From: Terracidiphilus sp.
Lineage (GTDB): Bacteria > Acidobacteriota > Terriglobia > Terriglobales > Acidobacteriaceae
Length of the DNA: 64,000 nucleotides
Direction: 5' to 3'
NCBI GenBank assembly: GCA_049515995.1
Contig: JBEKTO010000004.1
Location: 30,042 to 94,041, forward strand
The notes under the pieces: generated by a model
The model's database searches: none
The model's input: only the letters and a program-made list of their open reading frames with translations
Told to the model about the DNA's origin: nothing
Shown here: one piece after another, positions 1 to 64,000 of the stretch
How positions within the stretch are numbered: position 1 is the first letter of the stretch
Layout of the letters: every line of letters starts with the position of its first letter
Program-made: the position numbers and the translations under genes

Positions 1-1
1 A

Positions 2-652
2 CGTTTCTTCGATGTGACCTCGGGCCGCATTCTCATCGACGGCCGCGACATCCGCGAGTTGACGCTGGGTTCGCTGCGCCGCCAGGTCGCGCAGGTGACG
101 CAAGAAACGATTCTCTTCAACGACACGGTGCGCAACAACATTGCCTACGGGCAGCCGGATGTGAAACATGCCCTGGTGGAGCAGGCCGCGCGCAACGCCC
201 TGGCCCACGACTTCATTTTGCACATGCCGCAGGGCTACGATACGGTGATCGGCGAAAAGGGCTTCCGGCTCTCCGGCGGCGAGCGCCAGCGCATGGCCAT
301 TGCCCGCGCCATCCTGAAAAATTCGCCGATTCTGATTCTGGACGAGGCGACATCGGCGCTGGACGCCGAAAGCGAGTCGCTGGTGCAGGCCGCGCTGGCC
401 AACCTGATGCAAGGCCGCACCGTGATGGTGATCGCCCACCGGCTTTCCACCATTCGCCGCGCCAACCGCATCGCCGTGCTCGAAGACGGGCGCATCACCG
501 CGATCGGTTCGCATGAGGAGCTGCTCACCATCTCGCCCACGTACCAGCGGCTTTATCAATTGCAGTTCATGGACGCTCCCGAACCGCAAGCATCGGAGCC
601 GTTGGAAAAGGACCCGTCTCAAATGCAATTGGCGCTCGGGTCACAGGAGTAG
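2..652 (+). CDS. ABC transporter ATP-binding domain, C-terminal part of an MsbA-like exporter (5' end outside window)
   Basis: Q-loop VTQE, signature LSGGERQR, Walker B ILDEATS, H-loop IAHRLST; frame open from base 2. Confidence 0.85.
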   Translation, partial: RFFDVTSGRILIDGRDIRELTLGSLRRQVAQVTQETILFNDTVRNNIAYGQPDVKHALVEQAARNALAHDFILHMPQGYDTVIGEKGFRLSGGERQRMAIARAILKNSPILILDEATSALDAESESLVQAALANLMQGRTVMVIAHRLSTIRRANRIAVLEDGRITAIGSHEELLTISPTYQRLYQLQFMDAPEPQASEPLEKDPSQMQLALGSQE

Positions 653-658
653 CAGGAA

Positions 659-1558
659 ATGCCGATTAACTCGATGACCGGGTATGCCCGCGCGCAGGTG
701 CGCGTGAACGATCAACTCAGCTACACGCTGAGCGTGAAAAGCGTGAATCACCGTTTTCTCGATGTGCAGTTGCGCCTGCCCTCGGGACTGGACGCGCTGG
801 AGATGGAGTTGCGCCGGACGCTCAAGGAGAACCTGATCCGCGGCCACGTGGATCTGACGCTCTCAGTGGATCGCGGCAGCCAGCAGAAAGCCGGCTACAA
901 CCGCGAACTGGTGGCCAGTTATCTGGCCGCATTCGCCGCGGCGCGGGAGGAGCACGGACTCGGCGGCCAACCGGATCTGAATGCGATACTGCGCCTGCCG
1001 GGCGCGCTGCAAAACGACAATCGCGGCGACGGCGACGAAGACGCGGCGGCGCTGGCGGAGAGCGCGATGGAGCAGATTGGGCCGCTGATCGCGCAGTTGA
1101 ACGCCATGCGGGCGCGCGAGGGCGAGTCGCTTGAAGCCATCCTGCGCGCCACGCTGGACCGGCTGGCCGAAGCCACCGAGGGCGTGGCGGCGCTGCGTCC
1201 CGAGGTGGAGGAGCGCTACCAGGAACGGCTGACCCAGCGGCTGCTGGCCGCCACCGGACCGGAGTTCAATCGTCAGCGCCTGCTGGAAGAGGTCGCGGTG
1301 CTGGTGGAGCGCAGCGACATCGCCGAGGAACTGACGCGCATGGCTACCCACATCGGGCACTTTCGCGAATTGCTGACCGCGGGCGGCGAAGCGGGCAAGA
1401 AGCTCGACTTTCTGCTGCAGGAGATGAACCGCGAGGCCAATACGCTGCTCTCAAAGACCGGCGGCGTAGGCGGCAAGGGAACGCGCATCACAGAATTGGG
1501 ACTGGCCATGAAGGCCGAGATCGAAAAGGCCCGCGAACAGATTCAGAACGTGGAATAA
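659..1558 (+). CDS. yicC: YicC/YloC family endoribonuclease
   Basis: SMTGY N-terminus, SVNHRFLD, KKLDFLLQEMNREANT, REQIQNVE C-terminus; upstream of gmk as is typical. Confidence 0.92.
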   Translation: MPINSMTGYARAQVRVNDQLSYTLSVKSVNHRFLDVQLRLPSGLDALEMELRRTLKENLIRGHVDLTLSVDRGSQQKAGYNRELVASYLAAFAAAREEHGLGGQPDLNAILRLPGALQNDNRGDGDEDAAALAESAMEQIGPLIAQLNAMRAREGESLEAILRATLDRLAEATEGVAALRPEVEERYQERLTQRLLAATGPEFNRQRLLEEVAVLVERSDIAEELTRMATHIGHFRELLTAGGEAGKKLDFLLQEMNREANTLLSKTGGVGGKGTRITELGLAMKAEIEKAREQIQNVE

Positions 1559-1574
1559 AACCCGACAAAGGCAA

Positions 1575-2369
1575 TTGAAGGATAATCGAACTGTGGCAGG
1601 AATTCTTTTCATCATTTCGGCGCCCTCGGGCTCGGGCAAAAGCACGCTGGTCAGCGAATTGCGCAAGCAGGTCAGCGGCGTGGAGTTCGCGGTTTCGTGG
1701 ACCACGCGGCAGCCGCGCGGCTCAGAGGAGCACGGGCGGGAATACAACTTCACCACTCGCGAGGAGTTCCAGCGGATGATCGACGCGGGCGTCTTCCTGG
1801 AGCACGCCGAAGTCTTCGGCAACTTCTACGGCACCGCGCGCACGTCTCTGGAAGAGGCGCGCACGGCCGGCCACGATCTGCTGCTGGATATCGACGTGCA
1901 AGGCGCGGCGCAGGTGCGGGCCAACATGCCCGAAGCGGTGAGCATCTTTGTGATGCCGCCCAATCCCAGGGTTCTGCGCACTCGCCTGCGCAATCGCAGC
2001 CGCGCCGAAGGCATTGTGAACGAGGAGGAAGTCTACCGGCGGCTGAACGCGGCGAGCAAGGAGATTGAGAATTATCGCGAGTACGGCTATATTCTGGTCA
2101 ACGACATCCTGGACCGGGCGGTAGCGCAACTGGAGGCCATTGTCTTGGCCGAGCGGTTCTATCGCAATGGCGAAACCATCGCCTACCGTTCGCGACGGGT
2201 GTTGGAGGTCGCCGCGGCCTGCCTGCAGATCAACTCGCAGGAGCGGCTCAGACCGGTGCTGGAGGCGTTTGGCATTCTCGGCTGCAACGGTCAGCAACAA
2301 CTCAACTTCGAGGAGGATTCCGGCGAGGAAGACTCCGACGAACCCAAGGAGGACTCCCATGACGATTGA
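1575..2369 (+). CDS. gmk: Guanylate kinase
   Basis: P-loop SAPSGSGKST, SWTTR.PR, GREYNF, YGT, LLDIDVQGA; acidic C-terminal tail. Confidence 0.95.
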   Translation: MKDNRTVAGILFIISAPSGSGKSTLVSELRKQVSGVEFAVSWTTRQPRGSEEHGREYNFTTREEFQRMIDAGVFLEHAEVFGNFYGTARTSLEEARTAGHDLLLDIDVQGAAQVRANMPEAVSIFVMPPNPRVLRTRLRNRSRAEGIVNEEEVYRRLNAASKEIENYREYGYILVNDILDRAVAQLEAIVLAERFYRNGETIAYRSRRVLEVAAACLQINSQERLRPVLEAFGILGCNGQQQLNFEEDSGEEDSDEPKEDSHDD

Positions 2370-2589
2370 GACCGGCTTCGACTCGAACTACCGCAAGGTT
2401 CTCGTAGCCGCCCGCCGCGCCCGCCAGTTGCAGAGCGGTTCTCACGCCCTGATTTCCAGCCAGTCCACCAAGCCCTGCCGCATCGCGCAGGAAGAGATCG
2501 ACGCCGGCAAGATCGCGTACGTCAAGACCGAATTGCCGGTGGTGAAGCCGCTGGTGGAAGGTCCTGCCGTCCCCATCCTGCTGAGCTAG
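2359..2589 (+). CDS. rpoZ: RNA polymerase omega subunit
   Basis: DSNYRKVLVAARRARQLQSG...KPCRIAQEEI motif; gmk-rpoZ-coaBC synteny; ATG at 2359 after GGAGG. Confidence 0.9.
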   Translation: MTIETGFDSNYRKVLVAARRARQLQSGSHALISSQSTKPCRIAQEEIDAGKIAYVKTELPVVKPLVEGPAVPILLS

Positions 2590-2620
2590 CTTCCCCAACG
2601 CACGCTCCGCATCGAACGCT

Positions 2621-2683
2621 GCGCCCCCTCCATGCGCCCTGGTCCTGTGTCCCCGCGCAGGGAGGGGGAAACCATGAACCTGC
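2621..2683 (+). repeat. REP-like palindromic element, intergenic (family GYGC-CCCA...GGGA..CCAYGAACC)
   Basis: 14-bp stem 2624-2637/2655-2668 with 1 mismatch, followed by AAACCATGAACC; matches copies at 7484 and 27021. Confidence 0.65.
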
Positions 2684-2744
2684 ACCGACCGCAACCGCCC
2701 CGATCCGGGCGCGTTCCACAGCGGAAACGTTCTACAATCGAGCT

Positions 2745-4052
2745 ATGAGAGTAACCGTGGGCGTCTGCGGCGGAATTGCCGCGTACAAGGCGGCGGAACT
2801 GGTGCGCGCCCTGCAACGGCAGGCCCTTGAAGTCCATGTGGTCATGACCGAGGCGGCGGGCAAGTTCATCCAGCCGCTCACCTTTGCCGCGCTGACCGGG
2901 CACAAGGTCATTACCGGGCTCTTTGACGACACCGGCTCGGCCGTCGCCGCGTACGACTCTTCCATCGAGCACATCGGCGAGGCGCAGTGGGCCGAGGCGC
3001 TGGTGATTGCGCCGGCCACGGCCAACATCCTGGCCAAATTTGCCCACGGGATCGCCGACGATTTTCTGACGACCATGTACCTGGCCACGCAGGCGCCGGT
3101 GCTGGTGGCTCCGGCGATGAACGTGAACATGTGGGAGCATCCGGCGACCCAGGCGAATCTCGATCTGCTGCGCCAGCGCGGCGTGCGCGTGGTGGAACCG
3201 GGCACGGGCGAGCTGGCCTGCGGCATGGTGGGCGCGGGACGGATGGCCGAGCCGGAAGAGATCGCCGATGCCGTGCTGAGCGTGCTGGGCCGTCGCCGCG
3301 ACCTGGCCGGCGAAATCGTGCTAGTGACCGCGGGCGGCACGCGCGAGGCGCTGGACCCGGTCCGCTTTCTGGGCAACCGCTCCAGCGGCAAGATGGGCTA
3401 CGCGCTGGCCGAGGCCGCGCAGAGCCGGGGCGCAAAGGTGATTCTGGTCAGCGGGCCTTCGGCCTTGCATCCGCCGGCGCACTGCGAACTGGTGAAGGTG
3501 ACCACGGCCGACCAGATGCGCACCGCAGTACTGGAGCGCATGGTTGAAGCTACGCTGGTGGTGAAAGCCGCCGCGGTGGCAGACTACCGGCCGGTCGCGG
3601 TTTCGGAACAAAAGCTGAAGCGCACCGGGCCGCTCACGCTGGAGCTGGAACCCACGGAAGACATTCTGGCCGAAGTCGTGCGGCGGCGGCGTCCGGGGCA
3701 ACTCATCGTGGGCTTTGCCGCGGAGACCGAGAACCGCATGGAAAACGGCCGCGCCAAGCTGCTGCGCAAGGGCGCCGACGCCATCGTGGTCAACGATGTT
3801 TCGGGCGAGGGCGTGGGCATCGACGCGGACGTGAACGCCGCGACCTTCCTGACCCTGTCCACGTCCATCGAGATGCCGGAGATGCCCAAACGGCAGTTGG
3901 CCGACCGCATTCTGGACGAGATTCTCACTCTGCGCCGGCCCCGCTCGGTGGTGCTGGAGCTGGACGACGACGAGGACCAGAAGGCGAGACAGGACCGGGT
4001 CCTGAGAGAAGCCGCGCCCGCCGCCGCCCGCCGGCAACTGATCGTGGAGTAA
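2745..4052 (+). CDS. coaBC: Phosphopantothenoylcysteine decarboxylase/ligase
   Basis: GGIAAYKA, APATANILAK, PAMNVNM, TAGGTREALDPVRFLGNRSSGKMG, AAVADY, GFAAET. Confidence 0.96.
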   Translation: MRVTVGVCGGIAAYKAAELVRALQRQALEVHVVMTEAAGKFIQPLTFAALTGHKVITGLFDDTGSAVAAYDSSIEHIGEAQWAEALVIAPATANILAKFAHGIADDFLTTMYLATQAPVLVAPAMNVNMWEHPATQANLDLLRQRGVRVVEPGTGELACGMVGAGRMAEPEEIADAVLSVLGRRRDLAGEIVLVTAGGTREALDPVRFLGNRSSGKMGYALAEAAQSRGAKVILVSGPSALHPPAHCELVKVTTADQMRTAVLERMVEATLVVKAAAVADYRPVAVSEQKLKRTGPLTLELEPTEDILAEVVRRRRPGQLIVGFAAETENRMENGRAKLLRKGADAIVVNDVSGEGVGIDADVNAATFLTLSTSIEMPEMPKRQLADRILDEILTLRRPRSVVLELDDDEDQKARQDRVLREAAPAAARRQLIVE

Positions 4053-4057
4053 GCCAA

Positions 4058-4984
4058 GTGGCGCGAACGCTCGACCCATCGACGAAAGCAGCCCTGCTGG
4101 ATCGCGTCCGCTTCTACCGCGACCTGGGCCTCACCGAGTTTTACCGCCGGCCCGTGGACCCCGCGCTGATGGCGCAACTGGCCGCCGAGCCGGAGCTGCC
4201 CCAGCCGACAACGCAGGCCGAGCCCGTTCCAGCGGATGCACAAGCGTCCCATGGCCCATCCGCTCCGCATCTTTCCGCGGAACGGACGGGAGACCAACCC
4301 GTTCCTCAGCACGCACCTGCCCAGCCCGACTTTTTCCAGGAGGATCAGCCGATTCCGCCCCGCAAGCCAATCCAAGCACCACCGCAGGCAGCCGCCGCGG
4401 TTCCCGCCGCAGAACGCGCCGCCGCTCTCCAGATCATTCGCGACGAGATCGGCGACTGCACCCGCTGCGCACTGCACACAGGCCGCCACAAGCTGGTCTT
4501 CGGCGACGGCGACGCGGCCGCGCGGCTGATGTTTGTGGGCGAGGGTCCGGGCGCCGACGAGGACGCGCAGGGACTGCCCTTTGTGGGCCGGGCCGGGCAA
4601 CTGCTGAACAACATGATCGCGGCCATGGGGCTGAAGCGCGAGCAGGTCTACATCGCCAACGTGGTCAAGTGCCGTCCGCCGGGCAACCGCACGCCGGAGC
4701 CGGAGGAGGGAAACACCTGTTCGCCGTTTCTCTTCCGCCAGATCGACGTGGTGCGGCCCCAGGTGCTGGTGGCGCTGGGAGCCACGGCGGCCACGTATCT
4801 GCTGGGCTCGCGGCAGCCGCTGGCCGGGCTGCGCGGCCGGGTCCATGCCTTCCGCGGCACGCAACTGATCGTCACCTACCATCCCGCGTACCTGCTGCGC
4901 GACCCGCGGCAGAAGAAGGAAGCGTGGGCCGATCTGCAGATCGCCATGCGCGAACTGGGACTGAAGCCGCCCAGCCGCGGATGA
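4058..4984 (+). CDS. udg: Uracil-DNA glycosylase family 4 with extended Pro-rich N-terminus
   Basis: CTRC Fe-S cysteines, GEGPGADED, PFVGRAG, KCRPP.NR.P, TYHPAYLLR. Confidence 0.92.
   Translation: MARTLDPSTKAALLDRVRFYRDLGLTEFYRRPVDPALMAQLAAEPELPQPTTQAEPVPADAQASHGPSAPHLSAERTGDQPVPQHAPAQPDFFQEDQPIPPRKPIQAPPQAAAAVPAAERAAALQIIRDEIGDCTRCALHTGRHKLVFGDGDAAARLMFVGEGPGADEDAQGLPFVGRAGQLLNNMIAAMGLKREQVYIANVVKCRPPGNRTPEPEEGNTCSPFLFRQIDVVRPQVLVALGATAATYLLGSRQPLAGLRGRVHAFRGTQLIVTYHPAYLLRDPRQKKEAWADLQIAMRELGLKPPSRG
4255..4296 (+). repeat. REP-like palindrome inside the udg coding sequence
   Basis: CCCATCCGCTCCGC (4255-4268) / GCGGAACGGACGGG (4277-4290) stem with 2 mismatches, then AGACCA as in the intergenic copies. 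Confidence 0.6.
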
Positions 4985-5006
4985 GCCGCCGGCCCGGAGC
5001 CGCGCA

Positions 5007-5035
5007 GAAACACAGATTCACCGGTTCTGTGTTTC
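5007..5035. terminator. Hairpin after udg, possible terminator
   Basis: Perfect 10-bp stem GAAACACAGA/TCTGTGTTTC; weak U tract. Confidence 0.4.
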
Positions 5036-5425
5036 CGTGAGATTTTCTAAAAAGCGCGTTTGGATTGAATGACTTAAGTGCCGTTTCACAGTTTCACAGG
5101 CAAAAAACGGGGGCAAAGTTTTTCATGGCTTGCGGGGGAGCGAGTCAGCAGGTCAGCGCCTGGCGGGGCTGCTGGCCGGCGAGTTGAGCGGATGCTGCCC
5201 TGTCTTCTATCTACCAGTGTGCGCCAACGGAGGGATATATTCTGCAAAGCGCAGGACTGCGTGTCGAGTGGAACTCCCAGGTTCCAAAGGCGGGAGCTGG
5301 ATCGCAGCCCAGTTGGTTCGATGCTCGCCTGCTCTCACTCGCAAGATGGCGACACTCCTCCGCTGTGCCCGGCGATCCGGGCTTGCTGGCGGCGAGCATT
5401 CTCTTCAGGCCCGTTGGCCCGCACC

Positions 5426-5608
5426 CTAGGTCTGGGTGAGGAGCGCAATGTCCTGGTGGACCGCTTTGTCGAGGCAGGCGGCGTGACAGGCCAGTTCCTG
5501 CACTTCGTCCCGGTCTCGATTGGAGCGCAGATCGAGCAGGCAAGGATCGAGATGACAGGCGTCGATTTCGTGACCGCAGAAGCAACAAACGTACACGGTT
5601 TTCTTCAT
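5426..5608 (-). CDS. Small Cys/His-rich hypothetical protein (60 aa)
   Basis: MKKTVYVCCFCGHEID...C...CHAAC; protein-like composition in an otherwise empty interval. Confidence 0.5.
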   Translation of the reverse strand: MKKTVYVCCFCGHEIDACHLDPCLLDLRSNRDRDEVQELACHAACLDKAVHQDIALLTQT

Positions 5609-5738
5609 CGTAGGCACTTTCCAAAACAAACTCGCACGATGCGCCGGAGGCGAAGAATCGAGAGCCTGTACGGGACCGCGGAGGGTTCGCTCTCTGCGAC
5701 CTGAGCGATGCTCACTCCGCTGGTTCCGTTCCCCTCGC

Positions 5739-6497
5739 TCATCCGTCGAACCGCCATAACGCCACGCCGCCGAGCAGCCCGGTCTCATTCGGCACAATGC
5801 TGACGTCCTTGGGAAGTTCAACGTCGATCTTTTTGGTATTGCCGCCGCCGATGTAGAGGTGATCCCAGTTGAAGGTGGCCAGGGTCTGGGCAATCGCCTC
5901 CAGCAGCAGCTTGTTCCATTCCTTCTTGCCAAACTTGTCGAGGCCGCGGCGGCCGAGGTAGTCCTCGTAGGTCATGCCCTTCTTGCGCCAGGGGTGGTGG
6001 GCCAGCTCGAGGCCGGGGCAGAGGTGGCCGTCGGAGAAGAGCGAAGAGCCCATGCCAGTGCCCAGGGTGATCGCCATTTCAACGCCTTTGCCCTGGATGG
6101 CCCCATAGCCCTGCACGGCGGCGTCGTTGCAGACGCGCACCGGCTTCTTCCAGCGCAGTTCCAGTTCGCCCTGGAGCGGGAAACCCGCCCACTTGGGATT
6201 GAGATTGAAGGCTCCCAGGGTGACGCCGCGCTTGATGACGCCGGGGAAGCCGACCGAGACGCGGTCGAACTTGGGCAGCAGCCTGCGCAAATCGTCGAGG
6301 CCGTTGAGCACCAGCTCCGGGGTGGGCACGGCCGGGGTCGTTACGCGCTGGCGCTCGCTGACCGGCTTGCCTTCGGGGTCCAGCAGCATGGCCTTCAGCC
6401 CGGAACCGCCAATGTCGATGGAGAGGGTGACGGGCGAAAGGGCGGCGGAGGCGGCGCTGGGCGCAGGAAGAGCGGTCGAAGATGTCTTGGGTGTCAT
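5739..6497 (-). CDS. ROK family sugar kinase, polyphosphate glucokinase-like
   Basis: SIDIGGSGLK, VGFPGV, NDAAVQG, TLGTGMGS, LELAH, YIGGGN; start placed at ATG 6497. Confidence 0.85.
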   Translation of the reverse strand: MTPKTSSTALPAPSAASAALSPVTLSIDIGGSGLKAMLLDPEGKPVSERQRVTTPAVPTPELVLNGLDDLRRLLPKFDRVSVGFPGVIKRGVTLGAFNLNPKWAGFPLQGELELRWKKPVRVCNDAAVQGYGAIQGKGVEMAITLGTGMGSSLFSDGHLCPGLELAHHPWRKKGMTYEDYLGRRGLDKFGKKEWNKLLLEAIAQTLATFNWDHLYIGGGNTKKIDVELPKDVSIVPNETGLLGGVALWRFDG

Positions 6498-6664
6498 CAG
6501 CAGGAATTGTACTGCCTGCGGCCTGGTTTGCAAGGGGGACTGTGGAAGCTCCCGAAAAAGAGCATTTCCTTTGCCGGGACAACCGTCGCCCGCGTACGCG
6601 CGCCTGGAAGCAAGGATGCAGCCGGTCAACGTGGCCATGTAGAGACAAAGACGTATTTTGTCCC

Positions 6665-7114
6665 TTAAATATCCTGCTTGCCAGAGACGATCTTAAAGGT
6701 TACCTGGCCCCTGCGAAAGACGATCAACGCGTGCCCTGCGGAGGATGGGTAGCATTCTTCCTGGACCAACTGCCATCCAGATTCGGTCATGATATCCGAG
6801 TAAAAGGCGCATAGATCCTTCGCGGATCTCCCGAAAGCAATTGTTCTGGACGCGCGGCCCTTCTCCGGTTGGTATCCGGAAGTGAATCCTTGCTCGGTTG
6901 CGTCCGAGGGAAGGGGCAGCGACCTCAATTCCTGTACAACTTGATTCTGAAACCGGGCGGCCTGCGGATGAATGAGGTAGTCAAGCCCCATGATTCCGAA
7001 TCCGGCGAGGAGTGCAATGGCGCCGACGCGCCAAGGAAATCTTTCCCGCATCTTCTCCAACTGAATTGAAGGAAAACGCAAGTTTCGCAGGCTGCCGCTC
7101 TTTTCTTTCGACAT
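6665..7114 (-). CDS. Hypothetical protein with N-terminal membrane anchor
   Basis: Hydrophobic VGAIALLAGFGIMGLDYLI segment then globular region; start uncertain (7114 or 7051). Confidence 0.45.
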   Translation of the reverse strand: MSKEKSGSLRNLRFPSIQLEKMRERFPWRVGAIALLAGFGIMGLDYLIHPQAARFQNQVVQELRSLPLPSDATEQGFTSGYQPEKGRASRTIAFGRSAKDLCAFYSDIMTESGWQLVQEECYPSSAGHALIVFRRGQVTFKIVSGKQDI

Positions 7115-7483
7115 CCCTTTCTCCGTCGAAGGTTCGCCGGTCGCATGATAGCGATCTGGCCCGGTTTGGCAGTGGAGGCGAAACCTGAGGGGAAAAGCAG
7201 GTTCTTCGACTGCGCATGGCGCCCAGCCACCCAGCGACAAAGGCCTGCCGCCGGGGTCCCCGGCCACGCGCCCTCCTTCGCTCAAGATGAACGGGGCTTA
7301 TGCTGTGCGTTTCGCCGCGCCGCCTACGGGGCGCGGAATTGCTTTTGGCCTCTTTCCCAGGACTGCGCTTCGCTTGTCCTGGGCTATTTTCCTGCCGCCC
7401 CTCCGGGGCTGCTGTTGCGTGGCCGGTTCCTTCCCGGCCTACTCGCACCGCGCGTCCGTTGCTCGGGATAAACGGAGCCGGAT

Positions 7484-7537
7484 GAGGGTCGTGGCTTCCC
7501 ACCCTTTCGCCAGAAAGAAGACGAAAGGATGGGGCAC
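7484..7537 (-). repeat. REP-like palindromic element, intergenic
   Basis: Minus strand GTGCCCCATCCTTTCG...CGAAAGGGTGGGAAGCCACGACCCTC; 12-bp stem with 1 mismatch. Confidence 0.7.
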
Positions 7538-7731
7538 GGGGCAAAAATAAAGACGCCGCGATAGTGGGGCACGGGGCATTTTGAGAGATCGGAGCCGGTT
7601 CATTGCTGGCTGTAGCTCGGCGCGGCTTGTCTCGCTGCTCAAGATGACTGCTTTCTTTCGTTTTGCGATGGTTCGGCCCGGATCGATCATGAAGCGTCAC
7701 GTTCCATCGCCTACACTGAGTCTTGCCTCTC

Positions 7732-10314
7732 ATGCCCGCCTACTGCGAAGTCGCGCTGCCCGTCCCGCTGGATCGCGTATTCACCTACGCGGTGCGGGAG
7801 GGCCAGCTTCCGCAGCGGGGAGCGCGGGTGATTGCGCCCTTCCGCAACGAAAAGCTGATCGGGGTGGTGACCGCGCTGAGCGGTGAGGCGCCGGCGGATT
7901 TCGAGGCGCGGTATCTCGAGGCCGTGCTGGACGAGGAGCCGCTGCTGAGCGACCGTCTGCTGGAACTGGCCGAGTGGATGGCGCAGTACTATCTGGCGCC
8001 GCTGGGCGAGGTGCTGCGCGGGATGCTGCCGCTGATGGCCGAGGTGCGGCGGACGGTCTATTACCGGATCACCGATCTGGGACGGGATGTGCTGGCGGGG
8101 AGTGTGGATGGAGATTCCCAGGTCTCAACATCGAGACCTGGGGCACCCGGGAATCCGTGGGATTCCGCAGACTCCCAGGTCCGAAGATCCGGGCCTGGCG
8201 CACCCGGTCCTGGTTTCGGGGATCGAGGTGGCGCGAAACGGCGCGGGAAGCTCTCGGCCGAAGAGCAGGATATGGAGCACCGGGTGCTGATCCGGCTGGC
8301 GGAGGGCGAGCCGGTGAAGGTCTCGACCTTGCGCACGGCGACGGCGGCCACGCTGCCGGTGCTGGCCGGGCTGGTGCGCAAGAAATGGATTGCGCGCGAG
8401 ACGGCGGCCGTGGAGCGCGACGCGCGGCGCACGGAACGGTTTGCCGTGCTGATTCCCGAGGCGCGGTTGCCGGCGCTGACGCAGAAGCAGCAGGCGATTC
8501 TGGCCGAGCTGGCGGCCTGCGGCGGCGAACTGGCGCTGGCCGAACTGCGCAAGCGGGATTTGCCTTCCTCGACGCTGCAAACGCTGGTACGGCGCGGGCT
8601 GGTGCGGATCGAGGAGCGGGCGGCGGCCTTCCACCTGGGCGGATTGAAGCAGGATGCGGAGCCCTATCGGCTGAACGAGCCGCAGATGGAGGCGCTGGCC
8701 GCGCTGGTTCCGGCGCTGGGGGGATTCAAGCCCTTTTTACTGCACGGAGTGACCGGCTCGGGGAAGACGGCGGTTTATCTGGCGGCGATGCAGCGGGCGC
8801 TGGACAAAGGGCTGTCGTCGATCCTGCTGGTTCCGGAGATCGGGCTGACGCCGCAGACCGTGGGCCTGCTGGACGCGGCCTTCGGGCAGAAGGTGGCGCT
8901 GCTGCACTCCGCGCTGACGCCGGAGGAGCGCAGCGAGCAGTGGCGGCGCATCCGGCGGGGCGATGCGCCGATCGTGGTGGGCACGCGCTCGGCGATCTTT
9001 GCGCCGGCGCCCAATCTCGGATTGATCCTGGTAGACGAGGAGCACGACCAGAGCTACAAGCAGGAGGAGACGCCGCGCTACAACGCCCGCGACGTGGCCG
9101 TGATGCGGGCCAAGCTGGAGGGCGCGGTGGTGGTGATGGGCTCGGCCACGCCGTCGCTGGAGAGCTGGCAGAACTCGGCGCAAGGGAAGTACACGCGCAT
9201 CGAGATGAGCGACCGGGTGATGAACCGGCCGCTGCCCGCGGTGGAACTGGTGGACATGCGGCGCGAGTTCCAGGAGACCGGGCAGGACCAGCTCTTTTCG
9301 CGCGCGCTGGTGGAGCAGACGCGCGAGGCTCTGGATCGCGGCGAGCAGGCGCTGATCCTGCTCAACCGGCGCGGCTACTCGTTCGCCGTGATCTGCCGGG
9401 CCTGCGGCGAAAAGCTGGAATGCGAGAACTGCGCGATCTCGCTGACGCACCACAAGCCGCCGGCCGAGGACGCTGGCCTGGCGCGCGCGGGGCAGCGGCT
9501 GGAGTGCCACTATTGCGGCTACCAGCGGACGGTTCCGGCGCGCTGCCCGAAGTGCCAGAGCGAGCATCTCTACTATTTGGGCGCGGGCTCGGAGCAGGGC
9601 GAAGAGCGGCTGGCGGAGATTTTTCCCGGGGCCAGGATCGGCCGGATGGATCGCGATACGGTGCGCGGCCGGTACGACCTGGAACGGCTGCTGGCGCGGC
9701 TGCACTCGGGCGAGATCAACCTGCTGGTGGGCACGCAGATGATCGCCAAGGGCCACGACATTCACGGCGTCACGCTGGTGGGCGTGGTGGGCTGCGATCA
9801 CGCGCTCTCGATGCCCGATTTTCGCGCCGCCGAGCGGGTCTTTCAGTTGATGACGCAGGTCTCGGGCCGCGCCGGGCGGGGCGAGTTGCCGGGGCGCGTG
9901 GTGGTGCAGACTTACTACCCCGACCACTACGCGATTGTTGCCGCCAGCACTCACGACTACGCGAGCTTTGTGGAGCGGGAGTTGAAATACCGGCGCTGGA
10001 TGCATTACCCGCCCTTCGGCGTGCTGGCCAACGTGCTGGTGCAGTCGGCCAAGCTGGAAGAGGCGGCGGGGTGGTCGGCGGTGCTGGGCAAATATCTCGT
10101 CCAAAACCAGAACAGCGGAGCTGTGCGCGTGCTGGGACCCTGCACCGCGCCCATCGCCCGCATCAAGGGCACGTACCGCTTTCACATGATTCTCAAAGCT
10201 GGCTCGCGCAAAGCGCTCAATGCGGCGTTGCGCGGGATGCTGAGCCATGCCGATGCGGCCGGAGTGCCGCGGCGGAATCTGGTGGTGGATGTGGATGCGC
10301 TGCGGCTGATGTAA
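7732..10314 (+). CDS. priA: Primosomal protein N' (replication restart helicase)
   Basis: LHGVTGSGKT, LVPEIGLTPQ, VDEEHD, SATPS, LNRRGY, CxxC zinc motifs, GTQMIAKG. Confidence 0.96.
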   Translation: MPAYCEVALPVPLDRVFTYAVREGQLPQRGARVIAPFRNEKLIGVVTALSGEAPADFEARYLEAVLDEEPLLSDRLLELAEWMAQYYLAPLGEVLRGMLPLMAEVRRTVYYRITDLGRDVLAGSVDGDSQVSTSRPGAPGNPWDSADSQVRRSGPGAPGPGFGDRGGAKRRGKLSAEEQDMEHRVLIRLAEGEPVKVSTLRTATAATLPVLAGLVRKKWIARETAAVERDARRTERFAVLIPEARLPALTQKQQAILAELAACGGELALAELRKRDLPSSTLQTLVRRGLVRIEERAAAFHLGGLKQDAEPYRLNEPQMEALAALVPALGGFKPFLLHGVTGSGKTAVYLAAMQRALDKGLSSILLVPEIGLTPQTVGLLDAAFGQKVALLHSALTPEERSEQWRRIRRGDAPIVVGTRSAIFAPAPNLGLILVDEEHDQSYKQEETPRYNARDVAVMRAKLEGAVVVMGSATPSLESWQNSAQGKYTRIEMSDRVMNRPLPAVELVDMRREFQETGQDQLFSRALVEQTREALDRGEQALILLNRRGYSFAVICRACGEKLECENCAISLTHHKPPAEDAGLARAGQRLECHYCGYQRTVPARCPKCQSEHLYYLGAGSEQGEERLAEIFPGARIGRMDRDTVRGRYDLERLLARLHSGEINLLVGTQMIAKGHDIHGVTLVGVVGCDHALSMPDFRAAERVFQLMTQVSGRAGRGELPGRVVVQTYYPDHYAIVAASTHDYASFVERELKYRRWMHYPPFGVLANVLVQSAKLEEAAGWSAVLGKYLVQNQNSGAVRVLGPCTAPIARIKGTYRFHMILKAGSRKALNAALRGMLSHADAAGVPRRNLVVDVDALRLM
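8114..8206 (-). repeat. Two tandem REP-like palindromes inserted in frame in priA
   Basis: CCCAGGTCTC-N6-GAGACCTGGG-GCACCC at 8117 (perfect stem) and CCAGGTCCG-N6-CGGGCCTGG-CGCACCC 57 bp later. Confidence 0.75.
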
Positions 10315-10482
10315 ACCCCTGCGGTGGGGCCAGCGGTCTTCGGCACGGCGGGCAAGCGGCATTGGCTTTCCTCTTGGACGAAAAAGCAACGACGCGACGA
10401 GAGTAGGGCACTCAGCCGCAGTACTTTCCCGCCGGATCAATAGCAGGGCAGCAAGTTAGCGATTTGATTCCGCGCTGACTCG

Positions 10483-11436
10483 CTACAAGCCCGCCGTGCG
10501 GAAGGGATCGATGTTGAGGAAGTGCATGAGGGATTTGTCGTAGAAGGGGGTGAAGGTGACGGTGAGCAGGAAGAGGATCATGCCCACGATGCCGAGGATG
10601 AGGCGGCTGCGGCTGAGTTTGGACTCGAGGGGAATCTTGGGGTGGCGCATGGCGGGAATCATGAGGAAGAGGCCCCAGAGAATCCAGCCGATCCAGAAGA
10701 GCGTTCCGGCGATGAAGAGCAGGAAGGGCAGCACGTTGGTGGAGATTTTGTGGAGCCGGGGAGAGAGGGCGTAGAGAACGTGTCCGCCGTCGAGCTGGCC
10801 GCCGGGGATGAGGTTGAGCGAGGTGATGAAGAGGCCGATCCAGCCGGCCACCAGCACGGGGTGGGGCGCGATGCGATCGAAGGAGGGGATGGTGGGGTCC
10901 CAGTGGACGAGGAGGGCGTGGAGGAAGCGGATGGTGAGGGGTTCGCCGCCAAAGCGGACGAAGGCGGCAGGCGCGTCGGCGGACGCGTGAAAGCTGAGGG
11001 CAAAGCCCACGGCCACGGCCACGGCGGAGGCGGCATAACCGGCCAGTGGGCCCAAGACGCCCACGTCCATGAGGGCGTCGCGGCTGGGAATCCGAGAACG
11101 GATCTGGATGAGGGCGCCGGCGGTGCCGCCGAGGGTGGGAGCCGGCAGCACCCAGGGCAGCGTGGCGCGAATGCCGTGCGCGCGGCAGGCGAAATAGTGG
11201 CCGAACTCATGGATGAGCAGGATGCCGAGCAGAGCCAGGGAAAAGCTCCAGCCGGTCTTGAAGAGATCGGGATGATCGGCCAGCCAGCCCCAGGGCCAAA
11301 GGTCGCTGTCGCGGACCACCGGCGGCATGCCTTCCATGAAGTTCTGCATGAAGCGGGCGCCATTGGCGGTGGTGGTGACCACACTGGCCGCGAGGAGCAG
11401 CAGGGGAAGGCAATACTCCCGAAAAAAAGATCGCAC
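10483..11436 (-). CDS. Site-2 protease family (M50) membrane metalloprotease
   Basis: HEFGH (HExxH) in a TM helix, GPLAG, NLIPGGQLDGGH. Confidence 0.9.
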   Translation of the reverse strand: MRSFFREYCLPLLLLAASVVTTTANGARFMQNFMEGMPPVVRDSDLWPWGWLADHPDLFKTGWSFSLALLGILLIHEFGHYFACRAHGIRATLPWVLPAPTLGGTAGALIQIRSRIPSRDALMDVGVLGPLAGYAASAVAVAVGFALSFHASADAPAAFVRFGGEPLTIRFLHALLVHWDPTIPSFDRIAPHPVLVAGWIGLFITSLNLIPGGQLDGGHVLYALSPRLHKISTNVLPFLLFIAGTLFWIGWILWGLFLMIPAMRHPKIPLESKLSRSRLILGIVGMILFLLTVTFTPFYDKSLMHFLNIDPFRTAGL

Positions 11437-11584
11437 CGGACTCCTCTTGCGTGCTCAAAGCGACTGGAGAATGCCAGACCGGTTCCCGGAACAGTAAAGT
11501 CCACAGATCTCCGGAAAAGCGGATCGCCTGGCCGCTGGGCCCCGATCTGCGCGGTGGATAGCCGATTGCCGGACCCGGTGCGCT

Positions 11585-11875
11585 CTATTTGCCCGTGGCA
11601 CCGTCCGCATCCAGCGAATGCAGTTCCTTGCCCGGCTTGAAACGCACAGCCTTGCCGGGTGTGATGCTGACTTCGGTACCGGTGCGGGGATTGCGGCCGA
11701 TGCCGGTTTTGCGGGCGCGGACGCTGAAGACGCCAAATCCGCGCAGTTCGATTCGCTCACCGGCCGCGAGAGCCTGCTTGAGGCCTTCGAAGACGGTATC
11801 CACCGCGGCTTCTGCCTTGGTGCGCGGCAGGCCCGTGCGCTCGATTACATGATGGACGATGTCCTGCTTAATCAA
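11585..11875 (-). CDS. HU/IHF family DNA-binding protein
   Basis: IELRGFGVF, GRNPRTG, VRFKPGKEL. Confidence 0.93.
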   Translation of the reverse strand: MIKQDIVHHVIERTGLPRTKAEAAVDTVFEGLKQALAAGERIELRGFGVFSVRARKTGIGRNPRTGTEVSITPGKAVRFKPGKELHSLDADGATGK

Positions 11876-12149
11876 AGGGGTAACCTCGCTGGTGCGTCTG
11901 GAATGACTGTACTACGCCCTATGAAGTTGATGCTACAGGTTTTGTGGCGATAGTGGAACAGCGGAAAGGGCGGCGGACGATTTTTTTGTCGGGAGAGAAA
12001 CCGCGGAGCGGTGTTCAACCGGGTGCGGCGGGGGAATTTGCGGCGATTGCCATTGTCAACCAAGAATGCCTTTCGTAAGATGAATACTTCAAGTTTGAGA
12101 TAAAGTGGGCGTTTCCGGAGCGGAAGATGGCGTCTGGAACGGGAGATGC

Positions 12150-12704
12150 ATGTCGATTCAAAGCGACCGCTGGATCAGGGAACAGGCCCTCAAACACCGC
12201 ATGATCGAACCCTTCAGCGAGAAGCAGGTGCGCGCTGGAGTGATCTCCTACGGCCTTTCCTCCTATGGCTACGATCTGCGGGTCTCCGACGAGTTCAAGA
12301 TTTTCACCAATGTGAACAGCGTCCTCATCGATCCCAAGGCCTTCGACGAGCGTTCTTTTGTCTCAGTTCAGGCGGAGTCGGTGATTGTGCCGCCCAATTC
12401 GTTCGCCTTGGCGCGATCCATCGAATATTTTCGTATCCCCAGGGATGTACTGACGATCTGCGTTGGAAAATCGACCTATGCGCGTTGCGGAATCCTAGTG
12501 AACGTGACGCCATTCGAGCCGGAGTGGGAGGGGTTTGTGACGCTGGAAATCTCCAACACCACCCCACTACCGGCCAAGGTCTACGCCAACGAAGGGCTGT
12601 GCCAAATCCTGTTCTTCCGTTCCGACGAGGCCTGCGAGGTCAGCTACGCAGATCGCAACGGCAAATACCAGAAGCAGCAGGGGATTGTACTTCCCAAGCT
12701 GTAG
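12150..12704 (+). CDS. dcd: dCTP deaminase
   Basis: [38 protein letters not shown]. Confidence 0.95.
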
Positions 12705-12831
12705 GCTCCTCGCCGAGGCAAACCGGCCGGGCGCGTTCGATGGGCGGAGATTTCGCGAAACAATAGCGGAAGCGCCCTCCGCATCGCCGCGTATGGCGCA
12801 GCGCTGTTGCAGGGAAGACGGGGGAAATCGA

Positions 12832-13569
12832 ATGTCCGCGACGAGCAATCCTACTCCGATCCGAGTCGGCCTGATCGCAGATGAGCCGATCCGGCTTGCG
12901 GGCCTCGCCAGTATATTTGAGCAGTGCGTTCAGGAGGGCCATGTTCCCCTGCTTCCGCTTCCGGGGAGCATCGAGGAGTTACTGGCCGTTCCCACGCTGG
13001 AGTATCTGGTTCTGGACCTGAATTCCTCGTCCGGCGGCTTGCGAACGCTGGAGGCGATTCGCCGCGCGCGGCCCGAGATTCGGCTGATCGTGATCGGGCC
13101 GCCGAAGAACGACAAACTGGTTCTGGATTCGATCGTTGCGGGGGCCAGGGCCTATCTGGACTCGAGCGCCGGACCGGAGGTGGTGCGGCAGGCGATCGAG
13201 GTGGTCACCAGCGGCTCGATCTGGGCGCCGCGCCAGTTGCTGGCCAAGCTCATCGACCGGCTGCTGGCGGTGCACGACAGCACCCTCACCGGCGCCGACC
13301 CGCATTTGACGGCGCGCGAGCGCCAGGTGCTGGAACTGATCCTGATGGCGCGCTCGAATCGCGAGATCGCCCGGCAGTTGGGCATCGAGGAGCGAACGGT
13401 GAAGGCCCACGTGGGCCGGCTGATGCGCAAGACGGGCGCGGACAACCGGATTGAACTCTCGATCCGCGCACTGAATCGCTCGATGGTTCCGGACGCCGGA
13501 GTAGTGGAGCGGCGGCGGGGCGAGCGGCGCCAGAGCGGGAGATTATCCTCACCTGTTACGCCAGAGTAA
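12832..13569 (+). CDS. NarL/LuxR family response regulator
   Basis: Receiver-like N-terminus (VLDL) and HTH LTARERQVL...SNREIA..LGIEERTVKAHV. Confidence 0.88.
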   Translation: MSATSNPTPIRVGLIADEPIRLAGLASIFEQCVQEGHVPLLPLPGSIEELLAVPTLEYLVLDLNSSSGGLRTLEAIRRARPEIRLIVIGPPKNDKLVLDSIVAGARAYLDSSAGPEVVRQAIEVVTSGSIWAPRQLLAKLIDRLLAVHDSTLTGADPHLTARERQVLELILMARSNREIARQLGIEERTVKAHVGRLMRKTGADNRIELSIRALNRSMVPDAGVVERRRGERRQSGRLSSPVTPE

Positions 13570-14097
13570 ACTGCGCGTGTTCTCAGGCAGCTGGTGGTTA
13601 CTAAAATCCACACTCCTTCCGTACTCTTGTGCGAATTATTAGTTTTCCACAGACTTGTTTCCAGAAACAACGCAGATCTGGGGAAAGGAGTTCCCAGGCA
13701 GCATGTTTCGCATGAGGCCTGGGAACTCCTCTTTTTCATTTTTCGCGGTTCGCCGCGAAGAATTTCGATCTGTGTGCTCCATTCAGCCCTCCCCAACGTC
13801 CATTCAAAACAAGCAAGCCGGGACCGGCAAGCCGGTCCTGGTGTGCCTATCCACCGCGGAAGAATGCGCAGCGGCCCTCCCGCGTCCCAGTGCGGAGCGG
13901 AACAGGAGCAGGGTGTGCATCCGGACGCGGATGCGGTAGGCTGTTTCAGGACGTTCTGGCATTGCCGGCCGGGAGAGAACCGGTGCTTCCCCGCGAGCCG
14001 CGCGGCTCGAGTTCCGCGGCAGCCGGGCTGCTTTCCCGTGATTCAACCTTCAACAATCCGCGTCCCGAAGGGCAGCGGAGTGAAAAGGACCTGACCT

Positions 14098-14790
14098 ATG
14101 AAAAAAATTGCTGCTTCCATCTGCCTCTGCTTCACGCTTACATGCACCGCTTATGCGGGCTCAACGCGGGCGGATTTGCAGGCCCGCATCGACGCGGCCA
14201 AGGTGGTTCTGGACGAGATCATGGCCGCCCAGGATAACAGCATTCCTATGAACATCCTGGAACAGGCCACGTGCGTGGGCGTGGTGCCGGGCATGAAGAA
14301 GGGCGCCTTGATTTGGGGCGGGCAGTATGGGCAGGGCGTGGTCACCTGCCGCACCGGACACGGCTGGAGCGCGCCGGTCTTCATTCGCATGGCCGGCGGT
14401 TCGTTCGGCTTCCAGATCGGCGGCCAATCCACCGACCTGGTGCTGGTGGCGGTGAATGAACGCGGCTTCCAGGACCTGTTGAAGAACAAGTTCAAGATCG
14501 GCGGAGATGCCTCCGCCGCGGCCGGACCCGTGGGCCGCAGCGGACAGGCCGCCACCGACTGGAAGATGAGCGCCGAACTGCTCAGCTACTCGCGCAACAA
14601 GGGCCTCTTTGCCGGGGTCAGCCTGGACGGGACCAGCGTGAGCCAGAACTCCGAGGACACCGAGATCTACTTCGGCGGCACGCACACCTTCGAGTCCATT
14701 CTGAAGGGCGAGGTCGCGGTTCCCGCGGGAGCCGTGCCGTTCGTACGCGCCACGGCACATTACTTTGTCGAAGCCAAGAACCGGCAGTAG
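14098..14790 (+). CDS. Lipid-binding SYLF (Ysc84) domain protein, exported
   Basis: Signal peptide; GGSFGFQIGGQSTD, SYSRNKGLFAGVSLDG. Confidence 0.9.
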   Translation: MKKIAASICLCFTLTCTAYAGSTRADLQARIDAAKVVLDEIMAAQDNSIPMNILEQATCVGVVPGMKKGALIWGGQYGQGVVTCRTGHGWSAPVFIRMAGGSFGFQIGGQSTDLVLVAVNERGFQDLLKNKFKIGGDASAAAGPVGRSGQAATDWKMSAELLSYSRNKGLFAGVSLDGTSVSQNSEDTEIYFGGTHTFESILKGEVAVPAGAVPFVRATAHYFVEAKNRQ

Positions 14791-14814
14791 CAGCGCGAAG
14801 GATGGAATTGCCTT

Positions 14815-14844
14815 GAAGGGGCGCGGCTGAAGCCGCGCCCTTTC
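14815..14844. repeat. GCTGAAGC-core REP-like hairpin, possible terminator
   Basis: GGGCGCGGCT-GA-AGCCGCGCCC-TTTC; same GCTGAAGC core as the element at 59924. Confidence 0.55.
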
Positions 14845-14939
14845 GCGATCCTCCGCTGCGATCGAATTGCTCGACCGGTTGCAACTTGTTGAGGATTCGC
14901 CGCCGCGCCGAGAGGCTACACTGTTGTTTGTCTTCGACG

Positions 14940-15839
14940 ATGCGGGAAAACATCGAGTACTGGCTGGTTCTGGCCGTGGCGCGCACTCTGGGCGCCATGC
15001 CGCGCGGGGTGGCGCGCCTGCTGGCCGGCGGGCTGGCCTGGGGCGTCTACCTGTCGCTAGGACGGCTGAGGCGGGTGGGCGCGCGCAACCTGGATCTCGC
15101 TCTGCCCGAAGTTTCTCCCGAGGAAAAGAACCGCATCTTGCGCGGGGTCTACCGGCATCTGGGCTGGCAACTGGTGGAGTTCTGCCGGATGCCGCGCTAT
15201 ACCCAGGAAAACACCCGCGGCTGGATGCACACCGAGGGGCTGGAGCACTACCTGGCGGCGCAGGCGCGCGGCAAGGGCGTTCTGGTGGTCACCGGGCACC
15301 TGGGCGCGTGGGAACTTTCGAGCTTTTACCACTCGCTGATGGGGCATCCGATGGGGATGGTCATCCGGCGGCTGGATAACCGGCGGCTGGACGCATTCGT
15401 CAACGGCATCCGCTGCATGCACGGCAACCGCGTGCTGCACAAAGACGACTTCGGCCGCGGCCTGTTGACCTCAATGCGCGCCGGCAAGACGGTGGGCATT
15501 CTGATGGACACCAACATGACTCCGCCGCAGGGCGCGTTTGTGAAGTTCTTCGGCGTGGAGGCCTGCACCGCGACCGGCCTGGCGCACGTGGCGCGCAAGA
15601 CCGGCGCGGCCGTTCTGCCGGGGTTTGCGCTGTGGGAGCCGGCCGAGCGGCAATATGTGCTGCACTTCGGCCCGGAGATCGAGATTCCGCATAGCGCCGA
15701 TCCGCAGGCCGACATCCTGGCCGGCACGCAACTCTGCACGCAGGCCATCGAAGAGTGGATTCGGCGCTATCCTGACCAGTGGCTGTGGATTCACCGCCGC
15801 TGGAAGACGCGGCCGGCGGGCGAACCGGGGCTCTACTGA
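14940..15839 (+). CDS. Lipid A acyltransferase (LpxL/HtrB family)
   Basis: TGHLGAWE (H-x4-E), LMDTN, FFG..A, YPDQWLWIHRRWK; adjacent to lpxD. Confidence 0.88.
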   Translation: MRENIEYWLVLAVARTLGAMPRGVARLLAGGLAWGVYLSLGRLRRVGARNLDLALPEVSPEEKNRILRGVYRHLGWQLVEFCRMPRYTQENTRGWMHTEGLEHYLAAQARGKGVLVVTGHLGAWELSSFYHSLMGHPMGMVIRRLDNRRLDAFVNGIRCMHGNRVLHKDDFGRGLLTSMRAGKTVGILMDTNMTPPQGAFVKFFGVEACTATGLAHVARKTGAAVLPGFALWEPAERQYVLHFGPEIEIPHSADPQADILAGTQLCTQAIEEWIRRYPDQWLWIHRRWKTRPAGEPGLY

Positions 15840-15848
15840 GGAGAAACC

Positions 15849-16889
15849 ATGACGCTGGGCGAACTGGTGGAACAACTGGGCGGCGAACTGGCGCAGGGAA
15901 GCCCTGAAATCCAGTTAGCCGGCGTCGAGAACTCCGAGTCGGCGGGGCTGCTCGACCTGGTCTTTGCCGAAGATGCCGTTGCCGCGGCGAAGGCGCTGGC
16001 CAGCTTTGCGGCGGCGGTGGTTCTGAAGGCCGGGTGCGTGGAGAGCTACCTGCACAACCCGGCGATGGGCGTGGTTGAAACCCCTCAGCCGCGCCTCTGG
16101 TTTACCCGCGCGGCCCAACTGCTGAGGCCGGCGCCCCCTCCGGCGGGCGTGCATCCAACCGCGACGGTCGGCGCGCAGGTGGAATTGGGCGAGGATGTGA
16201 CCATCGGCGCGGGCGCGGCGATCGGCGAAGACGCGTGCATTGGCGCGGGAAGCCGGATTGAAGCCGGCGCGGTGGTGGGCGCAGGCGTGCGCATCGGCGC
16301 GCATTGCCACATCTATCCGCGCGTCACGCTTTACCCCGGAACCACGCTGGGCGAGCGCGTCGTGGTGCACGCGGGAGCGGTGCTGGGCGCGGACGGCTTC
16401 GGCTACGTGCGCGACGCGGCCACGGGCGCCTATACGCAGTTTCCGCAGCAGGGCACGCTCACGATCGAGGACGACGTGGAGATCGGGGCCAATACGACGA
16501 TCGACCGCGGCGCGCTGAAAGAGACGCGAATCGGCCGCGGAACGAAGATCGACAATCTGGTGCACATCGGCCACAACTGCGAGATCGGCGAGGACGTAAT
16601 CGTCGTGGCGCTGACCGGCATCTCCGGCTCGTGCACGGTGGGCAACGGCGCGGTGATCGCGGGCCAGGTGGGCATCGGCGACCACGCACAGATTGGGCCG
16701 GGCGTGATTCTGGGCGGGCAGGCGGGCGTCTTCAGCGGGGCAAAGGTCACCAATGCGGGTTTGAAACCGGGAACGGTGCTGTGGGGCACGCCGGCGCGTC
16801 CGCTCAAGCAGGTTCTGCGCGAGCAGGCGGTGCTGGCCAGGATGGCGAAGAAGGGAATGGGGACTAAGGGAATAGGGAATAGGGAGTAG
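15849..16889 (+). CDS. lpxD: UDP-3-O-acylglucosamine N-acyltransferase
   Basis: Hexapeptide repeats, GADGFGY, EIGANTTIDRG, KIDNLVHIGHN. Confidence 0.94.
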   Translation: MTLGELVEQLGGELAQGSPEIQLAGVENSESAGLLDLVFAEDAVAAAKALASFAAAVVLKAGCVESYLHNPAMGVVETPQPRLWFTRAAQLLRPAPPPAGVHPTATVGAQVELGEDVTIGAGAAIGEDACIGAGSRIEAGAVVGAGVRIGAHCHIYPRVTLYPGTTLGERVVVHAGAVLGADGFGYVRDAATGAYTQFPQQGTLTIEDDVEIGANTTIDRGALKETRIGRGTKIDNLVHIGHNCEIGEDVIVVALTGISGSCTVGNGAVIAGQVGIGDHAQIGPGVILGGQAGVFSGAKVTNAGLKPGTVLWGTPARPLKQVLREQAVLARMAKKGMGTKGIGNRE

Positions 16890-16892
16890 GGG
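16853..16892 (+). repeat. GGGA(A/G/C)TA heptamer tandem repeat spanning the lpxD stop
   Basis: GGGAATG GGGACTA A GGGAATA GGGAATA GGGAGTA GGGG. Confidence 0.85.
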
Positions 16893-16894
16893 CG

Positions 16895-17497
16895 ATGGCG
16901 ATCGTCGTCGTGGGCGGGAGCGGACGGGGTGTGGGCAAGACCGCGCTGGTCTGCGGGCTGATCGCCGCGCTGCCGGAGTTACGATGGACGGCGGTCAAAA
17001 TCACGACTGACGATCACGGGCAAACCAAACCGATTTGGGAGGAAACAACCGCGGGGCGGGGAAGCGATACCGCACGCTACCTGGCTGCCGGAGCCGCGCG
17101 GGCGCTGCTGGCTACGCCGCCTGTGCACGGCCATACGCCTACGCCCGATTTTGCGGCGCTGCTCAACGACCTCTGGTCCAAGATCGGACCCGACGCAAAC
17201 GTCCTCTTCGAGTCGAACAGCATCCTGGACCACCTGCGGTTCGATTTGTGCCTCATGGTGCATGAAGGCTCCAGCCCGGCTTCGCACCACGCGCGGCATA
17301 AGCCTTCCTTTGCCTCTGCGCTCCGCCATGCGGATGCGATGGTGGCACATGCCAGCGCGGATGGGACGATTGCGGACGGGCTGTGTCTGGCGGGCCAGGA
17401 GCCAATGCCGATCTTCGATCTTGCGGCTTTGGAGCAGGTGTCGGCGGAGATGGTGGCTTGGCTGCGGCTGAGGCTGGGTCCGGCTTTGCGTTCCTGA
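16895..17497 (+). CDS. P-loop protein, MobB-like, function unknown
   Basis: N-terminal VVVGGSGRGVGKT Walker A, AVKIT, DTARYLAAGA. Confidence 0.6.
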   Translation: MAIVVVGGSGRGVGKTALVCGLIAALPELRWTAVKITTDDHGQTKPIWEETTAGRGSDTARYLAAGAARALLATPPVHGHTPTPDFAALLNDLWSKIGPDANVLFESNSILDHLRFDLCLMVHEGSSPASHHARHKPSFASALRHADAMVAHASADGTIADGLCLAGQEPMPIFDLAALEQVSAEMVAWLRLRLGPALRS

Positions 17498-17610
17498 TCC
17501 GTGGGCGGCTCGATTTCCGCACCGCACACTCAGCGGAACCGGGCGAGGAAAATCGATTAAGCCGGGAAAAATCGTTTACTATGGGTGAGTTTGAAAGGAA
17601 GCTTCTAACC

Positions 17611-19149
17611 ATGCACTCTGTTTTCTTTTCCCGGACGATCGGGATTCTTGCTTTTTTCTCTTTGCTCGCAGGAGTGGCTCTGGCACCTTCCGCGCAAGCG
17701 CAAGCGGCTCCGGCCGCTCCTCCTTCTCTCAGTGCGCTGGCCCACCGGATTCTGGATGCCGGGGTGAAGGCCAATGCGCTGACCGGAGACGGCGTGGCGC
17801 CCTGGCACTTGAAGCTGGATTTCCAGGTCCTGGACCCCGGCCAGACCAAGCCGACCAGCGGCTCCCTGGAAGAGTGGTCGGCGGGACGGCACCAGTGGCG
17901 GCGCACCTATACCAGCCCGGCCACCGGATACAGCGGCACGGAGTGGAATGTCTCGCGGATCGAACGCTACCAGCCCAAGTCGAAGGATCCCTTCGACCAC
18001 GCCAAGCTCAACCTGCGCGTGGCGCGGCCGGTGATCGACCCCCTGTATCAGGCGGCCAACATCAAGCCCGATTACGAGATGGAAGTGAAGCGCTTCAACG
18101 CCGGCGGGACGATGCTGAACTGCGTGATGGTGGCGAATCCCGCGCAATACGCTCCGCCGGACACGAATCCGGACGTTCTGTTCCCCACGCTGTGCTTCGA
18201 CGCCGACTCGCACCTACGGGTGGCTTCGTCGGGCGGGACGGTGGTGCAGTTCGGCGATTTGCAGATCTTTCAGAACCGCGCGGTGGCCAAGAATGTGAAG
18301 ATTCTGCTGAAGGGCGACCTGATCGCAGAGCTGAAGGTGACGCTGCTGGAGCCGTTGGCCGAAAAGGATGCGGAGATCGTGAAGCCGGGCAAGAACGCGG
18401 TGCTGCAACCGCTGACGCTGGAGGCCGGCGATCCGCCGCTGGAGTCGGTGTATGAGGAAGCGGCGGCGATGCCTCTGACGGCCCAGCACACCCTGTTCAT
18501 GGGAACCATCGAGGTTCCGGTGGTGGTGCAGAAGGACGGCAGCGTCAAGGTGATTCCCCACGAGGGCTGGCCCGCGGCGCAGTACGATGCGGTGGTGGAT
18601 GCGGTGAAGAAATGGAAGTACAAGCCGTATCTGGTGGACGGGCAGGCGGTCGAGGTGGAAACCAACATCCAGTATGTAGCCGACGGAAAGCCGTTTGTGC
18701 CCTCCTATCAGCGGCCCAAGGCCGCGCCGGTGGTGACCAAGCCGGAGGACTTCTCCAGCGCCTACGACCCCAAGCGGGACCCGGAAAAGGATCTGGCGAT
18801 GGCCGAGGCGCAGGCGAAACAGGCGCACAAGCGGATTCTGATGGTGGTGGGCGGCGACTGGTGCGCGTGGTGCAAGAATCTGGAGAAGTTCTATACCGAG
18901 CACGCGGATGTGTTGGCGCTGCGCGATGCGAACTATTTGGTGTTGAAAGTCAACATGAGTTCATTGAACGAAAACACGGCATTTCTGCTGCATTTCCCCA
19001 AGATTCCGGCTTACCCGTATTTCTTCGTTCTGGATGCGGACGGGAAGCTGCTGAAAGCGCAAAGCTCGGGTGAACTGGAGGCCGGCGCCGACAGCTATTA
19101 CGTGAAGCCGTTCAAGGATTTCCTGACGGCGTGGGCTCCGGTGCAGTAG
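17611..19149 (+). CDS. Exported protein with TonB-C-like domain and C-terminal thioredoxin domain
   Basis: Signal peptide; VVVQKDGSV...AVKKWKYKPYLVDGQAVEVET (TonB-C like); GGDWCAWC and IPAYP (thioredoxin fold). Confidence 0.7.
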   Translation: MHSVFFSRTIGILAFFSLLAGVALAPSAQAQAAPAAPPSLSALAHRILDAGVKANALTGDGVAPWHLKLDFQVLDPGQTKPTSGSLEEWSAGRHQWRRTYTSPATGYSGTEWNVSRIERYQPKSKDPFDHAKLNLRVARPVIDPLYQAANIKPDYEMEVKRFNAGGTMLNCVMVANPAQYAPPDTNPDVLFPTLCFDADSHLRVASSGGTVVQFGDLQIFQNRAVAKNVKILLKGDLIAELKVTLLEPLAEKDAEIVKPGKNAVLQPLTLEAGDPPLESVYEEAAAMPLTAQHTLFMGTIEVPVVVQKDGSVKVIPHEGWPAAQYDAVVDAVKKWKYKPYLVDGQAVEVETNIQYVADGKPFVPSYQRPKAAPVVTKPEDFSSAYDPKRDPEKDLAMAEAQAKQAHKRILMVVGGDWCAWCKNLEKFYTEHADVLALRDANYLVLKVNMSSLNENTAFLLHFPKIPAYPYFFVLDADGKLLKAQSSGELEAGADSYYVKPFKDFLTAWAPVQ

Positions 19150-19169
19150 TTGGAGCGGTTGATGGAACA

Positions 19170-19201
19170 AAGGCCCGGCAGAGACGCTCTGCCGGGCCTT
19201 T
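19170..19201. terminator. Bidirectional intrinsic terminator between convergent genes
   Basis: Perfect 14-bp stem AAGGCCCGGCAGAG-ACG-CTCTGCCGGGCCTT. Confidence 0.75.
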
Positions 19202-19218
19202 GCATTCTGCGCCTGTTC

Positions 19219-20601
19219 TCAGCCGGCCGCGGGCCTGGAGGAGGGAGAAGCCGGAGCCGGTCTTCCGCCTGGGCGCGCGGGGATGGATTTTGCCGCAGCC
19301 TGCTTCCGGACGGCGGCGGGCTCGGTGTTTCTGAGCAGGATGGCCAGTCCGCGCGCTCCGCCCATGCCTTTTTCGGTCAACAGCGCATATGCCAGATCGA
19401 GAAACTCCGGATGATGCTCGAAGTGCTTGCCGGCGGCTTGCACGGTATGGACGACGTGCGCGGTGGAGAAGCCCTCGCCATGGAAGCCGGCCACGCCGAT
19501 CAACAGCCCCTTCATCAGCGCGAACTGAGCCGTCAACTGGACAAACTCCCGCGTCATGGAGAACGGCTCGTCCTGCTTCATCCCGTCGCGGCCGAAAGGG
19601 AACTGACAGCGCAGGATGGTGTTGATCAGGTAGTTCTCCAGGATATAGGGATGGCGGCGCAGGAAGGGGATGTAATCGAGGTCATGGACCAGGGCGTAGC
19701 GCTCGGTGAGGCTCTCGAAGGTGGCGCCGGGTCCGTTGCCGATGCCGGTGGCGAAGGCGTGAATGCATTCGCCGAAGCGCGGGGTGACGTTGGAACGGTT
19801 CAACATGAGGCCAGCCAGGAGCAGCACCACATCCAATTGGGCGGGCAGATCGGCGGGGAGCGTTTCCATCGCCGGGCGCAGAGTTCCGGAGGCGACGGTG
19901 GCATCGAACTCGCGGAGAAAGGCGGGAATGGCGCGGTCGAGCTCGCCGTGGGCGATGGCGTCGAGGCGGCGGCAGAAAACGCCCAACAGAAAGAGCCGTT
20001 GCCACACCGGATAAGCGCGATTGCGAACCAGCTTCAGGACGGATTCGCGGATGGGCCAGAAGTGAGGCGGAAGCCAGGATGCGGTTGCGCGCGCATCGGC
20101 GCAGCGCGCGGCGAGGGCGTGCTTCTGAGTGGGCGCCTGGAGGTCAGGATCGAGCAGCACATGGCGCGCGGCCTCGGGACAGGAGAGCGCGAGGGCTTTT
20201 TCGTCGAATCCGCCGATGGAGTGGACGATGCGCGGATAGGTGGCGCAGGTGGAGGGGAGAAAACCCTCGCCGCACTCGGCCTGGATGCTGCAGAGGCGAT
20301 CCGCGGTGAGCAGCGGGCACTGGTTCTGCGCGGTCATGCGCAGCTTGGCGAAGCCACCCTTGCCAAAGCCATCCGACGCCTTGGCATCGGGCGGCGCCAG
20401 AAGGATGCTGGCGTCGATGAGGGTGCGCAGCGGGCCGGCGGGGAGGGACTGGACCTTGGCATAGGCCGCACGGTCGATGGGGACGCTCCATCCGCGGCAG
20501 CAGGTGTCTTCACAGGCGGAGCCGACGCAGCGAAAGGAATCGGCGTAGGGAGGGTGGGCCGGTCTGGTGGGCAATCGGCGCTCCTTGGCATGGGACTGCA
20601 C
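19219..20601 (-). CDS. fliB: Flagellin lysine N-methylase
   Basis: FRCVGSACEDTCCRGWSVPID, CPLL...LCSIQ, CATYPR. Confidence 0.82.
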   Translation of the reverse strand: MQSHAKERRLPTRPAHPPYADSFRCVGSACEDTCCRGWSVPIDRAAYAKVQSLPAGPLRTLIDASILLAPPDAKASDGFGKGGFAKLRMTAQNQCPLLTADRLCSIQAECGEGFLPSTCATYPRIVHSIGGFDEKALALSCPEAARHVLLDPDLQAPTQKHALAARCADARATASWLPPHFWPIRESVLKLVRNRAYPVWQRLFLLGVFCRRLDAIAHGELDRAIPAFLREFDATVASGTLRPAMETLPADLPAQLDVVLLLAGLMLNRSNVTPRFGECIHAFATGIGNGPGATFESLTERYALVHDLDYIPFLRRHPYILENYLINTILRCQFPFGRDGMKQDEPFSMTREFVQLTAQFALMKGLLIGVAGFHGEGFSTAHVVHTVQAAGKHFEHHPEFLDLAYALLTEKGMGGARGLAILLRNTEPAAVRKQAAAKSIPARPGGRPAPASPSSRPAAG

Positions 20602-20744
20602 ATCGCGCTCTCATTCCGAGGCGAGATGCACGAGGGAATGCAGCACGTTGCGCGCCACTCTGGCCCGTTGGTGGGATGAGAGGGTCTCCTACTGAGGATT
20701 TGTGCGGCAAATGGAGGAGATTCTCTCGAATGCCGGACGCTTGC

Positions 20745-21491
20745 TCAGCACCCTCGGTTCAAATCGGCTTCAAAGCCCGGCGTTCGCCGATCGCCATTCC
20801 CGCGCCTTGCGGCCGGCCCGTAGGGCGCAGCGAACCGCCGTTCCCAGACCCCGTTCTTCCTGAGTTGGCCGTTCCAGGCAAACTGCATAACCGGCAGCCG
20901 GAGCGCCACCGAAAGGAGCGCCGCAGTCAGGGCCGAAAACCGCTCCACGCCGGCCACCGCTTTCAGTTCCGCTTCGCCGAAGCGGCCGTCCCGGGCCAAC
21001 TGCTCGCCCAGGGCGCGCAGACGCTCGGACAGTTTTCTGTTTGCCTGCTCCGGCATTGCCTCCATCGTCCAGCCTGCGCCGCGCACAATGACGCCGGCGT
21101 AGGGCGAACCGAGACGCCGGGCGAGCTTTTCCAGATAGCGCTGGAGCGGGCGGGAATGCAGCGCCTCAGGGAAACCGGACTGCACCAGGAAACCAAGCGC
21201 GGGGTTTACGCCTCCCGCGGCCGCGGCTTGCACACGCGGTGCGAGGGTCTCGATGTAGGATTTCACGATGCCCGGCATGGCGTCGGTGTAGAGCGGCATC
21301 CCGAGCAGCACCACGTCCGCCTCGGGAAAGGCTTTCACGGCGCGATTGAAGCCAGCCGCCTGCGCCAGATGGAGAACCGGCGGCGCCTGGCCTCCACCCC
21401 GCTGCCAACCCTCGGCCACGCGGGTCAGCATTTTCATCGAGTTCGAGCGTTCGCCTCGCGGCGAGCCGTTAAGCAGCAGCAGTGAGTTCAT
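20745..21491 (-). CDS. Flavodoxin-like NAD(P)H-dependent oxidoreductase
   Basis: LLNGSPRG..SNS, MPLYTDAMPG, LVQSGFPE. Confidence 0.75.
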   Translation of the reverse strand: MNSLLLLNGSPRGERSNSMKMLTRVAEGWQRGGGQAPPVLHLAQAAGFNRAVKAFPEADVVLLGMPLYTDAMPGIVKSYIETLAPRVQAAAAGGVNPALGFLVQSGFPEALHSRPLQRYLEKLARRLGSPYAGVIVRGAGWTMEAMPEQANRKLSERLRALGEQLARDGRFGEAELKAVAGVERFSALTAALLSVALRLPVMQFAWNGQLRKNGVWERRFAAPYGPAARRGNGDRRTPGFEADLNRGC

Positions 21492-22020
21492 GGGCCACCT
21501 CCTGGGCAGGGCGGTTGGAGACAGCGGTGAGAACGAGGCGGAACTTCAGATTGCGCGCCGTCCGCTTCCACAACGCCGTGGTGATCTCAATGTCTTCGGC
21601 ATCTGCGCCGCCCTCCGCGCCGAGCAGCAGCCCGAACCGCGGGTAGCTGGCATAGCGCGCGCGATGATGCACCTCGCCCCCCTCGATGACGAAAAAGGGG
21701 TGAATGAGCGGGATCATCTGGTCGGTGGCGCGCTTGAGCAAGGTGGAGGTATATCCCATCGTGACCGGGGAAGCCAGCACCGCCAGGTCGGCGCGGATGA
21801 CGGCACGGCAGAGCTGCGCGCTGCCGTCTCGCTTGACGCACTCGCCGGGCGTTTTTACCCAGCAACCAAAGCAGCCGGAGCAGCCTTTTAGATCGAGCTC
21901 GCGCAGATCGAGGGTGGTGACGGTATGGCCCGAGGCCGCCAACTGCCTGGCCACATCGAGGACGTACTGCTGGAAGGGCGTTGCCGGATCGGGCTCGCCG
22001 TTGAGGATGGTGATGCGCAT
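21469..22020 (-). CDS. Iron-sulfur flavoprotein / flavodoxin family protein
   Basis: CSGCFGCWVKTPGEC (Cx2Cx2Cx7C), LASPVTMG. Confidence 0.8.
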   Translation of the reverse strand: MRITILNGEPDPATPFQQYVLDVARQLAASGHTVTTLDLRELDLKGCSGCFGCWVKTPGECVKRDGSAQLCRAVIRADLAVLASPVTMGYTSTLLKRATDQMIPLIHPFFVIEGGEVHHRARYASYPRFGLLLGAEGGADAEDIEITTALWKRTARNLKFRLVLTAVSNRPAQEVAHELTAAA

Positions 22021-22047
22021 GAGCGATTCCTTTCTATGGGGAGCTGT

Positions 22048-22195
22048 TTCTACGTCGTAGAATTTAGCGGCGGTTCTTATTCTACATCGTAGAATCAATT
22101 TGTCAACCAGACGGAGCAATGACGCCGTTACGCTGGCTACGGAAGGTAGCTATCTCCTTTTTCCATAGCGACTTGCCGGTTCTACGACGTATAAT
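22048..22195. promoter_or_regulatory. Three copies of palindrome TTCTACGNCGTAGAA, putative TetR operators; TATAAT at 22190
   Basis: 22048-22062 perfect; 22080-22094 and 22180-22194 each with one mismatch; in the divergent intergenic region. Confidence 0.75.
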
Positions 22196-22229
22196 CGATC
22201 TGTCCGGAGCAGGCTGAGAGAGGACCAGG

Positions 22230-23051
22230 ATGTCAGAAAAGAAGAAGCCGGCTGATGCCGCCGCACGCAACAAGCTCGCTGGGCCGCGCCTCAAGCGCCG
22301 AGTCGGTCCGGTGCTGCCGCTCAAGCGCGAGCACATCGTCTCGACGGCCCTGGCGCTGGTGGACCGCGGCGGCCTCAAGGCTCTCTCCATGCGCGGGCTC
22401 GGCGCGGAACTCGGCGTGGATCCGATGGCGGTCTACTATCACATTCCGAACAAACAGGCGCTGCTCGATGCCATTGTCGAGGCGGTCATGGCCGGCATCG
22501 ACCTTTCCATCGACCACCCGGCCGATGCTCCCGAGGAGCGCATCCTGGGTGCGGCGCGCGCCTACCGGGACGCCATGCTGGCTCACGTCAATGCGCTGCC
22601 CATCCTGCTGGCCCACGGCCCGGCCACACCCGCGGCCATGCGGCCGGTGGAACTGCTCATCGGGATTCTGCGCGACGCCGGCCTGCCGCCGGCCCAGGCA
22701 TTCGCGGGAATGCAACTGATCGCGGCCGCGGTGCGCGGCGCGGTGGGGATGGGACACGCTCCGCAAGGCGCCGGCCAGCCGGCTTTCGCGCAGATCGAAG
22801 TCCTGTTGCGGCACTTGCCGGCCAGTGAGTTTCCCCACCTGCTGGAGGCCATGCCGTTCGCCAGCAATTTTTTCGAGGGTGGCTTCGAATTCGGCGTCCG
22901 GGTGCTGGCGCGCGGCCTGCTCGCCGAGGTGCGAAGGGGCCTGGATGGGGGGCAAGCAGGAACTCCTGGCGGCGGGAAGGGTGGCCGTGGGGTGAGAATC
23001 TCTCCAACAGGGGAGCAGGTAGAGCGCCAATTCCGGAGGGGCCAGGATTAG
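22230..23051 (+). CDS. TetR/AcrR family transcriptional regulator
   Basis: HTH LSMRGLGAELGVDPMAVYYHIPNKQAL; TetR-C like region. Confidence 0.9.
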   Translation: MSEKKKPADAAARNKLAGPRLKRRVGPVLPLKREHIVSTALALVDRGGLKALSMRGLGAELGVDPMAVYYHIPNKQALLDAIVEAVMAGIDLSIDHPADAPEERILGAARAYRDAMLAHVNALPILLAHGPATPAAMRPVELLIGILRDAGLPPAQAFAGMQLIAAAVRGAVGMGHAPQGAGQPAFAQIEVLLRHLPASEFPHLLEAMPFASNFFEGGFEFGVRVLARGLLAEVRRGLDGGQAGTPGGGKGGRGVRISPTGEQVERQFRRGQD

Positions 23052-23206
23052 AACGTCCTCATAATGGGGTCTTCAGAGGCCGTGGGGACGGATTATGTAA
23101 AGTATGGAGTTTTTTGGATTGGAAAGACGCGGGGAATTCTCAGAATTGCAGGCCAAGGGCCGATTGCACGAGGAGTTTTCGCAAGCCGGCCGCCGATCCC
23201 CGACCC

Positions 23207-23434
23207 CTAAAACGGCTTTTCCGACAGGAAGGGCTCGGTCTTGAGCGAGCCGTCGCGCTGCTTGACCAGCATCTGGACCTTGCCTTCGGCGGCATCCAGC
23301 TCCTGCTTGCAGGCGGCGGAGAGGCCGACGCCCTCTTCGAAGAGCTTGAGGGAATCCTCCAGGGCCAGGTCGCCTTTTTCCAGTCGATCGACGATGGTTT
23401 CGAGCTTTTTGAGCGATTCTTCAAAGGACGGCAT
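23207..23434 (-). CDS. xseB: Exodeoxyribonuclease VII small subunit
   Basis: SFEESLKKLETIVDRLEKGDLALEDSLKLFEEGV. Confidence 0.93.
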   Translation of the reverse strand: MPSFEESLKKLETIVDRLEKGDLALEDSLKLFEEGVGLSAACKQELDAAEGKVQMLVKQRDGSLKTEPFLSEKPF

Positions 23435-23440
23435 GAGCTT

Positions 23441-25315
23441 TTACTCCATGGGGTTAGTGCCTTTGGGCAGCACGCTGGCGACGACCTCGGCGGCGGCGAT
23501 GTAGTTGCCGAAGGGAGCGGTCACCTGGACGCCTTCGACCAGGGGCCGCACGGCGGCGAGCATCTCCTGGGCGATGAGGATGCCTTCGCGGCGGGCGGCC
23601 TCGGGCGAGGAAGCCTGGGCCATGCGCAGCATGATCTCTTCGGGCATGGAGACGCGCAGATCGTTCTTCATGTACTCGGCATTGCGCAGGCTGGTGAGCG
23701 GCAGGATGCCGGCGATGATCGGAATGCGGAAGTTCTTGATGCGCTCAAGGAAGTTCTCCAGCAGGCGCAGGTCGAAGACCGGCTGGGTGATGGCGTACTC
23801 GGCGCCGGCCTCGACTTTGTAGGCAAAGCGGCGCAGTTCCTGCTCGAGGTCGGGCACGCCGGGGTTGGCGGCGACGCCGATGGTGAAGTTGGTGCTGACG
23901 CCGATGGCGTTCGATCCGATGTCGAGGCCGCGGTTCAGACGCTGCAGCATGTTGACCAGACCGATGGAGTCCACGTCAAACACTGCGGTGGCGTCGGGGT
24001 AGTTGCCCAGCCTGGGCGGATCGCCGGTGAGGCACAGGATGTTGTGCAGGCCGATGGACGAAGCTCCCAGCAGATCCGACTGAATGCTCAGAATGTTCCG
24101 GTCGCGGCAGGTGTAATGGAGAATCGTTTCGATGCTGGTGTGCTGCTGAATCTGGATGCAGAGGCTTTGCGCGCTCATGCGGGCCGAGGCGCTGGGCGAG
24201 TCGGGCACGTTGATGGCGTGGACGCCGAGCTGGGCCAGCAGTTGCGCGCCCTCGATCTCCTGGGCGCAGTCGATGCCGCGGGGCGGAACGATCTCAACCA
24301 GGGTGATGAACTTGCCTTCGGCCACCAGGGAGCCGATGCGGGAGCGCGCGGCCAGGGGCGCGGGCGGGGTTTCGGCGTTGAGCGCGGGAGCCGAGCCCGC
24401 CACCGCGGCACTGGCTTGTTCGTCGAGGGCGCGCATGGCCGAGCGCATGGCGCGGATGTGGTTGGGGGTGGTGCCGCAGCAGCCGCCCACGAACTGGGCT
24501 CCGGCGGCGATGGCCTTGCGGGCGAAGTTGGCCATGTATTCGGGCGAGCAGAGGTAGATGTTGCGGCCCTCGACGGCGCGCGGCATGCCGGCGTTGGGAA
24601 AGCCGGCCAGGGGCAGCGAAGTGGCCGAGCGCATGGCCTCGATGGCGGTGAGCACCGTGGAGGGGCCGGTGGAGCAGTTGACGCCAACGGCTCCGGCGCC
24701 CCACTCGGTGAGCAGAGCCGCGGCCTGCTGGGGCGAGGAGCCGTCGAGGCAGTTGCTGTCGACGTCCACCGTGACCATGACCAGCACGGGCAGTTCGGGC
24801 GCGGTCTCGCGGGCGGCTTCCAGGGCCTGGCGGGCTTCGTTGAGGGCGGGCATGGTTTCGAGAATGAGCATGTCCACGCCGGCTTCGGCGAGGGCGCCAA
24901 TCTGTTCGGCAAAGGCGGCGCGGGCCTCATCGAGGCCGGTCTTGCCCAGGGGCTCGAGGCGGACTCCGAGCGGGCCGACCGAACCGGCCACCCAGGCTTC
25001 GCCGCCCTGTTTCTCTTTGAGCCGATCGACGGCCTGGCGCGCCACACGCACGCCGGCAGCGTTGATCTCGCGCACTTTGCCGGCCAGCCCGTGCCGCGCC
25101 AGACGAAAGCGGTTGGCGCCAAAGGTATTGCTCTCAAGAATCTCGGCGCCGGCCTGCAGGTACTCCTCATGAACCGCGAGGATCAAGCCGGGGTCGGAGA
25201 GGTTCAGCTCGTCGTAGCAGCGGTTGATGAAGATGCCGCGGGCATAGAGCACGGTTCCCATGGCGCCGTCGGCGAGCACGGGGCGGCTGGCGAAGATGTC
25301 GGAGAACTGGGTCAT
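23441..25315 (-). CDS. yitJ: Bifunctional homocysteine S-methyltransferase / methylenetetrahydrofolate reductase
   Basis: DGAMGT, GVNCS, PNAG.P, GGCCGTTP, then MTHFR part with H.TCRDRN and AITQPVFD. Confidence 0.9.
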   Translation of the reverse strand: MTQFSDIFASRPVLADGAMGTVLYARGIFINRCYDELNLSDPGLILAVHEEYLQAGAEILESNTFGANRFRLARHGLAGKVREINAAGVRVARQAVDRLKEKQGGEAWVAGSVGPLGVRLEPLGKTGLDEARAAFAEQIGALAEAGVDMLILETMPALNEARQALEAARETAPELPVLVMVTVDVDSNCLDGSSPQQAAALLTEWGAGAVGVNCSTGPSTVLTAIEAMRSATSLPLAGFPNAGMPRAVEGRNIYLCSPEYMANFARKAIAAGAQFVGGCCGTTPNHIRAMRSAMRALDEQASAAVAGSAPALNAETPPAPLAARSRIGSLVAEGKFITLVEIVPPRGIDCAQEIEGAQLLAQLGVHAINVPDSPSASARMSAQSLCIQIQQHTSIETILHYTCRDRNILSIQSDLLGASSIGLHNILCLTGDPPRLGNYPDATAVFDVDSIGLVNMLQRLNRGLDIGSNAIGVSTNFTIGVAANPGVPDLEQELRRFAYKVEAGAEYAITQPVFDLRLLENFLERIKNFRIPIIAGILPLTSLRNAEYMKNDLRVSMPEEIMLRMAQASSPEAARREGILIAQEMLAAVRPLVEGVQVTAPFGNYIAAAEVVASVLPKGTNPME

Positions 25316-25551
25316 TCTTTTGTCATGCTAAGCCACGCGGGTCTGGCGCGCCAGCCGACCGGCCCGCTTTGTTATACTTCGGGAGTCATCAGCCGGGCAG
25401 GAACTGGTTCCGGGTCCAGGGAGTTTTCCATCTTAAGTGGATGGGATTTCTCCGATCGGCCGGCAACCGCCATCAATGTCGTTCACGCTGCGGCCGCGGC
25501 CGCGGGCATAATCCGCGGTACGCTCCGCGCCTTTCGTCGAGGTAAGGGATT

Positions 25552-27012
25552 TTGAAGAAGAGAAGTCTTTGCATGAGCGCCGCCGCGGCTCTGGGGTTTG
25601 CAGTCGCGCTGGCAGGTTGTGGTGGCACTACTTATTTTGCAGGCAGGAATCTGCCCCCCAGCGGGCTGACCAACCGTGTCCTGATCGCGATCCAGAACCC
25701 GGGCGCGTTCACCAAGGGCGCGCTGCAGTTTGTGGACGCCTACTACGACATCCGGTCCAGTTATAACGACAAGATCTCGATGTTTTCCATCAGCGGCTAT
25801 TCCGGCGCGCTGCCCATCACCATCCAGAACATGCCGGAAGAGCAGTACGGCGCGGTGTACGGCTCGGGCGATGGCTCTCTGACGATCGCCAGCTATGCCA
25901 AGGAGTCCATTACCAGCAGCATCAAAGGGCTGAACGGCTTATCCTCCAGCATTTACATCACCCGGAATATGTCTTACGTGTTCGCCGCCAGCCAAACGGC
26001 TGAGGTGTTTACGGTGGTGGACCAGACGAACGGCGGTTCGTATCCGCTGAGCCTTCCCGGCGTCTACCGTGTCAGCGTGAATTCCGGCGGCTCGGTGGCT
26101 CTGGTCTTCGTCCAGAACTCGAATTACGCCTACTACCCGCGCAAACTGACCGCAGCGCAAACCATTTCGTACGCCGGCGGTCCTGGCACCTGGCCCAAGG
26201 CCGCGGTGGACTGCGAGCCGCAGAACGCGCCGGGATGGTGCCTTTTCCAGGCGCAGAGCCCGGACAACGTGGATGCAACCGGCAACCCCTATGGCGCTCC
26301 TCTGGTCTTCGACCGTCCGGTGAAGGCCGTCTTCTCCGCCGACGGCGGAACGGCGTACGTGCTCAATTGCGGTCCGGAGTGCGGCGGCTCGAAGGCTTCG
26401 ATCACGCCGCTGCCGGTGGCGCCGTTTATCTTCCTTGTCGGCCAGCAGTCGGGCACGCTGCCCACCAACAGCGCTCTGGCCAGCGCCACCATCGCCATCC
26501 CCGGCGGCGCGAGCAATGCACTGGTTGATACCTCGACGCTCTACGTGGTGGGCCAACAGCCGCAACAGGTGCAGGGACAAACGCTCTTTGCCGGCAATAT
26601 GACGGTTGTGAATCTGACCAACAACACCGCCTCAAGCCCGGTGGCGATCAGCGACGGAGCGCCCGGCGCGGTCAGCCGCATGTTGCTGGCCGACGACAAC
26701 ACGCTGTGGATCGGCATGACCAAGTGCAATAACGGCGTGCGCGCTGCCACGGGGCTGCCCAACGGCTGCCTGACCATGGTCAACACCACCACCAACACGG
26801 TCACGCTGCTGGAGCCTTATCTGGGCGACCTGACGGGCATTGCCGGTGTGACCGGCCTGCACAAGATCTATGTCGCGCAGGGCGGACAGGTGTATATCTT
26901 CTCGACCACGGACGGCACGTCGATCGACAACCAGTATGTGACCGTGACCGGCACGGCCTACGACGTGGCCTATATGGATGGGCTCACGGACGGGAACAAC
27001 ACCGTTTACTAA
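25552..27012 (+). CDS. Hypothetical lipoprotein, beta-rich
   Basis: Lipobox LAGC; Thr/Gly/Ser-rich beta-strand character. Confidence 0.7.
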   Translation: MKKRSLCMSAAAALGFAVALAGCGGTTYFAGRNLPPSGLTNRVLIAIQNPGAFTKGALQFVDAYYDIRSSYNDKISMFSISGYSGALPITIQNMPEEQYGAVYGSGDGSLTIASYAKESITSSIKGLNGLSSSIYITRNMSYVFAASQTAEVFTVVDQTNGGSYPLSLPGVYRVSVNSGGSVALVFVQNSNYAYYPRKLTAAQTISYAGGPGTWPKAAVDCEPQNAPGWCLFQAQSPDNVDATGNPYGAPLVFDRPVKAVFSADGGTAYVLNCGPECGGSKASITPLPVAPFIFLVGQQSGTLPTNSALASATIAIPGGASNALVDTSTLYVVGQQPQQVQGQTLFAGNMTVVNLTNNTASSPVAISDGAPGAVSRMLLADDNTLWIGMTKCNNGVRAATGLPNGCLTMVNTTTNTVTLLEPYLGDLTGIAGVTGLHKIYVAQGGQVYIFSTTDGTSIDNQYVTVTGTAYDVAYMDGLTDGNNTVY

Positions 27013-27020
27013 ACGTTGCG

Positions 27021-27086
27021 GGCGCCCCATCCTTTGCGCGGATTTCCGAGCAAGGATGCGCAAAGGATGGAGCCCCACGAACCTCA
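27021..27086 (+). repeat. REP-like palindromic element just upstream of bshB1
   Basis: Perfect 13-bp stem CCATCCTTTGCGC/GCGCAAAGGATGG then CCCCACGAACCTC. Confidence 0.75.
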
Positions 27087-27117
27087 AGCGCCGTCCCTTC
27101 TTGAGGAGCAATCGCCC

Positions 27118-27954
27118 ATGTGCGCCGCAGCCGCAGCCGATTCCCCCACAGCCGATGTTCTGGCCATTGCCGCCCACCGCGACGATGTGGAACAGACGTG
27201 CGGCGGAACGCTGCTGCGCATGGCCTCGCGCGGGCTGCGCACCGCGATTCTGGATCTGACCCAGGGCGAAGCCGGAACCCGCGGCAGCGCGGAAAAACGC
27301 GCGCAGGAAGCGGCCGAGGCGGCGCGCATCCTGGGCGTCAACTGGCGGCAAGCTCTCGATCTGCCCGACGGCGCGGTCGAAAACACCCTGGAAAACAGGC
27401 TCAAGATCGTTCGCGTGCTGCGGCTTGTTCGTCCTCGCGTGGTGATTCTGCCTTACTGGCAGGCGCGGCATCCGGACCACGCCGCGGTGGCCACTCTTGG
27501 CTATGAAGCCTGCTTCCTCTCCGGCCTGGGGAAGGCGCCTGCGGTGCGGCCAGCGTCGGCACCTGCGGTGCAGCCAGCTGCGGCACCTGCGGTGCGGCCA
27601 ACTGCGCCTTCGGCGCGTGCGGGTCTGGAGCACGAGGAGGCGGAGCTTCAACCGCACCGGCCTTTCAAGATCGTTTACGCCAGCCTGTATGCCGACGTGC
27701 GCCCCAGCTTCATCGTGGACATTACCCCCTTTATCGAGCAGCGCCACGCCGCGCTGATGGCTTACCGCTCGCAGTATGCCAACCAGGCTGCCGGCGGCGG
27801 GCTCTTCGTTCCCGAAGAAGAGATTCGCGAGCGCACCTTTGCGGAGGCCCGGCACTACGGGCTGCTGGCCGGCGTGCGCTACGGCGAGCCCTTTGTGCAG
27901 AAGGAAGTAGGGCTGGTGGACGATCTGACGCTGGTTCCGGTGCAGTCGATCTGA
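27118..27954 (+). CDS. bshB1: Bacillithiol biosynthesis deacetylase (PIG-L family)
   Basis: AHRDDVE..CGGT, DLTQGEAGTRG, HPDH, AY.SQ, RHYG...GVRYGEPF; GAGGAG before ATG 27118. Confidence 0.85.
   Translation: MCAAAAADSPTADVLAIAAHRDDVEQTCGGTLLRMASRGLRTAILDLTQGEAGTRGSAEKRAQEAAEAARILGVNWRQALDLPDGAVENTLENRLKIVRVLRLVRPRVVILPYWQARHPDHAAVATLGYEACFLSGLGKAPAVRPASAPAVQPAAAPAVRPTAPSARAGLEHEEAELQPHRPFKIVYASLYADVRPSFIVDITPFIEQRHAALMAYRSQYANQAAGGGLFVPEEEIRERTFAEARHYGLLAGVRYGEPFVQKEVGLVDDLTLVPVQSI
27535..27617 (+). repeat. Three 24-bp tandem repeats in frame within bshB1
   Basis: GCRCCTGCGGTGCRGCCARCKKCG-type unit x3 encoding APAVRPAS/APAVQPAA/APAVRPTA, ending CCTTCGGCGCG. Confidence 0.85.
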
Positions 27955-28075
27955 GGCGTTCGGTAACGGCCGGAGCGATCAATTTCGCGGCATCACAATT
28001 CCTTATCGAAAATGAAAACAGAATCACTTTGCCTTATGCTTCCGCTTCCGCCACACTGAGATAGGAGGCGGCGCA

Positions 28076-28825
28076 ATGACGCAGACGTGGGACCCTCAGG
28101 CCTATGCCCGGAACGGTGCATTTGTGCATGGATTGGCCGGCGGAGTGCTGGAGTGGCTGGCGGCCAAGCCGGGTGAATCCATCCTCGACTTGGGCTGCGG
28201 CGACGGCCAACTGACCCGGCGCATCGGGGCCACCGGCGCGCGCGTGATGGGCGCGGATGCCTCGCCGGAGATGGTCGCATCGGCGCGGTCGCGCGGGATG
28301 GCCGCCATGGAAGCCAGCGCCGAATCGCTGCCCTGCTGCAGCGGCCTCTTCGACGCGGTCTTTTCCAATGCAGCTCTGCATTGGGTGCGCGATCAGGACG
28401 CCATGCTTGCCGAGGTGCGGCGGGTGCTCAAGCCGGGCGGCCGATTCGTGGCCGAGATGGGCGGCCATGGAAACATCGCCGCCATCCGCGTTGCGCTCAT
28501 GGCTGTTCTGGCGCGCCATGGCTACGCCGATCGCGAGGACGGCGTGAATTACTATCCCACGCCGGAGGGCTACGCGCGGCGGCTGGAAGGGCATGGCTTC
28601 AAGGTGAAGCGGATGGAATTGATTCCGCGGCCGACGCCGCTCGCGGCCGGCGGAATGACCGGCTGGCTCAAGACCTTTCGCCGCGGGGTTCTGGAAGGAT
28701 TGCCGGAGGGGATCAGGGAGACGGTGGTGGAGGAGACGGCGGCGCTGCTAGCGCCGGCGCTGCGCGATGAAGACGGAAACTGGGTTGCCGACTACGTGCG
28801 CCTGCGCTTTATCGCTACGGCCTGA
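28076..28825 (+). CDS. Class I SAM-dependent methyltransferase
   Basis: ILDLGCGDG, DASPEM, FDAVFSNAALHW, LKPGGRF. Confidence 0.9.
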   Translation: MTQTWDPQAYARNGAFVHGLAGGVLEWLAAKPGESILDLGCGDGQLTRRIGATGARVMGADASPEMVASARSRGMAAMEASAESLPCCSGLFDAVFSNAALHWVRDQDAMLAEVRRVLKPGGRFVAEMGGHGNIAAIRVALMAVLARHGYADREDGVNYYPTPEGYARRLEGHGFKVKRMELIPRPTPLAAGGMTGWLKTFRRGVLEGLPEGIRETVVEETAALLAPALRDEDGNWVADYVRLRFIATA

Positions 28826-28828
28826 GGC

Positions 28829-29185
28829 TCAGCGGCTGAACCACATGCGCCCGCCGACGGCGATCAGCGTGAGCGCGAAGATGCGCCGCAGCCAAAGCTC
28901 GGGAATGAATTGCGCGCCGGCGGCGCCGAAGTATCCGCCCACCAGAAAGCCGGCGGCCAGTAGCAGCGCAACGCGAATGTCGGCATTGCCCTTGCGGTAG
29001 TACTCGAAGAAGGCAAACGCGCCGACGGGCAAGAGCAGAGCGCCCAGCGAGGTGCCCTGGGCCTTGTGCTGGTCCATGCCGAGCAGCCAGACCAGCGCGG
29101 GCACAAACAGGATGCCGCCGCCAATGCCCACCACGCCGGAAACCATTCCGACCACTACCCCAACCAGCAGCATCATCCAAGTCAT
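28829..29185 (-). CDS. TauE/SafE family membrane protein (half-size)
   Basis: SGVVGIGGGILFVPAL, AQGTSL, all hydrophobic. Confidence 0.8.
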   Translation of the reverse strand: MTWMMLLVGVVVGMVSGVVGIGGGILFVPALVWLLGMDQHKAQGTSLGALLLPVGAFAFFEYYRKGNADIRVALLLAAGFLVGGYFGAAGAQFIPELWLRRIFALTLIAVGGRMWFSR

Positions 29186-29326
29186 GAGAACTCTCCATGG
29201 GCGCGGCAAAGAGCGGAGGCCGGGCCCGCGTTTCCAGCGTAAATCATGGCCTGCGAGTGCCGCCGAGCCGTGAATGGTCCACGCGGCTTCATGGCCAACG
29301 CCGGAAAATTCCAAAGCCATTCGCAA

Positions 29327-29376
29327 CAAAAAACCGGGGAGCCGCTCGCGTTTGCGACAGCTCCCCGGCGGTTTTT
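29327..29376 (-). terminator. Intrinsic terminator downstream of aqpZ
   Basis: CCGGGGAGC/GCTCCCCGG stem with an A7 tract on the left (U tract on the minus strand). Confidence 0.6.
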
Positions 29377-29388
29377 GGACAGGAGCTT

Positions 29389-30075
29389 TTATTCGTTCGC
29401 TTCGAGAGCTTTGAAGCGGAAGAGCAGACCGGCAGCGGCGCCGCCCAGGCTGGGCACGAGCAGGAAAAGCCAGAGCTGCGCCAGCGCCTTGCCGCCCACC
29501 AGCAGAGCGGGGCCCAGGCTGCGGGCCGGGTTTACGCTGACGCCGGTGATGTGAATGCCGAAGATGTGAATCGCCACCAGGGCGATGCCGATGGCCAAGC
29601 CGGCAAAGCCGGCCGGCGCGCTCTTCTGCGTGGAGCCGAGGACGACGGTTACGAAGATCAACGTGGCTACGAACTCAAAGACGATGGCGGAAAGGACGGT
29701 GTAGCCGCCCTGGTAACCGGGCCCCCAGCCGTCCTGGCCAAGGCCGTTTACGGCAAGGTTGTAGCCGCCCTCCACACCGCTGGCGATGAGGAAGATCACC
29801 CACGCGGCCAGGATGGCGCCCAGGAACTGACCGATCCAGTAGCCGAACATCTCCGCGGCCGTCATGCGTCCCGCAACCCACACGCCCAGGCTGACGGCCG
29901 GGTTGATGTGGCAGCCGGAGATGGGACCGATGGCGTAGGCCGCGGCGATGAGCCCGAGGCCGAAGGCGAAGGCGATGCCCAGAATGCCCACCTTGTCGCC
30001 GGCAACCACGGCCGTGCCGCACCCGAAGAGCACCAGAATGAAAGTTCCCACAAGCTCAGCGAAGTATCTCTTCAC
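29389..30075 (-). CDS. aqpZ: Aquaporin Z
   Basis: AELVGTF, SGCHINPAVS, VSVNPARS (two NPA motifs). Confidence 0.92.
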   Translation of the reverse strand: MKRYFAELVGTFILVLFGCGTAVVAGDKVGILGIAFAFGLGLIAAAYAIGPISGCHINPAVSLGVWVAGRMTAAEMFGYWIGQFLGAILAAWVIFLIASGVEGGYNLAVNGLGQDGWGPGYQGGYTVLSAIVFEFVATLIFVTVVLGSTQKSAPAGFAGLAIGIALVAIHIFGIHITGVSVNPARSLGPALLVGGKALAQLWLFLLVPSLGGAAAGLLFRFKALEANE

Positions 30076-30399
30076 GATCTCTCCTATCAGGTTGGTTGAG
30101 TTATCCGGCTCGCGCGAGCCGGAGTCCAGCGCGACACAGGCCCTTCCGCATTCCAGCGAAGCAGCGACGGGGGAAGGCGAAGAGTCTGCCGCGGGATCGA
30201 ATGGAAGCCAGAAGGGTGATTGGGTACGCGCACGCAGTGTTGCAGAGGCCGCCGAGCGGAGTCAAGACAAAATCCGGCCGCCGCAACCTCCGAGTTACAC
30301 GGGAGACAAGGCCTGCGATCGATGGAAGAAAATGGCGACGGCGGGAATCCTGCATTCCCTTCTTGAGTTATGCGCGCCTTCTGGCGTATATCTGGGGAG

Positions 30400-30612
30400 A
30401 TGAAACAGACCGACGAAGCCGCGCGCTGCCGCAAATTGTCCGTGATGTTCGGATCGTTGACCGCGACAATGGCCGTTTTTCCCGCGGTGTTGATGAGTCA
30501 TGGCCCCCGGATTCTGGGTTTTGCGTGCATCGGGGTGCAGGTGGTGTTGCTGGTGCTTGCCATTCACTTCCTGACGAAGTGGAGGCGGCTGGAGGCGACC
30601 GGGAAGGATTAG
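30400..30612 (+). CDS. Small two-TM hypothetical protein
   Basis: Two hydrophobic segments; GGAG before ATG. Confidence 0.45.
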   Translation: MKQTDEAARCRKLSVMFGSLTATMAVFPAVLMSHGPRILGFACIGVQVVLLVLAIHFLTKWRRLEATGKD

Positions 30613-30970
30613 CCGGTTTCTGGCCGGGGCGATCTCAGCCGCGCGGAAATCCGGCGCGCGAAACCGGAAAAGACAGGCCTCCGGAGCTGAAACGCGTGTT
30701 TTTGGGTTGTGTTTGCGGCACGGTTGCCGTCGAGCCTGGAGAGTTTTGCGGCAACAAATGGGTTTTTTCGCAGGCTGCGGAGCCCTGCCCTAATCATTTC
30801 AGGCGGCTCCGAAGTCCTTTTTCCGCGCCAGTAAGGCCCGGCGGCCGCGGATGGCCGGGCCAAATTCACACAACGTTTGCAATCTCTTTGCCTGGCTGAA
30901 TTACTCTGTTAATGGTTCCGTGCGGCCTCCGCATTTTGAGTTCAACGGCCGCAGGACGAGGGCTGACCGG

Positions 30971-31669
30971 TTGAGCCAAACCGTATTTGTACTGGAAGAC
31001 GACACCGATATTGCGCGGCTGGTGCAGCATCATCTGGAAGCTGCCGGATTTGCCGCACGCCTGTTTCACACTCCCACCAATCTGATTCCGGACGCCGAGC
31101 GCCAGGCGCCGGCCCTGTTTCTGCTGGATATCATGGTTCCCGGCGGAGACGGGCTGGACGTATGCCGCAGGTTGCGCGCGAATCCCGCGCTGTCCACCAT
31201 TCCCATCATTTTCCTGACCGCCCGCGCCGGCGAGAATGATCGCGTGCTGGGTCTGGAACTGGGCGCGGACGACTACATCACCAAGCCTTTCGCCACGAGG
31301 GAACTGATCGCCCGCGTCAAAGCGGTGCTGCGCCGCTTCGAGCGGCCCACCTCGCCCTCGATCATCAGCTTTGAAGAGGTGATGATCGACGCCAACGCCA
31401 TGCAGTTGAAGGTGCGCGGCGAGCTGACCACGACCACGGCCACCGAGTTCCGCCTGCTGGATTATCTGGCGCGGCATCCGGGCCGGGTTTTCAGCCGCGA
31501 CCACCTGCTGGACGCGGTCTGGGGCGATGCGCGCTTCGTCACCCCGCGCTCGGTGGATGTTTATGTGCGGCGCATCCGCGAGAAGATCGAGGTCGATCCG
31601 GAAAACCCGCGCTATTTGAAGACCGTGCGCGGCGCCGGATATCGCTTCGAGATCCCCAAGAGCGAATAA
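30971..31669 (+). CDS. phoB: OmpR/PhoB family response regulator (PhoB-like)
   Basis: LEDD, LLDIMVPGGDG, LTAR, GADDYITKPF, wHTH RSVDVYVRRIREKIE; linked to a PhoR-like kinase and pstS. Confidence 0.8.
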   Translation: MSQTVFVLEDDTDIARLVQHHLEAAGFAARLFHTPTNLIPDAERQAPALFLLDIMVPGGDGLDVCRRLRANPALSTIPIIFLTARAGENDRVLGLELGADDYITKPFATRELIARVKAVLRRFERPTSPSIISFEEVMIDANAMQLKVRGELTTTTATEFRLLDYLARHPGRVFSRDHLLDAVWGDARFVTPRSVDVYVRRIREKIEVDPENPRYLKTVRGAGYRFEIPKSE

Positions 31670-31703
31670 CGAACCGGCCTATGCCGGATGGGAGCGTCGC
31701 GGA

Positions 31704-33107
31704 TTGACGCATAAAGTATTTACCAAGCTGCTCGGGCTCTTCGTCCTGCTGCTGGTCTTCTACACCGTAGTGATGGAGTTCGTCTTTCGCAGCATGATGG
31801 AGCAGACGGCGGGCGGGACGCTGCGCCTGCTGGGCCGCGAGGCGCTGTGGGCGGGCCTGATCGCGCTGGCGGTGGCGCTGCCGGTGGCGGCCTGGGTGGC
31901 GGGCGGCATCTCGGCGCGGCTGGACCGGGTAATGGCCTTTGCCCGGCGCATCGCGGACGGCGACCTGAGCGCGCGTCTCGAACTGACCGGCAAGGATGAA
32001 GTTTCCGCCATGGAAGCGGCGCTGAACCAGACGGCCGAGCGGCTGGGCGAGAACTTTGCCGAGATCGAGAGCCGGCGGCAGGAGCTGGCCGCCATGCTCG
32101 ATTCGATGCAGGAGGCGGTGGTCGCCATTACTCCCGAGGGATTTGTGCGCTGGTCCAATGCCGTGATGCAGCGCATTGCCGGGACGCAGATTCGCGCCGG
32201 CCGGCCGCTGGTGCTCTCGGTGCGCGATCCCGAGGTTCTGGCCTGCGTGCGCGGAGCCCTCGATCGGCACGAGGTGCGGTTTGGCCGCGCCAGTTCGCTG
32301 GCGCCGGGACGGATCTTCGAGATCAACGCGGCGCCGTTGCCCAGCGGCGGGGCGCTGGCGGTGCTCCACGATGTGACCGCCGTCGAGGCCGCGGAGAAGT
32401 CCCGCCGCGACTTCATCGCCAACGTGAGCCACGAACTGCGCACTCCGCTCACTTCCATTCAGGGCTACGTGGAGACGATCATCGAGGACCCCGATTCCCG
32501 CCCCGAAACCACGCGGGAGTTCCTCGGCGTGATTCTGAAAAACGCCACCCGCATGAACCGGCTCACCGAGGATCTGCTGGCTCTGGCCAGCGTGGAGAGC
32601 CCGGACTACAAGCTGGCGCTGCAACCCGCACGGGCCAGCGCGCTGGTGGAGGACGCCATCGATTCGCTGGGCGGAATCGTGGTGGACTCCGGGGTCGAGC
32701 TGGAATCGGCCGGCGCGCCGGACTCGACGGTGATGGCCGATCCGGACGCCATGAACCAGGTTTTCGGCAATCTGGTCGAGAATGCGCTGAAATATGCCAA
32801 AGACGGCAAGCGGATTCGCGTGGGCGCGCGGCTGCTGGAAAACGAAGTGGAATTCAGCGTCCAGGACTTCGGACCGGGCATTGCATCGGAGCATCTGGGC
32901 CGGATCTTCGAGCGCTTCTACCGGGTTGACAAGGCGCGCTCGCGGGAGTCGGGCGGCACCGGCCTAGGGCTGGCCATTGTGAAGCACATCGTGCAGGCCC
33001 ATGGCGGACGCATCTGGGCCGAAAGCGAACTGGGCGCCGGCGCTGCCTTCCACTTCACGCTGCCCCTGGCGCCGGGACCGCAGCATCCGCTCACGCCTGG
33101 CCTCTAG
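31704..33107 (+). CDS. phoR: PhoR-like sensor histidine kinase (HAMP-PAS-HisKA-HATPase)
   Basis: RRDFIANVSHELRTPLTSIQG, NLVENALKY, D.GPGI, FERFYRVDKARSRESGGTGLGLAIVKH. Confidence 0.82.
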   Translation: MTHKVFTKLLGLFVLLLVFYTVVMEFVFRSMMEQTAGGTLRLLGREALWAGLIALAVALPVAAWVAGGISARLDRVMAFARRIADGDLSARLELTGKDEVSAMEAALNQTAERLGENFAEIESRRQELAAMLDSMQEAVVAITPEGFVRWSNAVMQRIAGTQIRAGRPLVLSVRDPEVLACVRGALDRHEVRFGRASSLAPGRIFEINAAPLPSGGALAVLHDVTAVEAAEKSRRDFIANVSHELRTPLTSIQGYVETIIEDPDSRPETTREFLGVILKNATRMNRLTEDLLALASVESPDYKLALQPARASALVEDAIDSLGGIVVDSGVELESAGAPDSTVMADPDAMNQVFGNLVENALKYAKDGKRIRVGARLLENEVEFSVQDFGPGIASEHLGRIFERFYRVDKARSRESGGTGLGLAIVKHIVQAHGGRIWAESELGAGAAFHFTLPLAPGPQHPLTPGL

Positions 33108-33221
33108 GAGGCTCCGATTGAGGCGCCGCCTGGAGCGATAGAAACTCTCGGTCAATTCAAATGCCCGTAACATTGCCGGTAGAGAATCGACTACGGCAGT
33201 TCATCTGCAAGGGAGATCTTT

Positions 33222-34223
33222 GTGAAAAAGTCTTTGGTTGCCGTTATGTTGTTGATGCTGGCGCTGAGCACGGCTCAGGCGCAGAAGCTGACAGGGGCGG
33301 GCGCTACCTTCCCCTATCCGATTTATTCGAAATGGTTTAGCGAGTACAGTGCGGCTCATCCCGGCGTCGAGATCAACTACCAGTCGATCGGCTCGGGCGG
33401 CGGAATCCGCCAGGTTACAGCGGGCCTGGTGGACTTTGGCGCCTCCGACATGCCGATGACCGACGACGCGCTGGCCGCTTCAAAGGTCAAGCTGATTCAC
33501 ATTCCCACCGTGTTGGGCGCGGTTGTGCCGATCTTCAACGTTCCCGGCGTGGGCGACATCAAGTTCAGCGGCGACGTACTGGCCGACATCTACCTGGGCA
33601 AGATTTCCCTCTGGAACGATGCGCGGATCGCCAAAGACAATCCCGGCGTGAAGCTGCCGAATCAGAAGATCATCGTGGTGCACCGTTCGGATGGCAGCGG
33701 CACCAGCTTCATCTGGACCGACTACCTGAGCAAGGTGAGCAAGGAATGGGAGAACGGCCCCGGCAAGGGCACCTCGCCCAGCTGGCCGGTGGGCGTGGGC
33801 GGCAAGGGCAATGAGGGTGTGGCCGGCCTGGTGCGCCAACTGCCCGGCGCCGTGGGCTACGTCGAACTGATCTATGCCTTGCAGAACAAGATCAGCTACG
33901 GCGAAGTGAAGAATCAGTCCGGAAACTGGCTGAAGGCTTCGATCGAGGGCGTGACGGAGGCCGCGGCCAGCATCAAGGTGCTTCCCGCCGACTACCGCAT
34001 TTCGATCACCAACGCGCCCGGCAAGGACGCGTATCCCATCTCCAGCTTTACCTACCTGCTGATTCCCGTTCATGCCGCCGATCCCGCCAAGGGCAAGGTC
34101 ATCAAGGACCTGCTGAGCTGGATCGTCAACTCCGGCGAGAACGAAGTCTCGGCTTTCTCCTATGCGCCGCTGCCGAAGAGTGTGGCGCAAAAGGTGCTGA
34201 AGACCGTCTATTCGCTGCAGTAG
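33222..34223 (+). CDS. pstS: Phosphate ABC transporter substrate-binding protein
   Basis: GAGATFPYP, YQSIGSGGG, DFGASD, RSDGSGTS, GKGNEGV, YPISSFTY. Confidence 0.95.
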   Translation: MKKSLVAVMLLMLALSTAQAQKLTGAGATFPYPIYSKWFSEYSAAHPGVEINYQSIGSGGGIRQVTAGLVDFGASDMPMTDDALAASKVKLIHIPTVLGAVVPIFNVPGVGDIKFSGDVLADIYLGKISLWNDARIAKDNPGVKLPNQKIIVVHRSDGSGTSFIWTDYLSKVSKEWENGPGKGTSPSWPVGVGGKGNEGVAGLVRQLPGAVGYVELIYALQNKISYGEVKNQSGNWLKASIEGVTEAAASIKVLPADYRISITNAPGKDAYPISSFTYLLIPVHAADPAKGKVIKDLLSWIVNSGENEVSAFSYAPLPKSVAQKVLKTVYSLQ

Positions 34224-34338
34224 AAGCTGGCGGGCGGCCCGGTTGTAGCGCCGGGCCGTCCGCAGCCGCAGACGGCTCGCAGGCGTGGACCGTGGCGCGA
34301 AAGCTGTGCTAGGATGATTGCCCAACGGAGGGACTGGT

Positions 34339-34770
34339 ATGTGGAAAGCGGTCCGGCTGGCGGTGGTTTGCGCCCTGGTGCTGTTGCCGGGGCGTTCGAT
34401 TGCAGGAGAACGTTTCGACGGCAAGTGGCTCACCAAGATGAGCTGCCCGGCAAAAGGGAAGACCGAGGGCTACAGCTGGCAGTTTCCCAGCGTAGTGGCC
34501 GGCGGCAACTTTCACGGAGAGCACGGCACAGCGGGGCAGCCCGGCTACCTGCTGATCGAAGGCCCGATCGCGGACGACGGCACGGCCAAGCTCTCTGCCT
34601 CGGGCATCGTCGCTTCCCGGCAATATGCCCGCGGCGTCTTCGCACACAAGGGCGAGGATTACAGCTACGACGTCAAGGCTCAATTCAAGGAAACTGAAGG
34701 CACAGGCACAAAGAGCGAAGGCCTCGGCATCGTCGGCCGCACCTGCACCTTTGAGTTTGTGAAGCAGTAA
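34339..34770 (+). CDS. Hypothetical exported protein
   Basis: Signal peptide, FDGKW start of mature region, two Cys. Confidence 0.6.
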   Translation: MWKAVRLAVVCALVLLPGRSIAGERFDGKWLTKMSCPAKGKTEGYSWQFPSVVAGGNFHGEHGTAGQPGYLLIEGPIADDGTAKLSASGIVASRQYARGVFAHKGEDYSYDVKAQFKETEGTGTKSEGLGIVGRTCTFEFVKQ

Positions 34771-34794
34771 AGCCACGGGCCGGATGCGGGGGCG

Positions 34795-35118
34795 CTAGCC
34801 CGCCAAGTGTTCCCCGATCAGCCGATCCACCAGCGGCTCGAGAGGCTCGCCGGTGCGCGGCAGCAGGAAAGCCCTGGCCGCAGGCTCCCAGTCCAGCTTG
34901 AAGCTGGTGGAGAGCGCGGAAATCCAAATCTGGCGCATGGGCGCATTGGGCGTGATGACAAACTTGCCCGGCGGCTCCTCGAAGAGGACATTCAGCACGC
35001 CGCCTTGTCCTTCGACTTCGAAACCGGCGTCGTCGGCTTCCTCGCGCACGATGAGATGCTGCATCAGCGAGTCGAGAGCCGTTTCGACCAGACTGCGGAA
35101 CTCCAGTTCGTCCAACAT
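34795..35118 (-). CDS. cyaY: Frataxin-like iron donor CyaY
   Basis: GGVLNVLFE...KFVITPN.P.RQIWISALS..FKLDW. Confidence 0.8.
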   Translation of the reverse strand: MLDELEFRSLVETALDSLMQHLIVREEADDAGFEVEGQGGVLNVLFEEPPGKFVITPNAPMRQIWISALSTSFKLDWEPAARAFLLPRTGEPLEPLVDRLIGEHLAG

Positions 35119-35294
35119 GGCCCCAGTGTAGCAATTCTCTTCGCGTCGCGGCGTGGCGGCCCTGGATTTCGGCATTTTTCCCTGTTGTTGAGGAGATCGC
35201 ACGGGTTTTCTCCGCCTTTTCACCGGAAACTTGCAGCCTCTTCACTGGTACGCCGTCATACTGCGCTTGAATCCTGAGCCGGGAGGGCAACGGA

Positions 35295-36149
35295 ATGCGT
35301 GTGCTGTGGATGATCGCGGGGATTCTGGGGGTCGTGCAAGGGACCAGTTGTGCGCCGGTTCAGCAGCCGATGCCCGCCCGGCAACTGGTGCGCGAGGTGG
35401 TCTACAACGAGCTGAACGACCACCAAGGGCACGGCTACTGGCGCTACTGGATCGAGCGCAGAACTCCCAAGGAGACGCGGGTTGAGGATCAAATCGAGAC
35501 CGCCGACGGGCCTATTACTCGGCTCTCGTTCGCCAATGGACGCCCGCTCAGCGCGGAAGGCCAACAGCAGGAGCGGGAGCGCCTCGAGCATCTGCTCACC
35601 TCGCCCGCCGAGCAGGCACGGCATCGCCAGGAGTATGAAGAGGACGAAAAGCGCATCGGCCGGATTCTGGCGCTGTTGCCGGAGGCATTCCTCTACGAAT
35701 ACGACGGCGAAGAGAACGGCTGCCACCGGCTGCGCTTTCGGCCCAACCCGGCGTATCCCGCGCACTCGATTGAAGCGCGCATCTTTCACGCCATGAGCGG
35801 GACTTTGTGGGTGAATGCGCGCTACAAGCGGCTGGCGCGGCTGGACGGCCATGTGGTGGACAATGTCGATTTTGGATACGGGATTCTGGGCCGCCTTTAC
35901 AAGGACGGCTGGTTCCAACTGCAGCGCATCCAGGTGAGCCCGACAGACTGGAAGACCGAGCGGCTTGAAGTGCATATGTGCGGCCGGGCGCTGCTGGTGA
36001 AGAGCTTTGCGCGCGACACCAGCGAGGAACGGGGCGGGTTTGTTCCGGTGCCCGCGGCGATGAACCTGGCCCAGGGAATGGCGCTGCTGGAGCGGACAGA
36101 GGCCAGCAACGGAAGCGTGGCGCGCACCGCCTTTGCCGTGCGCCGGTAG
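35295..36149 (+). CDS. Hypothetical exported protein
   Basis: Signal-like N-terminus; FRPNP.Y, G.LWV, DFGYGILGRL motifs. Confidence 0.65.
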   Translation: MRVLWMIAGILGVVQGTSCAPVQQPMPARQLVREVVYNELNDHQGHGYWRYWIERRTPKETRVEDQIETADGPITRLSFANGRPLSAEGQQQERERLEHLLTSPAEQARHRQEYEEDEKRIGRILALLPEAFLYEYDGEENGCHRLRFRPNPAYPAHSIEARIFHAMSGTLWVNARYKRLARLDGHVVDNVDFGYGILGRLYKDGWFQLQRIQVSPTDWKTERLEVHMCGRALLVKSFARDTSEERGGFVPVPAAMNLAQGMALLERTEASNGSVARTAFAVRR

Positions 36150-36155
36150 AGTTGG

Positions 36156-37550
36156 CTAGCCGCGCCTCGAGGCGACCACCAAGGCCGTCGCCACGCGATT
36201 TCGCCCCTCGTGCTTGGCCTCGTACAAGGCCTTGTCCGCCGCCAGAAGCAGGCTTTCGGGCATCTTGATGCTTCCACCCTGACGGGCGAGGGCGGTCGCG
36301 ACGCCGAGGCTGGCGGTAACCCAGCCGCCATGTTCCGGGTTGCCTTCGTGCGAGAGGCGCAGAGATTCAATGGCTGAGCGGATCTTTTCAGCCACCTTGA
36401 CCGCGCCGGCGGTATCGGCGGAGGGGAGGATGACGGCGATCTCCTCACCGCCATAGCGGGCAGCGAAATCGGAGGCGCGCACAGACAGGCTTACGGCGGC
36501 CGCGATGGCGCGCAGGCAGTCGTCTCCGGCCTGATGCCCGTAGCGGTCGTTGAATCTCTTGAAGCGGTCCACATCGAGCAGCAACAGGGACATCTGCGAA
36601 CCCGCCCGCAGGGTGCGCCTCCATTCGCGGTCCAAGGTCCGGTCGAAGGCGCGGCGATTGGCGAGTCCGGTCAGGCCGTCGGTGAGCGCCAGAGCGGTCA
36701 GCTTGACCTCTTCTTTTTTGCGTTCCGTAATGTCGCGCAGAATGTTGACGAACTCTTCTGGTTCGCCGGTGACGGAATCGCGCACCAGGCGGATGCTAGC
36801 CTCTACCCACCGTATCGACTTGTCTTTCCTGCGCACCCGCGCCGTTCCGATGCTGCTTTGGTTTTTTGAGGCAAGAATCTGGGCAATTTTCGCCTCAACA
36901 TGGGGCATGTCTTCGGCCAGGATGTAGAAATCCAGTCCTTTGCCCACCAATTCCTCCGGCTTCCAGCCAAGCAGATGGATGCAGGAGGGAGACATATACA
37001 GGACCACGCGCTCGAGGCTTACGCGCATGATGACGTCGACGCTGTGTTCGGCGAGGTATTGGAAATAGTTTTCGTCTTCAACAGACTTGACGGAAACGCG
37101 GCGCATGGAGAGCCCGGAGGGAGGGCCGGTCAGCGCCTGTGCGGCCAGCTTTTCCTCCTCCCGCTTGCGTCCTGTAATGTCGCGCATCACGAGGACATAC
37201 TCGCGTGGCTCGCCGGTGGCGGAATCGCGCACCAGGCGCGCGTTCATCTCCACCCACGCCGCGGAGCCGTCCTTCTTGCGCATCCTGACCGTCGCGGTTA
37301 CGTTTTGCGCTTCCGGCGCCTGGATCTCTTTCGCCGCGGCATCGAGGAGGGGAAGATCTTCAGGCAGGACGAAGTCTTCAGGCCCTTTGCCGAGCATCTC
37401 CTGCTGCGTCCAGCCAAGGATGCGAAGGCAGGAGGGGGAGATATAGCGGATTCGCCGGTCCATTCCGGAACGGCAGATCATGTCGGCGCTGTTTTCCGCC
37501 AGAAATTGGAAGTCGCTCTCGTCTTCGCCAGGCATGGGGGGAGCCTCCAC
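36156..37550 (-). CDS. Diguanylate cyclase with two PAS/PAC domains
   Basis: Two PAS repeats ending RDIT.RK; DGLTGLANRR, LDVDRFK, RYGGEEI with RxxD I-site. Confidence 0.92.
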   Translation of the reverse strand: MEAPPMPGEDESDFQFLAENSADMICRSGMDRRIRYISPSCLRILGWTQQEMLGKGPEDFVLPEDLPLLDAAAKEIQAPEAQNVTATVRMRKKDGSAAWVEMNARLVRDSATGEPREYVLVMRDITGRKREEEKLAAQALTGPPSGLSMRRVSVKSVEDENYFQYLAEHSVDVIMRVSLERVVLYMSPSCIHLLGWKPEELVGKGLDFYILAEDMPHVEAKIAQILASKNQSSIGTARVRRKDKSIRWVEASIRLVRDSVTGEPEEFVNILRDITERKKEEVKLTALALTDGLTGLANRRAFDRTLDREWRRTLRAGSQMSLLLLDVDRFKRFNDRYGHQAGDDCLRAIAAAVSLSVRASDFAARYGGEEIAVILPSADTAGAVKVAEKIRSAIESLRLSHEGNPEHGGWVTASLGVATALARQGGSIKMPESLLLAADKALYEAKHEGRNRVATALVVASRRG

Positions 37551-37805
37551 GTTCGACTTTGCGCAGGATGCGGAAGCCTTTCTTTGGAGCCGCTTGCACT
37601 GGACCGGTAACCGGCCGTCTTCGGCGATCGTCCCAGGCGGGAGGGGAACGAAAGAACAGCGGGCCGCTCGGGAGCAGGCACAAAAAAGCGCGTGCCTGGC
37701 CCAAGTGTACTGACAAATAAGATAAAGAAACCGAAAAAAACATTGAACTTCCAGCCGGTTCGGTCGATCTTCGGATCAGGAGCAGTCTTTGAACAAGGAG
37801 CGAAG

Positions 37806-38075
37806 ATGGGAATCGGCCCAGTGATCCCTCTGATTCCGTTGCCGGCCAGCCAAACCGTCCAGGCAGATTTTGCGCTGCCTCCGATGGCCAGGGTGGAGAA
37901 CTCGGCAAGAAGCGGCGACGAATCCTACTCTCCCAGCGGGGGCAAATCCGCGGGCGGCTCCGACGGCGAGCCGGAAGACGAGTTCGAAGAGCAAGCCGGC
38001 GATGAAGGCGAGGTTCAATTCGCCGCGCAGCCTGCCGCGAAGGGCCAGGACCAGCAGATCAGCTTTTTCGCGTGA
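37806..38075 (+). CDS. Small acidic hypothetical protein
   Basis: GGAG before ATG; low-complexity acidic sequence ending QISFFA. Confidence 0.5.
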   Translation: MGIGPVIPLIPLPASQTVQADFALPPMARVENSARSGDESYSPSGGKSAGGSDGEPEDEFEEQAGDEGEVQFAAQPAAKGQDQQISFFA

Positions 38076-38271
38076 GAACTCGAGACGGAAGCACGGCTTG
38101 CGGGGGCAATCTGTCGCAGTGACCGAGGTTTAGAGGCGGCGTGGAAGTCCGGATCTCGGGCAACGGGCCGCAACTTAGCTTTCGCACTTCGTTGATTCTA
38201 TGTAACTTATATAATATTCATGAAGGTTTTACCCAAGGAGCCTTGCAAATTCTACGCGCATGACCTAATTT

Positions 38272-38285
38272 ACTAACTAGTTAGT
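38272..38285. promoter_or_regulatory. Perfect palindrome ACTAACTAGTTAGT, putative TetR operator
   Basis: 14-bp dyad 6 nt upstream of the TetR ATG. Confidence 0.65.
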
Positions 38286-38291
38286 TAAAAC

Positions 38292-39095
38292 ATGACAGAG
38301 AACCTTTCAACCCGAACGCAGACGGAGCGCGCCGACCAGACGCGAGCGCGGATTCTGGATGCCGCGGTCCGCGAGTTCAGCTCGAACGGACTGGCCGGAG
38401 CGCGCACGGAGCAGATTGCCGAAGCCGCGGGCGTAAACAAGGCGTTGCTCTACTACTACTTCAAGGGGAAAGAGGCGCTCTACGAGGCCGCTTTGGAGTT
38501 GGTGGCCGAGGGTGTGCGGGCGACGAACATGGCGGTGCTGGACGGGAAGGCCTCGGCCGGCGAACGCTTTCTGATGTCGGTACTGACCCATTTCGACCGC
38601 ATTCACACCAATCCGGGGTTCCAGAGCCTGATGCAGCAGGAGATGATTCGGCTGCATCGCGGCGAGGACAACGCCCTGACGCCGCTGGTGGACAAGGTCT
38701 TTCGGCCGCTGATGGCGCGGATGAACGAGGTGCTGGAAGAGGGCATTGCCTCGGGCGAGCTGATTCCGGCCGATCCCTCGCAAATCCGCTATGCGGCGCT
38801 GGGCGCCAATGTCTTCTACTTTCTTTCCGCGCCGCTCATGAAGATGATTCAGGGCGCCGACCCGCTGGAGAGCGGCGCATTGGAGTTTCGCAGAACGGCC
38901 GCGATCGAATACCTGGGACAAGCCCTGTTTATCGACCGCGAGCATGGGGCGCGGGTGGCCGCGCGCGTTCTGACGGCCGCGCCCGCGCCCAAAAACGGCG
39001 GCATTCTGCCGCAGGCAACGCCGGAGTTCCGCCCAATCGAGAAGCAAGAGAAGCAAGAAGCGATTCGTTTTCTCCTACAACGATTACGACCATAA
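38292..39095 (+). CDS. TetR/AcrR family regulator of efflux operon
   Basis: ARTEQIAEAAGVNKALLYYYFKGKEALY HTH. Confidence 0.9.
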   Translation: MTENLSTRTQTERADQTRARILDAAVREFSSNGLAGARTEQIAEAAGVNKALLYYYFKGKEALYEAALELVAEGVRATNMAVLDGKASAGERFLMSVLTHFDRIHTNPGFQSLMQQEMIRLHRGEDNALTPLVDKVFRPLMARMNEVLEEGIASGELIPADPSQIRYAALGANVFYFLSAPLMKMIQGADPLESGALEFRRTAAIEYLGQALFIDREHGARVAARVLTAAPAPKNGGILPQATPEFRPIEKQEKQEAIRFLLQRLRP

Positions 39096-39126
39096 CGTTC
39101 CGCCGAATCGAGAAGCAAGAAGTGAG

Positions 39127-40197
39127 GTGCAAGTGAACGCACGCAATCGGGTTTTTATCATCCTGGCTCTGCTCACCGTGGGGTCGCTGATCTGGTACTT
39201 CGTTACGGTGCGGCCGACGGGCGATCTGCAACTGATCGGCACCGTGGACGCCAACGAGGTGCTGGTGAGCGCCAAGATTCCGGGGCGCATCCAGAGGCTG
39301 CTGGTGGACGAAGGCCAGGACGTGAAAGCCGGGCAACTGATCGCGATCATCGAGAGCGACGACCTGCAAGCCGCGCGCAAGGCCGCCGAGGCCACGGCCA
39401 GCAGCCAGAAGTGGAAGCTGGGCGAGTCGGTGGAGACCGAGCGCCAGACCCGCGGCGAAACCGGGAGCGCGGCAGCTAACGCCGATGCCCAATTACGCGC
39501 CGCCAAAGCCGCGCTGGCCCAGGCGCAGGCCAACTACGACCATCAGCAGGCCGACACCAGCCGCACCGTCGCGCTGGCCCAGCAGGGCATCATGAGCCAG
39601 CAGTCGAAGGACGAGGCGTCCACCAGCCTGCAGGCCGCCAAAGCCGCAGTGGATACGGCGCGGGAAAACGTGGTGGCGGCGGAGGCTTCGTTGCGCCAGG
39701 CACGCGCCCATGAGCTGCTGACCACGGTTGCGGCCCGCACGGTGGATTCGACCCGCGACGAAGTGGCCAACGCCCGCGCCCTGGCCGAACAGGCCAAAGT
39801 CGAGGTGGGCTACTCGCAGGTCTTTGCTCCGGTGACGGGCAAGGTGAACGTCCGCGCCGCACGCCAGGGCGAGGTGGTGGCCGCGGGCGCGCCCATCGTC
39901 ACCATTATGGACCTGACGCAGACCTGGATCTACGCGCCGCTGCCGGAGACGCAGGCCGACGCGGTCCAACTCGGCGATTCGCTGCGCGTGGTGATGCCTT
40001 CGGGCACGACGCTGCAGGGCAAGGTGATTGTGAAATCGGCCGAGGCCGACTTTGCCACCCAGCGCGACGTGAGCGCCCGCAAGCGCGACATCAAGACCGT
40101 GCAGTTGAAGCTGCTCATCGACAATCCCGGCGAGCGTTTTGTTCCCGGCATGACCGCGGAGGTCTACATTCCGAAAAACAAGCTGGTGAAGCAATGA
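39127..40197 (+). CDS. HlyD family membrane fusion protein
   Basis: N-terminal TM, lipoyl halves (VDEGQDVKAGQ; APVTG.V), coiled coil, PGM.AEV. Confidence 0.88.
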   Translation: MQVNARNRVFIILALLTVGSLIWYFVTVRPTGDLQLIGTVDANEVLVSAKIPGRIQRLLVDEGQDVKAGQLIAIIESDDLQAARKAAEATASSQKWKLGESVETERQTRGETGSAAANADAQLRAAKAALAQAQANYDHQQADTSRTVALAQQGIMSQQSKDEASTSLQAAKAAVDTARENVVAAEASLRQARAHELLTTVAARTVDSTRDEVANARALAEQAKVEVGYSQVFAPVTGKVNVRAARQGEVVAAGAPIVTIMDLTQTWIYAPLPETQADAVQLGDSLRVVMPSGTTLQGKVIVKSAEADFATQRDVSARKRDIKTVQLKLLIDNPGERFVPGMTAEVYIPKNKLVKQ

Positions 40198-41240
40198 CTT
40201 CCCCAGCCACAAACTCAGCCGAAACGCAGGAGGACCCACGGCTCACCGCTGCGATCGCCGTGGAGCACATTGTGAAGAAATACGGCGACTTTGAAGCGGT
40301 GAAGGACGTGAGCTTCTCCGTGGGCGATGGCGAAATCTTCGGTCTTCTCGGCCCCAACGGCGCGGGCAAGAGCACTCTTATCCGCATGATGACCACGCTG
40401 GTTCCGATCACCGGCGGCCGGGCGATCGTCGACGGCCACGACGTGGCCAAGGAGCCCGATGCGGTTCGCCGCAGGATCGGCGTGATTCCGCAGGCGCTGA
40501 CGAGCGACCCAGACCTTACCGTGGAAGAGAACCTGAGCATCTACGCCAAGCTCTACAGCGTGCCCAGGTCAGAGCGGGAAAAGAACATTTCCGAGGTGCT
40601 GGAAGCCGTGGACCTGACCAAGTGGCGCGGGGCGCAGGTGAAGACGCTTTCCGGCGGAATGCGCCGCCGGGTCGAGATTGCGCGCGGGCTGGTGCACAAC
40701 CCGCACATCTTTTTTCTCGACGAGCCCACCACGGGACTCGATCCGGTCTCGCGCATCGCCGTGTGGGAGATGCTGAACAACCTGAGGGAAACGCGCCATC
40801 TGACCATGCTGCTGACCACCCACTACATGGAAGAGGCCGACAAGCTCTGCGACCGCATCGCCATTGTGGATCACGGCACACTGGTGGCTCTCGGCACGCC
40901 CATCGAGCTGAAGCACAGCGTGCCCGGCGCCAACGTGGTGGAGGTGCACTTCGACCGCGAAACGGTCGAGTGGCAAGCGCGGCTGGAAGGCCTCGACGGC
41001 GTCACCAGCGTGCAGGCCGAGAGCGCCGGCTTCTATCGCGTGCTCACGTCGAGCGGCTCGAAGACCACCATGCAACTGGTCGAGATGGCCGCGGCGCTGG
41101 GCGAGACGCTTACTTCGCTCAGCGTTCAGAACACCACGCTCGACGATGTCTTTGTCCACTACACGGGCCGCCAACTCCGCGATGAGCAGGTCAAGCCTCC
41201 AGCCTTCACCATGCCGCCGCGTCCGGGAGCCCAGCCATGA
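40194..41240 (+). CDS. ABC transporter ATP-binding protein
   Basis: GPNGAGKST, LSGGMRRR, LDEPTTGLDP, TTHYMEEA. Confidence 0.93.
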   Translation: MTSPATNSAETQEDPRLTAAIAVEHIVKKYGDFEAVKDVSFSVGDGEIFGLLGPNGAGKSTLIRMMTTLVPITGGRAIVDGHDVAKEPDAVRRRIGVIPQALTSDPDLTVEENLSIYAKLYSVPRSEREKNISEVLEAVDLTKWRGAQVKTLSGGMRRRVEIARGLVHNPHIFFLDEPTTGLDPVSRIAVWEMLNNLRETRHLTMLLTTHYMEEADKLCDRIAIVDHGTLVALGTPIELKHSVPGANVVEVHFDRETVEWQARLEGLDGVTSVQAESAGFYRVLTSSGSKTTMQLVEMAAALGETLTSLSVQNTTLDDVFVHYTGRQLRDEQVKPPAFTMPPRPGAQP

Positions 41241-42349
41241 ACAGAATGCTCGCCATTGTCGAGCGCGAAATGCGCAAGTTCTTCCGCTCGCCCACGCTCA
41301 TGATTATGTCGCTGATGATGCCGCTTTTGCAGCTGGTCATCATGGGGAATGCCTTCGGCGGCAAGATCGTCGGCGCCCGCGTGGCCGTGGTCGATTACGA
41401 TCACGGTCCGCAGGCGGTGAAGATTCGCGAGGCCTTCGACTCGATCGCCGTCAACATCAAGACCTTCACCACGGTGAACTACACCGACGAGCGGCTGGCG
41501 CGCGAAGACGTGCGCACCGGCAAGATCGACGCCGCCGTCGTAATTCCCGCGCAATATTCGCGCCGCGTCTACGCGCAGGACGCGCCGCGCATTGGCTTTG
41601 TGGTGGATAACTCCGACCAGTTCACTTCCGCCTCGCTCGAAGCCGAGATGCAACTGGTGGTCGACGCGCTCACCGCTCCCGCGATTCAGCCGCGGCTGGC
41701 CAACTCGATCGCCCTGGGAATCGTCGAACTGTATCCTTACGTCAATTACATGAAGTTTCTGCTGCCCGCCACGATAGCTTTGGCCATGTATATCTCGGTG
41801 ATGATCGGCGGCGGCATGTTATACATCGACGACAAGGCGCGCGGCGTGCACGAGGGCTATCTTGTAACTCCCATTACACGGCTTGAGTTAGTCTTCGGGC
41901 TCAACACGGCCGGCGCCATCAAGGCCACGCTGGCCGGCATCTCGCTGACCGTGATCGGCTCGCTTACGGCCGGCCTGGGGGTTATCTTCAGCCTCAAGAC
42001 CGACCTGGAATTGCTCGCCCTGATTCTGGTCACATCCATCGCCTTCAATGGCATGATGTTTCTGCTCATGGTCCGCGTCGACGATCCGCTGGTTCCGCGC
42101 GCCATGTTCGGCGTGCTCAACACGCTGCTCTTTTATCCCTCCGGCGCCATGTATCCCATCGCCGCGTTTCCCAAGTGGCTCCGGGCCATCGCGATCGTGG
42201 ACCCATTCACGTATTGCATCCACGGCTTCAAGGCCATTCTGTTGAAAGACGGGGGCTTCGAAGCTATCCGATTCGACCTGCTCTTTCTCCTGGTCTTTGG
42301 CATCGGCACGTTGCTCATTGCCACGCCGCTCTTCAAGCGGACGCTCTAG
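41237..42349 (+). CDS. ABC-2 type transporter permease
   Basis: Multi-TM; SGAMYPI..FP.WL..IA..DPFTY. Confidence 0.9.
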   Translation: MNRMLAIVEREMRKFFRSPTLMIMSLMMPLLQLVIMGNAFGGKIVGARVAVVDYDHGPQAVKIREAFDSIAVNIKTFTTVNYTDERLAREDVRTGKIDAAVVIPAQYSRRVYAQDAPRIGFVVDNSDQFTSASLEAEMQLVVDALTAPAIQPRLANSIALGIVELYPYVNYMKFLLPATIALAMYISVMIGGGMLYIDDKARGVHEGYLVTPITRLELVFGLNTAGAIKATLAGISLTVIGSLTAGLGVIFSLKTDLELLALILVTSIAFNGMMFLLMVRVDDPLVPRAMFGVLNTLLFYPSGAMYPIAAFPKWLRAIAIVDPFTYCIHGFKAILLKDGGFEAIRFDLLFLLVFGIGTLLIATPLFKRTL

Positions 42350-42531
42350 ATATCTGTTCGATTACCCGTTTTTGCAGGAAAGGTAAGGGTTTCACTGTGA
42401 ATTGGTCAAAAAATGGATGCTGCCACTCGGAGTCTTCCCACAAATGCTTCCTCTCCGTGCTCTTCCACGGTTCGAGACGCCGTAGCAGAAGAAGTGGATC
42501 GCTGCTCCACGACTGTTACTTGTCCCATGCA

Positions 42532-42837
42532 ATGAATGAGCCATCCATTGGCGAGCCCGACAATCGGCCGAACTCGTCTCTTCCTGCCCGGCAAGCATCT
42601 GGCTCATTCGTCTCCGCATTTCATATCACTGCGGAGAGGGAGTTAGCGGCCTTTTACGAGGCGGTATTGGAGATGCACGGTCCCGAAGAAGCGCGTCATG
42701 CAGCCCAGGACTGGATCGAAGCATTGGAGGGGATGGAGAAGCCCATCTCCGGCAGCGTTCCCGACTGGCGTCATGCGACAATTACCGCTGCCGATTTCCT
42801 GGCCTCCAGAATCACCAACCATTCCGAGTGCCAGTAA
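42532..42837 (+). CDS. Hypothetical protein
   Basis: AERELAAFYEAV...GPEEARHAAQDW helical core; start uncertain. Confidence 0.5.
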   Translation: MNEPSIGEPDNRPNSSLPARQASGSFVSAFHITAERELAAFYEAVLEMHGPEEARHAAQDWIEALEGMEKPISGSVPDWRHATITAADFLASRITNHSECQ

Positions 42838-43024
42838 GGGTCAAACGTCCCTCTTCGCCCGCGCGCAATTCCGGGCCAAAGAGAAAGATTTCCGGCGGGC
42901 AACGTTCATCAGTCCGGGATGCAAAGAGGCGGTCCATTCCTTGTGGGAGGATGGGCCGCTTCGTTGCGTGCGCGCCGGATTGCAGCCCGGCCGCGACCGT
43001 TAAACCACGAATGCGTCGCGCGCT

Positions 43025-44275
43025 CTACCAGAACGGATGCCCGAAATAGCTGAGCAGCGAGAGCGCGATCAGCCCGGCTCCCAGCAGCGCCTGAATTCCC
43101 GAGACGGTGCGGAGCCAGCCGCGGGCGCGGATATCGAATTCGCGCGGCATCATCATGCGCATCCACTGGCTGCCGTCAAAACCCTCAACTCCGATGGTGA
43201 AGATGCTCATGAGGCTGAAGAAGAGGGCTTTCAGGAGCGCTTGCAATTCCAGTCCCGGCCGGCGAATGAGGCTATGCCATACTTGCGAGGTCTCTGCCTC
43301 CAGCGCCGGAGCTGCTTTTATCGCCGCGGAGCGCGGAGGCACCACGGAGATGCGCGTGACCTGCTCCTTGGCCGTGTCATCTGCAACGCTCTTGCCGCTC
43401 ATGACCAGGTAAAGGCCGGCCTTCTTCATCTCAAAGTGCATGGCAACCCAGTAGATGAGCGTGCACAGCGCGCACAACATCCCAACGATCTTCAACGGAC
43501 GCAGCGGGTCGGCTCCCCATGCGCAGGTCCAGTCGAAGAGCAGCCGCTGCGCCGCATTTTCCTTATGACGGTGATAGGCGCGGTTTACCTCGCGGCCCGC
43601 CTGCTCAAAGCCCGCGTCGAGCAGAGCGTTTCTGAGGCTCACAATGGGCTCGGGGTCTTTTCCGTAGCGAAGGTCGGCCAGGTGCTGTGCCGTGCCGATC
43701 TGCGAAGGCCCAGGGCCGGCCGAGGGTTGAAACAAGACATTCTTCAGCTCCGCGCCTTCCAACTCGGCGCCGGTGAGCACCGCGTCCTGAAGGTCCGCGC
43801 CGGCCAGGTTGGCGTTGGTCAGGTCCGCGTCCGTCAGGTCGGCGTTGGTCATGCGCGCGCCATTCAGCTTCGCGCCGGGGAGGTGAATGTCGCCCCCACC
43901 CAGGTAGACCCCCTTCAGATGCGCGCCGTTCAGATTCGCCCGGCGCAGGCTGGCTTGAGTCAGGTCGGTCTGGCCCTGGTCGGGGCTGTTCAGGTTCGCC
44001 GCTGTCAGGTCCGCGCCGTCGAGGTTGGCCTGGGTCAGGTCCAGTCCTCGCAGGTCTCGATTGGCCAGGCTCGCCCCATGCAGATCCGCATGCGTCAGCT
44101 CGCCCTGCGTTCCTTCGCGGCCACCGCTGTTTACCCACTTGGTGTTTTCGCTCAGGATGCTATCCAGCTCGGCCTGGGAGCGCACGGTCCCGGTGGCGTC
44201 TTTCCATGTCCACGGTTCGACGGCTGCCGCGCGGACCGCCAGCACAAGGCATAACAGCAACAGACCTTTTTTCAT
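43025..44275 (-). CDS. Pentapeptide-repeat protein with C-terminal transmembrane region
   Basis: Signal peptide; A[D/N]L-x repeats; three to four hydrophobic segments at the C-terminus. Confidence 0.8.
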   Translation of the reverse strand: MKKGLLLLCLVLAVRAAAVEPWTWKDATGTVRSQAELDSILSENTKWVNSGGREGTQGELTHADLHGASLANRDLRGLDLTQANLDGADLTAANLNSPDQGQTDLTQASLRRANLNGAHLKGVYLGGGDIHLPGAKLNGARMTNADLTDADLTNANLAGADLQDAVLTGAELEGAELKNVLFQPSAGPGPSQIGTAQHLADLRYGKDPEPIVSLRNALLDAGFEQAGREVNRAYHRHKENAAQRLLFDWTCAWGADPLRPLKIVGMLCALCTLIYWVAMHFEMKKAGLYLVMSGKSVADDTAKEQVTRISVVPPRSAAIKAAPALEAETSQVWHSLIRRPGLELQALLKALFFSLMSIFTIGVEGFDGSQWMRMMMPREFDIRARGWLRTVSGIQALLGAGLIALSLLSYFGHPFW

Positions 44276-44795
44276 GGTGAGCGTGATTATAGCCAGAGCG
44301 GGGCGGGAAAGTGGAGGAGTTTTTTGCGTTTGAGCGCAGTTGAAGAGGAAAGCTGCGCTGCCGCATGATGCTCCGGATCGGCTCGTTATCGGCATAGACG
44401 CGCCACTCCGCGACCTTGCCATCCAAGATGAACACGCGGAAGGCGGCCGGCGTCTTCCAGTGGTTTTCCGGCCGGAGTTTTCCGCCGGACGCATGGGGCG
44501 GGGTCCCCATCGGCAGGTCTTCGTCGATGGGATGACAGTAGGTTCCCTGCGCCTCGCCCAGCATCACCACCAGAGGGCCGTCGCAGAGGGTTTCCTCCAC
44601 GGCAATGGAGTAATCCGGAACCATGCGGAAGTACGCGGCCCACGCGGCCCGCATCTTCTCCCGGCCCTCGACCGCATTGCCCAGCGAATCGACAAAACGG
44701 TGCTCGGGCGCCATCCACTCCGCCAGCGCGTCCACATCCTGCCGGTTGATGGCCCGCACGAAGGTGCGGGCGACGGATTCGGGTGAATCGGTCAT
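44160..44795 (-). CDS. SnoaL/NTF2-like protein
   Basis: FVRAINRQDVDAL, H.FVDSLG, AAF...DGKVAEWRVYAD; tail overlaps the next gene. Confidence 0.75.
   Translation of the reverse strand: MTDSPESVARTFVRAINRQDVDALAEWMAPEHRFVDSLGNAVEGREKMRAAWAAYFRMVPDYSIAVEETLCDGPLVVMLGEAQGTYCHPIDEDLPMGTPPHASGGKLRPENHWKTPAAFRVFILDGKVAEWRVYADNEPIRSIMRQRSFPLQLRSNAKNSSTFPPRSGYNHAHHEKRSVAVMPCAGGPRGSRRTVDMERRHRDRALPGRAG
44499..44537 (-). repeat. REP-like palindrome in frame in the SnoaL gene
   Basis: CCCATCGGC-N8-GTCGATGGG stem; encodes CHPIDEDLPMGTP. Confidence 0.6.
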
Positions 44796-44902
44796 GGGGA
44801 GATTGTACCCACTCCGCGCTTGGCAGTCCTGTATCGTGCATGCCTCCAGACCGTCCTTGAGCGAACTGTCAATGCGGCCCGTCCGCAATGTTCCGCCTTT
44901 TG

Positions 44903-45781
44903 TCAATGGGAATTCAGCCAGTTGTTGAAGGCAAGGCGGTCAAATATGAGTTCTTGCTCATGCTGAATAATCCCCACCCCTTTGTCGGCCAGGAACACTG
45001 CCAGTTGCTCGCCTGATCGCACGATGACACCTGCCGCCTCTGCGAGCGACCCAGCGCCGCTTGTGACGCTGCCTGTGGTGAACAGGAGTATTACCAAGGG
45101 AGAAAATGGCTTCAGCGCTAGGTCCCGAAATATGTCCAAGACGGGCCGAGAGAACGTTCCAGTACGCGCCAGCGACACGGCACCAATAAGCTCTCGAATT
45201 AGATCGGGGCCGACGGCGCGATTTGGATAATGCTTAGCTTGACCGGCAAAAAGGATTACGACATCATGGGCGAGCTTAAGGAATGGCGCGGGAACGTCAT
45301 GTAGCTGCCCAACGCTGAGCTGGCCATAGAAGTCAATTCCTTGGTCGCCCCTTTGCGGCGTAATGCGCGAGTACTTCGCTCCCATCTCGCTCAGTATCCT
45401 AGCTCCAAATACTTCGAACTCGGTAAACGAAAGGGCTCTCATTGCAGATAGGATTGAAGGAGCGTGGAGGCGCTGCTTTTTGACAGCAGATATGTGGGTC
45501 TCATCAGCCTTGAGAACGTAGCAGTACCCTGCCACGACATCAGAATTCGCCCCGATTAGCGCGATTATAGGCGTGGTCCCCGTCCGCTCAGACTCTGCGA
45601 TCCGAGCGGAAATAACCCGCGCCACTGCAGCCTCCACCACCTCCGCGCTCTCTGAAGCCTGAATTGCCGGGAGTCCGAAGTGAGCGTTGAGTTCCTCCTC
45701 AATCGCCGATCGCAACCGACGCGGCGAGCCATTTAAGCCGAGGACATTTTCCAGTCTGTCAACCAGCGATTTCGGTGTCAC
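44903..45781 (-). CDS. Mrr-like PD-(D/E)xK restriction endonuclease
   Basis: LSFTEFE..., RITPQRGDQGID, QAKHY, IRELIGA, FTTG, GEQL; GTG start overlaps upstream stop (GTGA). Confidence 0.78.
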   Translation of the reverse strand: MTPKSLVDRLENVLGLNGSPRRLRSAIEEELNAHFGLPAIQASESAEVVEAAVARVISARIAESERTGTTPIIALIGANSDVVAGYCYVLKADETHISAVKKQRLHAPSILSAMRALSFTEFEVFGARILSEMGAKYSRITPQRGDQGIDFYGQLSVGQLHDVPAPFLKLAHDVVILFAGQAKHYPNRAVGPDLIRELIGAVSLARTGTFSRPVLDIFRDLALKPFSPLVILLFTTGSVTSGAGSLAEAAGVIVRSGEQLAVFLADKGVGIIQHEQELIFDRLAFNNWLNSH

Positions 45782-46881
45782 GGTTCTGGAATCAAGGTCC
45801 GGACCTTATCTATGAGGCTGACGAGTTCTGCCCAAACCTGTCTTGCTCGCTCGTCCGGATCGAGCCAAGCATCTATACTTGGCGCCTTCAGGGCTTGTAG
45901 CGCCACGCCAATTTGGTGTTCCAGAAGGCCAGTCTCGTCGGTTGGGGTCTCAGCCTCCGCTGCTCGCACGGCCTCTTCAAACGCTCGGCTTGGATCAGCC
46001 AGGATCTTAAGCGGGACTGGCTTGTCGACAATGTCCTTAAGCTGCCGGACCTGCTGATTTGCGTTTTGAAGCTTCGCGGGGCGGGTCTCGCCGTCCACCT
46101 CACGGGGGCTTAGTAACTCATAAAAGATACGTCTATTCTCCGCATTCTCGGCACGATAAGTTTGATCCGAAAACTGAAGCCATTCGCGGACTTTCGGTTG
46201 GGAAACAGCCTCGTGAAAGAATGCATACAGACGAGGCAAAGCGTAATCCCCAAACTCTTCGTCGGCCTCCATCTGTTCCAGAGCCTTCGAGGCGCGGTAG
46301 CGGCGCGCCACTTCACGTGCGCTGATTCCAATCCGCTGCGCAACCGGGCCGAATGCACCTTCCTCCTTGTCGTACATTTCTACGACGAGCCGGGCCTGCT
46401 GGTATGGACCCCACTCCTGGATACCAGCGACATGGCGAATAGCCATCAGCGTCTTCTGATATCGACTGCGCTCCTCTTCGGTGCCCAGAATCTCGATTAC
46501 AGATAGTTTCGTGACCGAAGCCAATACCGGTTCGGAGAGAGTCAGGGCGCCGCCCTCGTGGTCGCGGAGGATCATCTTAATCGCAGCAACCCGTCGGTTT
46601 CCCTCCACGACAACATACAGCGGGGGGGTAGAGCCAGACTGATAAGACTCAACAGCTATTTGTTCAAAAGGCACAAAGCCGTTGGAGATAATCGAATCCC
46701 GCAGCGCACCGAGGTTGAATGACGGTGTATCTCTCAGGAATTGGAGAGCGCGATCCTGAACGCCAGGCTCGGCATAGCGGATTCGGCTCACTTCCCTGAA
46801 CCCGCTAAGGTCGTGAAAGCGGTAATTGTTCGGGTCGAGCAAGAGTTGGCCGGGAAAAAGGTCGAGACTATTCACTTGCAT
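45778..46881 (-). CDS. ParB/Srx-like N-terminal domain protein with HTH
   Basis: LLLDPNNYRF, SIISNG, VVEGNRR, RHVAG...W, HTH VAQRIGISAREVARRY. Confidence 0.72.
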   Translation of the reverse strand: MQVNSLDLFPGQLLLDPNNYRFHDLSGFREVSRIRYAEPGVQDRALQFLRDTPSFNLGALRDSIISNGFVPFEQIAVESYQSGSTPPLYVVVEGNRRVAAIKMILRDHEGGALTLSEPVLASVTKLSVIEILGTEEERSRYQKTLMAIRHVAGIQEWGPYQQARLVVEMYDKEEGAFGPVAQRIGISAREVARRYRASKALEQMEADEEFGDYALPRLYAFFHEAVSQPKVREWLQFSDQTYRAENAENRRIFYELLSPREVDGETRPAKLQNANQQVRQLKDIVDKPVPLKILADPSRAFEEAVRAAEAETPTDETGLLEHQIGVALQALKAPSIDAWLDPDERARQVWAELVSLIDKVRTLIPEP

Positions 46882-47047
46882 AGTGACTCCGCCGAAGATG
46901 GATGCATTTCTTCACCCGATCATACTGCATGAGAACAATGCTGAAAGTGTACGCCTCCTGCTTGGCTCAGAACCGGTTCGCCTCGCTTCCCCCGTGCCGA
47001 CCGCACCGCCTACAATGGAGCCTGAACTTCAAACCTCGAGGAAAACC

Positions 47048-47230
47048 ATGCCGCTCTCCGGAGAAGCCATCCGCCTGATGAACTACATTGACGACGTTGC
47101 CGTGACCCTGCGCCGGGTGCTGGCGACCATCCCCACACTCACCGCCGAGGAGCGCGCCCGCGTGGCCGAGCACCTGCTGAACGCCAAGCCCAACGCCGGG
47201 GATGTGGCCGAGGCCCTGGCCGCCAAGTAA
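47048..47230 (+). CDS. Small helical hypothetical protein (60 aa)
   Basis: GAGGA before ATG; high-GC3 codon usage. Confidence 0.6.
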   Translation: MPLSGEAIRLMNYIDDVAVTLRRVLATIPTLTAEERARVAEHLLNAKPNAGDVAEALAAK

Positions 47231-47237
47231 GGCTCTT

Positions 47238-47792
47238 TTGCCCACTACCGTCGCCATTATCGGAGCCGGCCCGCTGGGCCGCTGGCTGGCCTTGAGCGCG
47301 GCCCGGGCCGGCTTCAGCGTGCTGCTGGAAGACGTGATGCCGGCCAATCTGCATCACGCGCGCGAGGCGCTGCGGCGGGAACTGGGGCCCGAGGCGCTGC
47401 CGAACGTAGCCTTCGTCTCCAGCATCGAGGACGCGGTGCGCGAGGCCGATCTGGCCATCGACTGCGTTCCCGACGAACTGGAATCGAAGCTGGAAATCTT
47501 CTGGCTGCTGGACCGCATGGCTCCGCCGCGCACGGTGCTGGCCACGCCGACGATGCGCCTGTCGATCGCGGACTTGGCCAACTGCACCTACCGCGCAGGC
47601 AAGTGCATCGCCATCGCGCAGGAGGCCTCCAGCCTGGCCGCGGGCGCGGGCGGCGCGATTCTGCTGCGCACCACCCGCCGCACCGCGCCGGAGACCGTAG
47701 AGCTGGTCCGTGATTTCTGGGAGCGGCTGGGATTTGAGCCGGCGTTTGAAGGAGATCCGGGGGAGAAGCGGGGAACAGGGAACAGGGACTAG
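47238..47792 (+). CDS. Stand-alone 3-hydroxyacyl-CoA dehydrogenase NAD-binding-like domain
   Basis: VAIIGAGPLG Rossmann motif, ADLAIDCVPDELESK; start (TTG) uncertain. Confidence 0.7.
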   Translation: MPTTVAIIGAGPLGRWLALSAARAGFSVLLEDVMPANLHHAREALRRELGPEALPNVAFVSSIEDAVREADLAIDCVPDELESKLEIFWLLDRMAPPRTVLATPTMRLSIADLANCTYRAGKCIAIAQEASSLAAGAGGAILLRTTRRTAPETVELVRDFWERLGFEPAFEGDPGEKRGTGNRD

Positions 47793-47840
47793 GGAATAGG
47801 GAGTAGGGAATAGGGAGTAGGGAGTAGGGAATAGGGAGTA
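47771..47840 (+). repeat. Ten tandem GGGA(A/G/C)(C/T)A heptamers between convergent genes
   Basis: GGGAACA x2, GGGACTA, then GGGAATA/GGGAGTA units. Confidence 0.92.
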
Positions 47841-47851
47841 GACGACAGTTG

Positions 47852-49036
47852 TCAGCTGACCGCCGCGTGCTGACGGCTGACTACCGATTGCGGACTGCTG
47901 TCGGCGAGAACCTGCTCGTAATAGCGCACATAGTGCGGCACCACCAGCGAGGAGCAGAAGCGCTGCTGGGCGGTTTTGCGGCCGGCTTCGCGCATGGCTT
48001 CAAGGCGATTGCGATCCTTGAGCAGACCGATGGCTCCGGCGGCCATCGCGTCTACATCGCCCACCGGATAGAGCAGGCCGGTGACGCCATCGTCGATCAG
48101 CTCCGGCACGCCGCCGACGCGCGTGGCGATGGAGGGCACCTTGCAGGCCATGGCCTCGAGCGCGGCCAGGCCAAAGGACTCCAGCTCGCTCGGCATCAGC
48201 ATCAGATCGGCCAGCGGCAGCAGTTCGTTGACCCGATCCTGCTTGCCCATGAAGTGAATCCGGGCGTGAATTCCCAGGTCGTGCGCCAGCCACTCGGCGG
48301 CCGAGCGGTCGGGGCCGTCGCCCACCAGAACCAGTTGCGCGGGCACCTCGCGGGCCACCTGGGCGAAGACCTTGACCACATCGAGCACGCGCTTGACCGG
48401 GCGGAAATTAGAGAGATGCATCAGGATGGCCTCGTCCGGCCTGACCAGCTTGAGCCGCGCAGCCGCGCGGGCGGCCTCGTCCTTGATGGGCGTGTAGACA
48501 TCGCAGTTGACGAAGTTCGTCACCACTTCGATGCCCCGCGTGACGCCGAAATCCTCGATCGTTTTCTCTTTGAGATAGCTGGAGATGCTGGTGACCCCGT
48601 CGCTCTCCTGAATGGCGTAGCGGATGATGGGCAGATAGCTGCGGTCCAGGCCCACCAGCGTAATGTCGGTGCCGTGCAGGGTGGTGACGAAGGGCAGGCG
48701 CCGGCCGCGGGCCGCGAGCATCTGGCGGGCCAAGAGAGCGCTGACCGAGTGGGGAATGGCGTAGTGGACATGGAGCAGGTCGAGCTCGTAGAACTCGGCA
48801 ACCTCGGCCATGCGCGAGGCCAGCGCCAGATCGTAGGGGGGAAACTCGAAGAGCGGATAGCTGGAGACCGGGACCTCGTGATAAAAGATGCCGTCGTCGC
48901 GGCCGCTGAGGCGGAAGGGCTGGGAATAGGAGATGAAATGGACCTCGTGGCCCAGTGCAGCCAGTTCGATGCCCAGTTCCGTGGCCACCACACCGGAGCC
49001 GCCGTAGGTGGGATAACAGGTGATGCCGATGCGCAT
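47852..49036 (-). CDS. bshA: N-acetyl-alpha-D-glucosaminyl L-malate synthase
   Basis: [56 protein letters not shown]. Confidence 0.93.
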
Positions 49037-49141
49037 GGGACCTTCTTCGAGAATCTTGTCCGTCTTCAGAGTTGGACGCTGGCCAAAGCAACGAAGATTC
49101 AGTTGGCGGGCAAGCGGCCGGAAATCATTGGCGTGCGCCGG

Positions 49142-50005
49142 TTACACGGCCGGAGTTGCATCGAGGTGCAGGCCGGCGAAGGAGATGAGCTCGAGGCTGG
49201 GAAACCGGGTCAGCGCGCGCAGTGCATCCCGCTCGATCTCCCGCGAGGCGAGCAGACGGGTGCGGGCATGGGCCAGATCGGCGTCGTTGTAGCCGGGATG
49301 CGTCACCAGCTCCCAGGCGCCGGCGGGCAGTTGCTGGAGCAGGGAAGCGACCGCGGCGGCGTTGAGGGTTCCGGTGGCCAGCACGCCCAGAGCGCCATCG
49401 GTGGTGGTAAAGCCCTCCTTCGCTACGATGCGGCGAAAGGCGGGTTCAAGGCGGCGGAGCAGGCGGACTTCCGCGCGCCGCAGCCAGAGAGCGCCGGAGG
49501 TGGCGTGGAGGCTCCAGGCCGGCTCGAAGGGATTGCGGACGGCGCGAATTCCGGCGGCTTTGGCCGCGCGCAGCACAGGCCGGAGCACGGCGGGAAACAT
49601 GTGGATGTGCTTGTGGGCATCGATGTGGGTGAGCGCGAGGCCCCTGGACTGGAGGAAGGCGATCTGCGCGGCGGCTTCGGCCTCGATTTCGGCGGAGCGA
49701 ATGCGCCCAGTCAGCAGGCGCTGCAGAAACGCGCCCAGCGTGGGCTGAAAGCGGCCTGTCCGAGGGTCGATGAGCGTGGGAATCTGGCGCGGCGGCAGCA
49801 TGGGCTCGCCATCCACAAGAACGACATGGCAGCCGACGCCCAGCGAGGGCGTGGCGCGGGCGATTTCGATGGCTTCGGCCGTGGCTGCGGCCCGCGCCAT
49901 GAGCGTGGTGCTGGTCAGCACTTCTGCGCGATGCAGCTCGAGAATGGCCCGGTTGACTCCGGCAGTCAGCCCGAAGTCGTCGGCGTTGACGATAAGTCGG
50001 CCCAC
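49142..50005 (-). CDS. ChbG/HpnK (YdjC) family deacetylase
   Basis: IVNADDFG, GCHVVL, THIDAHKHIH, ELVTHPG. Confidence 0.88.
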   Translation of the reverse strand: MGRLIVNADDFGLTAGVNRAILELHRAEVLTSTTLMARAAATAEAIEIARATPSLGVGCHVVLVDGEPMLPPRQIPTLIDPRTGRFQPTLGAFLQRLLTGRIRSAEIEAEAAAQIAFLQSRGLALTHIDAHKHIHMFPAVLRPVLRAAKAAGIRAVRNPFEPAWSLHATSGALWLRRAEVRLLRRLEPAFRRIVAKEGFTTTDGALGVLATGTLNAAAVASLLQQLPAGAWELVTHPGYNDADLAHARTRLLASREIERDALRALTRFPSLELISFAGLHLDATPAV

Positions 50006-50101
50006 AAGGCAAGTTTATCAACTCAGGGCGGCGCGTTCCCCGATGAAGCTGCCGCGCTGGTATGATGAGTGGAAGGGCACAATCGCCTTGCCGCCGCGCG
50101 T

Positions 50102-50178
<77 letters not shown>

Positions 50179-50190
50179 TGAACCTGTTTT

Positions 50191-50353
50191 AAGTCATCCA
50201 AAGACATCCAAGAGAATAGATAAATCCCCGGTAAACACTGGGGATTTCGTATTTCTACGTCCAAGGGCGTACTATCAAAGCCAAGTTCTGCGGGGGGTAC
50301 TTTCCGGGGTATTTAGTTTTTCAAGGGGGGTACTTTTCTCTGCGGGGGTATTT
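50191..50353 (+). promoter_or_regulatory. attL arm region: 10-bp tandem repeat, hairpin and four GGGG(G)TAYTT arm-type repeats
   Basis: AAG(T/A)CATCCA x2 at 50191-50210; AAATCCCC/GGGGATTT hairpin 50222-50247; repeats at 50293, 50305, 50326, 50344. Confidence 0.6.
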
Positions 50354-50366
50354 GAGGGGCGTTGAA

Positions 50367-51584
50367 ATGTCATTGACGGATACAGAGGTTCGCAGGTCCA
50401 AACCAACTGAGAAGGCGTATCGACTGAGCGATGGTGGAAGCCTGTACCTTTGGGTCACTCCAGCCGGTGGCAAGCTGTGGCGCTGGGCTTACAACCATGA
50501 CGGCAAAGAAAAGCTCATGTCCTTTGGCAAATACCCCGATGTGCCTCTGGCGCTGGCCAGAGAGCGCCACACTGAGGCTCGCAGGTTGCTTGCGGTGGGC
50601 ACCGATCCAATGGCACAGCGGAAGGCTGACAAGACCGCCGCAAAGAGTGCCTCCGAGAATTCCTTCCAGATGGTTGCGGGCCTTTGGTTCGATCACTGGC
50701 GGGTGGATAAGAGCCGCCAGCATGTGGACGCTACACGTCGGCGCATGGCTGCGAACATCTTTCCACTGCTAGGCGCGCGCCCGATTACGGAGATTGAAGC
50801 GCCGGAACTGGTGCTCATGGTCAAAGCGATAGAAGGACGCGGCGCGGCGGACCTGGCAAAGCGGGCGCTAGAGAACACGGGCCAGATATTTCGATTTGCC
50901 ATTGCGCATGGGTACGCGAAACGCAATCCGGCAAGCGAGATTCGCCCTGCTGACGTTCTAAGACCGACGCATAAAACCAATCTTGCCCGCATTGACGCAA
51001 AAGAGTTGCCGGACCTTCTACGCGCGATTGAGGTATACAGAGGGACGCATGTCACCCGCTTGGGATTGAAGCTGATGGCCCTCACTTTTGTGCGCACCAG
51101 CGAATTGATTGGAGCGAAGTGGACAGAGTTCGACATGGACGCTGCCCGGTGGGACATTCCCGCAGAGCGCATGAAGATGCGGACCCAGCACATTGTCCCT
51201 TTGGCCGCGCAAGCAATCGAAGTGCTGGAGATGCTGCGCACGTTGACCGGGGATAGTGAGTGGCTCTTCCCCGGTGATCGTAGCGCCGCAAAGCCCATGA
51301 GCAACAACACGATTCTGATGGCGCTTAAGCGCATGGGCTACAAAGGCAGAATGACGGGGCATGGCTTTCGCGGGCTGGCGTCCACTGTCTTGCATGAGAA
51401 GGGCTATGGGCATGAGCACATCGAATTGCAGCTTGCACACGCGCCGCGCAATGCCGTGAGCGCGGCCTATAACCATGCCTTGTACTTGGAACCGCGCGCC
51501 AAAATGATGCAGGATTGGGCGGATTTTCTAGAGCAAACTCTACGCGGTGGCAAGCTGATTCCGTTTCGCAGCCATGTAGCATGA
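50367..51584 (+). CDS. P4-family tyrosine integrase 1
   Basis: Arm-binding domain (DGGSLYLWV...GKLWRWAY...GKYPDVPLA.AR); catalytic R (RTSEL), HGFR, QLAH, AYN. Confidence 0.95.
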   Translation: MSLTDTEVRRSKPTEKAYRLSDGGSLYLWVTPAGGKLWRWAYNHDGKEKLMSFGKYPDVPLALARERHTEARRLLAVGTDPMAQRKADKTAAKSASENSFQMVAGLWFDHWRVDKSRQHVDATRRRMAANIFPLLGARPITEIEAPELVLMVKAIEGRGAADLAKRALENTGQIFRFAIAHGYAKRNPASEIRPADVLRPTHKTNLARIDAKELPDLLRAIEVYRGTHVTRLGLKLMALTFVRTSELIGAKWTEFDMDAARWDIPAERMKMRTQHIVPLAAQAIEVLEMLRTLTGDSEWLFPGDRSAAKPMSNNTILMALKRMGYKGRMTGHGFRGLASTVLHEKGYGHEHIELQLAHAPRNAVSAAYNHALYLEPRAKMMQDWADFLEQTLRGGKLIPFRSHVA

Positions 51585-51920
51585 AGCGCCGAACCGCTGC
51601 ATCGGCGGGCCGGTTACATTGATGGACTTGTGACGGAATCCAAGGTGACTGTGGGCAACTTCGGAGACGGCGCAGCCTTGCTCACCAGTTGCAACCAATT
51701 GCACAAGCGCACCACCTTGGCTTCCTTGGCACCAGCGACGGGGAGAGGTTTCAACCCGTGCCTGGCGGCGCGCTGTGCGGCATTTTGGCGTGGCGCTGCC
51801 GTTCCTCCATGCCGTCCCCAAAATCTCCGCAGACACCAAAACTTGCGCGGTTTTTCGACCTTGGAGCAGGTTGGAAATAGATGGACGGCATGAGCCTGTC
51901 CCATCACAGGAGAGAGTGCA

Positions 51921-52145
51921 TTGGACAATCTAGAGAAGATTATTCGTCTGCAAGCGGTCAAGGCGCGGTGTGGACTCAGTCGGAGCACGCTTTACAACCG
52001 GATGGCGGCGGGGGAGTTCCCGTCTCCAATATCACTCGGAGCGCGCTCAGTAGGCTGGGTGGAGTCTGAAATCAATGCTTGGATTGCAACTCGAATCAAT
52101 GCAAGTCGGAAGGCCATCCCGAACAAAGATGCAAAGGCTGCGTAA
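51921..52145 (+). CDS. alpA: AlpA family regulator / recombination directionality factor
   Basis: IRLQAVKARCGLSRSTLY..MAAGEFP.PISLG.RSVGW.ESEINAW. Confidence 0.9.
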   Translation: MDNLEKIIRLQAVKARCGLSRSTLYNRMAAGEFPSPISLGARSVGWVESEINAWIATRINASRKAIPNKDAKAA

Positions 52146-52293
52146 GCCCGAAGGGTCACCGTGGCACATGGAAGCGGCGTAGGGGCGCGAGGGAGGGTTA
52201 ACCTTCCTTGTGCATCCTAATTCGCTCCCGCAATGCACCAGCGCGGTTGTAGCCGCGCCGCGATACCCTTAACATAACTTTCAAGGATCGAAC

Positions 52294-53397
52294 ATGAGCG
52301 AATCGAATCCCGCCAATACAAAGCGGGCGCGCGGCGGAACGGGAAATTTCTTCATCGTTGACCAGAGGCTTTGGAAGGCAGTTTGCGATGAGGGCGACAT
52401 AAACGCCGCCGCCGCATGGCTACTGTTGTCGCAAGGGACGGGCGCGAACCAGCGCACGACCGCCTGGTCTGTAGATGCAATCATGCGTTACCTGGGCATG
52501 GGCTATAACCGTGGGAAAGAGGCAATCGACAAACTGATTGCCCTGAGATTCATTCGGTACGGCGAAAAGCACACGCAACGGAAGCCGCGCTATGACCTGC
52601 TTACATTCCCCGAATGGAACGCTCTGATTCACAAGCCCCGCAAGGGTAAGAGTGCAAGCGCGGAAGAGGACCCCGAAAACAACCTCATCTGGCTTCCCAA
52701 CGAACTTATCAAGGCAGCCGACGGCGAAAAACCGCCGATACGTAAGCTGCGGGCGTCTGGTGACCTTTGGGCTCTGCGCCTGTTCGTTGACCTCTACCAT
52801 GAGCACAACCTGAGAGATGACGGGGGAATCACCCGCAAGTTCTTGTGGCTAAAATATGACGCGATGAACCTCGGCGAGCGGGGACCGTACAGGATCATGG
52901 GCTTTAAGCCCGCCGGGAAATGGATAACTTGGGACGGTCCTTTCCGAATTCACCAGTCGCGACCGAAACTGAACCCCGACGCACAACCCACTTGGGATAG
53001 CTTGCATATCCTAGAGCAGACCGGCGTTCTGACGTTCATCCCGCATCTGGTGGAGAACGATACAAAGGCCGCCGAACCAATTCACGCGGTCGGAATCGGC
53101 GGACACAGTGAGCACCCCATCGAAACCCAAATCGGAAACGAGGCGCGCCGTACCGCAGTCGCCATGTGTCAACCCTGGCAGCTCGAACGGGCGCAACGGG
53201 ACGGATTGATTCTGTGTCCGGTAAGCCGGGATTACCCAAACGCTCAATTGGTCGGAATTGCCCGCTTGCATTACAGGCCGCATACGAAACGCACATCCGC
53301 CTGGAGCAGCAATCTGCAATATGCCGGACCTAAATGTGTTGACCATTTCCGACGCATGGCAGCCGAATATGCTGTGCAAGAGGCTGCATTCGCTTAA
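52294..53397 (+). CDS. Hypothetical protein, possible wHTH replication initiator
   Basis: N-terminal WSVDAIMRYLGMGYNRGKEAIDKLIALRFI resembles a wHTH; position after alpA. Function is inferred. Confidence 0.5.
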   Translation: MSESNPANTKRARGGTGNFFIVDQRLWKAVCDEGDINAAAAWLLLSQGTGANQRTTAWSVDAIMRYLGMGYNRGKEAIDKLIALRFIRYGEKHTQRKPRYDLLTFPEWNALIHKPRKGKSASAEEDPENNLIWLPNELIKAADGEKPPIRKLRASGDLWALRLFVDLYHEHNLRDDGGITRKFLWLKYDAMNLGERGPYRIMGFKPAGKWITWDGPFRIHQSRPKLNPDAQPTWDSLHILEQTGVLTFIPHLVENDTKAAEPIHAVGIGGHSEHPIETQIGNEARRTAVAMCQPWQLERAQRDGLILCPVSRDYPNAQLVGIARLHYRPHTKRTSAWSSNLQYAGPKCVDHFRRMAAEYAVQEAAFA

Positions 53398-53410
53398 ACG
53401 GGAGAGAGAC

Positions 53411-53460
53411 ATCAAAGGGGTTCAAGGATAGTTCAAAGAAGAAATCAAAGAGAATCAAAG
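53411..53460 (+). repeat. Five phased (A/T)TCAA(A/G)G repeats, iteron-like
   Basis: Copies at 53411, 53421, 53432, 53444, 53454 (10-12 bp spacing) just after the Rep-like stop. Confidence 0.6.
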
Positions 53461-53901
53461 CCTCTGTAAGCACAAATTCACCCCCAACCCCCTCAAGGGG
53501 GCTAGCGCAGAGGCAAGCTCTGCGCCGTTGGTTCGTAAACTGCTTTTCCTAAGATTGTCCGAACACGCTAAGCGCTTCACAATAGAGCTAACCCATGCTG
53601 CATCCAAGCGTCTGTTTCCCCGATTACTACGAACTCGCAAGCCGCTCAGTGCGGACGGCTGATGCGCCGCAATCCACCGCTAACGCCGCCCGCGCGGAAC
53701 GCCCGCGGCCGGATTTCCAGCGGATTGTGCTCCCGTCTGGCTGTGTACTTTTCCGGCTGCGTCTGCCGCGCGAAAAAGCATTCGGAATGAAGCCAAAATG
53801 CAGGCAGGCTGATTAGAGTCCCCCAGCCCCTTCATGACCAATCATGTTCCTTAAAGGGACCCGGCATTGTGCGCCCCAGTTTGCTGTTGCAGAATCAAAG
53901 T

Positions 53902-56900
53902 GTGCATCCTGTTGAGTCCTATCTCGTCAAACTGGCGGAAATTCGCGCGTCCGGTCATGCCACCGATGAAACGTCCTTCTATCCGGCGGTTGAGGGGCTG
54001 CTCTCGGAAATCGGCAAACGGCTCAAGCCGCGCGTCTCGCCTGTCCTGCAATTGAAGAATCGTGGCGCTGGCCTGCCAGACGGCGGCCTCTTCACACAGG
54101 ATCAACTCAAAAAGAACGCCGTGCCCGACGACTTCACCGTACAGCCGCCGAATCGCGGCGTGGTAGAGGTGAAGGGCCTCGCGGAAGAGACCGGTAAGAC
54201 TGCCCAATCCGAGCAGGTGAAGAAGTATCTGCGCGCCTACGGGCAAGTCCTGCTGACCAATTACCGGGAGTTTCGCGTGGTGGTGATGGGCAAGGACGAT
54301 AAGCCGCGCACCCTGGAGACCTTCACTCTGGCAAAGAGCGAAGCCGCATTCTGGGCGCTGGCTGCGCATCCGCACAAGACAGAAGGCGAAGTCGGCAAGA
54401 TGCTGGAGGAGTTTCTCACCCGCGCCCTGCTCAGTGCCGTGCCCATCACTTCGCCGGACGTGCTGGCCAGCTTTCTGGCTTCCTATGCCCGTGAGGCGCT
54501 GGCTAAGATCGAGCCGCGCTCTTCGCTCAAGGAACTGGAAGACGTGCGCAAGGCGCTGGAAGAGGCGCTCGGCCTCAAGTTTGAAAGCGATCTGGCTACG
54601 GAAAAAGAGAACAAGAAAGGCCAGCATTTCTTCCGCAGTACGCTGGTGCAAACGCTCTTCTATGGCCTGTTCTCCGCATGGGTGCTCTGGAGCCGTGAAC
54701 CGGGCCGCCGCAAGGGAGACAGCTTCGAGTGGAAGTCCGCTGTCTGGTCTCTTCAGGTTCCCATGATTCGCGCCCTCTTCGAGCGCCTGGTAACGCCGTC
54801 GCACGTTCGCTCCCTGGGTTTGGAAGAACTGCTCTCGCTCACCGGCGAAGTGCTGAACCGCGTGGATACCGCAGCTTTCTTCCAGCGATTTGAAGAAGAC
54901 ACCGCTGTCCAATACTTCTATGAGCCGTTTCTGGAGGCTTTCGACCCGGAACTGCGCAAGCAGCTTGGCGTCTGGTACACGCCACGCGAGATTGTGCGCT
55001 ACATGGTGGAGCGCGTGGACACGGTTCTGCGCACGGAACTGGGATTGCCCTCTGGCCTTGCCGACCCCAACGTTTACGTTCTCGATCCCGCCTGCGGCAC
55101 GGGCGCGTATCTGGTGGAGGTGCTGGACCGCATCCATCGGACGCTGAAAGAAGAGCGCGGCGAAGATGCGCTCACGCCGCACCAGCTCAAACAGGCGGCC
55201 AAAGAGCGCGTCTTCGGATTCGAGATTCTGCCCGCGCCTTACGTCATCGCGCACCTCCAGATTGGAATGTACCTGCAACGGGAGAAGGCACCGCTCCTTG
55301 AAGAACAGACCGGCAAGCGGGAGCGGGCTGGCGTGTATCTGACCAATGCGCTCACCGGTTGGGAGCCGCCTGACAAGCAAAAGGCGCAACTGCCCTTCGA
55401 GGAGTTTGAAGAGGAACGCGAGGAGGCCGATACCGTCAAGCGCGACAAGCCCATCCTGGTGGTGCTGGGCAATCCGCCGTACAACGCCTTCGCCGGAGTC
55501 AGTCCCACGGAAGAAGACGGGCTGGTAGAGCCCTACAAAGAGGGACTTATCACGGAATGGGGCATCAAGAAGTTCAATCTCGATGACCTCTATATCCGTT
55601 TCTTCCGTCTGGCCGAAAGGCGCATCGCGGAGAAGAGCCATCGCGGCGTGGTCTGCTTCATCTCCAATTTTTCCTATCTCAGCGAGCCATCTTATGTGGT
55701 CATGCGCAAGCGGCTTCTCAATGGCTTCGATGCGCTTTGGTTTGACTGTTTGAATGGCGATAGCCGGGAGACGGGAAAGCTGACGCCAGAGGGCAAACCA
55801 GACCCCAGTGTCTTTTCTACGGAGAGCAACCGCGAAGGAATTCGCGTGGGAACCGCCATCGGCCTGATGATTCGCCGGAATAAGGCGAAGGGCGATTCTT
55901 CTGTGCATTATCGCGAGCTTTGGGGAACGCGCAAACGCGAAGAGCTTGTCGAGAGCTTGGAAGATACTGCGCTCGAAGGCCGATACGCGAACGCCGCGCC
56001 GACTCATGCCAATCGTTTCTCTTTTCAGCCCCAAGAGGTGAGCGCCGCATACAGCGAATGGCTAAAGATCACTGAGCTATGCGCGGAATCTCCCAGCAAC
56101 GGCCTGATGGAAAAGCGCGGGGGTGCGCTGATTGACATCGACCGCGAAAAGCTGGAAGAGCGGATGCGCCTCTACCATGACAAGAGCCTGGACTGGGATG
56201 CCTACCGGCTGGCATCGTCCACCCTCACCGGCGATTGGTCAGGGTTCGATGCGCGCAAGTTGCGTGCGCGGGCGCTGGACGCGGGATTCCAGATCAGCCA
56301 GATTGTCCGCTATGCTGTGCGCCCTTTCGATACGCGCTGGTGTTATTTCTCAGACATTCCGTCAATCTGGAATCGGTCGCGCCCTGCTCTGTGGGCGCAG
56401 TGCTTTGAGGGGAATTCGTTCCTGCTGACGCGGATGCGTTGTACGGCATCTCCAGAGGGTTTCCCTATCAGTTTCAGCAAGTGCCTTTCGGATGACCATT
56501 ACATTATCCCCGATGCTGTAGCCGTCCCGTTTCTTTTGCAGCATCCGGCCACCAGCATGTTTGCCAGTGAGCAGACTGACGGCAACCTCTCCCAATTGGC
56601 CAGCGATTACCTGCGCAGTCTGAAACTGGGTAACAGCCCGGCGAGCGCCGCGTCCCTTTGGCTGCACACGCTCGCCATCGGCCACAGCCCCGCCTATCTG
56701 GAAGAGAACGCCGACGGCATCCGGCAGGATTGGCCGCGCATTCCGCTGCCGTCTTCGTTGGACCAGTTCAACGCATCGGCGGCGCTGGGGCAGGGTGTGG
56801 CGGATTTGCTGGACACGGAAAACCCTGTAGCGGGCGTGACGGCGGGCGCGCTGCGGCCCGAGTTGCGCTCTGTTGCCGGACTGAAGCGCATGGACGGCAA

Positions 56901-57378
56901 GCCGCTGAACGCAGAAGAAGATTTGCAACTCACGGCAGGCTGGGGACACGCCGGAAAAGAAGGCGTGACCATGCCGGGACGCGGCAAGCTGGTAAGCCGT
57001 GAGCGGACGGCGAAGGAACTCGCCGATCTGGCGCAAGGGCTGGCGGCGCTGGGCATCGAGCAGGATGAAGGCTTGGCGCGTCTGGGCAGTACGGTGGTGG
57101 ATGTGTACTTGAACGACCTCTGCGCATGGACGAACGTGCCGGAAATGGTATGGGAAATCTACATCGGCGGCTATCAGGTGATGAAGAAATGGCTCAGTTA
57201 CCGGGAGTACAGCTTTCTGAAACGACCGCTGGCGTTGGCCGAAGCCGAAGAGGTGCAGGCAATGGCAAGGCGGCTTACCGCCCTCTGTCTTCTCCAGCCG
57301 GAACTCGACGCGAATTACCTCAAAGTGAAGAGCGCATCCTGGCAGGGGCAGCCCGCTCTTCAATCTGCTCAATCGTAG
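53902..57378 (+). CDS. Single-chain restriction-modification enzyme (N6-adenine MTase + type ISP-like specificity domain), no helicase
   Basis: PDG...VEVK nuclease-like N-terminus; GVWYTP, VLDPACGTGAYL, GNPPY; RYAVRPFD, WPRIP, GYQVMKKWL.YR. Confidence 0.85.
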   Translation: MHPVESYLVKLAEIRASGHATDETSFYPAVEGLLSEIGKRLKPRVSPVLQLKNRGAGLPDGGLFTQDQLKKNAVPDDFTVQPPNRGVVEVKGLAEETGKTAQSEQVKKYLRAYGQVLLTNYREFRVVVMGKDDKPRTLETFTLAKSEAAFWALAAHPHKTEGEVGKMLEEFLTRALLSAVPITSPDVLASFLASYAREALAKIEPRSSLKELEDVRKALEEALGLKFESDLATEKENKKGQHFFRSTLVQTLFYGLFSAWVLWSREPGRRKGDSFEWKSAVWSLQVPMIRALFERLVTPSHVRSLGLEELLSLTGEVLNRVDTAAFFQRFEEDTAVQYFYEPFLEAFDPELRKQLGVWYTPREIVRYMVERVDTVLRTELGLPSGLADPNVYVLDPACGTGAYLVEVLDRIHRTLKEERGEDALTPHQLKQAAKERVFGFEILPAPYVIAHLQIGMYLQREKAPLLEEQTGKRERAGVYLTNALTGWEPPDKQKAQLPFEEFEEEREEADTVKRDKPILVVLGNPPYNAFAGVSPTEEDGLVEPYKEGLITEWGIKKFNLDDLYIRFFRLAERRIAEKSHRGVVCFISNFSYLSEPSYVVMRKRLLNGFDALWFDCLNGDSRETGKLTPEGKPDPSVFSTESNREGIRVGTAIGLMIRRNKAKGDSSVHYRELWGTRKREELVESLEDTALEGRYANAAPTHANRFSFQPQEVSAAYSEWLKITELCAESPSNGLMEKRGGALIDIDREKLEERMRLYHDKSLDWDAYRLASSTLTGDWSGFDARKLRARALDAGFQISQIVRYAVRPFDTRWCYFSDIPSIWNRSRPALWAQCFEGNSFLLTRMRCTASPEGFPISFSKCLSDDHYIIPDAVAVPFLLQHPATSMFASEQTDGNLSQLASDYLRSLKLGNSPASAASLWLHTLAIGHSPAYLEENADGIRQDWPRIPLPSSLDQFNASAALGQGVADLLDTENPVAGVTAGALRPELRSVAGLKRMDGKPLNAEEDLQLTAGWGHAGKEGVTMPGRGKLVSRERTAKELADLAQGLAALGIEQDEGLARLGSTVVDVYLNDLCAWTNVPEMVWEIYIGGYQVMKKWLSYREYSFLKRPLALAEAEEVQAMARRLTALCLLQPELDANYLKVKSASWQGQPALQSAQS

Positions 57379-57408
57379 GCTTCCGAAAGAGCGGATGAAC
57401 TGCCCGCC

Positions 57409-57936
57409 CTAGTTTGCTGGTGGCTGCCCATCCGGGGCCGCGTTCTTGACCATCTGCGGCGCATCCGTTCCGGGGGTAGCAGACAGATGCCGGGCCACTG
57501 GAGCCGCGCCCGGCTTTGCGCGATGGCCGCGCCTCCGCTTCACAGGAACAGGCTGCGGCGGCACTCCAGGCACGCTCACAGCCGCTGGGGGCGTTGCGGG
57601 CGGGGTAGCGGGATGGGGAGAGAATAGAGCAGTGAGAAACAGCACAAGCAACCCACCAGCAATGAATGCCACTGTCAGGGCCGGGCCATTTCCCGCGCGT
57701 TGCTGCGAAGGCGCGCCGGAGGCGGGAGCCGCATCCCCGCCAGCCGTCGTGCCCTTACCCGCGTATGTCCGGCTGTAAAGGCCCGTACCGGGGATGGAAG
57801 CCGCCGCGTACGATCTGCCCTTTGCATCGGTGCCGACCCGAAAGCCGCGCACACCGATGGAAGTTCCTATGCCGGACTTGGACAGGTTCAACCTGAGTGG
57901 TCCAAGTTTGATGCTTTTACGAAATCGCCATGCCAT
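57409..57936 (-). CDS. DUF4236 domain membrane protein
   Basis: MAWRFRKSIKLGPLRLNLSKSGIGTSIG...SIPGTGLYS, TM helix, Pro/Ala tail. Confidence 0.8.
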   Translation of the reverse strand: MAWRFRKSIKLGPLRLNLSKSGIGTSIGVRGFRVGTDAKGRSYAAASIPGTGLYSRTYAGKGTTAGGDAAPASGAPSQQRAGNGPALTVAFIAGGLLVLFLTALFSPHPATPPATPPAAVSVPGVPPQPVPVKRRRGHRAKPGAAPVARHLSATPGTDAPQMVKNAAPDGQPPAN

Positions 57937-58070
57937 GTCCCCGCAATTCTACCCCCACCAGCACGCCGCCATTGGCTCTAAGTCGTTTCCAGAGTAATCG
58001 GGCGAACTTTCTAATCCTGGACATATCCCGCCTTTTGCTTTGAGCCGGTTGTGCAGCGAAATTTGCGCGT

Positions 58071-58092
58071 GGGGGCCAATATGGGGGCCAAT
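58071..58092 (+). repeat. 12-bp direct repeat GGGGGCCAAT(AT) x2 abutting the integrase 2 start
   Basis: Copies at 58071 and 58083; related GGGGACAAAAT-GGGGCCGAT at 59650-59669. Confidence 0.6.
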
Positions 58093-59284
58093 GGAGGTAG
58101 TGAACCTCACAGACAAACAACTCGCCTCGCTGAAACCGAAACAGGCCCGCTATTCGGTCCATGACGGGAGCGGCCTCTATGTGGAGGTCTGGCCCAGCGG
58201 TGTGAAGAGTTGGAGGGTCCGCTATTTGCAGAATGGGCACCGCCGCCGAATCAATCTAGGGCGCTATCCCGGTTTGAGTTTGGCCGGCGCACGGGGCAAG
58301 CGAAATGAACTGACAGAGGTAATCCGTGCTGGTAGCTCTCCGGCGGAGGAGCGGCGAAAGCAGAAACAGGAAATGCTGCGCGATCTCACGGTGAAGGATT
58401 TTGGCGAGCGGTATCTGCGCGAAGTAGTGATGCAGGCGCGCAAGGATGCTGCTCCCATGCGCCGGTATCTGGAGCGGAACGTGTACCCGGTCATCGGTGG
58501 AATGGCGGTTTCCATGGTGCACACAGAGCATGTGCGCGACCTCGTGTTTGCAATTCGGGATGCCGGACACGGGCAAGCGGCGGTAGCGGTCCGCAACCTG
58601 CTGAAACGGGTCTGGGATTATGCGCTTGCGTGTGGGATGGTAGCGGACAATCCGGCCCGTGCAACGCCGGTCAAGTTCATTTCGATTGCGAAGGCCCGGA
58701 ACAGAGCCTTGAATGAGACTGAGACCGGTATGTTTCTCCGCAGATTGGACGCCGCTTCGCTGCGGCCTCTGCTGCAAACCGCTCTGCGGCTGCTTCTGTT
58801 GACGCTCACCCGAAAATCGGAGGTACGCCTGGCACGCTGGGAACACATCGACTTTGAGCGCGGGGAGTGGGAGATTCCACCAGAGCATTCAAAGACCGGC
58901 ACAGGGCAGATAGTGTATTTGTCGCGTCAAGCATCGGCGTTGCTGGAGCGATTGCGGCCATCGGCGGAGCGTGTGGGCTATTTGTTCCCTGCATTGGGCA
59001 GCGATGGCAGTTCACCGATTGGGCGAAGCACGCTCAACCGCGCCTTGGAACGCGCACAACGCGGCATGGCGCATTTCACTGTGCATGATCTGCGGCGGAC
59101 TGGTGCCACCCGGTTAAGCGAGATGGGATACAACCCGGATTGGATTGAGAAGGCCCTGAACCATAAACTGCGCGGTGTGCGTGGAATCTACAACCGGGCC
59201 GAATACGGACCCCAACGCCGCAAGATGCTCCAAGAATGGGCAGACAGCCTGGACTCTTTGCAGCATACCGCTAAGGCAGCCTAG
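58091..59284 (+). CDS. P4-family tyrosine integrase 2
   Basis: DGSGLYVEV...VKSWRVRY...LGRYP.LSLA.AR; R (RKSEV), HDLRRT, ALNH, IYN all intact. Confidence 0.93.
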   Translation: MEVVNLTDKQLASLKPKQARYSVHDGSGLYVEVWPSGVKSWRVRYLQNGHRRRINLGRYPGLSLAGARGKRNELTEVIRAGSSPAEERRKQKQEMLRDLTVKDFGERYLREVVMQARKDAAPMRRYLERNVYPVIGGMAVSMVHTEHVRDLVFAIRDAGHGQAAVAVRNLLKRVWDYALACGMVADNPARATPVKFISIAKARNRALNETETGMFLRRLDAASLRPLLQTALRLLLLTLTRKSEVRLARWEHIDFERGEWEIPPEHSKTGTGQIVYLSRQASALLERLRPSAERVGYLFPALGSDGSSPIGRSTLNRALERAQRGMAHFTVHDLRRTGATRLSEMGYNPDWIEKALNHKLRGVRGIYNRAEYGPQRRKMLQEWADSLDSLQHTAKAA

Positions 59285-59347
59285 ACGGGCCGGGTTCGCG
59301 GGCGCTGTAGCAAAGGAAAAAGGGGTCTCAGTGTCGCCAGAGCGAGC

Positions 59348-59535
59348 GGGTCCTTCCCCGTCTGTGCGCGCTACGGGTGACGCGCCACCCCACCTCCGCC
59401 CTAGCGCCAGAGATTTTTGACCCGAGTTCCGTTTCCGCATTTCTTTGTTTCATTTTCCGATCATGTACTTGATTTCTTGGCGCTTGTGCGAAAAGTGGAG
59501 TCGGAACATACGGAACTGACAGCCCCTTTTCCGTT
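59348..59535 (+). other. Candidate lambda-like cos packaging site
   Basis: GGGTCCT, TACGGGTG-N6-CACCC dyad, AGTTCCGT/ACGGAACT inverted pair with an IHF-like site between them, third TTTCCGTT. Confidence 0.5.
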
Positions 59536-59691
59536 TACGGGAGACAGATTATCGCCGGTTCCTCGCTAGTGTGCCTCTAGCGCCGAAGAATTGGCGGCTT
59601 TCACAGCCCCAAAGGCGTGCCGTGCGAGAATTCTGGTAGAAGTGGGCACGGGGACAAAATGGGGCCGATTCACCCCTAGCGCAGCTTTGGC

Positions 59692-59779
59692 GGGGGTACT
59701 TTTGGGGGTATTCCTTGGAGGTTCATTTTCAAGCTGCTGAAAATGCGTAGTTTATGGCATGATTCGAGTCCCTCACTGC
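59692..59779 (+). promoter_or_regulatory. attR arm repeats and core
   Basis: GGGGGTACTTTT-GGGGGTATT (59692-59712); CATTTTCA/TGAAAATG dyad (59724-59745); core 59763-59779. Confidence 0.8.
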
Positions 59780-59809
59780 GCCGGGGTGGCAGTAGAAGTT
59801 TGACATTTG

Positions 59810-59838
59810 CGGGAGTCGTCCCCGTTTTGTTTTTTTTT
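59810..59838 (+). terminator. Short hairpin with long U tract downstream of attR
   Basis: CGGGA-GTCG-TCCCCG followed by TTTTGTTTTTTTTT. Confidence 0.5.
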
Positions 59839-59884
59839 ACCTTCTTCCGGCAAACACGTTGGATGGGCGCGGAGCATGAGCGCC

Positions 59885-59970
59885 GTCCCTACGGGACTCC
59901 GGCTGAATGGTTGGTTTCGCCAACCCCACGCTGAAGCGCGGGGCTAACAACCACTGCGCCTACGGCGCGG
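59885..59970 (+). repeat. Composite REP-like element
   Basis: GTCCC-TAC-GGGAC, CCCCACGCTGAAGCGCGGGG and CCACTGCGCCTACGGCGCG. Confidence 0.6.
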
Positions 59971-60160
59971 TCGACTGGCTGCTGCCGACGCCCTGGCCAA
60001 GTCGCAGTGCGTCGTACCTACGGCGCGGGCGACGGGCTACTGCTGACGCCCTGGCCAAGTCGCAGTGCGTCGTACCTACAGCGCGGGCGACGGGCTGCTG
60101 CTGACGCCCTGGCCAAGTCGCAGTGCGTCGTACCTACAGCGCGGGCGACGGGCTGCTGCC
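59959..60160 (+). repeat. 58-bp tandem repeat, about 3.5 copies
   Basis: Unit GACGCCCTGGCCAAGTCGCAGTGCGTCGTACCTAC(G/A)GCGCGGGCGACGGGCT(A/G)CTGC(T/C) at 59987, 60045, 60103. Confidence 0.92.
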
Positions 60161-60675
60161 GGTAAGGAGCGCTTCTACACAGGCCCCTTTGAGGGGTCAC
60201 CCATCCTAAAGCCCCCGGCTCTGCCGAGGGATATTTACAGCTTTTATATAGCAGTGCAAAACTGTTGGTTCGCAGCGCCCTAACGACTGCGCACACGATC
60301 GAGCTGTCTTGCGCGAACCCTTCTCGAAGGCTGCCGCGAAACCGCCAGAATCTTCTCGAACAAGGCAATAAATTGCCCACGCGGAATGTCCCTAAATTTC
60401 ATTTGACAGTTTCGCCCGGCTGTAGCAGACTTCTCATTCGTCAGGGGATTCTCTTCCTCAAAGCACGTGTTTCGTACGGCAATTTGTTCAGTCGATAACC
60501 CCTGCCTCCGAAATCTCTTTCCCCTCGTCCTTCTTGGACCTTGTTGCTATCGATACCACTCGACCGCACGATTGTTGAGGTTGCGCGGCTTTGCTCCTGG
60601 TCCTTGTCTGAACTGCTGGTTGCCAGAATTTCACGATTGCCCGGTTCTCACCTGAAAGCGGTCGAGGAGGTTCCC

Positions 60676-63600
60676 ATGGCCATGCTTCAACGCCTGAGTG
60701 CGGACGCAATCGCATCCGAGCTATCCAAGCTTCCGTTGCTGACCGCTCCTGCGCCATCCACTCTGGACGCGGTGCGTATCGCGATCGCGCGAGCCATCGC
60801 TTCAGGACAAAGCGCCGATCAGCTTTCGACAGAGCTCGGGCTCCCAGCCGGCTGGCAGGGAACCGATCTTTCGCTGCCGCCCGCAGCCGGCTCATCCGGG
60901 CCAAACGCCGCTGTTTCAGCGCCCCAGAATGCTGTTCCGGACTGGATCGGCAAGATCGTTCCGCTTGCGCTGGCCAAGGCGACGCTCACGCGGATTGCTG
61001 TTCTCGACCGCGAGCCGACCGCTCTGGGCGGGCTTGAAGGGCCGGCGTGGGCGCGCGCATTGCAGCCATCCGCCACCTACGGACCGGTCACGGTCGCGAG
61101 CGCAAGCCTGCAGATCGATGTCTCAAAGTGGATTCATGTTTATCACTTCTCCGAGACGGTCGAGTTTATGCGCGCCGGTTCCGTGTTGTGCGTGCTGCCG
61201 CTGTCGGGCCTTCATTTCGGCTCGTCGACGCAGGCGAGTATTGCCTCCGGCTCGGCGTGGATTGCGGTCAATCCCTTCGATGCGAGCGCGCCGGCCGGCA
61301 GCTTTGCCGGAATCGCGGTTCAGTCAGGCGCCCTTGCATGCGACCAGCCGATTTCACTCGCTTCCGCCGTGGTCGATGTTCCGGCGGGCGCCACGATCAG
61401 CGTTACGCTCACTCCGGCGCCGCAGCCGGCGGGAGCGGCAGCTTCTCCGGTCACGGCGACCGGGCCGGGCACGATTCTGGCCGTTTTTCCTCCCACCGGC
61501 ACGCCGTCGATCGTCTACGACCTCTGCTCGGCCACTCTCTGCGGCGATTCCATCCAGGTCGAAGGATCGATCGATGTCGCGGGCTCGAATCAGCCCGCCG
61601 CATACAACGCCGATCTTCAGATGCTCTATCTGCCCGGATACGCGCTGGCGGCGGAGTTCACGCCGGCTTTATCTCCCGGCAGCGTCATGAGCCTGGGCGG
61701 CGCGGCCCCCTTGCAAAGCGCGGGATGGGCTTTGGCCGTGAGCGAGTCCGCCACGCCGGCCACTCTGGGCGCGGCCGATGTTCCCGGCTACTTTGCCATG
61801 GTCTTCGGCGCCGGTCTTACCTGCCAATGGACCGGACTCAGTCATCCGGAAACCGCGGCCGGGGGATTCCTGCTGGCGCAAAACGGTCAACTGGTTCTTT
61901 CCGCGCTTTCCGGCTCCGCTCCGGGCGTGTGGGTCAAGCAGCGGTTTCAACTCTGGCAGGACCAGGATTCCACCAACAAGCGGCGCTGCCAGTTGGTTGC
62001 GGGACGCAATGCCGGCCAGACGCTCCTCTATGCCCTGGCGGGAAACGAAGAGATTCTTGAGTTGGGCGCCGTGCTGGAGGCTCTCGTCGACCGGCCGGTG
62101 CTGGCGAGCGGGGCGCGTGTTCCCGCCATTTTTGTCGAGGGAATCGTCGGCCTGATCCGCAATCATTCCAACTACCGGCTGCTGGCATATTCCAATGCAC
62201 CCCTTCCCGAGACAACCGGCGCGAATCAAACTCCGACCATCTACCCTCTAGCTCTGGACAATGCTCTTCTCGAGGTCGGCGAGCCGCTGGCGCTGCTGAT
62301 GGAGGCCCGGACGGATGCGCAATTCAACGCCAGCGAAGGCTTGCTCCTGCTGCTCTTCGAGTATCTGCTGGCGGAACTCTATCTGCCCGATCCCTACACC
62401 GGCAGTCTGGCCGCGGCAGCCGTGGACCGGTCTCCGGTGAACTTCAATTCGTCCGCGTCCGGCGGAAGCGTCCTTGCCGGTTTCCTGCTGGCGGAGGTGG
62501 TCTGGACGGCGCCGGACAAGGTCGCGCTGCGCCTGATGGACCTGGAGCATCCGCATCCCGCCCTTCCGCCCGGAGCCGAGGCCGGTTCCACCGCCGTTCC
62601 GCCGCTCGAATATCAGCCTTTGACGCCACTCCACCTGGAAACGGCCGCGCCGGGCACCGGGGCTGCGCCGGCAAAGGCAAAGATTGCAGACGAATCGGTC
62701 GCGCCCAAGCAACCTCCGGAGCCGTTGCCCGCCCCTGCCGCCGGAGCCATCCTGCTCGATCTCTCGACGCGCGCCAGCCAGCTAGGCGTCGAGGTCGAGA
62801 CCGGGGAGCGGCAGGATCGGGAGTACACCATCGACGGCCTGTCGGTGCGCGGGCCGGCCTCTCTGCTTCCGTTGACCACGCTGCCGGCCATTGCGTGGGA
62901 ACCGATGTACAACATGTCGACCGACCCCAGGGTCAATCTCGGCGTCGATAACAACGTCCTTTTGCATCCGCCGGGAGACGGCCCGTTCTCCCAGGTCCGT
63001 GCCACCTCGGCGACCCTGATTCCCATCTCGCCGTTGCAGTCGTTGCAGGCGGTTCTGGATGCCGGAACCGGCAAATTCAACGCGCAACTGACGCTGCCCT
63101 TCGGCATGGTGGGCGTGCTCTCCGAGACCACGGAAAACGGCACGATCCTCCCCGAGCTGACCCTCGTCCAGCCGAGTTTCGCGGCAGCCTCCACGCCTTC
63201 CGGAGCCATCTACACGGGCGCCTGGCAGCTCAGCTTCGCGGCGCCCGACCCCACCCAGCCCGATCCCGTACTGGCCGGACGGACCTATCTCCGGACTCCG
63301 GCCGACAACCCGCCGAGTGGCCTTTCCTATGGAGAAATGGTCCTGGGCACCGACGTTCAGAGCATCTTCAGCAGCGAATTCGACCCTCCCGCCGGCAGCA
63401 ACGTGGGCACCGGCGTTCCTTTGCGCCGCTATGACCTGACGGGATACGGCGCGAGCACCTTCAGCGAGTGGACCGACACCAGTCAGGCCACCACCGGCGT
63501 CATCAAAGCCTATTTCCATGTTTTGGTGGGGCGCACCAGTCATGAAGTCATCCAGGTGCAGAGCCTCGTCTATCCGTGGGCCATCAAGGTAATCCGGACC

Positions 63601-64000
63601 ATCACCATCGACCGCCAGGCTTCGGGCGTAGTGCAGCGCTACGATAGCGGCTGGCAGGCGGCCAGCGACGGCCTGTTCAATTACCCGGCCGCCACCGGCA
63701 TTGCCGCCGATCAGGTTCATGCCGGTCTTCTCTCCGGGCTCATCAACGTCAAGAACATTCAGGAACTCGGCTTCCCCCTGAGCACGCAAGGCACGCAGGA
63801 CAATACAGGCCCTGGCACCTCCACAACGGCACCCACGCCGGGCACGGTCACGGTTCAGCCGGTGACCTTCGACGCGGACGTCGCCATCCAGCCGCAGCAC
63901 CAGGTTCTGCTGGGTGGCGCAAAGCTGCCCGACCTCAACGGCCAGATGCGTGTCTGCGTTCCATCGACGGGCGTCACCGGATTCATCCCCCTCACCTACG
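60676..64000 (+). CDS. Giant hypothetical protein, >1108 aa, truncated by the window end
   Basis: GAGGAGG SD at 60664-60670, ATG 60676; I translated this frame by hand with no stop to 64000; missing from the ORF track because no stop is present. Confidence 0.85.
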   Translation, partial: MAMLQRLSADAIASELSKLPLLTAPAPSTLDAVRIAIARAIASGQSADQLSTELGLPAGWQGTDLSLPPAAGSSGPNAAVSAPQNAVPDWIGKIVPLALAKATLTRIAVLDREPTALGGLEGPAWARALQPSATYGPVTVASASLQIDVSKWIHVYHFSETVEFMRAGSVLCVLPLSGLHFGSSTQASIASGSAWIAVNPFDASAPAGSFAGIAVQSGALACDQPISLASAVVDVPAGATISVTLTPAPQPAGAAASPVTATGPGTILAVFPPTGTPSIVYDLCSATLCGDSIQVEGSIDVAGSNQPAAYNADLQMLYLPGYALAAEFTPALSPGSVMSLGGAAPLQSAGWALAVSESATPATLGAADVPGYFAMVFGAGLTCQWTGLSHPETAAGGFLLAQNGQLVLSALSGSAPGVWVKQRFQLWQDQDSTNKRRCQLVAGRNAGQTLLYALAGNEEILELGAVLEALVDRPVLASGARVPAIFVEGIVGLIRNHSNYRLLAYSNAPLPETTGANQTPTIYPLALDNALLEVGEPLALLMEARTDAQFNASEGLLLLLFEYLLAELYLPDPYTGSLAAAAVDRSPVNFNSSASGGSVLAGFLLAEVVWTAPDKVALRLMDLEHPHPALPPGAEAGSTAVPPLEYQPLTPLHLETAAPGTGAAPAKAKIADESVAPKQPPEPLPAPAAGAILLDLSTRASQLGVEVETGERQDREYTIDGLSVRGPASLLPLTTLPAIAWEPMYNMSTDPRVNLGVDNNVLLHPPGDGPFSQVRATSATLIPISPLQSLQAVLDAGTGKFNAQLTLPFGMVGVLSETTENGTILPELTLVQPSFAAASTPSGAIYTGAWQLSFAAPDPTQPDPVLAGRTYLRTPADNPPSGLSYGEMVLGTDVQSIFSSEFDPPAGSNVGTGVPLRRYDLTGYGASTFSEWTDTSQATTGVIKAYFHVLVGRTSHEVIQVQSLVYPWAIKVIRTITIDRQASGVVQRYDSGWQAASDGLFNYPAATGIAADQVHAGLLSGLINVKNIQELGFPLSTQGTQDNTGPGTSTTAPTPGTVTVQPVTFDADVAIQPQHQVLLGGAKLPDLNGQMRVCVPSTGVTGFIPLTY

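What the first reader, a model, noticed from the sequence alone, without database searches (positions are those of the whole stretch)
44903..46881. Translationally coupled ParB/Srx-like + Mrr-like nuclease pair: candidate undescribed two-gene defence system
Seen: two minus-strand genes overlapping by 4 nt (GTGA), visibly more AT-rich than their neighbours, sitting between ordinary genes with no integrase or methyltransferase. Gene 1 has LDPNNYRF, EGNRR (ParB/Srx NTP-binding-like motif), RH..G...W and an HTH. Gene 2 has an ~100-aa unknown N-terminus and an Mrr-type catalytic core (D.GID...QAK). Known: Mrr enzymes cut modified DNA, and ParB-like domains occur as sensors or nucleases in several antiphage systems. 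I cannot match this exact pair to a named system.
Basis: partly seen in the sequence, partly recalled or inferred. Interest (0 to 1): 0.7.

Follow-up and report, generated by a model that had tools for sequence, protein, structure and literature searches.

The report
ParB-like sensor plus Mrr nuclease cassette
Two overlapping genes, one for a ParB-like DNA- and nucleotide-binding protein and one for an Mrr-type DNA-cutting enzyme, form a small mobile cassette that always travels as a pair across many bacterial phyla; it most likely acts as an unnamed, untested defence against foreign DNA.

Summary
Two minus-strand genes, G1 (45778-46881, 367 aa) and G2 (44903-45781, 292 aa), overlap by GTGA. 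Their GC content is 55-58%, against 60-70% in the flanks.

G1 folds like ParB/KorB/Noc: a ParB N-domain plus an HTH, followed by an extra C-terminal domain. DPNNxR and EGNRR are invariant across the family. G2 has an unassigned N-terminal domain and an Mrr/MspJI-like PD-(D/E)XK core with a complete catalytic set (E123, D150, Q181-x-K183).

In 92 of 93 non-redundant loci from at least 7 phyla, a G2 homologue lies directly downstream of G1. No third gene is conserved. Peat and wetland metagenomes contain alleles of the same locus without the cassette, which bounds it to about 2.2 kb.

The pair is not a complete system in PADLOC v2. G1 shares its whole length with the N-terminal half of PDC-M38A, an untested candidate that fuses this module to an ABC ATPase. 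A distant G1 homologue also sits in the P2-phage defence hotspot.

Flanks are mostly housekeeping genes, but 8 of 46 loci carry a C5-methyltransferase or R-M system nearby.

Best reading: an NTP-gated ParB-like DNA sensor coupled to an Mrr-type nuclease, a new variant of the GmrSD/SspE/Menshen logic. Function is inferred, not shown. Interest is moderate to high.

The parts
44808..46983 (-). Whole cassette (about 2.18 kb): 5' leader, G1, G2 and 3' tail. This is the segment missing from 'empty-site' alleles of the same locus.
   Evidence: Contigs in three DNA runs join 44762-44807 directly to 46984-47024, skipping 2176-2261 bp. In run X5 the joined form has depth 28, against 3.5-4.3 for the pair. 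Nucleotide similarity to the closest homologous locus (L036, 72%) is confined to 44973-46836. The matched sides of the joints are short (26-46 nt), so the boundaries are approximate.
46882..46983 (-). 5' leader with the probable own promoter (TTTCAG-N16-TATGAT, with the -10 box at 46924-46919) and a GGAG ribosome-binding site 7-10 nt before the ATG.
   Evidence: Read directly from the sequence. The consensus scan did not call this promoter. Homologous loci carry their own TATAAT-like boxes but share no operator. A metatranscriptome contig matches 46726-46916 at 100% identity.
45778..46881 (-). G1: a 367-aa ParB-superfamily protein (ParB-like N-domain + HTH + extra C-terminal helical domain). 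Proposed NTP-binding DNA sensor.
   Evidence: ORF. AF2 model, pLDDT 82. Foldseek against PDB puts KorB, ParB and Noc on top (E about 3e-4, probability 1.0, about 250 columns). Foldseek against viral structures finds phage ParB/Spo0J-like proteins. 677 close homologues and 2028 clusters at 50% identity.
46477..46881 (-). G1 ParB/Srx-like N-terminal domain (aa 1-135). Carries DPNNYRF (46816-46836) and EGNRR (46591-46605).
   Evidence: D16, P17, N19, R21, Q42 and E93-G94-N95-R96-R97 are invariant in an alignment of 35 sequences sharing 24-54% identity. EGNRR aligns with the GERR box of Spo0J. 7 of 35 family members hit Pfam ParB_N and 3 of 35 hit GmrSD_N, all weakly.
46192..46476 (-). G1 central region (aa 136-230): the IRHxxGxxxW motif plus the helix-turn-helix. 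This is the most conserved part of the protein.
   Evidence: Mean pairwise identity is 0.80 here, with peaks of 0.86-0.89 at aa 141-160, 181-200 and 221-240. The region aligns structurally to the ParB, KorB and Noc HTH domains.
45781..46191 (-). G1 C-terminal helical domain and tail (aa 231-367). No assigned family. Possibly the surface that contacts G2.
   Evidence: AF2 predicts helices at 247-361, with pLDDT falling to 47-72 after aa 310. The region is conserved in the family and is retained in the PDC-M38A fusion, where distant homologues align to profile positions 8-364. A role in binding G2 is inferred only.
45778..45781 (-). GTGA overlap of the G1 stop codon and the G2 start codon (translational coupling).
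   Evidence: The same 4-nt overlap occurs in 23 other loci and a 1-nt overlap in 5. All gaps are 33 nt or less.
44903..45781 (-). G2: a 292-aa Mrr-type PD-(D/E)XK nuclease with an unassigned N-terminal domain. Proposed effector.
   Evidence: Pfam Mrr_cat, 7e-10. AF2 model, pLDDT 88, pTM 0.83. Foldseek against PDB finds MspJI (8.5e-7), AspBHI (1.2e-4) and FokI.
45437..45781 (-). G2 N-terminal domain (aa 1-115): helices with a beta-hairpin, a winged-helix-like topology. The more variable half of G2.
   Evidence: Secondary structure comes from the AF2 model. Mean pairwise identity is 0.40-0.42, against 0.63 in the catalytic core. There is no Pfam hit. 'Winged-helix-like' is my reading of the topology and was not tested by a domain-level fold search.
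44906..45436 (-). G2 Mrr-like catalytic domain (aa 116-292). Catalytic residues: E123 (45413-45415), D150 (45332-45334), Q181-A-K183 (45233-45241).
   Evidence: These residues are invariant in 28 homologues sharing 49-72% identity with G2. The domain matches the Mrr_cat profile and the MspJI/AspBHI catalytic domains.

Best explanation
The 2.2-kb segment is a self-contained, horizontally mobile two-gene cassette. It most likely restricts foreign DNA (phage or other mobile elements).

G1 is a ParB-superfamily protein. Its N-domain binds a nucleoside triphosphate through the invariant DPNNxR and EGNRR motifs and a near-invariant IRH motif. Its very conserved HTH binds DNA.

By analogy with ParB, KorB and Noc, and with the DUF262 sensors of GmrSD, SspE and Menshen, NTP binding would switch G1 between conformations when it meets a feature of invading DNA.

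G1 is made in fixed proportion with G2 through translational coupling. It would then recruit or release G2, whose intact Mrr-type PD-(D/E)XK site cuts DNA.

The cassette has no methyltransferase. Self and non-self would therefore be told apart by what G1, or the N-terminal domain of G2, recognises, not by host methylation.

**Shown:** gene structure; folds; conserved motifs; strict pairing; mobility and presence/absence polymorphism; reuse of the G1 module in other defence-candidate contexts.

**Inferred:** NTP binding; G1-G2 contact; nuclease activity; the trigger; the defence phenotype itself.
For: 1. **Strict reciprocal linkage.**
   - A G2 homologue lies directly downstream of G1 in 23 of 23 genome loci.
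   - Across all sources, after removing duplicates, the count is 92 of 93. This holds down to about 35% G1 identity.
   - The reverse check starting from G2 gave 2 of 2.
   - No third gene is conserved.
   - G1 and G2 identities fall together across loci, so the two genes are inherited as a unit.

2. **Folds and active sites.**
   - G1 matches ParB, KorB and Noc over the N-domain plus HTH.
   - EGNRR aligns with the phosphate-binding GERR box and is invariant family-wide.
   - G2 matches the Mrr/MspJI catalytic core, with E123, D150 and Q181-x-K183 invariant.

3. **Accessory and mobile.**
   - GC is lower than in the flanks.
   - Homologues with more than 60% identity occur in Alpha-, Beta-, Gamma- and Deltaproteobacteria, Acidobacteria, Chloroflexi and Verrucomicrobia.
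   - Empty-site alleles occur in the same population.
   - Decayed G1 remnants are seen in L026 and L028.

4. **Defence-type company.**
   - The full-length G1 module is fused to an AbiL/AriA-like ABC ATPase in PDC-M38A. That protein is paired with PDC-M38B and sits beside an integrase in P. syringae.
   - PDC systems were nominated because they are embedded in BREX, DISARM or type I R-M loci (10.1101/2024.01.29.577857).
   - A distant G1 homologue, Wphi gp98 (hhalign probability 99.8%), lies in the gpA-cos hotspot of P2-like phages. This is the hotspot Rousset et al. showed to hold anti-phage systems (PMC9122126).
   - 8 of 46 loci with at least 6 kb of flank carry a C5-methyltransferase. In L035 and L011 the pair directly follows a Vsr gene that sits beside such a methyltransferase; L035 also has an intervening 298-aa ORF, probably the restriction enzyme.
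   - Other loci place the pair at a prophage end or beside a RelE/MqsA pair.

5. **No cis site.** No conserved operator or parS-like palindrome travels with the cassette. This argues against a partition role or a simple autorepressor role.

6. **Precedent.** ParB-superfamily NTPase sensors activate linked nucleases in GmrSD and SspE, and are proposed to do so in Menshen (PMC12065111).
Against: - There is no experimental evidence for any activity or phenotype.
- Most neighbourhoods are ordinary metabolic genes such as enolase, ThiC, EPSP synthase and tRNA synthetases. Classical defence-island enrichment is therefore weak.
- The background rate of C5-methyltransferases that I compared against comes from general knowledge. 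I did not compute it.
- G1 is unusually well conserved for an immune sensor: 65% mean pairwise identity, and 80% in the HTH region.
- The position that is the catalytic Glu in ParB (E102 of Caulobacter ParB, whose E102A mutant binds CTP but does not hydrolyse it; PMC8367383) is an invariant Asn in G1. G1 may therefore not cycle like ParB.
- The cassette is nearly absent from plasmids and from phage collections.
- The empty-site joints rest on contigs with short matched sides of 26-46 nt.
Confidence: 0.55

Rival explanations
1. Regulator plus solitary Type IV enzyme. G2 is an ordinary Mrr-like modification-dependent restriction endonuclease that works alone. G1 is only its transcriptional controller, a KorB-like or C-protein-like factor that delays or limits nuclease expression after horizontal transfer.
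For: G1 has a ParB/KorB-type HTH, and KorB is a repressor. G1 comes first in the operon and overlaps G2, as controller genes do in R-M systems. G2 has the two-part Mrr layout of an N-terminal domain plus Mrr_cat. DndB, another ParB-superfamily protein, has been reported as an ATP-modulated repressor (PMC10853773).
Against: No conserved operator or palindrome was found upstream of, or within, about 90 cassettes, even though the HTH is almost invariant. A 367-aa protein with an invariant nucleotide-pocket motif and a conserved extra C-terminal domain is far larger than a controller protein needs to be. The entire G1 module is fused to an ABC ATPase in PDC-M38A, which fits a working part of a machine better than a transcription factor. 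An m5C- or m6A-dependent nuclease would be hazardous next to the C5-methyltransferases seen in 8 of 46 loci.
Confidence: 0.2
2. Addiction module of the toxin-antitoxin type. G2 is a DNA-cutting toxin and G1 is its neutralising partner. The cassette persists because losing it kills the cell, not because it defends.
For: The upstream neutraliser, downstream toxin and 4-nt overlap are the classic type II layout. The cassettes are solitary, sit among housekeeping genes, and show presence/absence polymorphism and decayed remnants. One locus lies beside a RelE/MqsA pair.
Against: G1 is three to four times the size of typical antitoxins. It is more conserved than the putative toxin (0.65 against 0.51 mean pairwise identity), the reverse of the usual pattern. 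It also carries a nucleotide-binding motif and a DNA-binding domain that a simple neutraliser does not need. Many toxin-antitoxin pairs act in phage defence, so this rival overlaps with the main explanation.
Confidence: 0.15
3. Housekeeping or element-maintenance function: DNA partition, or repair/processing of the host chromosome or of a prophage.
For: The fold is that of chromosome- and plasmid-partition proteins. Rousset et al. note putative plasmid partitioning systems in some P2-like phage hotspots. One locus lies next to a terminase.
Against: There is no ParA partner and no parS-like site. The cassette is almost absent from 72,556 plasmids and is found on only one IMG/VR contig. Its distribution is patchy, with strain-level presence and absence. 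A nuclease with an intact active site is always attached.
Confidence: 0.05

Closest known systems
PDC-M38 (untested PADLOC 'phage defence candidate'; Payne et al. 2024, bioRxiv 10.1101/2024.01.29.577857)
   Same: G1 is homologous over its whole length to the N-terminal half of the PDC-M38A profile PDLC04607. The window protein scores 4e-48 against profile positions 16-286. Distant family members score about 1e-55 against positions 8-364. Both have the same ParB-like + HTH + C-terminal domain module and the same DPNNxR, EGNRR and (I/K)RH motifs.
   Different: PDC-M38A continues into an AbiLi/AriA-like ABC ATPase (AAA_15/AAA_21), which G1 lacks. Its partner PDC-M38B is a 286-289 aa protein unrelated to G2 (hhalign probability 0.4%). 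PADLOC would not call the window pair as PDC-M38.
GmrSD, BrxU and SspE (ParB-superfamily DUF262 NTPase + DUF1524 nuclease; Type IV-like restriction)
   Same: The logic is the same: a ParB-superfamily nucleotide-binding sensor followed by a DNA-binding region and coupled to a nuclease, with no methyltransferase of its own. GmrSD also exists as two polypeptides, GmrS and GmrD (from my own knowledge). The sensor-activates-nuclease model is taken from PMC12065111. 3 of 35 G1-family members hit Pfam GmrSD_N weakly.
   Different: The motif is EGNRR, not DGxQR. The DNA-binding part is a canonical ParB-type HTH, not the 'ParBDB' helical domain. The nuclease is an Mrr-type PD-(D/E)XK enzyme, not a His-Me/DUF1524 nuclease. 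The parts are always two separate, overlapping genes.
Canonical ParB, KorB and Noc CTP-dependent DNA clamps
   Same: These are the best structural matches, covering the N-domain plus HTH. A GxRR phosphate-binding box sits at the equivalent place.
   Different: There is no ParA partner and no parS-like site. The catalytic Glu of GERR is an invariant Asn. G1 has an extra C-terminal domain, and a nuclease gene is always attached. Pfam ParB_N does not hit the window protein.
Mrr, MspJI and AspBHI modification-dependent restriction enzymes
   Same: G2 has the Mrr_cat domain with the D...QxK site. MspJI and AspBHI are its best structural matches. It has the same two-domain layout, with a recognition domain at the N-terminus.
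   Different: The G2 N-terminal domain is neither Mrr_N nor an SRA-like domain by sequence. G2 is never found without G1. Dependence on DNA modification is untested.
Menshen (NsnABC)
   Same: Menshen also has a ParB-superfamily sensor with a DNA-binding domain and a nuclease effector. The PDC-M38A fusion (G1 module + ABC ATPase) mirrors NsnA plus NsnB.
   Different: Menshen has three genes, a DUF262-type ParB domain and an ABC ATPase transducer. No Nsn model hits G1 or G2.
PD-lambda-5 (Vassallo et al. 2022)
   Same: The N-terminal 60-150 residues of G1 match the PD-Lambda-5_A profiles (best 3.7e-10). This is the shared ParB-like domain.
   Different: PD-lambda-5 is described as a compact R-M + Abi system with a methyltransferase (PMC9519451). 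G1 covers only the first part of the 430-610-position profiles. It has no methyltransferase, and no PD-Lambda-5_B hit was found.
Wphi gp98/gp96 and relatives in the P2-like phage gpA-cos hotspot
   Same: gp98 is a true G1-family member (hhalign probability 99.8%, E 6e-28, 275 columns). It is followed by an overlapping second gene, gp96, whose GDGGLD motif aligns with the GDQGID motif of G2. The locus is the anti-phage hotspot of Rousset et al..
   Different: Identity to G1 is only about 25%. gp96 has no significant similarity to G2 overall (hhalign probability 0.5%) and no Pfam hit. A C5-methyltransferase (Mth) is adjacent. L-413C-type phages carry the G1-like gene alone. I found no record that these genes have been tested.

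Membership tests
PDC-M38 (PADLOC candidate) | The A protein contains an ABC ATPase (AAA_15/AAA_21, AbiLi/AriA-like). | tested here: not met
   G1 ends at 367 aa and aligns only to positions 16-286 of the 715-position profile. Genuine members (P0366, P0377, P0381, P0504) carry AAA_21/AAA_15 at about aa 390-690.
PDC-M38 (PADLOC candidate) | A PDC-M38B partner gene lies directly downstream. | tested here: not met
   G2 hits no PDC-M38B model at E <= 1. hhalign of the G2 alignment against a genuine PDC-M38B (itself 1.9e-144 to the model) gives probability 0.4%.
PD-lambda-5 | The A protein has a methyltransferase domain, and a B protein is present. | tested here: not met
   Only the ParB-like N-terminus matches (G1 aa 35-200 against the first 200 or so of 430-610 profile positions). 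There is no methyltransferase domain in Pfam and no B hit.
GmrSD / DUF262-DUF1524 Type IV restriction | A DUF262 (GmrSD_N) domain with the DGxQR motif. | tested here: not met
   There is no Pfam hit for the window G1. The motif is EGNRR. Only 3 of 35 family members hit GmrSD_N, weakly (best 1.4e-4).
GmrSD / DUF262-DUF1524 Type IV restriction | A DUF1524 (His-Me) nuclease domain. | tested here: not met
   G2 is Mrr_cat, a PD-(D/E)XK nuclease.
Canonical ParB (ParABS partition) | A ParB N-terminal domain followed by an HTH DNA-binding domain. | tested here: met
   Foldseek top hits are KorB, ParB and Noc, aligned over about 250 columns with probability 1.0. Sequence-level Pfam ParB_N is not met for the window protein and is weak in 7 of 35 relatives.
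Canonical ParB (ParABS partition) | A GERR box with the catalytic Glu. | tested here: not met
   The aligned box is G94-N95-R96-R97, with Asn invariant across the family. The role of the Glu comes from PMC8367383. The alignment itself is short and weak.
Canonical ParB (ParABS partition) | A ParA partner and a parS centromere site. | tested here: not met
   No third gene is conserved. No shared palindrome lies in or near the cassette.
Mrr-family (Type IV) restriction endonuclease | An Mrr_cat domain with the catalytic D...(Q/E)xK residues. | tested here: met
   Pfam PF04471, 39.5 bits against a cut-off of 21. E123, D150, Q181 and K183 are invariant. MspJI and AspBHI are the top structural hits.
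Mrr-family (Type IV) restriction endonuclease | An N-terminal winged-helix (Mrr_N) recognition domain. | tested here: inconclusive
   There is no Pfam Mrr_N hit. The AF2 topology (H-H-H plus a beta-hairpin) is winged-helix-like by eye. No domain-level fold search could be run.
Mrr-family (Type IV) restriction endonuclease | Cleavage depends on DNA modification. | not testable with these tools
   This needs in vitro or in vivo assays on modified and unmodified DNA.
Menshen (NsnABC) | Three genes: a DUF262-ParBDB sensor, an ABC ATPase and an inPIN-nuclease effector. | tested here: not met
   Only two genes are conserved. No Nsn model hit either protein at E <= 1.
Type II toxin-antitoxin | The downstream protein is toxic and is neutralised by direct binding of the upstream protein. 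| not testable with these tools
   Only the gene layout is compatible. The size and conservation pattern are atypical.

The most novel reading that the evidence does not exclude
The pair is the minimal form of a new, widespread family of immune systems. A canonical ParB-type clamp (N-domain + HTH, not the DUF262 type) has been converted into a sensor of foreign DNA, and it licenses interchangeable effectors.

Its natural Glu-to-Asn change would make it a slow or non-hydrolysing 'locked-clamp' NTP switch. The effectors seen so far are an Mrr-type nuclease (here), an ABC ATPase plus PDC-M38B (elsewhere), and gp96-like proteins in P2-type phages.

If true, this would be the first defence system built on the ParB sliding-clamp mechanism itself.
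Probability: 0.3. Interest if true: 0.8.

Novelty: new variant of a known kind. Interest (0 to 1): 0.6.

Why it matters
If the cassette defends, it adds a compact (2.2 kb) two-gene system that crosses phyla to the known bacterial defence repertoire.

It would also link two active fields. One is CTP/NTP-switch ParB clamps. The other is nuclease-based immunity.

The family offers a natural experiment in module exchange: the same about 365-residue ParB-like module is coupled to three different partners. This makes it directly testable how a ParB fold transmits a DNA-sensing event to an effector.

The invariant Asn in place of the hydrolytic Glu gives a sharp biochemical question and an obvious mutant.

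Practically, the family is missed by Pfam for G1 and is only half recognised by PADLOC, so genome annotation would gain a new model pair.

If the cassette turns out to be a regulator plus an ordinary Mrr-type enzyme, or an addiction module, the result would still correct the present annotations ('hypothetical protein' and 'restriction endonuclease').

Tried and rejected
- **Sequence search of solved structures.** Profiles of both proteins gave only chance-level hits: PAL lipoprotein for G1, and MspJI at E 0.3 for G2. Fold comparison was needed instead.
- **Conserved operator upstream of G1.** Shared k-mers in 98 non-redundant upstream regions did not exceed the shuffled controls, apart from the start-codon context.
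- **parS-like palindrome in or near the cassette.** Nothing was shared beyond near-duplicate loci among 89 cassettes.
- **Flanking repeats.** No flanking direct or inverted repeats, target-site duplications or attC-like ends were found. Only short chance repeats appeared, and the empty-site junction shows no duplication by eye.
- **Consensus promoter and terminator scan.** The scan called nothing on the minus strand. The promoter I propose is read by eye and is weak.
- **Third conserved gene.** The small ORFs of 120-160 aa upstream in several loci turned out to be unrelated: RidA-like, Vsr, a radical-SAM fragment, or nothing.
- **Plasmid or phage origin.** Rejected. There is 1 weak partial hit in 72,556 plasmids, none for G2, and 1 IMG/VR contig.
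- **PDC-M38B or Wphi gp96 as G2 homologues.** Rejected for PDC-M38B. Unresolved for gp96, where only a GDGGLD motif aligns.
- **The pair as part of the tRNA-Val integrase island.** Rejected. Three ordinary genes separate them. Two strains with different island cargo carry the same pair. The empty-site deletion covers the pair only.
- **Expression.** Only one 191-nt metatranscriptome contig covers the 5' end of G1. That is too little to claim operon transcription.


Full report
**1. What is in the sequence**

G1 is 45778..46881 (367 aa, ATG start). G2 is 44903..45781 (292 aa, GTG start). The G1 stop codon and the G2 start codon share the four bases GTGA.

GC content over the pair is 0.55-0.58, against 0.60-0.70 on both sides.

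- G1: LDPNNYRF (aa 15-22), EGNRR (aa 93-97), and R149-H150..G153...W157.
- G2: D146-x-G-I-D150 and Q181-A-K183.

Automatic gene callers on the same metagenome contigs start G2 22 codons later. Residues 1-22 are conserved in homologues, with L10 and E11 invariant. The overlapping GTG start is therefore correct.

**2. What the two proteins are**

*G1.* It has no Pfam or NCBIfam hit. An AlphaFold2 model built on 30 homologues has mean pLDDT 82.

Its best matches among solved structures are KorB, ParB from Myxococcus, Caulobacter and Bacillus, and Noc. About 250 columns align with probability 1.0, covering the ParB N-domain plus the HTH domain. Viral predicted structures give phage ParB/Spo0J-like proteins.

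A profile alignment places EGNRR on the GERR phosphate-binding box of B. subtilis Spo0J.

Across 35 family members sharing only 24-54% identity, these residues are invariant: D16, P17, N19, R21, Q42 and E93-G94-N95-R96-R97. R149 and H150 are nearly invariant.

The position that is the hydrolytic Glu in ParB is always Asn in this family. In Caulobacter ParB, the E102A mutant binds CTP but does not hydrolyse it and locks the clamp (PMC8367383).

7 of 35 members touch Pfam ParB_N and 3 of 35 touch GmrSD_N, all weakly. The family is therefore an uncurated branch of the ParB/Srx superfamily.

The most conserved stretch is the central HTH region, with 0.80 mean pairwise identity.

*G2.* It has a Pfam Mrr_cat hit above the curated cut-off. 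Its AF2 model has pLDDT 88 and pTM 0.83. MspJI, AspBHI and FokI are its best structural matches.

E123, D150, Q181 and K183 are invariant, so the PD-(D/E)XK site looks intact.

The first 115 or so residues have no family assignment and are the more variable half. Their predicted topology looks winged-helix-like to me, but I could not test this.

**3. Is the pairing real?**

- A scan of one genome per GTDB species found 29 loci. In all 23 with a complete G1 and downstream DNA, a G2 homologue follows directly on the same strand.
- A metagenome scan seeded with a divergent alignment added 80 loci.
- After removing duplicates, 93 loci have a stand-alone full-length G1 and at least 200 nt downstream. 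Of these, 92 have G2. The exception has only 261 nt of downstream sequence.
- Gaps between the genes are 33 nt or less. 23 other loci have the same 4-nt overlap.
- Starting instead from two G2 homologues, both have a 367-370 aa gene with no Pfam hit directly upstream.
- No third gene is conserved.
- G1 and G2 identities decline together across loci.

The hosts span Alpha-, Beta-, Gamma- and Deltaproteobacteria, Acidobacteria, Chloroflexi and Verrucomicrobia. The wider G1 family comprises 2028 clusters at 50% identity with E <= 1e-3. Nearly all of the 150 best-scoring representatives listed are 345-385 aa long.

**4. The cassette is mobile and accessory**

- Nucleotide similarity to the closest locus stops at the ends of the coding sequences.
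- The window comes from a peat or wetland organism.
- In three of five DNA runs, contigs join 44762-44807 directly to 46984-47024, skipping 2176-2261 bp. In run X5 this joined form has depth 28, against 3.5-4.3 for the pair.
- Strains with and without the cassette therefore coexist. The insert is the two genes plus about 100 nt on each side.
- The matched sides of these joints are short (26-46 nt), so the boundaries are approximate.
- No flanking repeats or target duplications were found.
- Short G1 remnants without G2 occur in L026 and L028.
- A 191-nt metatranscriptome contig matches 46726-46916 exactly. This is compatible with a transcript starting near a TATGAT box at 46924-46919.

**5. 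Context**

Most neighbours are ordinary genes such as enolase, ThiC, EPSP synthase and tRNA synthetases. The pair is therefore usually a solitary islet, not part of a large defence island.

There are recurrent exceptions:
- In L035 the pair follows a C5-methyltransferase, a 298-aa ORF that is probably the restriction enzyme, and Vsr, with a 1-nt gap. Two neighbour ORFs in the pooled scan hit Pfam NotI. L011 has Vsr directly upstream, with a C5-methyltransferase beyond it.
- With an HMM of my own, a C5-methyltransferase is present in the flanks of 8 of 46 non-redundant loci that have at least 6 kb of flank. From general knowledge this is far above one per few megabases, but I did not compute a background rate.
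- In Ancylobacter the pair lies at a prophage end next to the terminase.
- One locus has a RelE/MqsA pair as neighbour.
- In the window itself, tRNA-Val, an integrase and a Type ISP/IIG enzyme lie 3-7 kb away. They belong to a separate island whose cargo differs between strains that share the pair.
- The cassette is almost absent from plasmids and occurs on a single IMG/VR contig.

**6. Relation to known systems**

*PADLOC v2.* It does not recognise a complete system. G1 hits PDC-M38A (4e-48) and, weakly, the ParB-like N-terminus of PD-Lambda-5_A. G2 hits only PDC-S02 and mREase models weakly.

*PDC-M38.* Distant G1 homologues align to positions 8-364 of the 715-position PDC-M38A profile. The 715-738 aa relatives carry an AAA_21/AAA_15 ABC ATPase after the G1-like part.

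In P. syringae and Rheinheimera this fusion protein is followed by PDC-M38B. That protein is unrelated to G2.

PDC systems are untested candidates nominated by 'guilt by embedding' in BREX, DISARM or type I R-M loci.

*PD-lambda-5.* It is a compact R-M + Abi system with a methyltransferase, so it is not the same thing.

*P2-like phages.* Fourteen of them carry a distant G1 homologue. One is Wphi gp98 (hhalign probability 99.8%, E 6e-28). It lies between gpA and cos, the hotspot that Rousset et al. showed to hold anti-phage systems.

gp98 is followed by an overlapping gene, gp96. The GDGGLD motif of gp96 aligns with the G2 catalytic motif, but overall similarity is not significant. A C5-methyltransferase is adjacent.

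*Literature.* Five searches found no description of a ParB-like + Mrr pair. A recent survey of the ParB-CTPase fold does not mention Mrr.

**7. How it most likely works**

The precedent is the ParB-superfamily sensor that activates a linked nuclease through its NTPase activity. This is known for GmrSD and SspE and proposed for Menshen.

I propose the following:
- G1 binds an NTP through its DPNNxR, EGNRR and IRH pocket, and binds DNA through its HTH.
- It changes state on a feature of incoming DNA.
- It then recruits or releases G2, which cuts.

Several observations favour a working partnership over mere transcriptional control: translational coupling, strict co-inheritance, reuse of the whole G1 module as a fusion partner of an ATPase, and the lack of any cis site travelling with the cassette.

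The invariant Asn suggests slow or absent hydrolysis. That would make G1 a switch that stays on once triggered.

None of these steps is shown. My confidence in the defence/sensor-effector model is about 0.55.

The rivals are:
- a KorB-like regulator plus an autonomous Mrr-type enzyme (0.2);
- an addiction module (0.15);
- a maintenance or repair role (0.05).

The very high conservation of G1 and the mostly housekeeping neighbourhoods are the main points against the defence reading.

**8. Verdict**

It is a genuine two-gene module that I found under no name, with defence-like features.

Its sensor module already appears inside one untested PADLOC candidate and in a phage hotspot. Its logic is that of known ParB-superfamily/nuclease systems.

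I rate it a new variant of a known kind, with interest 0.6.

Noticed in passing
window 50102-57378: A tRNA-Val (50102-50178) is followed by a tyrosine integrase (50352-51584), an AlpA-like small ORF (51921-52145), a 367-aa ORF with no family (52294-53397) and an 1169-aa Type ISP/IIG restriction-methyltransferase (53869-57378; PADLOC REase_MTase_IIG 3e-90; Pfam N6_Mtase + Type_ISP_C on the matching contig). A second strain carries different cargo (a 589-aa HNH protein) at the same integrase site. This is a variable integrative defence island 3 kb from the pair.
   Followed up: partly
window 44499-44531 and 47004-47121: Two short stretches flanking the cassette have very high contig depth in peat and wetland metagenomes: up to about 800x and 1770x, against 5-30x nearby. 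Many contigs diverge at their edges. They could be short repeated elements, or highly conserved pieces of the SnoaL-like gene and the 71-aa gene. They are not similar to each other.
   Followed up: no
window 45716-45781: Automatic gene calls on the identical metagenome contigs start G2 at a later codon (270 aa), which removes the overlap with G1. Homologue conservation shows the 292-aa GTG start is right. Public annotations of this family may often be N-terminally truncated.
   Followed up: yes
L118-L121 (P. syringae, Rheinheimera): The complete PDC-M38 candidate system was seen in context. A is a 725-727 aa fusion of the G1-like ParB-HTH module with an AbiLi/AriA-like ABC ATPase. B is a 286-289 aa protein (weak DUF3226) overlapping by 1 nt. 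In P. syringae the system lies directly after an integrase, next to GIY-YIG and kinase/ORC-like genes.
   Followed up: partly
L124 (Escherichia phage Wphi 27594-32684) and L125 (Yersinia phage L-413C): P2-like phages carry a distant G1-family gene in the gpA-cos hotspot. In Wphi it is gp98, with an overlapping gene gp96 (GDGGLD motif, no family) and the C5-methyltransferase Mth. In L-413C and several E. coli P2-like phages the G1-like gene stands alone. This may be what earlier work counted as a 'putative partitioning system' in that hotspot.
   Followed up: partly
L008, L010, L011, L035, L045, L076, L083, L085 (and remnant L028): A C5-cytosine methyltransferase recurs next to the cassette. 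In L035 the order is methyltransferase, a 298-aa ORF (probably the restriction enzyme), Vsr, G1, G2 with almost no spacing, and in L011 Vsr lies directly upstream of G1 with a methyltransferase beyond it. Either the cassette rides with this R-M unit, or there is a functional link to cytosine methylation. The background rate was not computed.
   Followed up: partly
L016 9105-9891: In a Chloroflexi MAG the G2 homologue is split into two frames (aa 1-160 and 184-289 on different frames). This is a frameshift or an assembly error, and possibly a decaying copy.
   Followed up: no
window 47015-47230 and 43025-44275: The immediate neighbours are a 71-aa ORF with no family, transcribed divergently from G1, and a pentapeptide-repeat protein beyond the SnoaL-like gene on the other side. 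Neither is conserved next to the pair elsewhere.
   Followed up: no

Follow-up and report, generated by a model that had tools for sequence, protein, structure and literature searches.

A putative minimal cos-type phage satellite with restriction-modification cargo at a tRNA-Val gene of Terracidiphilus

Among the closest described systems, EcCICFT073 carries int, alpA, pri-rep and a cos site; genes for capsid remodelling are missing, and its DNA is packaged into heads of full size (PMC6092414). PICMIs, whose core comprises three genes, are packaged as concatemers (PMC10803314), and the P4-like satellites of P2 contain a hotspot of defence genes (PMC9122126). The locus described here lies in a 64-kb stretch of DNA, hereafter the window, from a peat-soil Acidobacterium (Terracidiphilus). 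With the Gram-negative cos-type PICIs it shares a small size, co-oriented int and alpA genes (PMC6092414, PMC6739421, PMC9026076) and the lack of capsid, tail and terminase genes and of capsid-size remodelling; as in Gram-negative PICIs, a putative replication gene precedes a putative origin of the iteron type, there are accessory or defence genes, and cosQ and cosN are of the lambda type. Likenesses to the P4-like satellites are a P4-type integrase, an AlpA/Vis-type regulator, a size of about 10 kb, a helper-identical cos and a variable defence-gene slot near integrase and cos. Its set of Int, AlpA, one putative replication protein and defence cargo is also that of the Vibrionaceae PICMIs, which likewise have no capsid remodelling and no evident helper interference (PMC10803314). 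We consider that positions 50156-59779 are probably an integrated phage satellite, minimal and cosmid-like, that depends on a helper.

The unit measures 9607 bp from start to start of two exact 17-bp direct repeats, and its GC content, about 0.57-0.60, is below that of the flanks, about 0.65 (Table 1). The 17-mer TTCGAGTCCCTCACTGC occurs exactly only twice in the window, and a search of the whole window with up to three mismatches allowed gave no third copy (chance expectation for such matches, 0.24 per window). A first-pass annotation had proposed a unit of this length between 17-bp att repeats at tRNA-Val, on which exact repeats and tRNA call agree; its gene order of integrase, alpA, Rep-like gene with repeats, restriction-modification (RM) enzyme, DUF4236, second integrase and cos-like region was recovered in full, with all genes except that for DUF4236 on the forward strand. 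On insertion the island supplies a new 3' end to tRNA-Val, and the original chromosomal terminator-like hairpin lies at 59809-59825, to the right of attR. The tRNA-Val locus is kept in about 70 Terracidiphilus and Acidobacteriaceae genomes, and the suggested comparison of related genomes for an empty attB yielded an essentially empty site in a related Terracidiphilus MAG (L041), where the right flank (59780-59982) restarts 54 nt past tRNA-Val. Relative to that site, sequence comparison identifies the unit as a discrete insertion at the tRNA-Val 3' end.

Table 1. Features of the island and its target site (positions in the window).
Feature	Position	Strand	Evidence or remark
tRNA-Val(TAC), integration target	50102..50178	+	ARAGORN; Rfam tRNA 73.7 bits
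attL core, 17-bp direct repeat over tRNA T-loop and acceptor stem	50156..50172	+	exact repeat
Terminator-like hairpin, island-borne, behind rebuilt tRNA	50222..50247	+	
Arm-type repeats GGGGTACTTT...GGGGTATT, two copies, attP P' arm	50294..50352	+	just 5' of int1
int1, P4-type tyrosine integrase	50352..51584	+	Pfam Arm-DNA-bind_3, Phage_int_M, Phage_integrase
AlpA-family regulator or excision factor	51921..52145	+	PF05930 4e-19; PHROG excisionase/regulator
p367, 367-aa putative replication initiator, multi-winged-helix DNA-binding protein	52294..53397	+	
Five phased iterons (A/T)TCAA(A/G)G, putative origin	53412..53460	+	spacing 10-12 bp
C-rich motif ACCCCCAACCCCCTCAAGGGGGCT and hairpin GCGCAGAG-N5-CTCTGCGC (8-bp stem)	53480..53525	+	motif nearly invariant
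Small ORF, MLHPS.. ..DFQRIVLPSGCVLFRL	53595..53816	+	conserved
Type IIG RM enzyme, single-chain, cargo	53869..57378	+	PADLOC REase_MTase_IIG; N6_Mtase; Type_ISP_C
DUF4236 protein	57409..57936	-	1.5e-22
int2, second P4-type integrase	58040..59284	+	31% identical to int1
Lambda-type cos site, putative	59348..59545	+	homology to phage contigs; lambda NC_001416 comparison; motif statistics
cosQ GGGTCCT	59348-59354	+	heptamer identical to lambda's
cosN-like palindrome GGGTGACGCGCCACCC, 14/16	59375-59390	+	27 nt from cosQ vs 30 in lambda
R3-like TTCCGTTTCC	59427-59436	+	contains CGTTTCC
R2-like motif, inverted	59502-59516		
R1-like motif	59529-59539		
Arm-type repeat GGGGTACTTTTGGGGGTATT, attP P arm	59693..59712	+	
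attR core, second 17-bp repeat copy	59763..59779	+	chromosomal flank restarts at 59780

The first integrase gene, int1, has its likely start at the ATG at 50367 and a dN/dS of 0.10. Its product is predicted to be the tRNA-Val integrase of the island because homologues (60-94% amino acid identity) adjoin tRNA-Val in seven related genomes (L018, L022, L027, L030, L055, L062 and L070) and because arm-type repeats flank the att core on both sides. These repeats are also kept at both ends of L104, a 6.2-kb relative at tRNA-Ser with an int1 homologue of 78-79% identity and an AlpA of 92% identity, and the predicted specificity of int1 is for tRNA-Val/Ser. As in PICIs, the integrase gene occupies an end of the island beside a specific att site, and alpA lies 3' of it. 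Int1, AlpA and the attP arms form a tRNA-Val integration module, joined in a modular island to a backbone of p367, iterons, small ORF, cargo slot, int2 and cos, which in other elements sits at tRNA-Met or tRNA-Ser with other cargo. The unit first proposed stood as a discrete insertion and proved modular in its build, int2 travelling with cos.

The product of p367 gave no match, and neither a primase nor a helicase, in domain searches against Pfam, PHROG, NCBIfam and PADLOC, and all of its 93 homologues are annotated as hypothetical. A winged helix is confidently modelled by AF2 (pLDDT 89, pTM 0.86). The fold resembles RepE and phage "replication initiator" or HTH proteins through weak matches (E >= 7e-4, TM <= 0.47), including those to RepE54 (TM 0.43-0.45, probability 0.7) and to a phage "replication initiator" (E 5e-3), and p367 has no recognisable sequence-level membership among the characterised initiators (RepE/RepA/pi; phage O-like). 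Behind the gene, TCAANG iterons start at 53412, 53422, 53433, 53445 and 53455, against an expected count of 0.08 per 60 nt, and a phased array of 4-7 copies with a 10-11 bp phase follows the p367 stop codon in 12/12 relatives examined, even in those only 33-47% identical. The gene is under purifying selection (dN/dS 0.11-0.18). One distant homologue sits 5' of a DnaB-like helicase gene (L098), and in L094 and L096 others occur on contigs that also encode terminase, portal or head proteins. The earlier label "Rep-like" is supported by the array tied to the gene and by distant kin in phage replication modules. Fold model and iterons together point to a putative replication initiator and origin of an unannotated winged-helix family.

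Since p367 and an integrase are the only genes common to the ten complete elements, and since across the wider p367 family nothing but the integration and replication modules is universal, the island might be a plasmid-like integrative episome, able to excise and replicate but with no dedicated horizontal transfer, its cos being incidental. Distant family members without this type of cos, and a p367 homologue found on plasmids, would agree with such an episome. We nevertheless think it very unlikely, as the island has the same depth as its flanks in metagenomes X1-X4, a single-copy state that argues against free replication in situ, and as the signs of selection on cos given below count against it too. 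The nearly invariant motif and hairpin behind the iterons admit another reading, in which hairpins here are an oriT and the island an IME/ICE hitcher moved by conjugative transfer in trans; in L002-L004 the related element is directly adjoined by a set of T4SS genes that has an integrase of its own. That neighbour, however, is not enclosed by the direct repeats and was seen in a single genomic context, none of the ten complete elements has a relaxase, coupling protein or T4SS gene among the ORFs scanned, and conjugation leaves the conserved phage cos unexplained. We hold this reading, too, to be very unlikely.

Next to the hairpin, the small ORF is shared by seven elements, whose aligned nucleotide sequences show synonymous changes in it, and it found no family match in domain or profile scans. 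The cargo itself is a Type IIG enzyme, of the class that unites an N-terminal nuclease region, a gamma-class N6-adenine methyltransferase and a C-terminal specificity domain in one polypeptide; two PADLOC REase_MTase_IIG matches (3e-90 and 4.5e-78) together span residues 89-977, and Type_ISP_C scores 3e-32. A copy 81% identical occupies the same slot in a different element (L134), and the gene varies in parts between metagenome strains. The DUF4236 gene adjoins int2 both in the island and in L106.

A non-coding stretch of 495 bp lies between the end of int2 and attR. The region had been called cos-like as a whole; cosQ, cosN and R3 motifs with lambda spacing bear this out for 59348-59545, and 59693-59762 proved to be an attP arm instead. 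As in lambda and N15, cosQ is followed about 27-30 nt downstream by a GC-rich symmetric cosN (PMC4669245, PMC9026076) and a TerS R site with CGTTTCC lies about 53-56 nt into the left end (bp 56 in the island, 53 in lambda). The R-like sites are ordered forward, inverted, forward, the same as in lambda cosB (PMC9026076; PMC4669245). The cosN sequence differs from that of lambda (GGGTGACGCGCC... vs GGGCGGCGACCT), and no IHF site was identified. The cosQ-palindrome motif was found in 66 viral contigs, 52 of which have enough downstream sequence to be testable; among these it stands 93-118 nt before a Nu1-like gene in 40 and is followed within 3 kb by a lambda-type gpA large terminase in 47. The cos block shows homology to the stretch that immediately precedes the Nu1-like and gpA genes in a large phage clade from the same kind of habitat. 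These putative helpers resemble N15 in having only one R3, placed immediately ahead of the terS start.

The second integrase, int2, is under purifying selection (dN/dS 0.11-0.15). Orthologues (72-79% amino acid identity) travel with p367 in L001, L002-4, L008 and L106, and homologues (48-66%) end less than 600 nt upstream of cos in 22/49 viral contigs. By these comparisons int2 belongs to the backbone with cos and is kin to the integrase found ahead of cos in the putative helpers; it probably arrived together with cos from a helper-like phage. It may now serve a second integration target or the resolution of multimers. Two integrases in one unit, and an int-cos synteny the same as that of the phage contigs, would be found in an ordinary tRNA-linked genomic (defence) island holding the fossil end of a lambda-like prophage (int2 and cos), which moves rarely or never and whose cos is functionless. 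Such a fossil would also fit the absence of a satellite-specific interference gene and the metagenome contigs, which bear no sign of excision or amplification: neither the circular joint (59762 to 50173) nor an empty-site joint was seen in the Logan contigs of ten metagenomes, though contigs cannot show rare forms. Moreover, variants in two metagenomes have deletions in int1 and int2, and one variant has an insertion in p367 with a 462-aa ORF (transposase-like by eye), so that some copies are decaying. Against this stands the conservation of cos. In at least six independent elements, spread over three tRNA genes, int2 and cos are kept with p367 and the iterons despite turnover of the cargo between them; the cos block is 75-86% identical in nucleotides to the viral contigs, more conserved than the neighbouring integrase (about 52% in amino acids); and cos outlasts both the loss of most of int2 in L104, where it is retained at 89% identity, and, in L001, the insertion of genes between it and int2. 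Furthermore, island-phage homology breaks exactly between R3 and the Nu1 start, a cut that retains all cis sites and leaves no terminase coding sequence. We therefore regard the fossil reading as unlikely.

The helper-dependent satellite, as first proposed with a defence cargo and no morphogenesis genes, drew support in silico from all tests run. None of the tested island ORFs matched a family of capsid, tail, terminase, portal, relaxase or T4SS proteins, as the first-pass annotation had claimed for such genes; the island has no lysis genes, and terS, terL (by Nu1/gpA similarity) and portal are absent from island and window alike. Rpp, Ccm, TerS, Sid, Psu, Delta, Epsilon and alpha primase were likewise not found among the tested ORFs. 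Lacking genes to interfere with or redirect the helper (Rpp, Ccm, Sid, TerS), the island would depend on cos alone for specific packaging, and with no capsid-size remodelling, multimers would be packaged in full-size heads.

Membership of the PICI or P4-like families, as initially assigned, could not be upheld, in the absence of Pri-Rep or alpha primase, Rpp, TerS, Sid, Psu and Delta. In place of the Pri-Rep primase-helicase and ori of PICIs, the island has a non-homologous, putative initiator-plus-iteron module with the unrelated p367; it also differs from them in lacking packaging-hijack (Rpp/TerS) and capsid morphogenesis genes, in a second, helper-like integrase adjoining cos, in its host phylum, Acidobacteriota, and in its cosB (R3-type) site, which matches that of the putative helper, whereas that of PICIs is island-specific. 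As in PICIs, recognition of cos by a helper terminase is suggested, here by homology and motif architecture. From the P4-like core (alpha, sid, psu, delta, epsilon with int and alpA/vis), PHROG and Pfam scans found only int and alpA; without Sid, Psu, Delta and Epsilon the island lacks both a small-capsid programme and genes to transactivate the helper. PICMIs lie next to fis, encode a primase and depend on virulent phages (PMC10803314), in contrast to an island at tRNA-Val of Terracidiphilus, outside the Vibrionaceae, with an unrelated replication protein, no primase and a packaging signal recognisable as a lambda-type cos; packaging of concatemers has been shown for PICMIs and is proposed for the island. 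A cf-PICI was also rejected, as the island has no capsid, portal, protease or connector genes of its own. Because defining features of PICIs, P4-like satellites and PICMIs are missing, the island is best called a putative new, minimal, cos-type satellite family. On paper it resembles a natural cosmid.

The island with its RM cargo most likely spreads by packing into helper phage capsids, and we envisage the following cycle. Infection by a helper phage, or its induction, would switch AlpA on, and int1 would excise a circle via the 17-bp core. Binding of p367 to the iterons would then allow replication with host or helper enzymes into concatemers with one cos per 9.6 kb. Helper TerS would bind the R3-type site and helper gpA nick cosN, and packaging would end at cosQ-cosN in a nearly full head, with about four units per normal capsid of a 38-41-kb helper. 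In a new cell the cohesive ends would anneal and int1 insert one unit into tRNA-Val, and the RM cargo would repay the host by restricting other phages. The earlier suggestion that five units make up a 48-kb headful found no support. Viral contigs bearing this cos, where longer, group around 38-41 kb; that this length would fit four island units is equally speculative.

A helper prophage is absent from the 64-kb window. Peat metagenomes contain the putative helper phage type, and in two of them island sequence is present as well.

The 17-mer TTCGAGTCCCTCACTGC, which comprises the T-loop and acceptor stem of tRNA-Val(TAC), the sole tRNA gene detected in the window by ARAGORN, is present in exactly two copies 9607 bp apart. 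No further copy with up to three mismatches was found in the window, which ruled out two tandem islands split by a third att copy. The first-pass annotation had described a 9607-bp unit between 17-bp repeats, with the gene order integrase, AlpA, Rep-like gene and phased repeats, restriction-modification (RM) gene, DUF4236 and second integrase, and with no capsid, tail, terminase, conjugation or relaxase gene. This description was borne out by the exact repeat pair at tRNA-Val and by ORF and family scans, in which none of the tested island ORFs matched capsid, tail, terminase, portal, relaxase or T4SS families. The GC content of the island is 5-8 points below that of its flanks. A search of Rfam over the island returned the tRNA as the only match, and a sigma-70 promoter scan gave zero sites.

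Features of the island and its insertion site, with window coordinates
Feature	Coordinates	Size or copies	Remarks
tRNA-Val(TAC)	50102-50178		
attL core	50156-50172	17 bp	
int1	50352-51584		P4-type integrase, between the att copies
AlpA gene	51921-52145		between the att copies, after int1
p367	52294-53397	367 aa	putative replication initiator; no family match in Pfam, PHROGs, NCBIfam or PADLOC
TCAANG repeats (iterons)	53412-53460	five	phased, after p367
C-rich motif and hairpin	53480-53525		
RM gene	53869-57378	1169 aa	Type IIG restriction-modification enzyme
DUF4236 gene	57409-57936		minus strand
int2	58040-59284		second P4-type integrase, 31% identity to int1
Non-coding DNA		495 bp	after int2
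Putative cos site	59348-59545		
Putative attP P arm	59693-59762		
attR core	59763-59779	17 bp	

The insertion was analysed against 80 Terracidiphilus/Acidobacteriaceae loci retrieved with a conserved neighbouring gene, loci that also establish the identity of the host. The search for an empty attB in related genomes, suggested at the outset, led to locus L041, whose tRNA-Val site is essentially empty, since the right flank of the window (59780-59982) resumes there 54 nt past tRNA-Val. Homologues of int1 (60-94% aa) adjoin tRNA-Val in seven other genomes, from all of which p367 and int2 are absent, and the locus L018 is 90% identical to the window in nucleotides across int1 into alpA and divergent beyond. 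int1 is the tRNA-Val integrase of the island. The repeats GGGGTACTTT..GGGGTATT, with two copies directly left of int1 and one 50 bp left of the attR core, are arranged as predicted integrase arm sites around attP. The reconstituted tRNA is followed by a terminator-like hairpin that belongs to the island, and the original hairpin lies right of attR. The right junction (59779/59780) is remodelled; the attR core of the window lacks the remaining tRNA 3' end (CCACCA) behind it, two metagenomes have the 27-nt insertion CAAAGGGTGAGGAGATCCTCCGGCTTT directly after the core, and in L041 the 54 nt separating the tRNA from the shared flank are extra. Three other Terracidiphilus tRNA-Val loci (L025, L049 and L076) have a 45-47-nt partial tRNA-Val copy, situated about 8.4 kb from the intact gene in L025 and L049, and appear to be different islands that share this hotspot and have a core repeat of greater length.

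Orthologues of p367 (69-80% aa) were found to co-travel with orthologues of int2 (72-79% aa), while the genes between them vary, with an MmeI-type RM enzyme and a TIR protein in loci L002 and L008, an N6-methyltransferase in L106 and almost none in L001. Nucleotide homology of these relatives to the window is confined to three blocks (52285-53771, 57999-59253 and 59316-59459), and their elements are bounded by tRNA-Met on one side and, about 10 kb away, by a 45-47-nt repeat of its 3' half on the other, with a different integrase and an HTH_17 gene at the tRNA-proximal end. The shared blocks and swapped ends thus define a backbone of p367, iterons, small ORF, cargo, int2 and conserved block, and an exchangeable integration module takes the same position in the circular map. 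Because the backbone sits at tRNA-Met elsewhere, a tRNA-Met fragment was sought in the window, and none was found. L104, a 6.2-kb element at tRNA-Ser with a 13-bp core (GAATCCCTCTCCC), has the window's module type (int1' 78-79%, AlpA 92%, same arm repeats) and retains only the final 92 codons of int2. Among ten complete elements with bounding repeats, found at six tRNA species, only an integrase gene and p367 are common to all; the Pfam-annotated cargo of these elements included Type I-like RM, methyltransferase, Fic, Sel1, Kelch and glycosyltransferase families, with no virion or conjugation genes among it. One element with a p367 of only 40% identity has, in the same slot, an 81%-identical copy of the window's RM gene. 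The narrow size range of complete relatives (7.3-10.7 kb) is biased by the 10-kb flank limit and was therefore not counted as evidence. In L002, in one metagenome context, a T4SS set (TrbC, VirB3, VirB4, CagX, TrbI, TrbL and VirB8) with its own integrase (L002 342-9708) adjoins the distal repeat of the tRNA-Met element, which suggests tandem accretion of an ICE and a small element at one tRNA.

A reading of 59284-59762 as simply the P arm of attP was dropped for 59348-59545 in favour of a block homologous to the terminase-proximal region of phages, the P-arm reading being retained for 59693-59762. IMG/VR contigs reached with the block pattern GGGTGACGCGCNACCYC were 75-86% identical to the window in the block and only about 52% in the integrase just upstream. 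Immediately 3' of the block they encode a Nu1-like small terminase (HTH_17 + Phage_Nu1), followed by a lambda gpA large terminase (GpA_ATPase 3e-81, GpA_nuclease 9e-78) and a lambda-family portal. The stricter motif GGGTCCTTCC-N15-20-GGGTGACGCGC was present in 66 viral contigs, none of which carried p367. gpA lay within 3 kb on the same strand in 47 of the 52 motif contigs having more than 1.5 kb downstream, the Nu1-like gene started 93-118 nt past the motif in 40 of the same 52, and an int2-like integrase ended less than 600 nt upstream in 22 of 49 contigs whose upstream sequence exceeds 1.6 kb. These phage relatives came solely from IMG/VR; blastn of 59285-59779 against the GenBank phage collection gave no match. 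A DNA polymerase III beta (sliding clamp) gene was seen upstream of integrase and cos in two putative helper-type phages, L188 and L206, and a C5 cytosine methyltransferase in L188, the only contig scanned for it; a tRNA-Arg(TCT) gene lies near the integrase end of L188 and of contig L190.

Motif spacing within the block was compared with that of lambda. The heptamer GGGTCCT, read directly from the lambda record at 48473-48479, the position reported for cosQ by Wieczorek and Feiss, is found at 59348-59354 in the window. The distance from the start of cosQ to that of cosN is 30 nt in lambda, to the left cohesive end, and 27 nt in the window, to the 14/16-symmetric GGGTGACGCGCCACCC. The first CGTTTCC is at bp 53 (R3) in lambda and at bp 56 in the window; the later R sites are an inverted copy at about bp 113 (R2) and a forward copy at bp 155 (R1) in lambda, and TTCCGTWT inverted at about bp 134 and forward at bp 155 in the window. 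TTCCGTWT has one other occurrence in the 64-kb window, and the expectation for cosQ...CGTTTCC in combination is 0.03 per window. Lambda cosB has the order R3-I1-R2-R1 with R2 inverted and R3 at bp 50-65, N15 has R3 only, and the 7-bp cosQ is highly conserved (PMC9026076, PMC4669245). The conserved block is thus predicted, from phage homology upstream of terminase genes and from lambda-like motif spacing, to be a lambda-type cos site, in agreement with the cos-like cis region of the first-pass annotation.

The main rival explanation is that the island carries a functionless fossil of a prophage end. We disfavour it, as the cos block is repeatedly co-retained with the p367 module, is better conserved than the neighbouring gene, and all terminase coding sequence is cleanly gone. 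The segment shared by island and phages stops exactly between the R3-type site and the phage terS start codon; similarity to Nu1, gpA or portal was found nowhere in the island, nor terminase or portal remnants in the window. The cos block of L104 is intact and 89% identical despite the truncated int2, and that of L001 is retained with three inserted ORFs separating it from int2. Purifying selection acts on int2 (dN/dS 0.11-0.15), yet the gene is dispensable in L104. A 229-aa ORF after cos in L106 was rejected as a small terminase. Its N-terminal part results from spurious translation through cos, and the 115 aa at its C-terminus represent an HTH_17 protein of excisionase type with no relationship to the Nu1-like proteins of the phages.

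p367 has 93 homologues, none of them annotated. Its AlphaFold model (pLDDT 89, pTM 0.86) has a winged helix in the N-terminal part, and Foldseek returned winged-helix matches and no close structural relative, the best multi-domain matches being weak (RepE54, TM 0.43-0.45; viral "helix-turn-helix" and "replication initiator" proteins, E from 7e-4). A PDB sequence search with the p367 profile gave nothing below E 0.05, and tblastn against the GenBank phage collection gave no match. In every relative examined, 4-7 (A/T/G)TCAANG repeats in 10-11-bp phase follow the p367 stop codon, even at 33-47% p367 identity, where the surrounding DNA is otherwise unalignable; the window has five against 0.08 expected per 60 nt. 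Viral contigs also encode distant homologues, one of them ahead of a DnaB-like helicase gene in L098 and others in L094 and L096, where terminase, portal or head genes are present too, and dN/dS of p367 is 0.11-0.18. p367 is probably the replication initiator; the iteron linkage, the viral homologues and the dN/dS count for more here than the fold matches. A distant homologue of its N-terminal half is encoded by an 8580 bp circular Citrobacter sequence deposited as a plasmid (NZ_CP056897.1), which also has genes for major capsid and tail assembly proteins and for a tyrosine integrase, and resembles a miniature phage or an excised satellite with a capsid gene of its own. Conserved after the iterons are a small ORF (MLHPS...DFQRIVLPSGCVLFRL) and the C-rich motif CACCCCCAACCCCCTCAAGGGGGCT with its 8-bp-stem hairpin, nearly invariant across all close relatives. 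The same motif, with a different hairpin, ends an unrelated viral contig of 12.8 kb (L185 12616-12680); it may serve for single-strand initiation, as a regulatory RNA or as a binding site.

The best-supported reading of the island is that of a helper-dependent satellite with a cis-acting helper-type cos as its only packaging function. It would excise, replicate, form concatemers and, on cos cleavage, be packaged as multimers. The earlier figure of five unit-lengths, a headful of about 48 kb, found no support; among viral contigs with this cos, the longer ones are mostly of about 38-41 kb, which, as a guess, would fit four 9.6-kb units rather than five. In layout the island is like Gram-negative cos PICIs such as EcCICFT073, which has int, alpA, a replication gene, ori, accessory genes and cos and uses full-size heads with no capsid remodelling (PMC6092414), and in gene economy it is like the PICMIs (PMC10803314). 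However, it lacks the defining features of PICIs (Pri-Rep; Rpp or TerS), of P4-like elements (alpha, sid, psu and delta) and of PICMIs (prim and the fis site), and is therefore placed in none of these groups. Thus, while the proposal of a cos-type helper-dependent satellite is supported in silico, membership of the PICI or P4-like families is not.

More broadly, we see an even chance that the island represents a new, widespread family of minimal "natural cosmids" of 6-10 kb in soil and peat Acidobacteriota, built from nothing but an exchangeable tRNA-integration module, a new type of initiator and its iterons, a slot for defence genes and the entire cos (cosQ-cosN-R3) of lambda-like phages that share their habitat. 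Concatemers of about four units would enter unmodified helper capsids without any redirection or interference protein, and cos and the adjoining integrase would derive directly from the helper lineage. Most well-characterised phage satellites are from Proteobacteria and Firmicutes, and a full-text search found Acidobacteria and phage satellites mentioned together in one paper, a review on giant viruses and jumbo phages. If true, this would be the first satellite system in Acidobacteriota, and a cis site plus replication would suffice for satellite life, since the element makes do with a means of integration, a single initiator and its iterons, and a cos of the helper type, without a helper-manipulating protein. 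Acidobacteriota dominate soil and peat and are hard to cultivate, and the element would offer a concrete, testable route for RM, TIR and other defence genes in these communities. The lambda cos grammar (cosQ GGGTCCT, cosN spacing, CGTTTCC R site) is conserved from enterobacterial phages to peat and soil phages; p367, an uncharacterised, confidently folded protein family likely to initiate replication, serves with its TCAANG iterons as a metagenome marker, as does a cos motif with no terminase behind it.

The island was found integrated, at the depth of its flanks, in several peat and wetland metagenomes from 2017-2025, and the phage contigs with the closest cos also come from peat, two runs among them holding island words. 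Logan contigs from ten metagenomes and from two metatranscriptomes, in which rare forms cannot show, contained neither circular nor empty-site junctions and gave no sign of a copy-number excess; metatranscriptome contigs overlap int1, p367, DUF4236 and the RM gene, their depth being very low. Of four metagenomes with an otherwise near-identical island, three lack portions of the RM gene between 55709 and 56462 or have them in a form too divergent to align at 95% identity. This stretch runs from ahead of the Type_ISP_C specificity domain into it, and SNP clusters flank the gap, which suggests strain-level diversification of part of the gene, possibly of specificity. Variants about 90-92% identical to the island in two peat runs (X10 and X11) have a 325-nt deletion in int1 (50444-50770), and that in X10 also a 469-nt deletion in int2 (58504-58973) with 12 nt inserted, the cos-to-attR stretch being kept; some island copies thus appear to be decaying. 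Locus L109 is 99.9% identical to the window over tRNA-Val, int1, alpA and p367 except for foreign DNA (L109 3966-6416) after p367 codon 240 (53014/53015), encoding a 462-aa ORF whose N-terminus presumably resembles an IS5/IS1182-type transposase. Right of attR and outside the island, 59924-60159 gave a sub-threshold Acido-Lenti-1 sRNA-like match (36 bits against a gathering score of 37), followed by a 58-bp tandem repeat in three overlapping 85-nt copies, 93-100% identical. The word depth of 59924-60159 in metagenomes is 500-1900x against about 10-30x in its neighbours, and it is therefore a widely repeated or shared element.

Follow-up and report, generated by a model that had tools for sequence, protein, structure and literature searches.

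Introduction

The closest described counterparts of the locus reported here are the packaging signal of phage lambda and the satellites that draw on the packaging signals of helper phages. The lambda record reads GGGTCCT-N19-TACG|GGG from cosQ into cosN, with CGTTTCCG from bp 53, and bears out what the preliminary description of our locus had stated about lambda. In lambda-like phages cosN varies in its right half but not in its left, and cosQ is strongly conserved (PMC4669245). The R3 site of lambda occupies bp 50-65 (PMC9026076). Enterobacterial PICIs have a different cosB, and their TerS-like protein Rpp, encoded just after cos, retargets the TerS of the helper (Feiss 2022, PMC9026076). P4-like elements are also known to carry anti-phage defence hotspots (PMC9122126). 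Our literature search found no paper that combines Acidobacteria and phage satellites.

The locus lies in a 64,000-nucleotide stretch of DNA (the window, by which we mean the whole stretch that was analysed) from the genome of one of the Acidobacteriaceae of peat soil, the source of which is peat and wetland metagenomes. The preliminary description, made from the sequence alone, had proposed an orphan lambda-style cosQ-cosN-cosB signal there. This proposal is supported by the homology of the region to phage cos regions and by the absence of terminase genes, both of which are described below.

Results

Parts of the cos region

All motifs of the preliminary description are present at the positions it gave. 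The cosQ is GGGTCCTTCC (59348-59357, plus strand), whose first seven nucleotides, GGGTCCT (59348-59354), equal the cosQ of lambda, and alignment reveals a weakly conserved TCTCAG box upstream of it (59326-59331, plus strand) which reads CCTCAG in most phages. In the cosN that follows, the predicted 12-nt cohesive end is GGGTGACGCGCC (59375-59386, plus strand), its nicks being placed by analogy with lambda. This 12-mer lies within an imperfect dyad, GGGTGACG/CGCCACCC; the element, with the dyad TACGGGTG-ACGCGC-CACCC (GGGTG-ACGCGC-CACCC) of the preliminary description, extends over 59375-59390. Hairpin covariation around 59356-59377 between the window and a related locus in an Alphaproteobacteria MAG (L010), assessed by eye, was dropped as the pairing registers differ.

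Between cosN and the first R site, cosB contains a conserved CTAGCGCCAG box and a T run (59401-59418, plus strand). The left R cluster, R-left, is the tandem TTCCG-T-TTCCG (59427-59437, plus strand), which covers bp 53-63 (the first G of cosN being bp 1), where lambda has its R3, and shares with R3 the sequence GTTTCCG, found in lambda at bp 54-60. It is followed by an AT-rich spacer of 64 nt (59438-59501) with 39% GC, compared with 63% in the window, and by the right cluster, R-right, an inverted tandem CGGAAC-ATA-CGGAAC at 59502-59516 on the minus strand (bp 128-142). A third TTCCG site in the R-left sense, TTTCCGTT, lies at 59528-59535 (plus strand); it is present in the window and in the loci L236, L245 and L010, and absent or altered in others. 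Repeated putative R sites, one of them inverted, thus begin from about bp 50, as expected of a cosB at the level of sequence.

The motifs on which the preliminary description had built its cosB were, besides TTTCCGTT, AGTTCCGT (59425-59432), ACGGAACT (59510-59517) and, as an IHF site, AATCAAGTACATG on the minus strand (59462-59474, within the spacer). Its inverted R pair is real: ACGGAACT falls within R-right, whose counterpart in phages is a site inside terS. TTCCG sites at 59432-59436, 59455-59459 (in the spacer) and 59502-59506 (minus strand) had escaped it. Its estimate that the distance from cosQ to TACG is about 2 nt shorter than in lambda was accurate, the window reading GGGTCCT-N17-TACGGG where lambda has 19 nt, and CGTTTCCG comes 52 nt after TACGGG. 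Two of its elements did not survive comparison. The IHF site, an 8-of-9 match, is at chance level, with 11 one-mismatch matches to the pattern in the window against 13 expected, and it is not conserved in the related loci L004 and L005; the TACG that precedes GGG does not belong to the conserved signal, as relatives have TGAG, TTGG or TTGC there, and the conserved left half of cosN is GGGTGACGC. Each cos motif alone is not above chance in the window, where GGGTCCT occurs 6 times (7.2 expected) and TTCCGNTTCC 3 times (0.75 expected). We therefore regard the cos region as real because of the homology of the whole 59326-59516 block to phage cos regions.

No homologue of TerS or TerL was detected by tblastn in the whole window, in agreement with the earlier remark that no terS follows. 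After cos there is no terS ORF in the window, nor does any ORF there contain an HTH or resemble TerS, and no terS remnant was found in the window either.

The same block in a family of phages

IMG/VR was searched with patterns taken from the block that is conserved among the islands. More than 50 IMG/VR contigs share the consensus string [CCTCAG]...GGGTCCTTCC-N17/18-GGGTGACGCGC-N15-CTAGCGCCAG-T run-TTCCGNTTCCG. Counted from the first G of GGGTGACGC, the distance to the start of a terS gene is 58-98 nt, in most cases 69 nt, in all but one of 53 viral loci (52 of 53), and terL is then present wherever enough sequence is available. The alignment to regions upstream of terS, by which the preliminary description had suggested its claim be checked, is accordingly positive, the cosQ-cosN-R string standing before a Nu1-like terS and a gpA-type terL in those 52 loci. 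The terS product matches PHROG 57 (phrog_57, 'terminase small subunit', 2.8e-31), bears the JGI name 'phage terminase Nu1 subunit' and is 25% identical to lambda Nu1 over 167 residues (E 2e-9), while the terL product has GpA_ATPase and GpA_nuclease domains (1e-73 to 1e-88) and is at most 46% identical to the TerL of any cultured phage. The complete layout can be read from a prophage on a 725-kb contig (L255), in which replication genes and an integrase are followed by a small Acb2/Tad1-like gene, then by cos, terS and terL, and finally by a lambda-type portal and a capsid gene. Adjacency of int and cos is the rule among the phages, and many contigs of the family are 38-41 kb long.

We conclude from these data that the block is the cos region of a large, uncultured family of temperate lambda-like phages with a Nu1-type TerS and a gpA-type TerL. 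The hosts are probably soil Acidobacteriaceae; no host names are on record for the TerS clusters. Two viral contigs, L081 and L108, begin at positions 2 and 9 of the 12-mer, which is suggestive of physical cohesive ends. A viral scan with GCGGGTCCTTCCCC for contigs ending at cosN gave mostly random 14-mer matches and no example of a right end, and no contig starting at cos is among the TerS-cluster contigs listed, in which well-flanked genes were ranked first.

Among 27 unique phage cos sequences cosQ does not vary, nor does it in the six orphan loci compared with them, one of which is the window. Positions 1-9 of cosN are 96-100% conserved in the phages and positions 10-11 vary; the CTAGCGCCAG box with its T run is conserved to the same degree (96-100%) and stands at a fixed distance of 15 nt from cosN. 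The window has 0 mismatches at 42 near-invariant phage positions, and its three motif spacings (17, 15 and 16 nt) are identical to those of the phages.

The second R cluster inside and outside terS

In all 31 unique phage sequences (31/31) an inverted tandem CGGAA-N4-CGGAA is found 191-205 nt after R-left. It is part of the terS coding sequence and specifies a G-N-G-G-N linker that follows the winged-helix domain. The Gly codon in this R-right is GGA in 62 of 62 cases, compared with 16% of the Gly codons elsewhere in terS, which indicates that the DNA sequence itself is constrained. The R-right of the window is non-coding and lies 64 nt after R-left, and in the loci L004, L005, L010 and L227 the distance is 52-66 nt. 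In L003 this distance is 184 nt, and the interval contains a decayed remnant of terS, 52 codons long. L003 is therefore an intermediate between the phage module and the orphan cos, and shows that the origin of the orphan cos is an int-cos-terS module of a phage.

Orphan cos loci elsewhere

Besides the window, about 20 further distinct loci, chromosomal or metagenomic, have a cos signal with neither terS nor terL. In three Acidobacteriaceae MAGs (L003-L005), which contain relatives of integrase 2 (int2) of the window, the conserved block stands right after the integrase and corresponds exactly to 59326-59440. The block recurs in the Alphaproteobacteria MAG (L010), where it lies downstream of the integrase at a distance of 4.3 kb, the distance in L010 and L227 being 2-4 kb. 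No TerS or TerL gene was detected by tblastn in L003-L005, L010 and L227, the decayed terS remnant of L003 being the only trace.

An orphan-specific pattern, made of the CTAG box, R-left, 45-75 nt and R-right, was used on metagenomes and recovered 27 contigs from peat, wetland and soil, all 27 of which lack terS and terL; the same pattern has 0 matches in IMG/VR viral contigs. With the CTAG box removed, the pattern matched only unrelated coding repeats (L113, L114) and was abandoned. At least four architectures could be distinguished: DUF4236-int2-cos; int-alpA-...-DUF4236-cos without int2; alpA-p367-int2-cos; and p367-int2-three ORFs-cos. The DUF4236 gene adjoins cos or int2 in most related loci. 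Most orphan contigs end with arm repeats and a core resembling a tRNA 3' end about 300-360 nt after cos, and in several architectures, some of them without int2, cos is about 360 nt from the right end of the island. Some islands are apparently as small as about 4.7 kb (int-alpA-DUF4236-cos).

The 111-nt cos block of the window is 87-92% identical to those of L003-L005, and the third codon positions of int2 in the same comparison are 74-78% identical. Among 18 distinct orphan sequences conservation is 0.97 in cosQ and 0.99 in cosN positions 1-9, compared with 0.67 in the linker and 0.58 in the upstream flank; all four of these parts lie outside the orphan search pattern. The invariance of R-left and R-right in the set from the metagenome scan is there by construction, since the search pattern required both. 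Such a pattern of conservation would not come from a decaying relic.

The island that carries the orphan cos

The cos region of the window lies on an island of 9,607 bp, measured core to core, which is bounded by an exact 17-bp repeat and sits in a tRNA-Val gene. Its GC content is 58.5%, compared with 63.7% in the flank. The integration target, tRNA-Val(TAC), is at 50102-50178 (plus strand; ARAGORN, Rfam); the attL core, the 17-mer TTCGAGTCCCTCACTGC, is the 3' part of this gene (50156-50172) and is repeated exactly as the attR core at 59763-59779 (plus strand). On the attL side, two pairs of arm-type repeats, GGGGGGTACTTT/GGGGTATTT, precede integrase 1 (50292-50353, plus strand). The arm pair is found again at 59692-59712, and related islands have it at their right end, so that arm-type repeats of the form GGGGGTACTTT/GGGGGTAT are found at both ends of the island (50292-50353 and 59692-59712). 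The attR-side set (59650-59712, plus strand) comprises GGGGACAAAATGGGGCCGATT and the int1-type GGGGGTACTTTTGGGGGTATT; a pair similar to GGGGACAAAATGGGGCCGATT, GGGGGCCAAT, precedes int2 at 58071-58092. A model of two islands in tandem was rejected, as a second att core upstream of int2 is absent even when up to 3 mismatches are allowed.

Integrase 1 (int1; 50367-51584, plus strand) is a P4-type tyrosine recombinase with an arm-binding domain (Pfam Arm-DNA-bind_3, Phage_int_M, Phage_integrase), conserved at 89-94% in L003 and L234. It is followed by an AlpA-family excisionase/regulator (51921-52145, plus strand; Pfam Phage_AlpA 4e-19; phrog_2790 excisionase and transcriptional regulator) and by a 367-aa protein (52294-53397, plus strand) in which an AlphaFold fold search points to an N-terminal winged helix. 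The latter has 0 sequence matches in Pfam, PHROG, NCBIfam and PDB, and each of its 93 homologues is annotated 'hypothetical'; an Acidipila rosea homologue is not on record. The AlphaFold model has a pLDDT of 90 and gave winged-helix matches in the fold search, the best multi-domain one being RepE54 (TM 0.43-0.45, E 0.1), from which the protein may be considered a weak candidate for a replication initiator, a role in replication being a guess. The largest gene encodes a Type ISP/type IIG restriction-modification enzyme of 1169 aa (53869-57378, plus strand; Pfam Type_ISP_C 3e-32, N6_Mtase), a defence cargo. Cargo differs between islands and is defence-related: the slot of the Type ISP enzyme is occupied by an MmeI-like enzyme and a TIR protein in L004, and by MmeI fragments in L003.

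A DUF4236 protein (57409-57936, minus strand; Pfam DUF4236 1.5e-22) and int2 (58091-59284, plus strand; Pfam) complete the set. Int2 is 53% identical to the integrase of a phage of the cos family (L056) and only 31% identical to Int1, and its codon-position identities of 92/94/75% indicate that it is under purifying selection. Directly after int2 comes a non-coding stretch of 478 nt with cos, which lies about 360 nt from the right end of the island. Searches of the island gave no match to virion or structural proteins (Pfam, PHROGs) or to primase or rep genes (Pfam, PHROGs, NCBIfam), and no capsid-size, capsid-remodelling or terminase-redirecting (Rpp-like) gene was found in it. The island thus has the generic traits of a satellite, namely integrases, att repeats, a size within about 5-20 kb and no virion or lysis genes. 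Neither a joint indicative of excision or of a circle nor an accumulation of ends at cosN is seen in assembled Logan contigs of four runs covering 49900-60400; such contigs cannot show absence.

Co-occurrence with a candidate helper

Contigs about 92% identical to the cos-terS-terL region of one phage of the family (L083) are present, at similar depth, in three island-bearing runs. The depths of island and phage are 8.4 and 7.9 in run X2, 4.9-8.7 and 5.8-9 in X3, and 20.4 and 23-26 in X4. The L056 phage of the same family occurs in peat metagenomes and wetland metatranscriptomes. The packaging signal of the island matches this candidate helper family at the sequence level. Packaging in cis, as the preliminary description had it, is what conservation, genomic context and co-occurrence together point to.

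Discussion

A probable satellite with a borrowed cos

We propose, with a probability of roughly 0.7, that 59326-59535 is a complete, functional-looking cos which derives from temperate lambda-like phages of peat and wetland, resides on an island with no terminase and would be packaged with the assistance of a helper. Because it combines a complete phage cos with the absence of packaging genes, the island is most likely a phage satellite that would be packed in helper capsids. When a helper of this cos family is induced or infects the cell, the island would excise, with Int1 and AlpA working at the 17-bp core and at arm sites of the GGGGGTACTTT type, and would then be turned into concatemers, either by its own 367-aa protein or by the helper. 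Helper TerS would bind the two inverted TTCCG clusters (59427-59437 and 59502-59516) across the AT-rich spacer and position TerL, so that cosN could be nicked at GGGTGACGCGCC (59375-59386). Translocation would run from cosN to cosB, with attP entering first and then int1, alpA and the rest, and cosQ (59348-59357) would permit cutting at the downstream cos. With phage genomes of about 38-41 kb, packaging would take up a multimer of the island (4 x 9.6 = 38.4 kb). Two points weigh against the proposal: no replication module was recognised with confidence, and the lack, among the genes found, of a capsid-size or terminase-redirecting gene makes multimers necessary.

The alternative to which most weight should be given, unlikely as we consider it, is that the cos is a non-functional relic of a prophage deleted downstream of cos, so that an int2-cos module merely hitchhikes in an integrative island. 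Such an origin is well in line with the 53% identity of Int2 to the integrase that precedes cos in a phage, with the int-cos adjacency typical of phages, and with the decayed 5' remnant of terS which L003 keeps after R-left; L003 shows that the int2-cos module did arise by prophage deletion, and some copies could therefore be relics. A relic is nevertheless difficult to reconcile with a non-coding cos that evolves more slowly than the third codon positions of int2, with all 42 invariant positions and the spacings being intact, or with a cosQ and cosN that stay near-invariant in 18 orphan sequences whose linkers vary. R-right has moreover been kept though its coding context was lost, and cos also stands beside DUF4236 where int2 is missing, in at least four architectures overall. 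An improbable variant, which we rate below the relic, is that the cos is intact and works outward, either as a decoy for the terminase or procapsid in anti-phage defence, or in a lateral-type transduction of flanking host DNA. The cos is within about 360 nt of the island end, the direction from cosN to cosB points toward attR and the chromosome when the island is integrated, and a decoy would fit the defence cargo of islands that bear restriction enzymes and TIR proteins. Packaging of the lambda type, however, needs a second cos with cosQ to finish (PMC4669245), and the intact cosQ that was kept is relevant only to termination, i.e. to units that run from cos to cos; the intact att sites, integrase and AlpA also point to excision.

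Very little speaks for the repeats being recombination or regulatory sites of the island (arm-type, Xis, IHF, promoter or operator) that only resemble cos, the reading which, in the form of att/arm or promoter elements of integrase 2, the preliminary description had named among the outcomes that could overturn its own. The region does lie between an integrase gene and attR and does contain short repeated motifs, but the same sequence is found upstream of phage terS, far from att, which already contradicts this reading. The arm repeats (59692-59712) and the att core (59763-59779) are in addition separate elements downstream of cos, and the att/arm form of this reading is excluded. In L010 and L227, moreover, 2-4 kb separate cos from the integrase. 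Finally, a chance likeness to lambda cos, which the chance frequency of the single motifs in the window might suggest, is hardly conceivable and is refuted by a block of 85-190 nt that is homologous to more than 50 terS-linked loci and has identical spacings.

Taking the satellite reading further, it is possible, though at somewhat less than even odds, that we are dealing with a minimal family of cos-type satellites of Acidobacteriota which has not been described before and of which an Alphaproteobacteria MAG contains a related copy. They would have no terminase-redirecting or capsid-remodelling protein, would keep a complete helper cosB with the R clusters moved closer, and would spread as multimers in full-size helper capsids with variable defence cargo. 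The predicted TerS clusters are about 205 nt apart in the phages, where this spacing flanks the coding region of the TerS DNA-binding domain, and 52-66 nt apart in the islands, and the closer arrangement could give the islands an advantage in competing for helper TerS. The data also point to a type of cosB of which one predicted TerS site forms part of the terS gene. If the island is packaged through this cos, satellites that steal a helper cos extend to Acidobacteriota, a dominant and poorly cultured soil phylum, and the packaging grammar of lambda (cosQ GGGTCCT, a cosN with a conserved left half, and R sites that lie about 55 bp in) holds well beyond the enteric phages. The cos signature also offers a concrete sequence means of finding satellites that have none of the protein hallmarks on which current detection tools are based. 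By moving restriction enzymes and TIR proteins, the islands may serve as a route by which defence genes are exchanged in peat soils.

Comparison with known systems

The cos of the window has the same 7-bp cosQ, GGGTCCT, as lambda, the second of its putative R sites is inverted as in lambda, and the terminase of its phage relatives is homologous to that of lambda, with a Nu1-like TerS and a gpA-type TerL. The asymmetry of a cosN conserved on the left and variable on the right is also common to this phage family and the lambda-like phages. The differences are in detail: cosN starts with GGG 20 nt after cosQ in the window and 23 nt in lambda; the predicted cohesive end is GGGTGACGCGCC here and GGGCGGCGACCT in lambda; an AT-rich spacer is present but, unlike in lambda, without a supported IHF site; and the CTAGCGCCAG box is an extra element not found in lambda. 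In the related phages the inverted R site is inside terS, about 205 nt away, whereas in lambda it is upstream of terS. The probable hosts are soil Acidobacteriaceae and not enterics as for the lambda-like group (21, phi80, N15, Gifsy-1), and the window cos, unlike that of lambda, is not upstream of terS and terL.

Enterobacterial cos-type PICIs (EcCICFT073; Fillol-Salom 2018/2019) are likewise small islands flanked by att sites or a tRNA, with int and alpA and no virion genes, and they likewise have a cosQ and cosN that match lambda-like helpers and a cos near one end. The islands described here differ from them in keeping the helper's own R sites, in having no rpp-like or terS-like ORF after cos and no recognisable pri-rep, and in belonging to a different phylum; of the genes by which Gram-negative PICIs are recognised, int and alpA are present and pri-rep and rpp are absent. 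P4, whose helper is P2, and the cos SaPIs of the SaPIbov5 type likewise have a helper-derived cos and no terminase. Searches of Pfam, PHROGs and NCBIfam returned none of the P4 hallmarks sid, psu, delta and alpha primase and no Ccm-type capsid gene, so that a P4-like satellite is recognised neither by its hallmark genes nor by its cos, which is not of the P2 type. The terminase family and cos are of the lambda/gpA type, unlike P2, and packaging of multimers would be required. We conclude that these islands resemble P4, SaPIbov5 and the enterobacterial PICIs in the way they would work, but are a member of none of these groups.

Relatives of the orphan cos and sequence probably common to other elements

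The packaging signal without terS and terL that lies in the tRNA-Val island has a close counterpart in L003, a related island from an Acidobacteriaceae MAG, whose cos is likewise orphan apart from a decayed 5' remnant of terS at 7348-7560, about 52 codons long, lacking its start codon and situated between R-left and R-right, the two TTCCG clusters regarded as putative TerS sites. In evolutionary terms, L003 is a transitional form linking the arrangement of the phages to that of the islands. The same orphan cos was also observed outside Acidobacteriota, at 11395-11670 of L010, a locus on a 1.5-Mb contig of an Alphaproteobacteria MAG. Here an int2 homologue with a frameshift lies 4.3 kb upstream of the cos, which also follows TPR-repeat genes, and a partial second copy, composed of the right half of cosN, the CTAG box and an R site, occupies 11607-11670.

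In one of the four metagenome runs (X4), contig depth across window 59377-59727 falls from about 23-26 to 7.7 beyond 59428, and one contig ends at exactly this position, the start of R-left, which suggests that other elements in this sample have the cos sequence in common up to 59428 and diverge beyond it. Just outside attR, a 58-nt unit is present in about 3.5 tandem copies at 59959-60159 (and 59880-60170), and assembler word depth in the bin 59728-60078, which also covers the tRNA-end core of attR, reaches 540-2035 in the four runs versus about 8-25 for the island. The tandem unit and this depth point to a family of repeats that is dispersed and present in high copy number.

Island genes and candidate integrase sites

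Between the regulatory genes and DUF4236 lies a slot whose defence genes differ from island to island, with Type ISP in the window (53869-57378), an MmeI-like enzyme with a TIR protein in the related island L004 (846-5396) and MmeI fragments in L003 (2856-5270); this slot behaves like a defence hotspot. Among the genes that neighbour the orphan cos, that for the DUF4236 protein (window 57409-57936, minus strand, and homologues) recurs most consistently; it is transcribed away from cos, and its product has a predicted membrane segment. A GGGGGCCAAT pair at 58071-58092 overlaps the start codon of int2, and a similar pair, GGGGACAAAAT/GGGGCCGATT, is found at 59650-59670 beside the int1-type arm repeats near attR; both may be arm sites of int2. 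A search for an att core upstream of int2 found none. Elsewhere in the window, at 7356-7410, there is a match to the small RNA Acido-Lenti-1 (Rfam RF01687; 38.8 bits, gathering score 37), which fits an origin of the window in Acidobacteriota.

Phages of the lambda-like family

CGGAA-N4-CGGAA, encoding the peptide G-N-G-G-N, occurs inside terS about 270 nt past cosN in each of the 31 unique phage sequences, for example at L083, L056 and L075. Glycine is specified there by GGA in 62 of 62 codons, versus 16% elsewhere in terS, and the motif appears to be a TerS-binding site placed within the terS coding sequence. In L255, an intact prophage of this family, a 68-aa gene (9503-9709) between the integrase and cos contains an Acb2/Tad1 hairpin domain, a domain that occurs in anti-CBASS/anti-Thoeris sponges.
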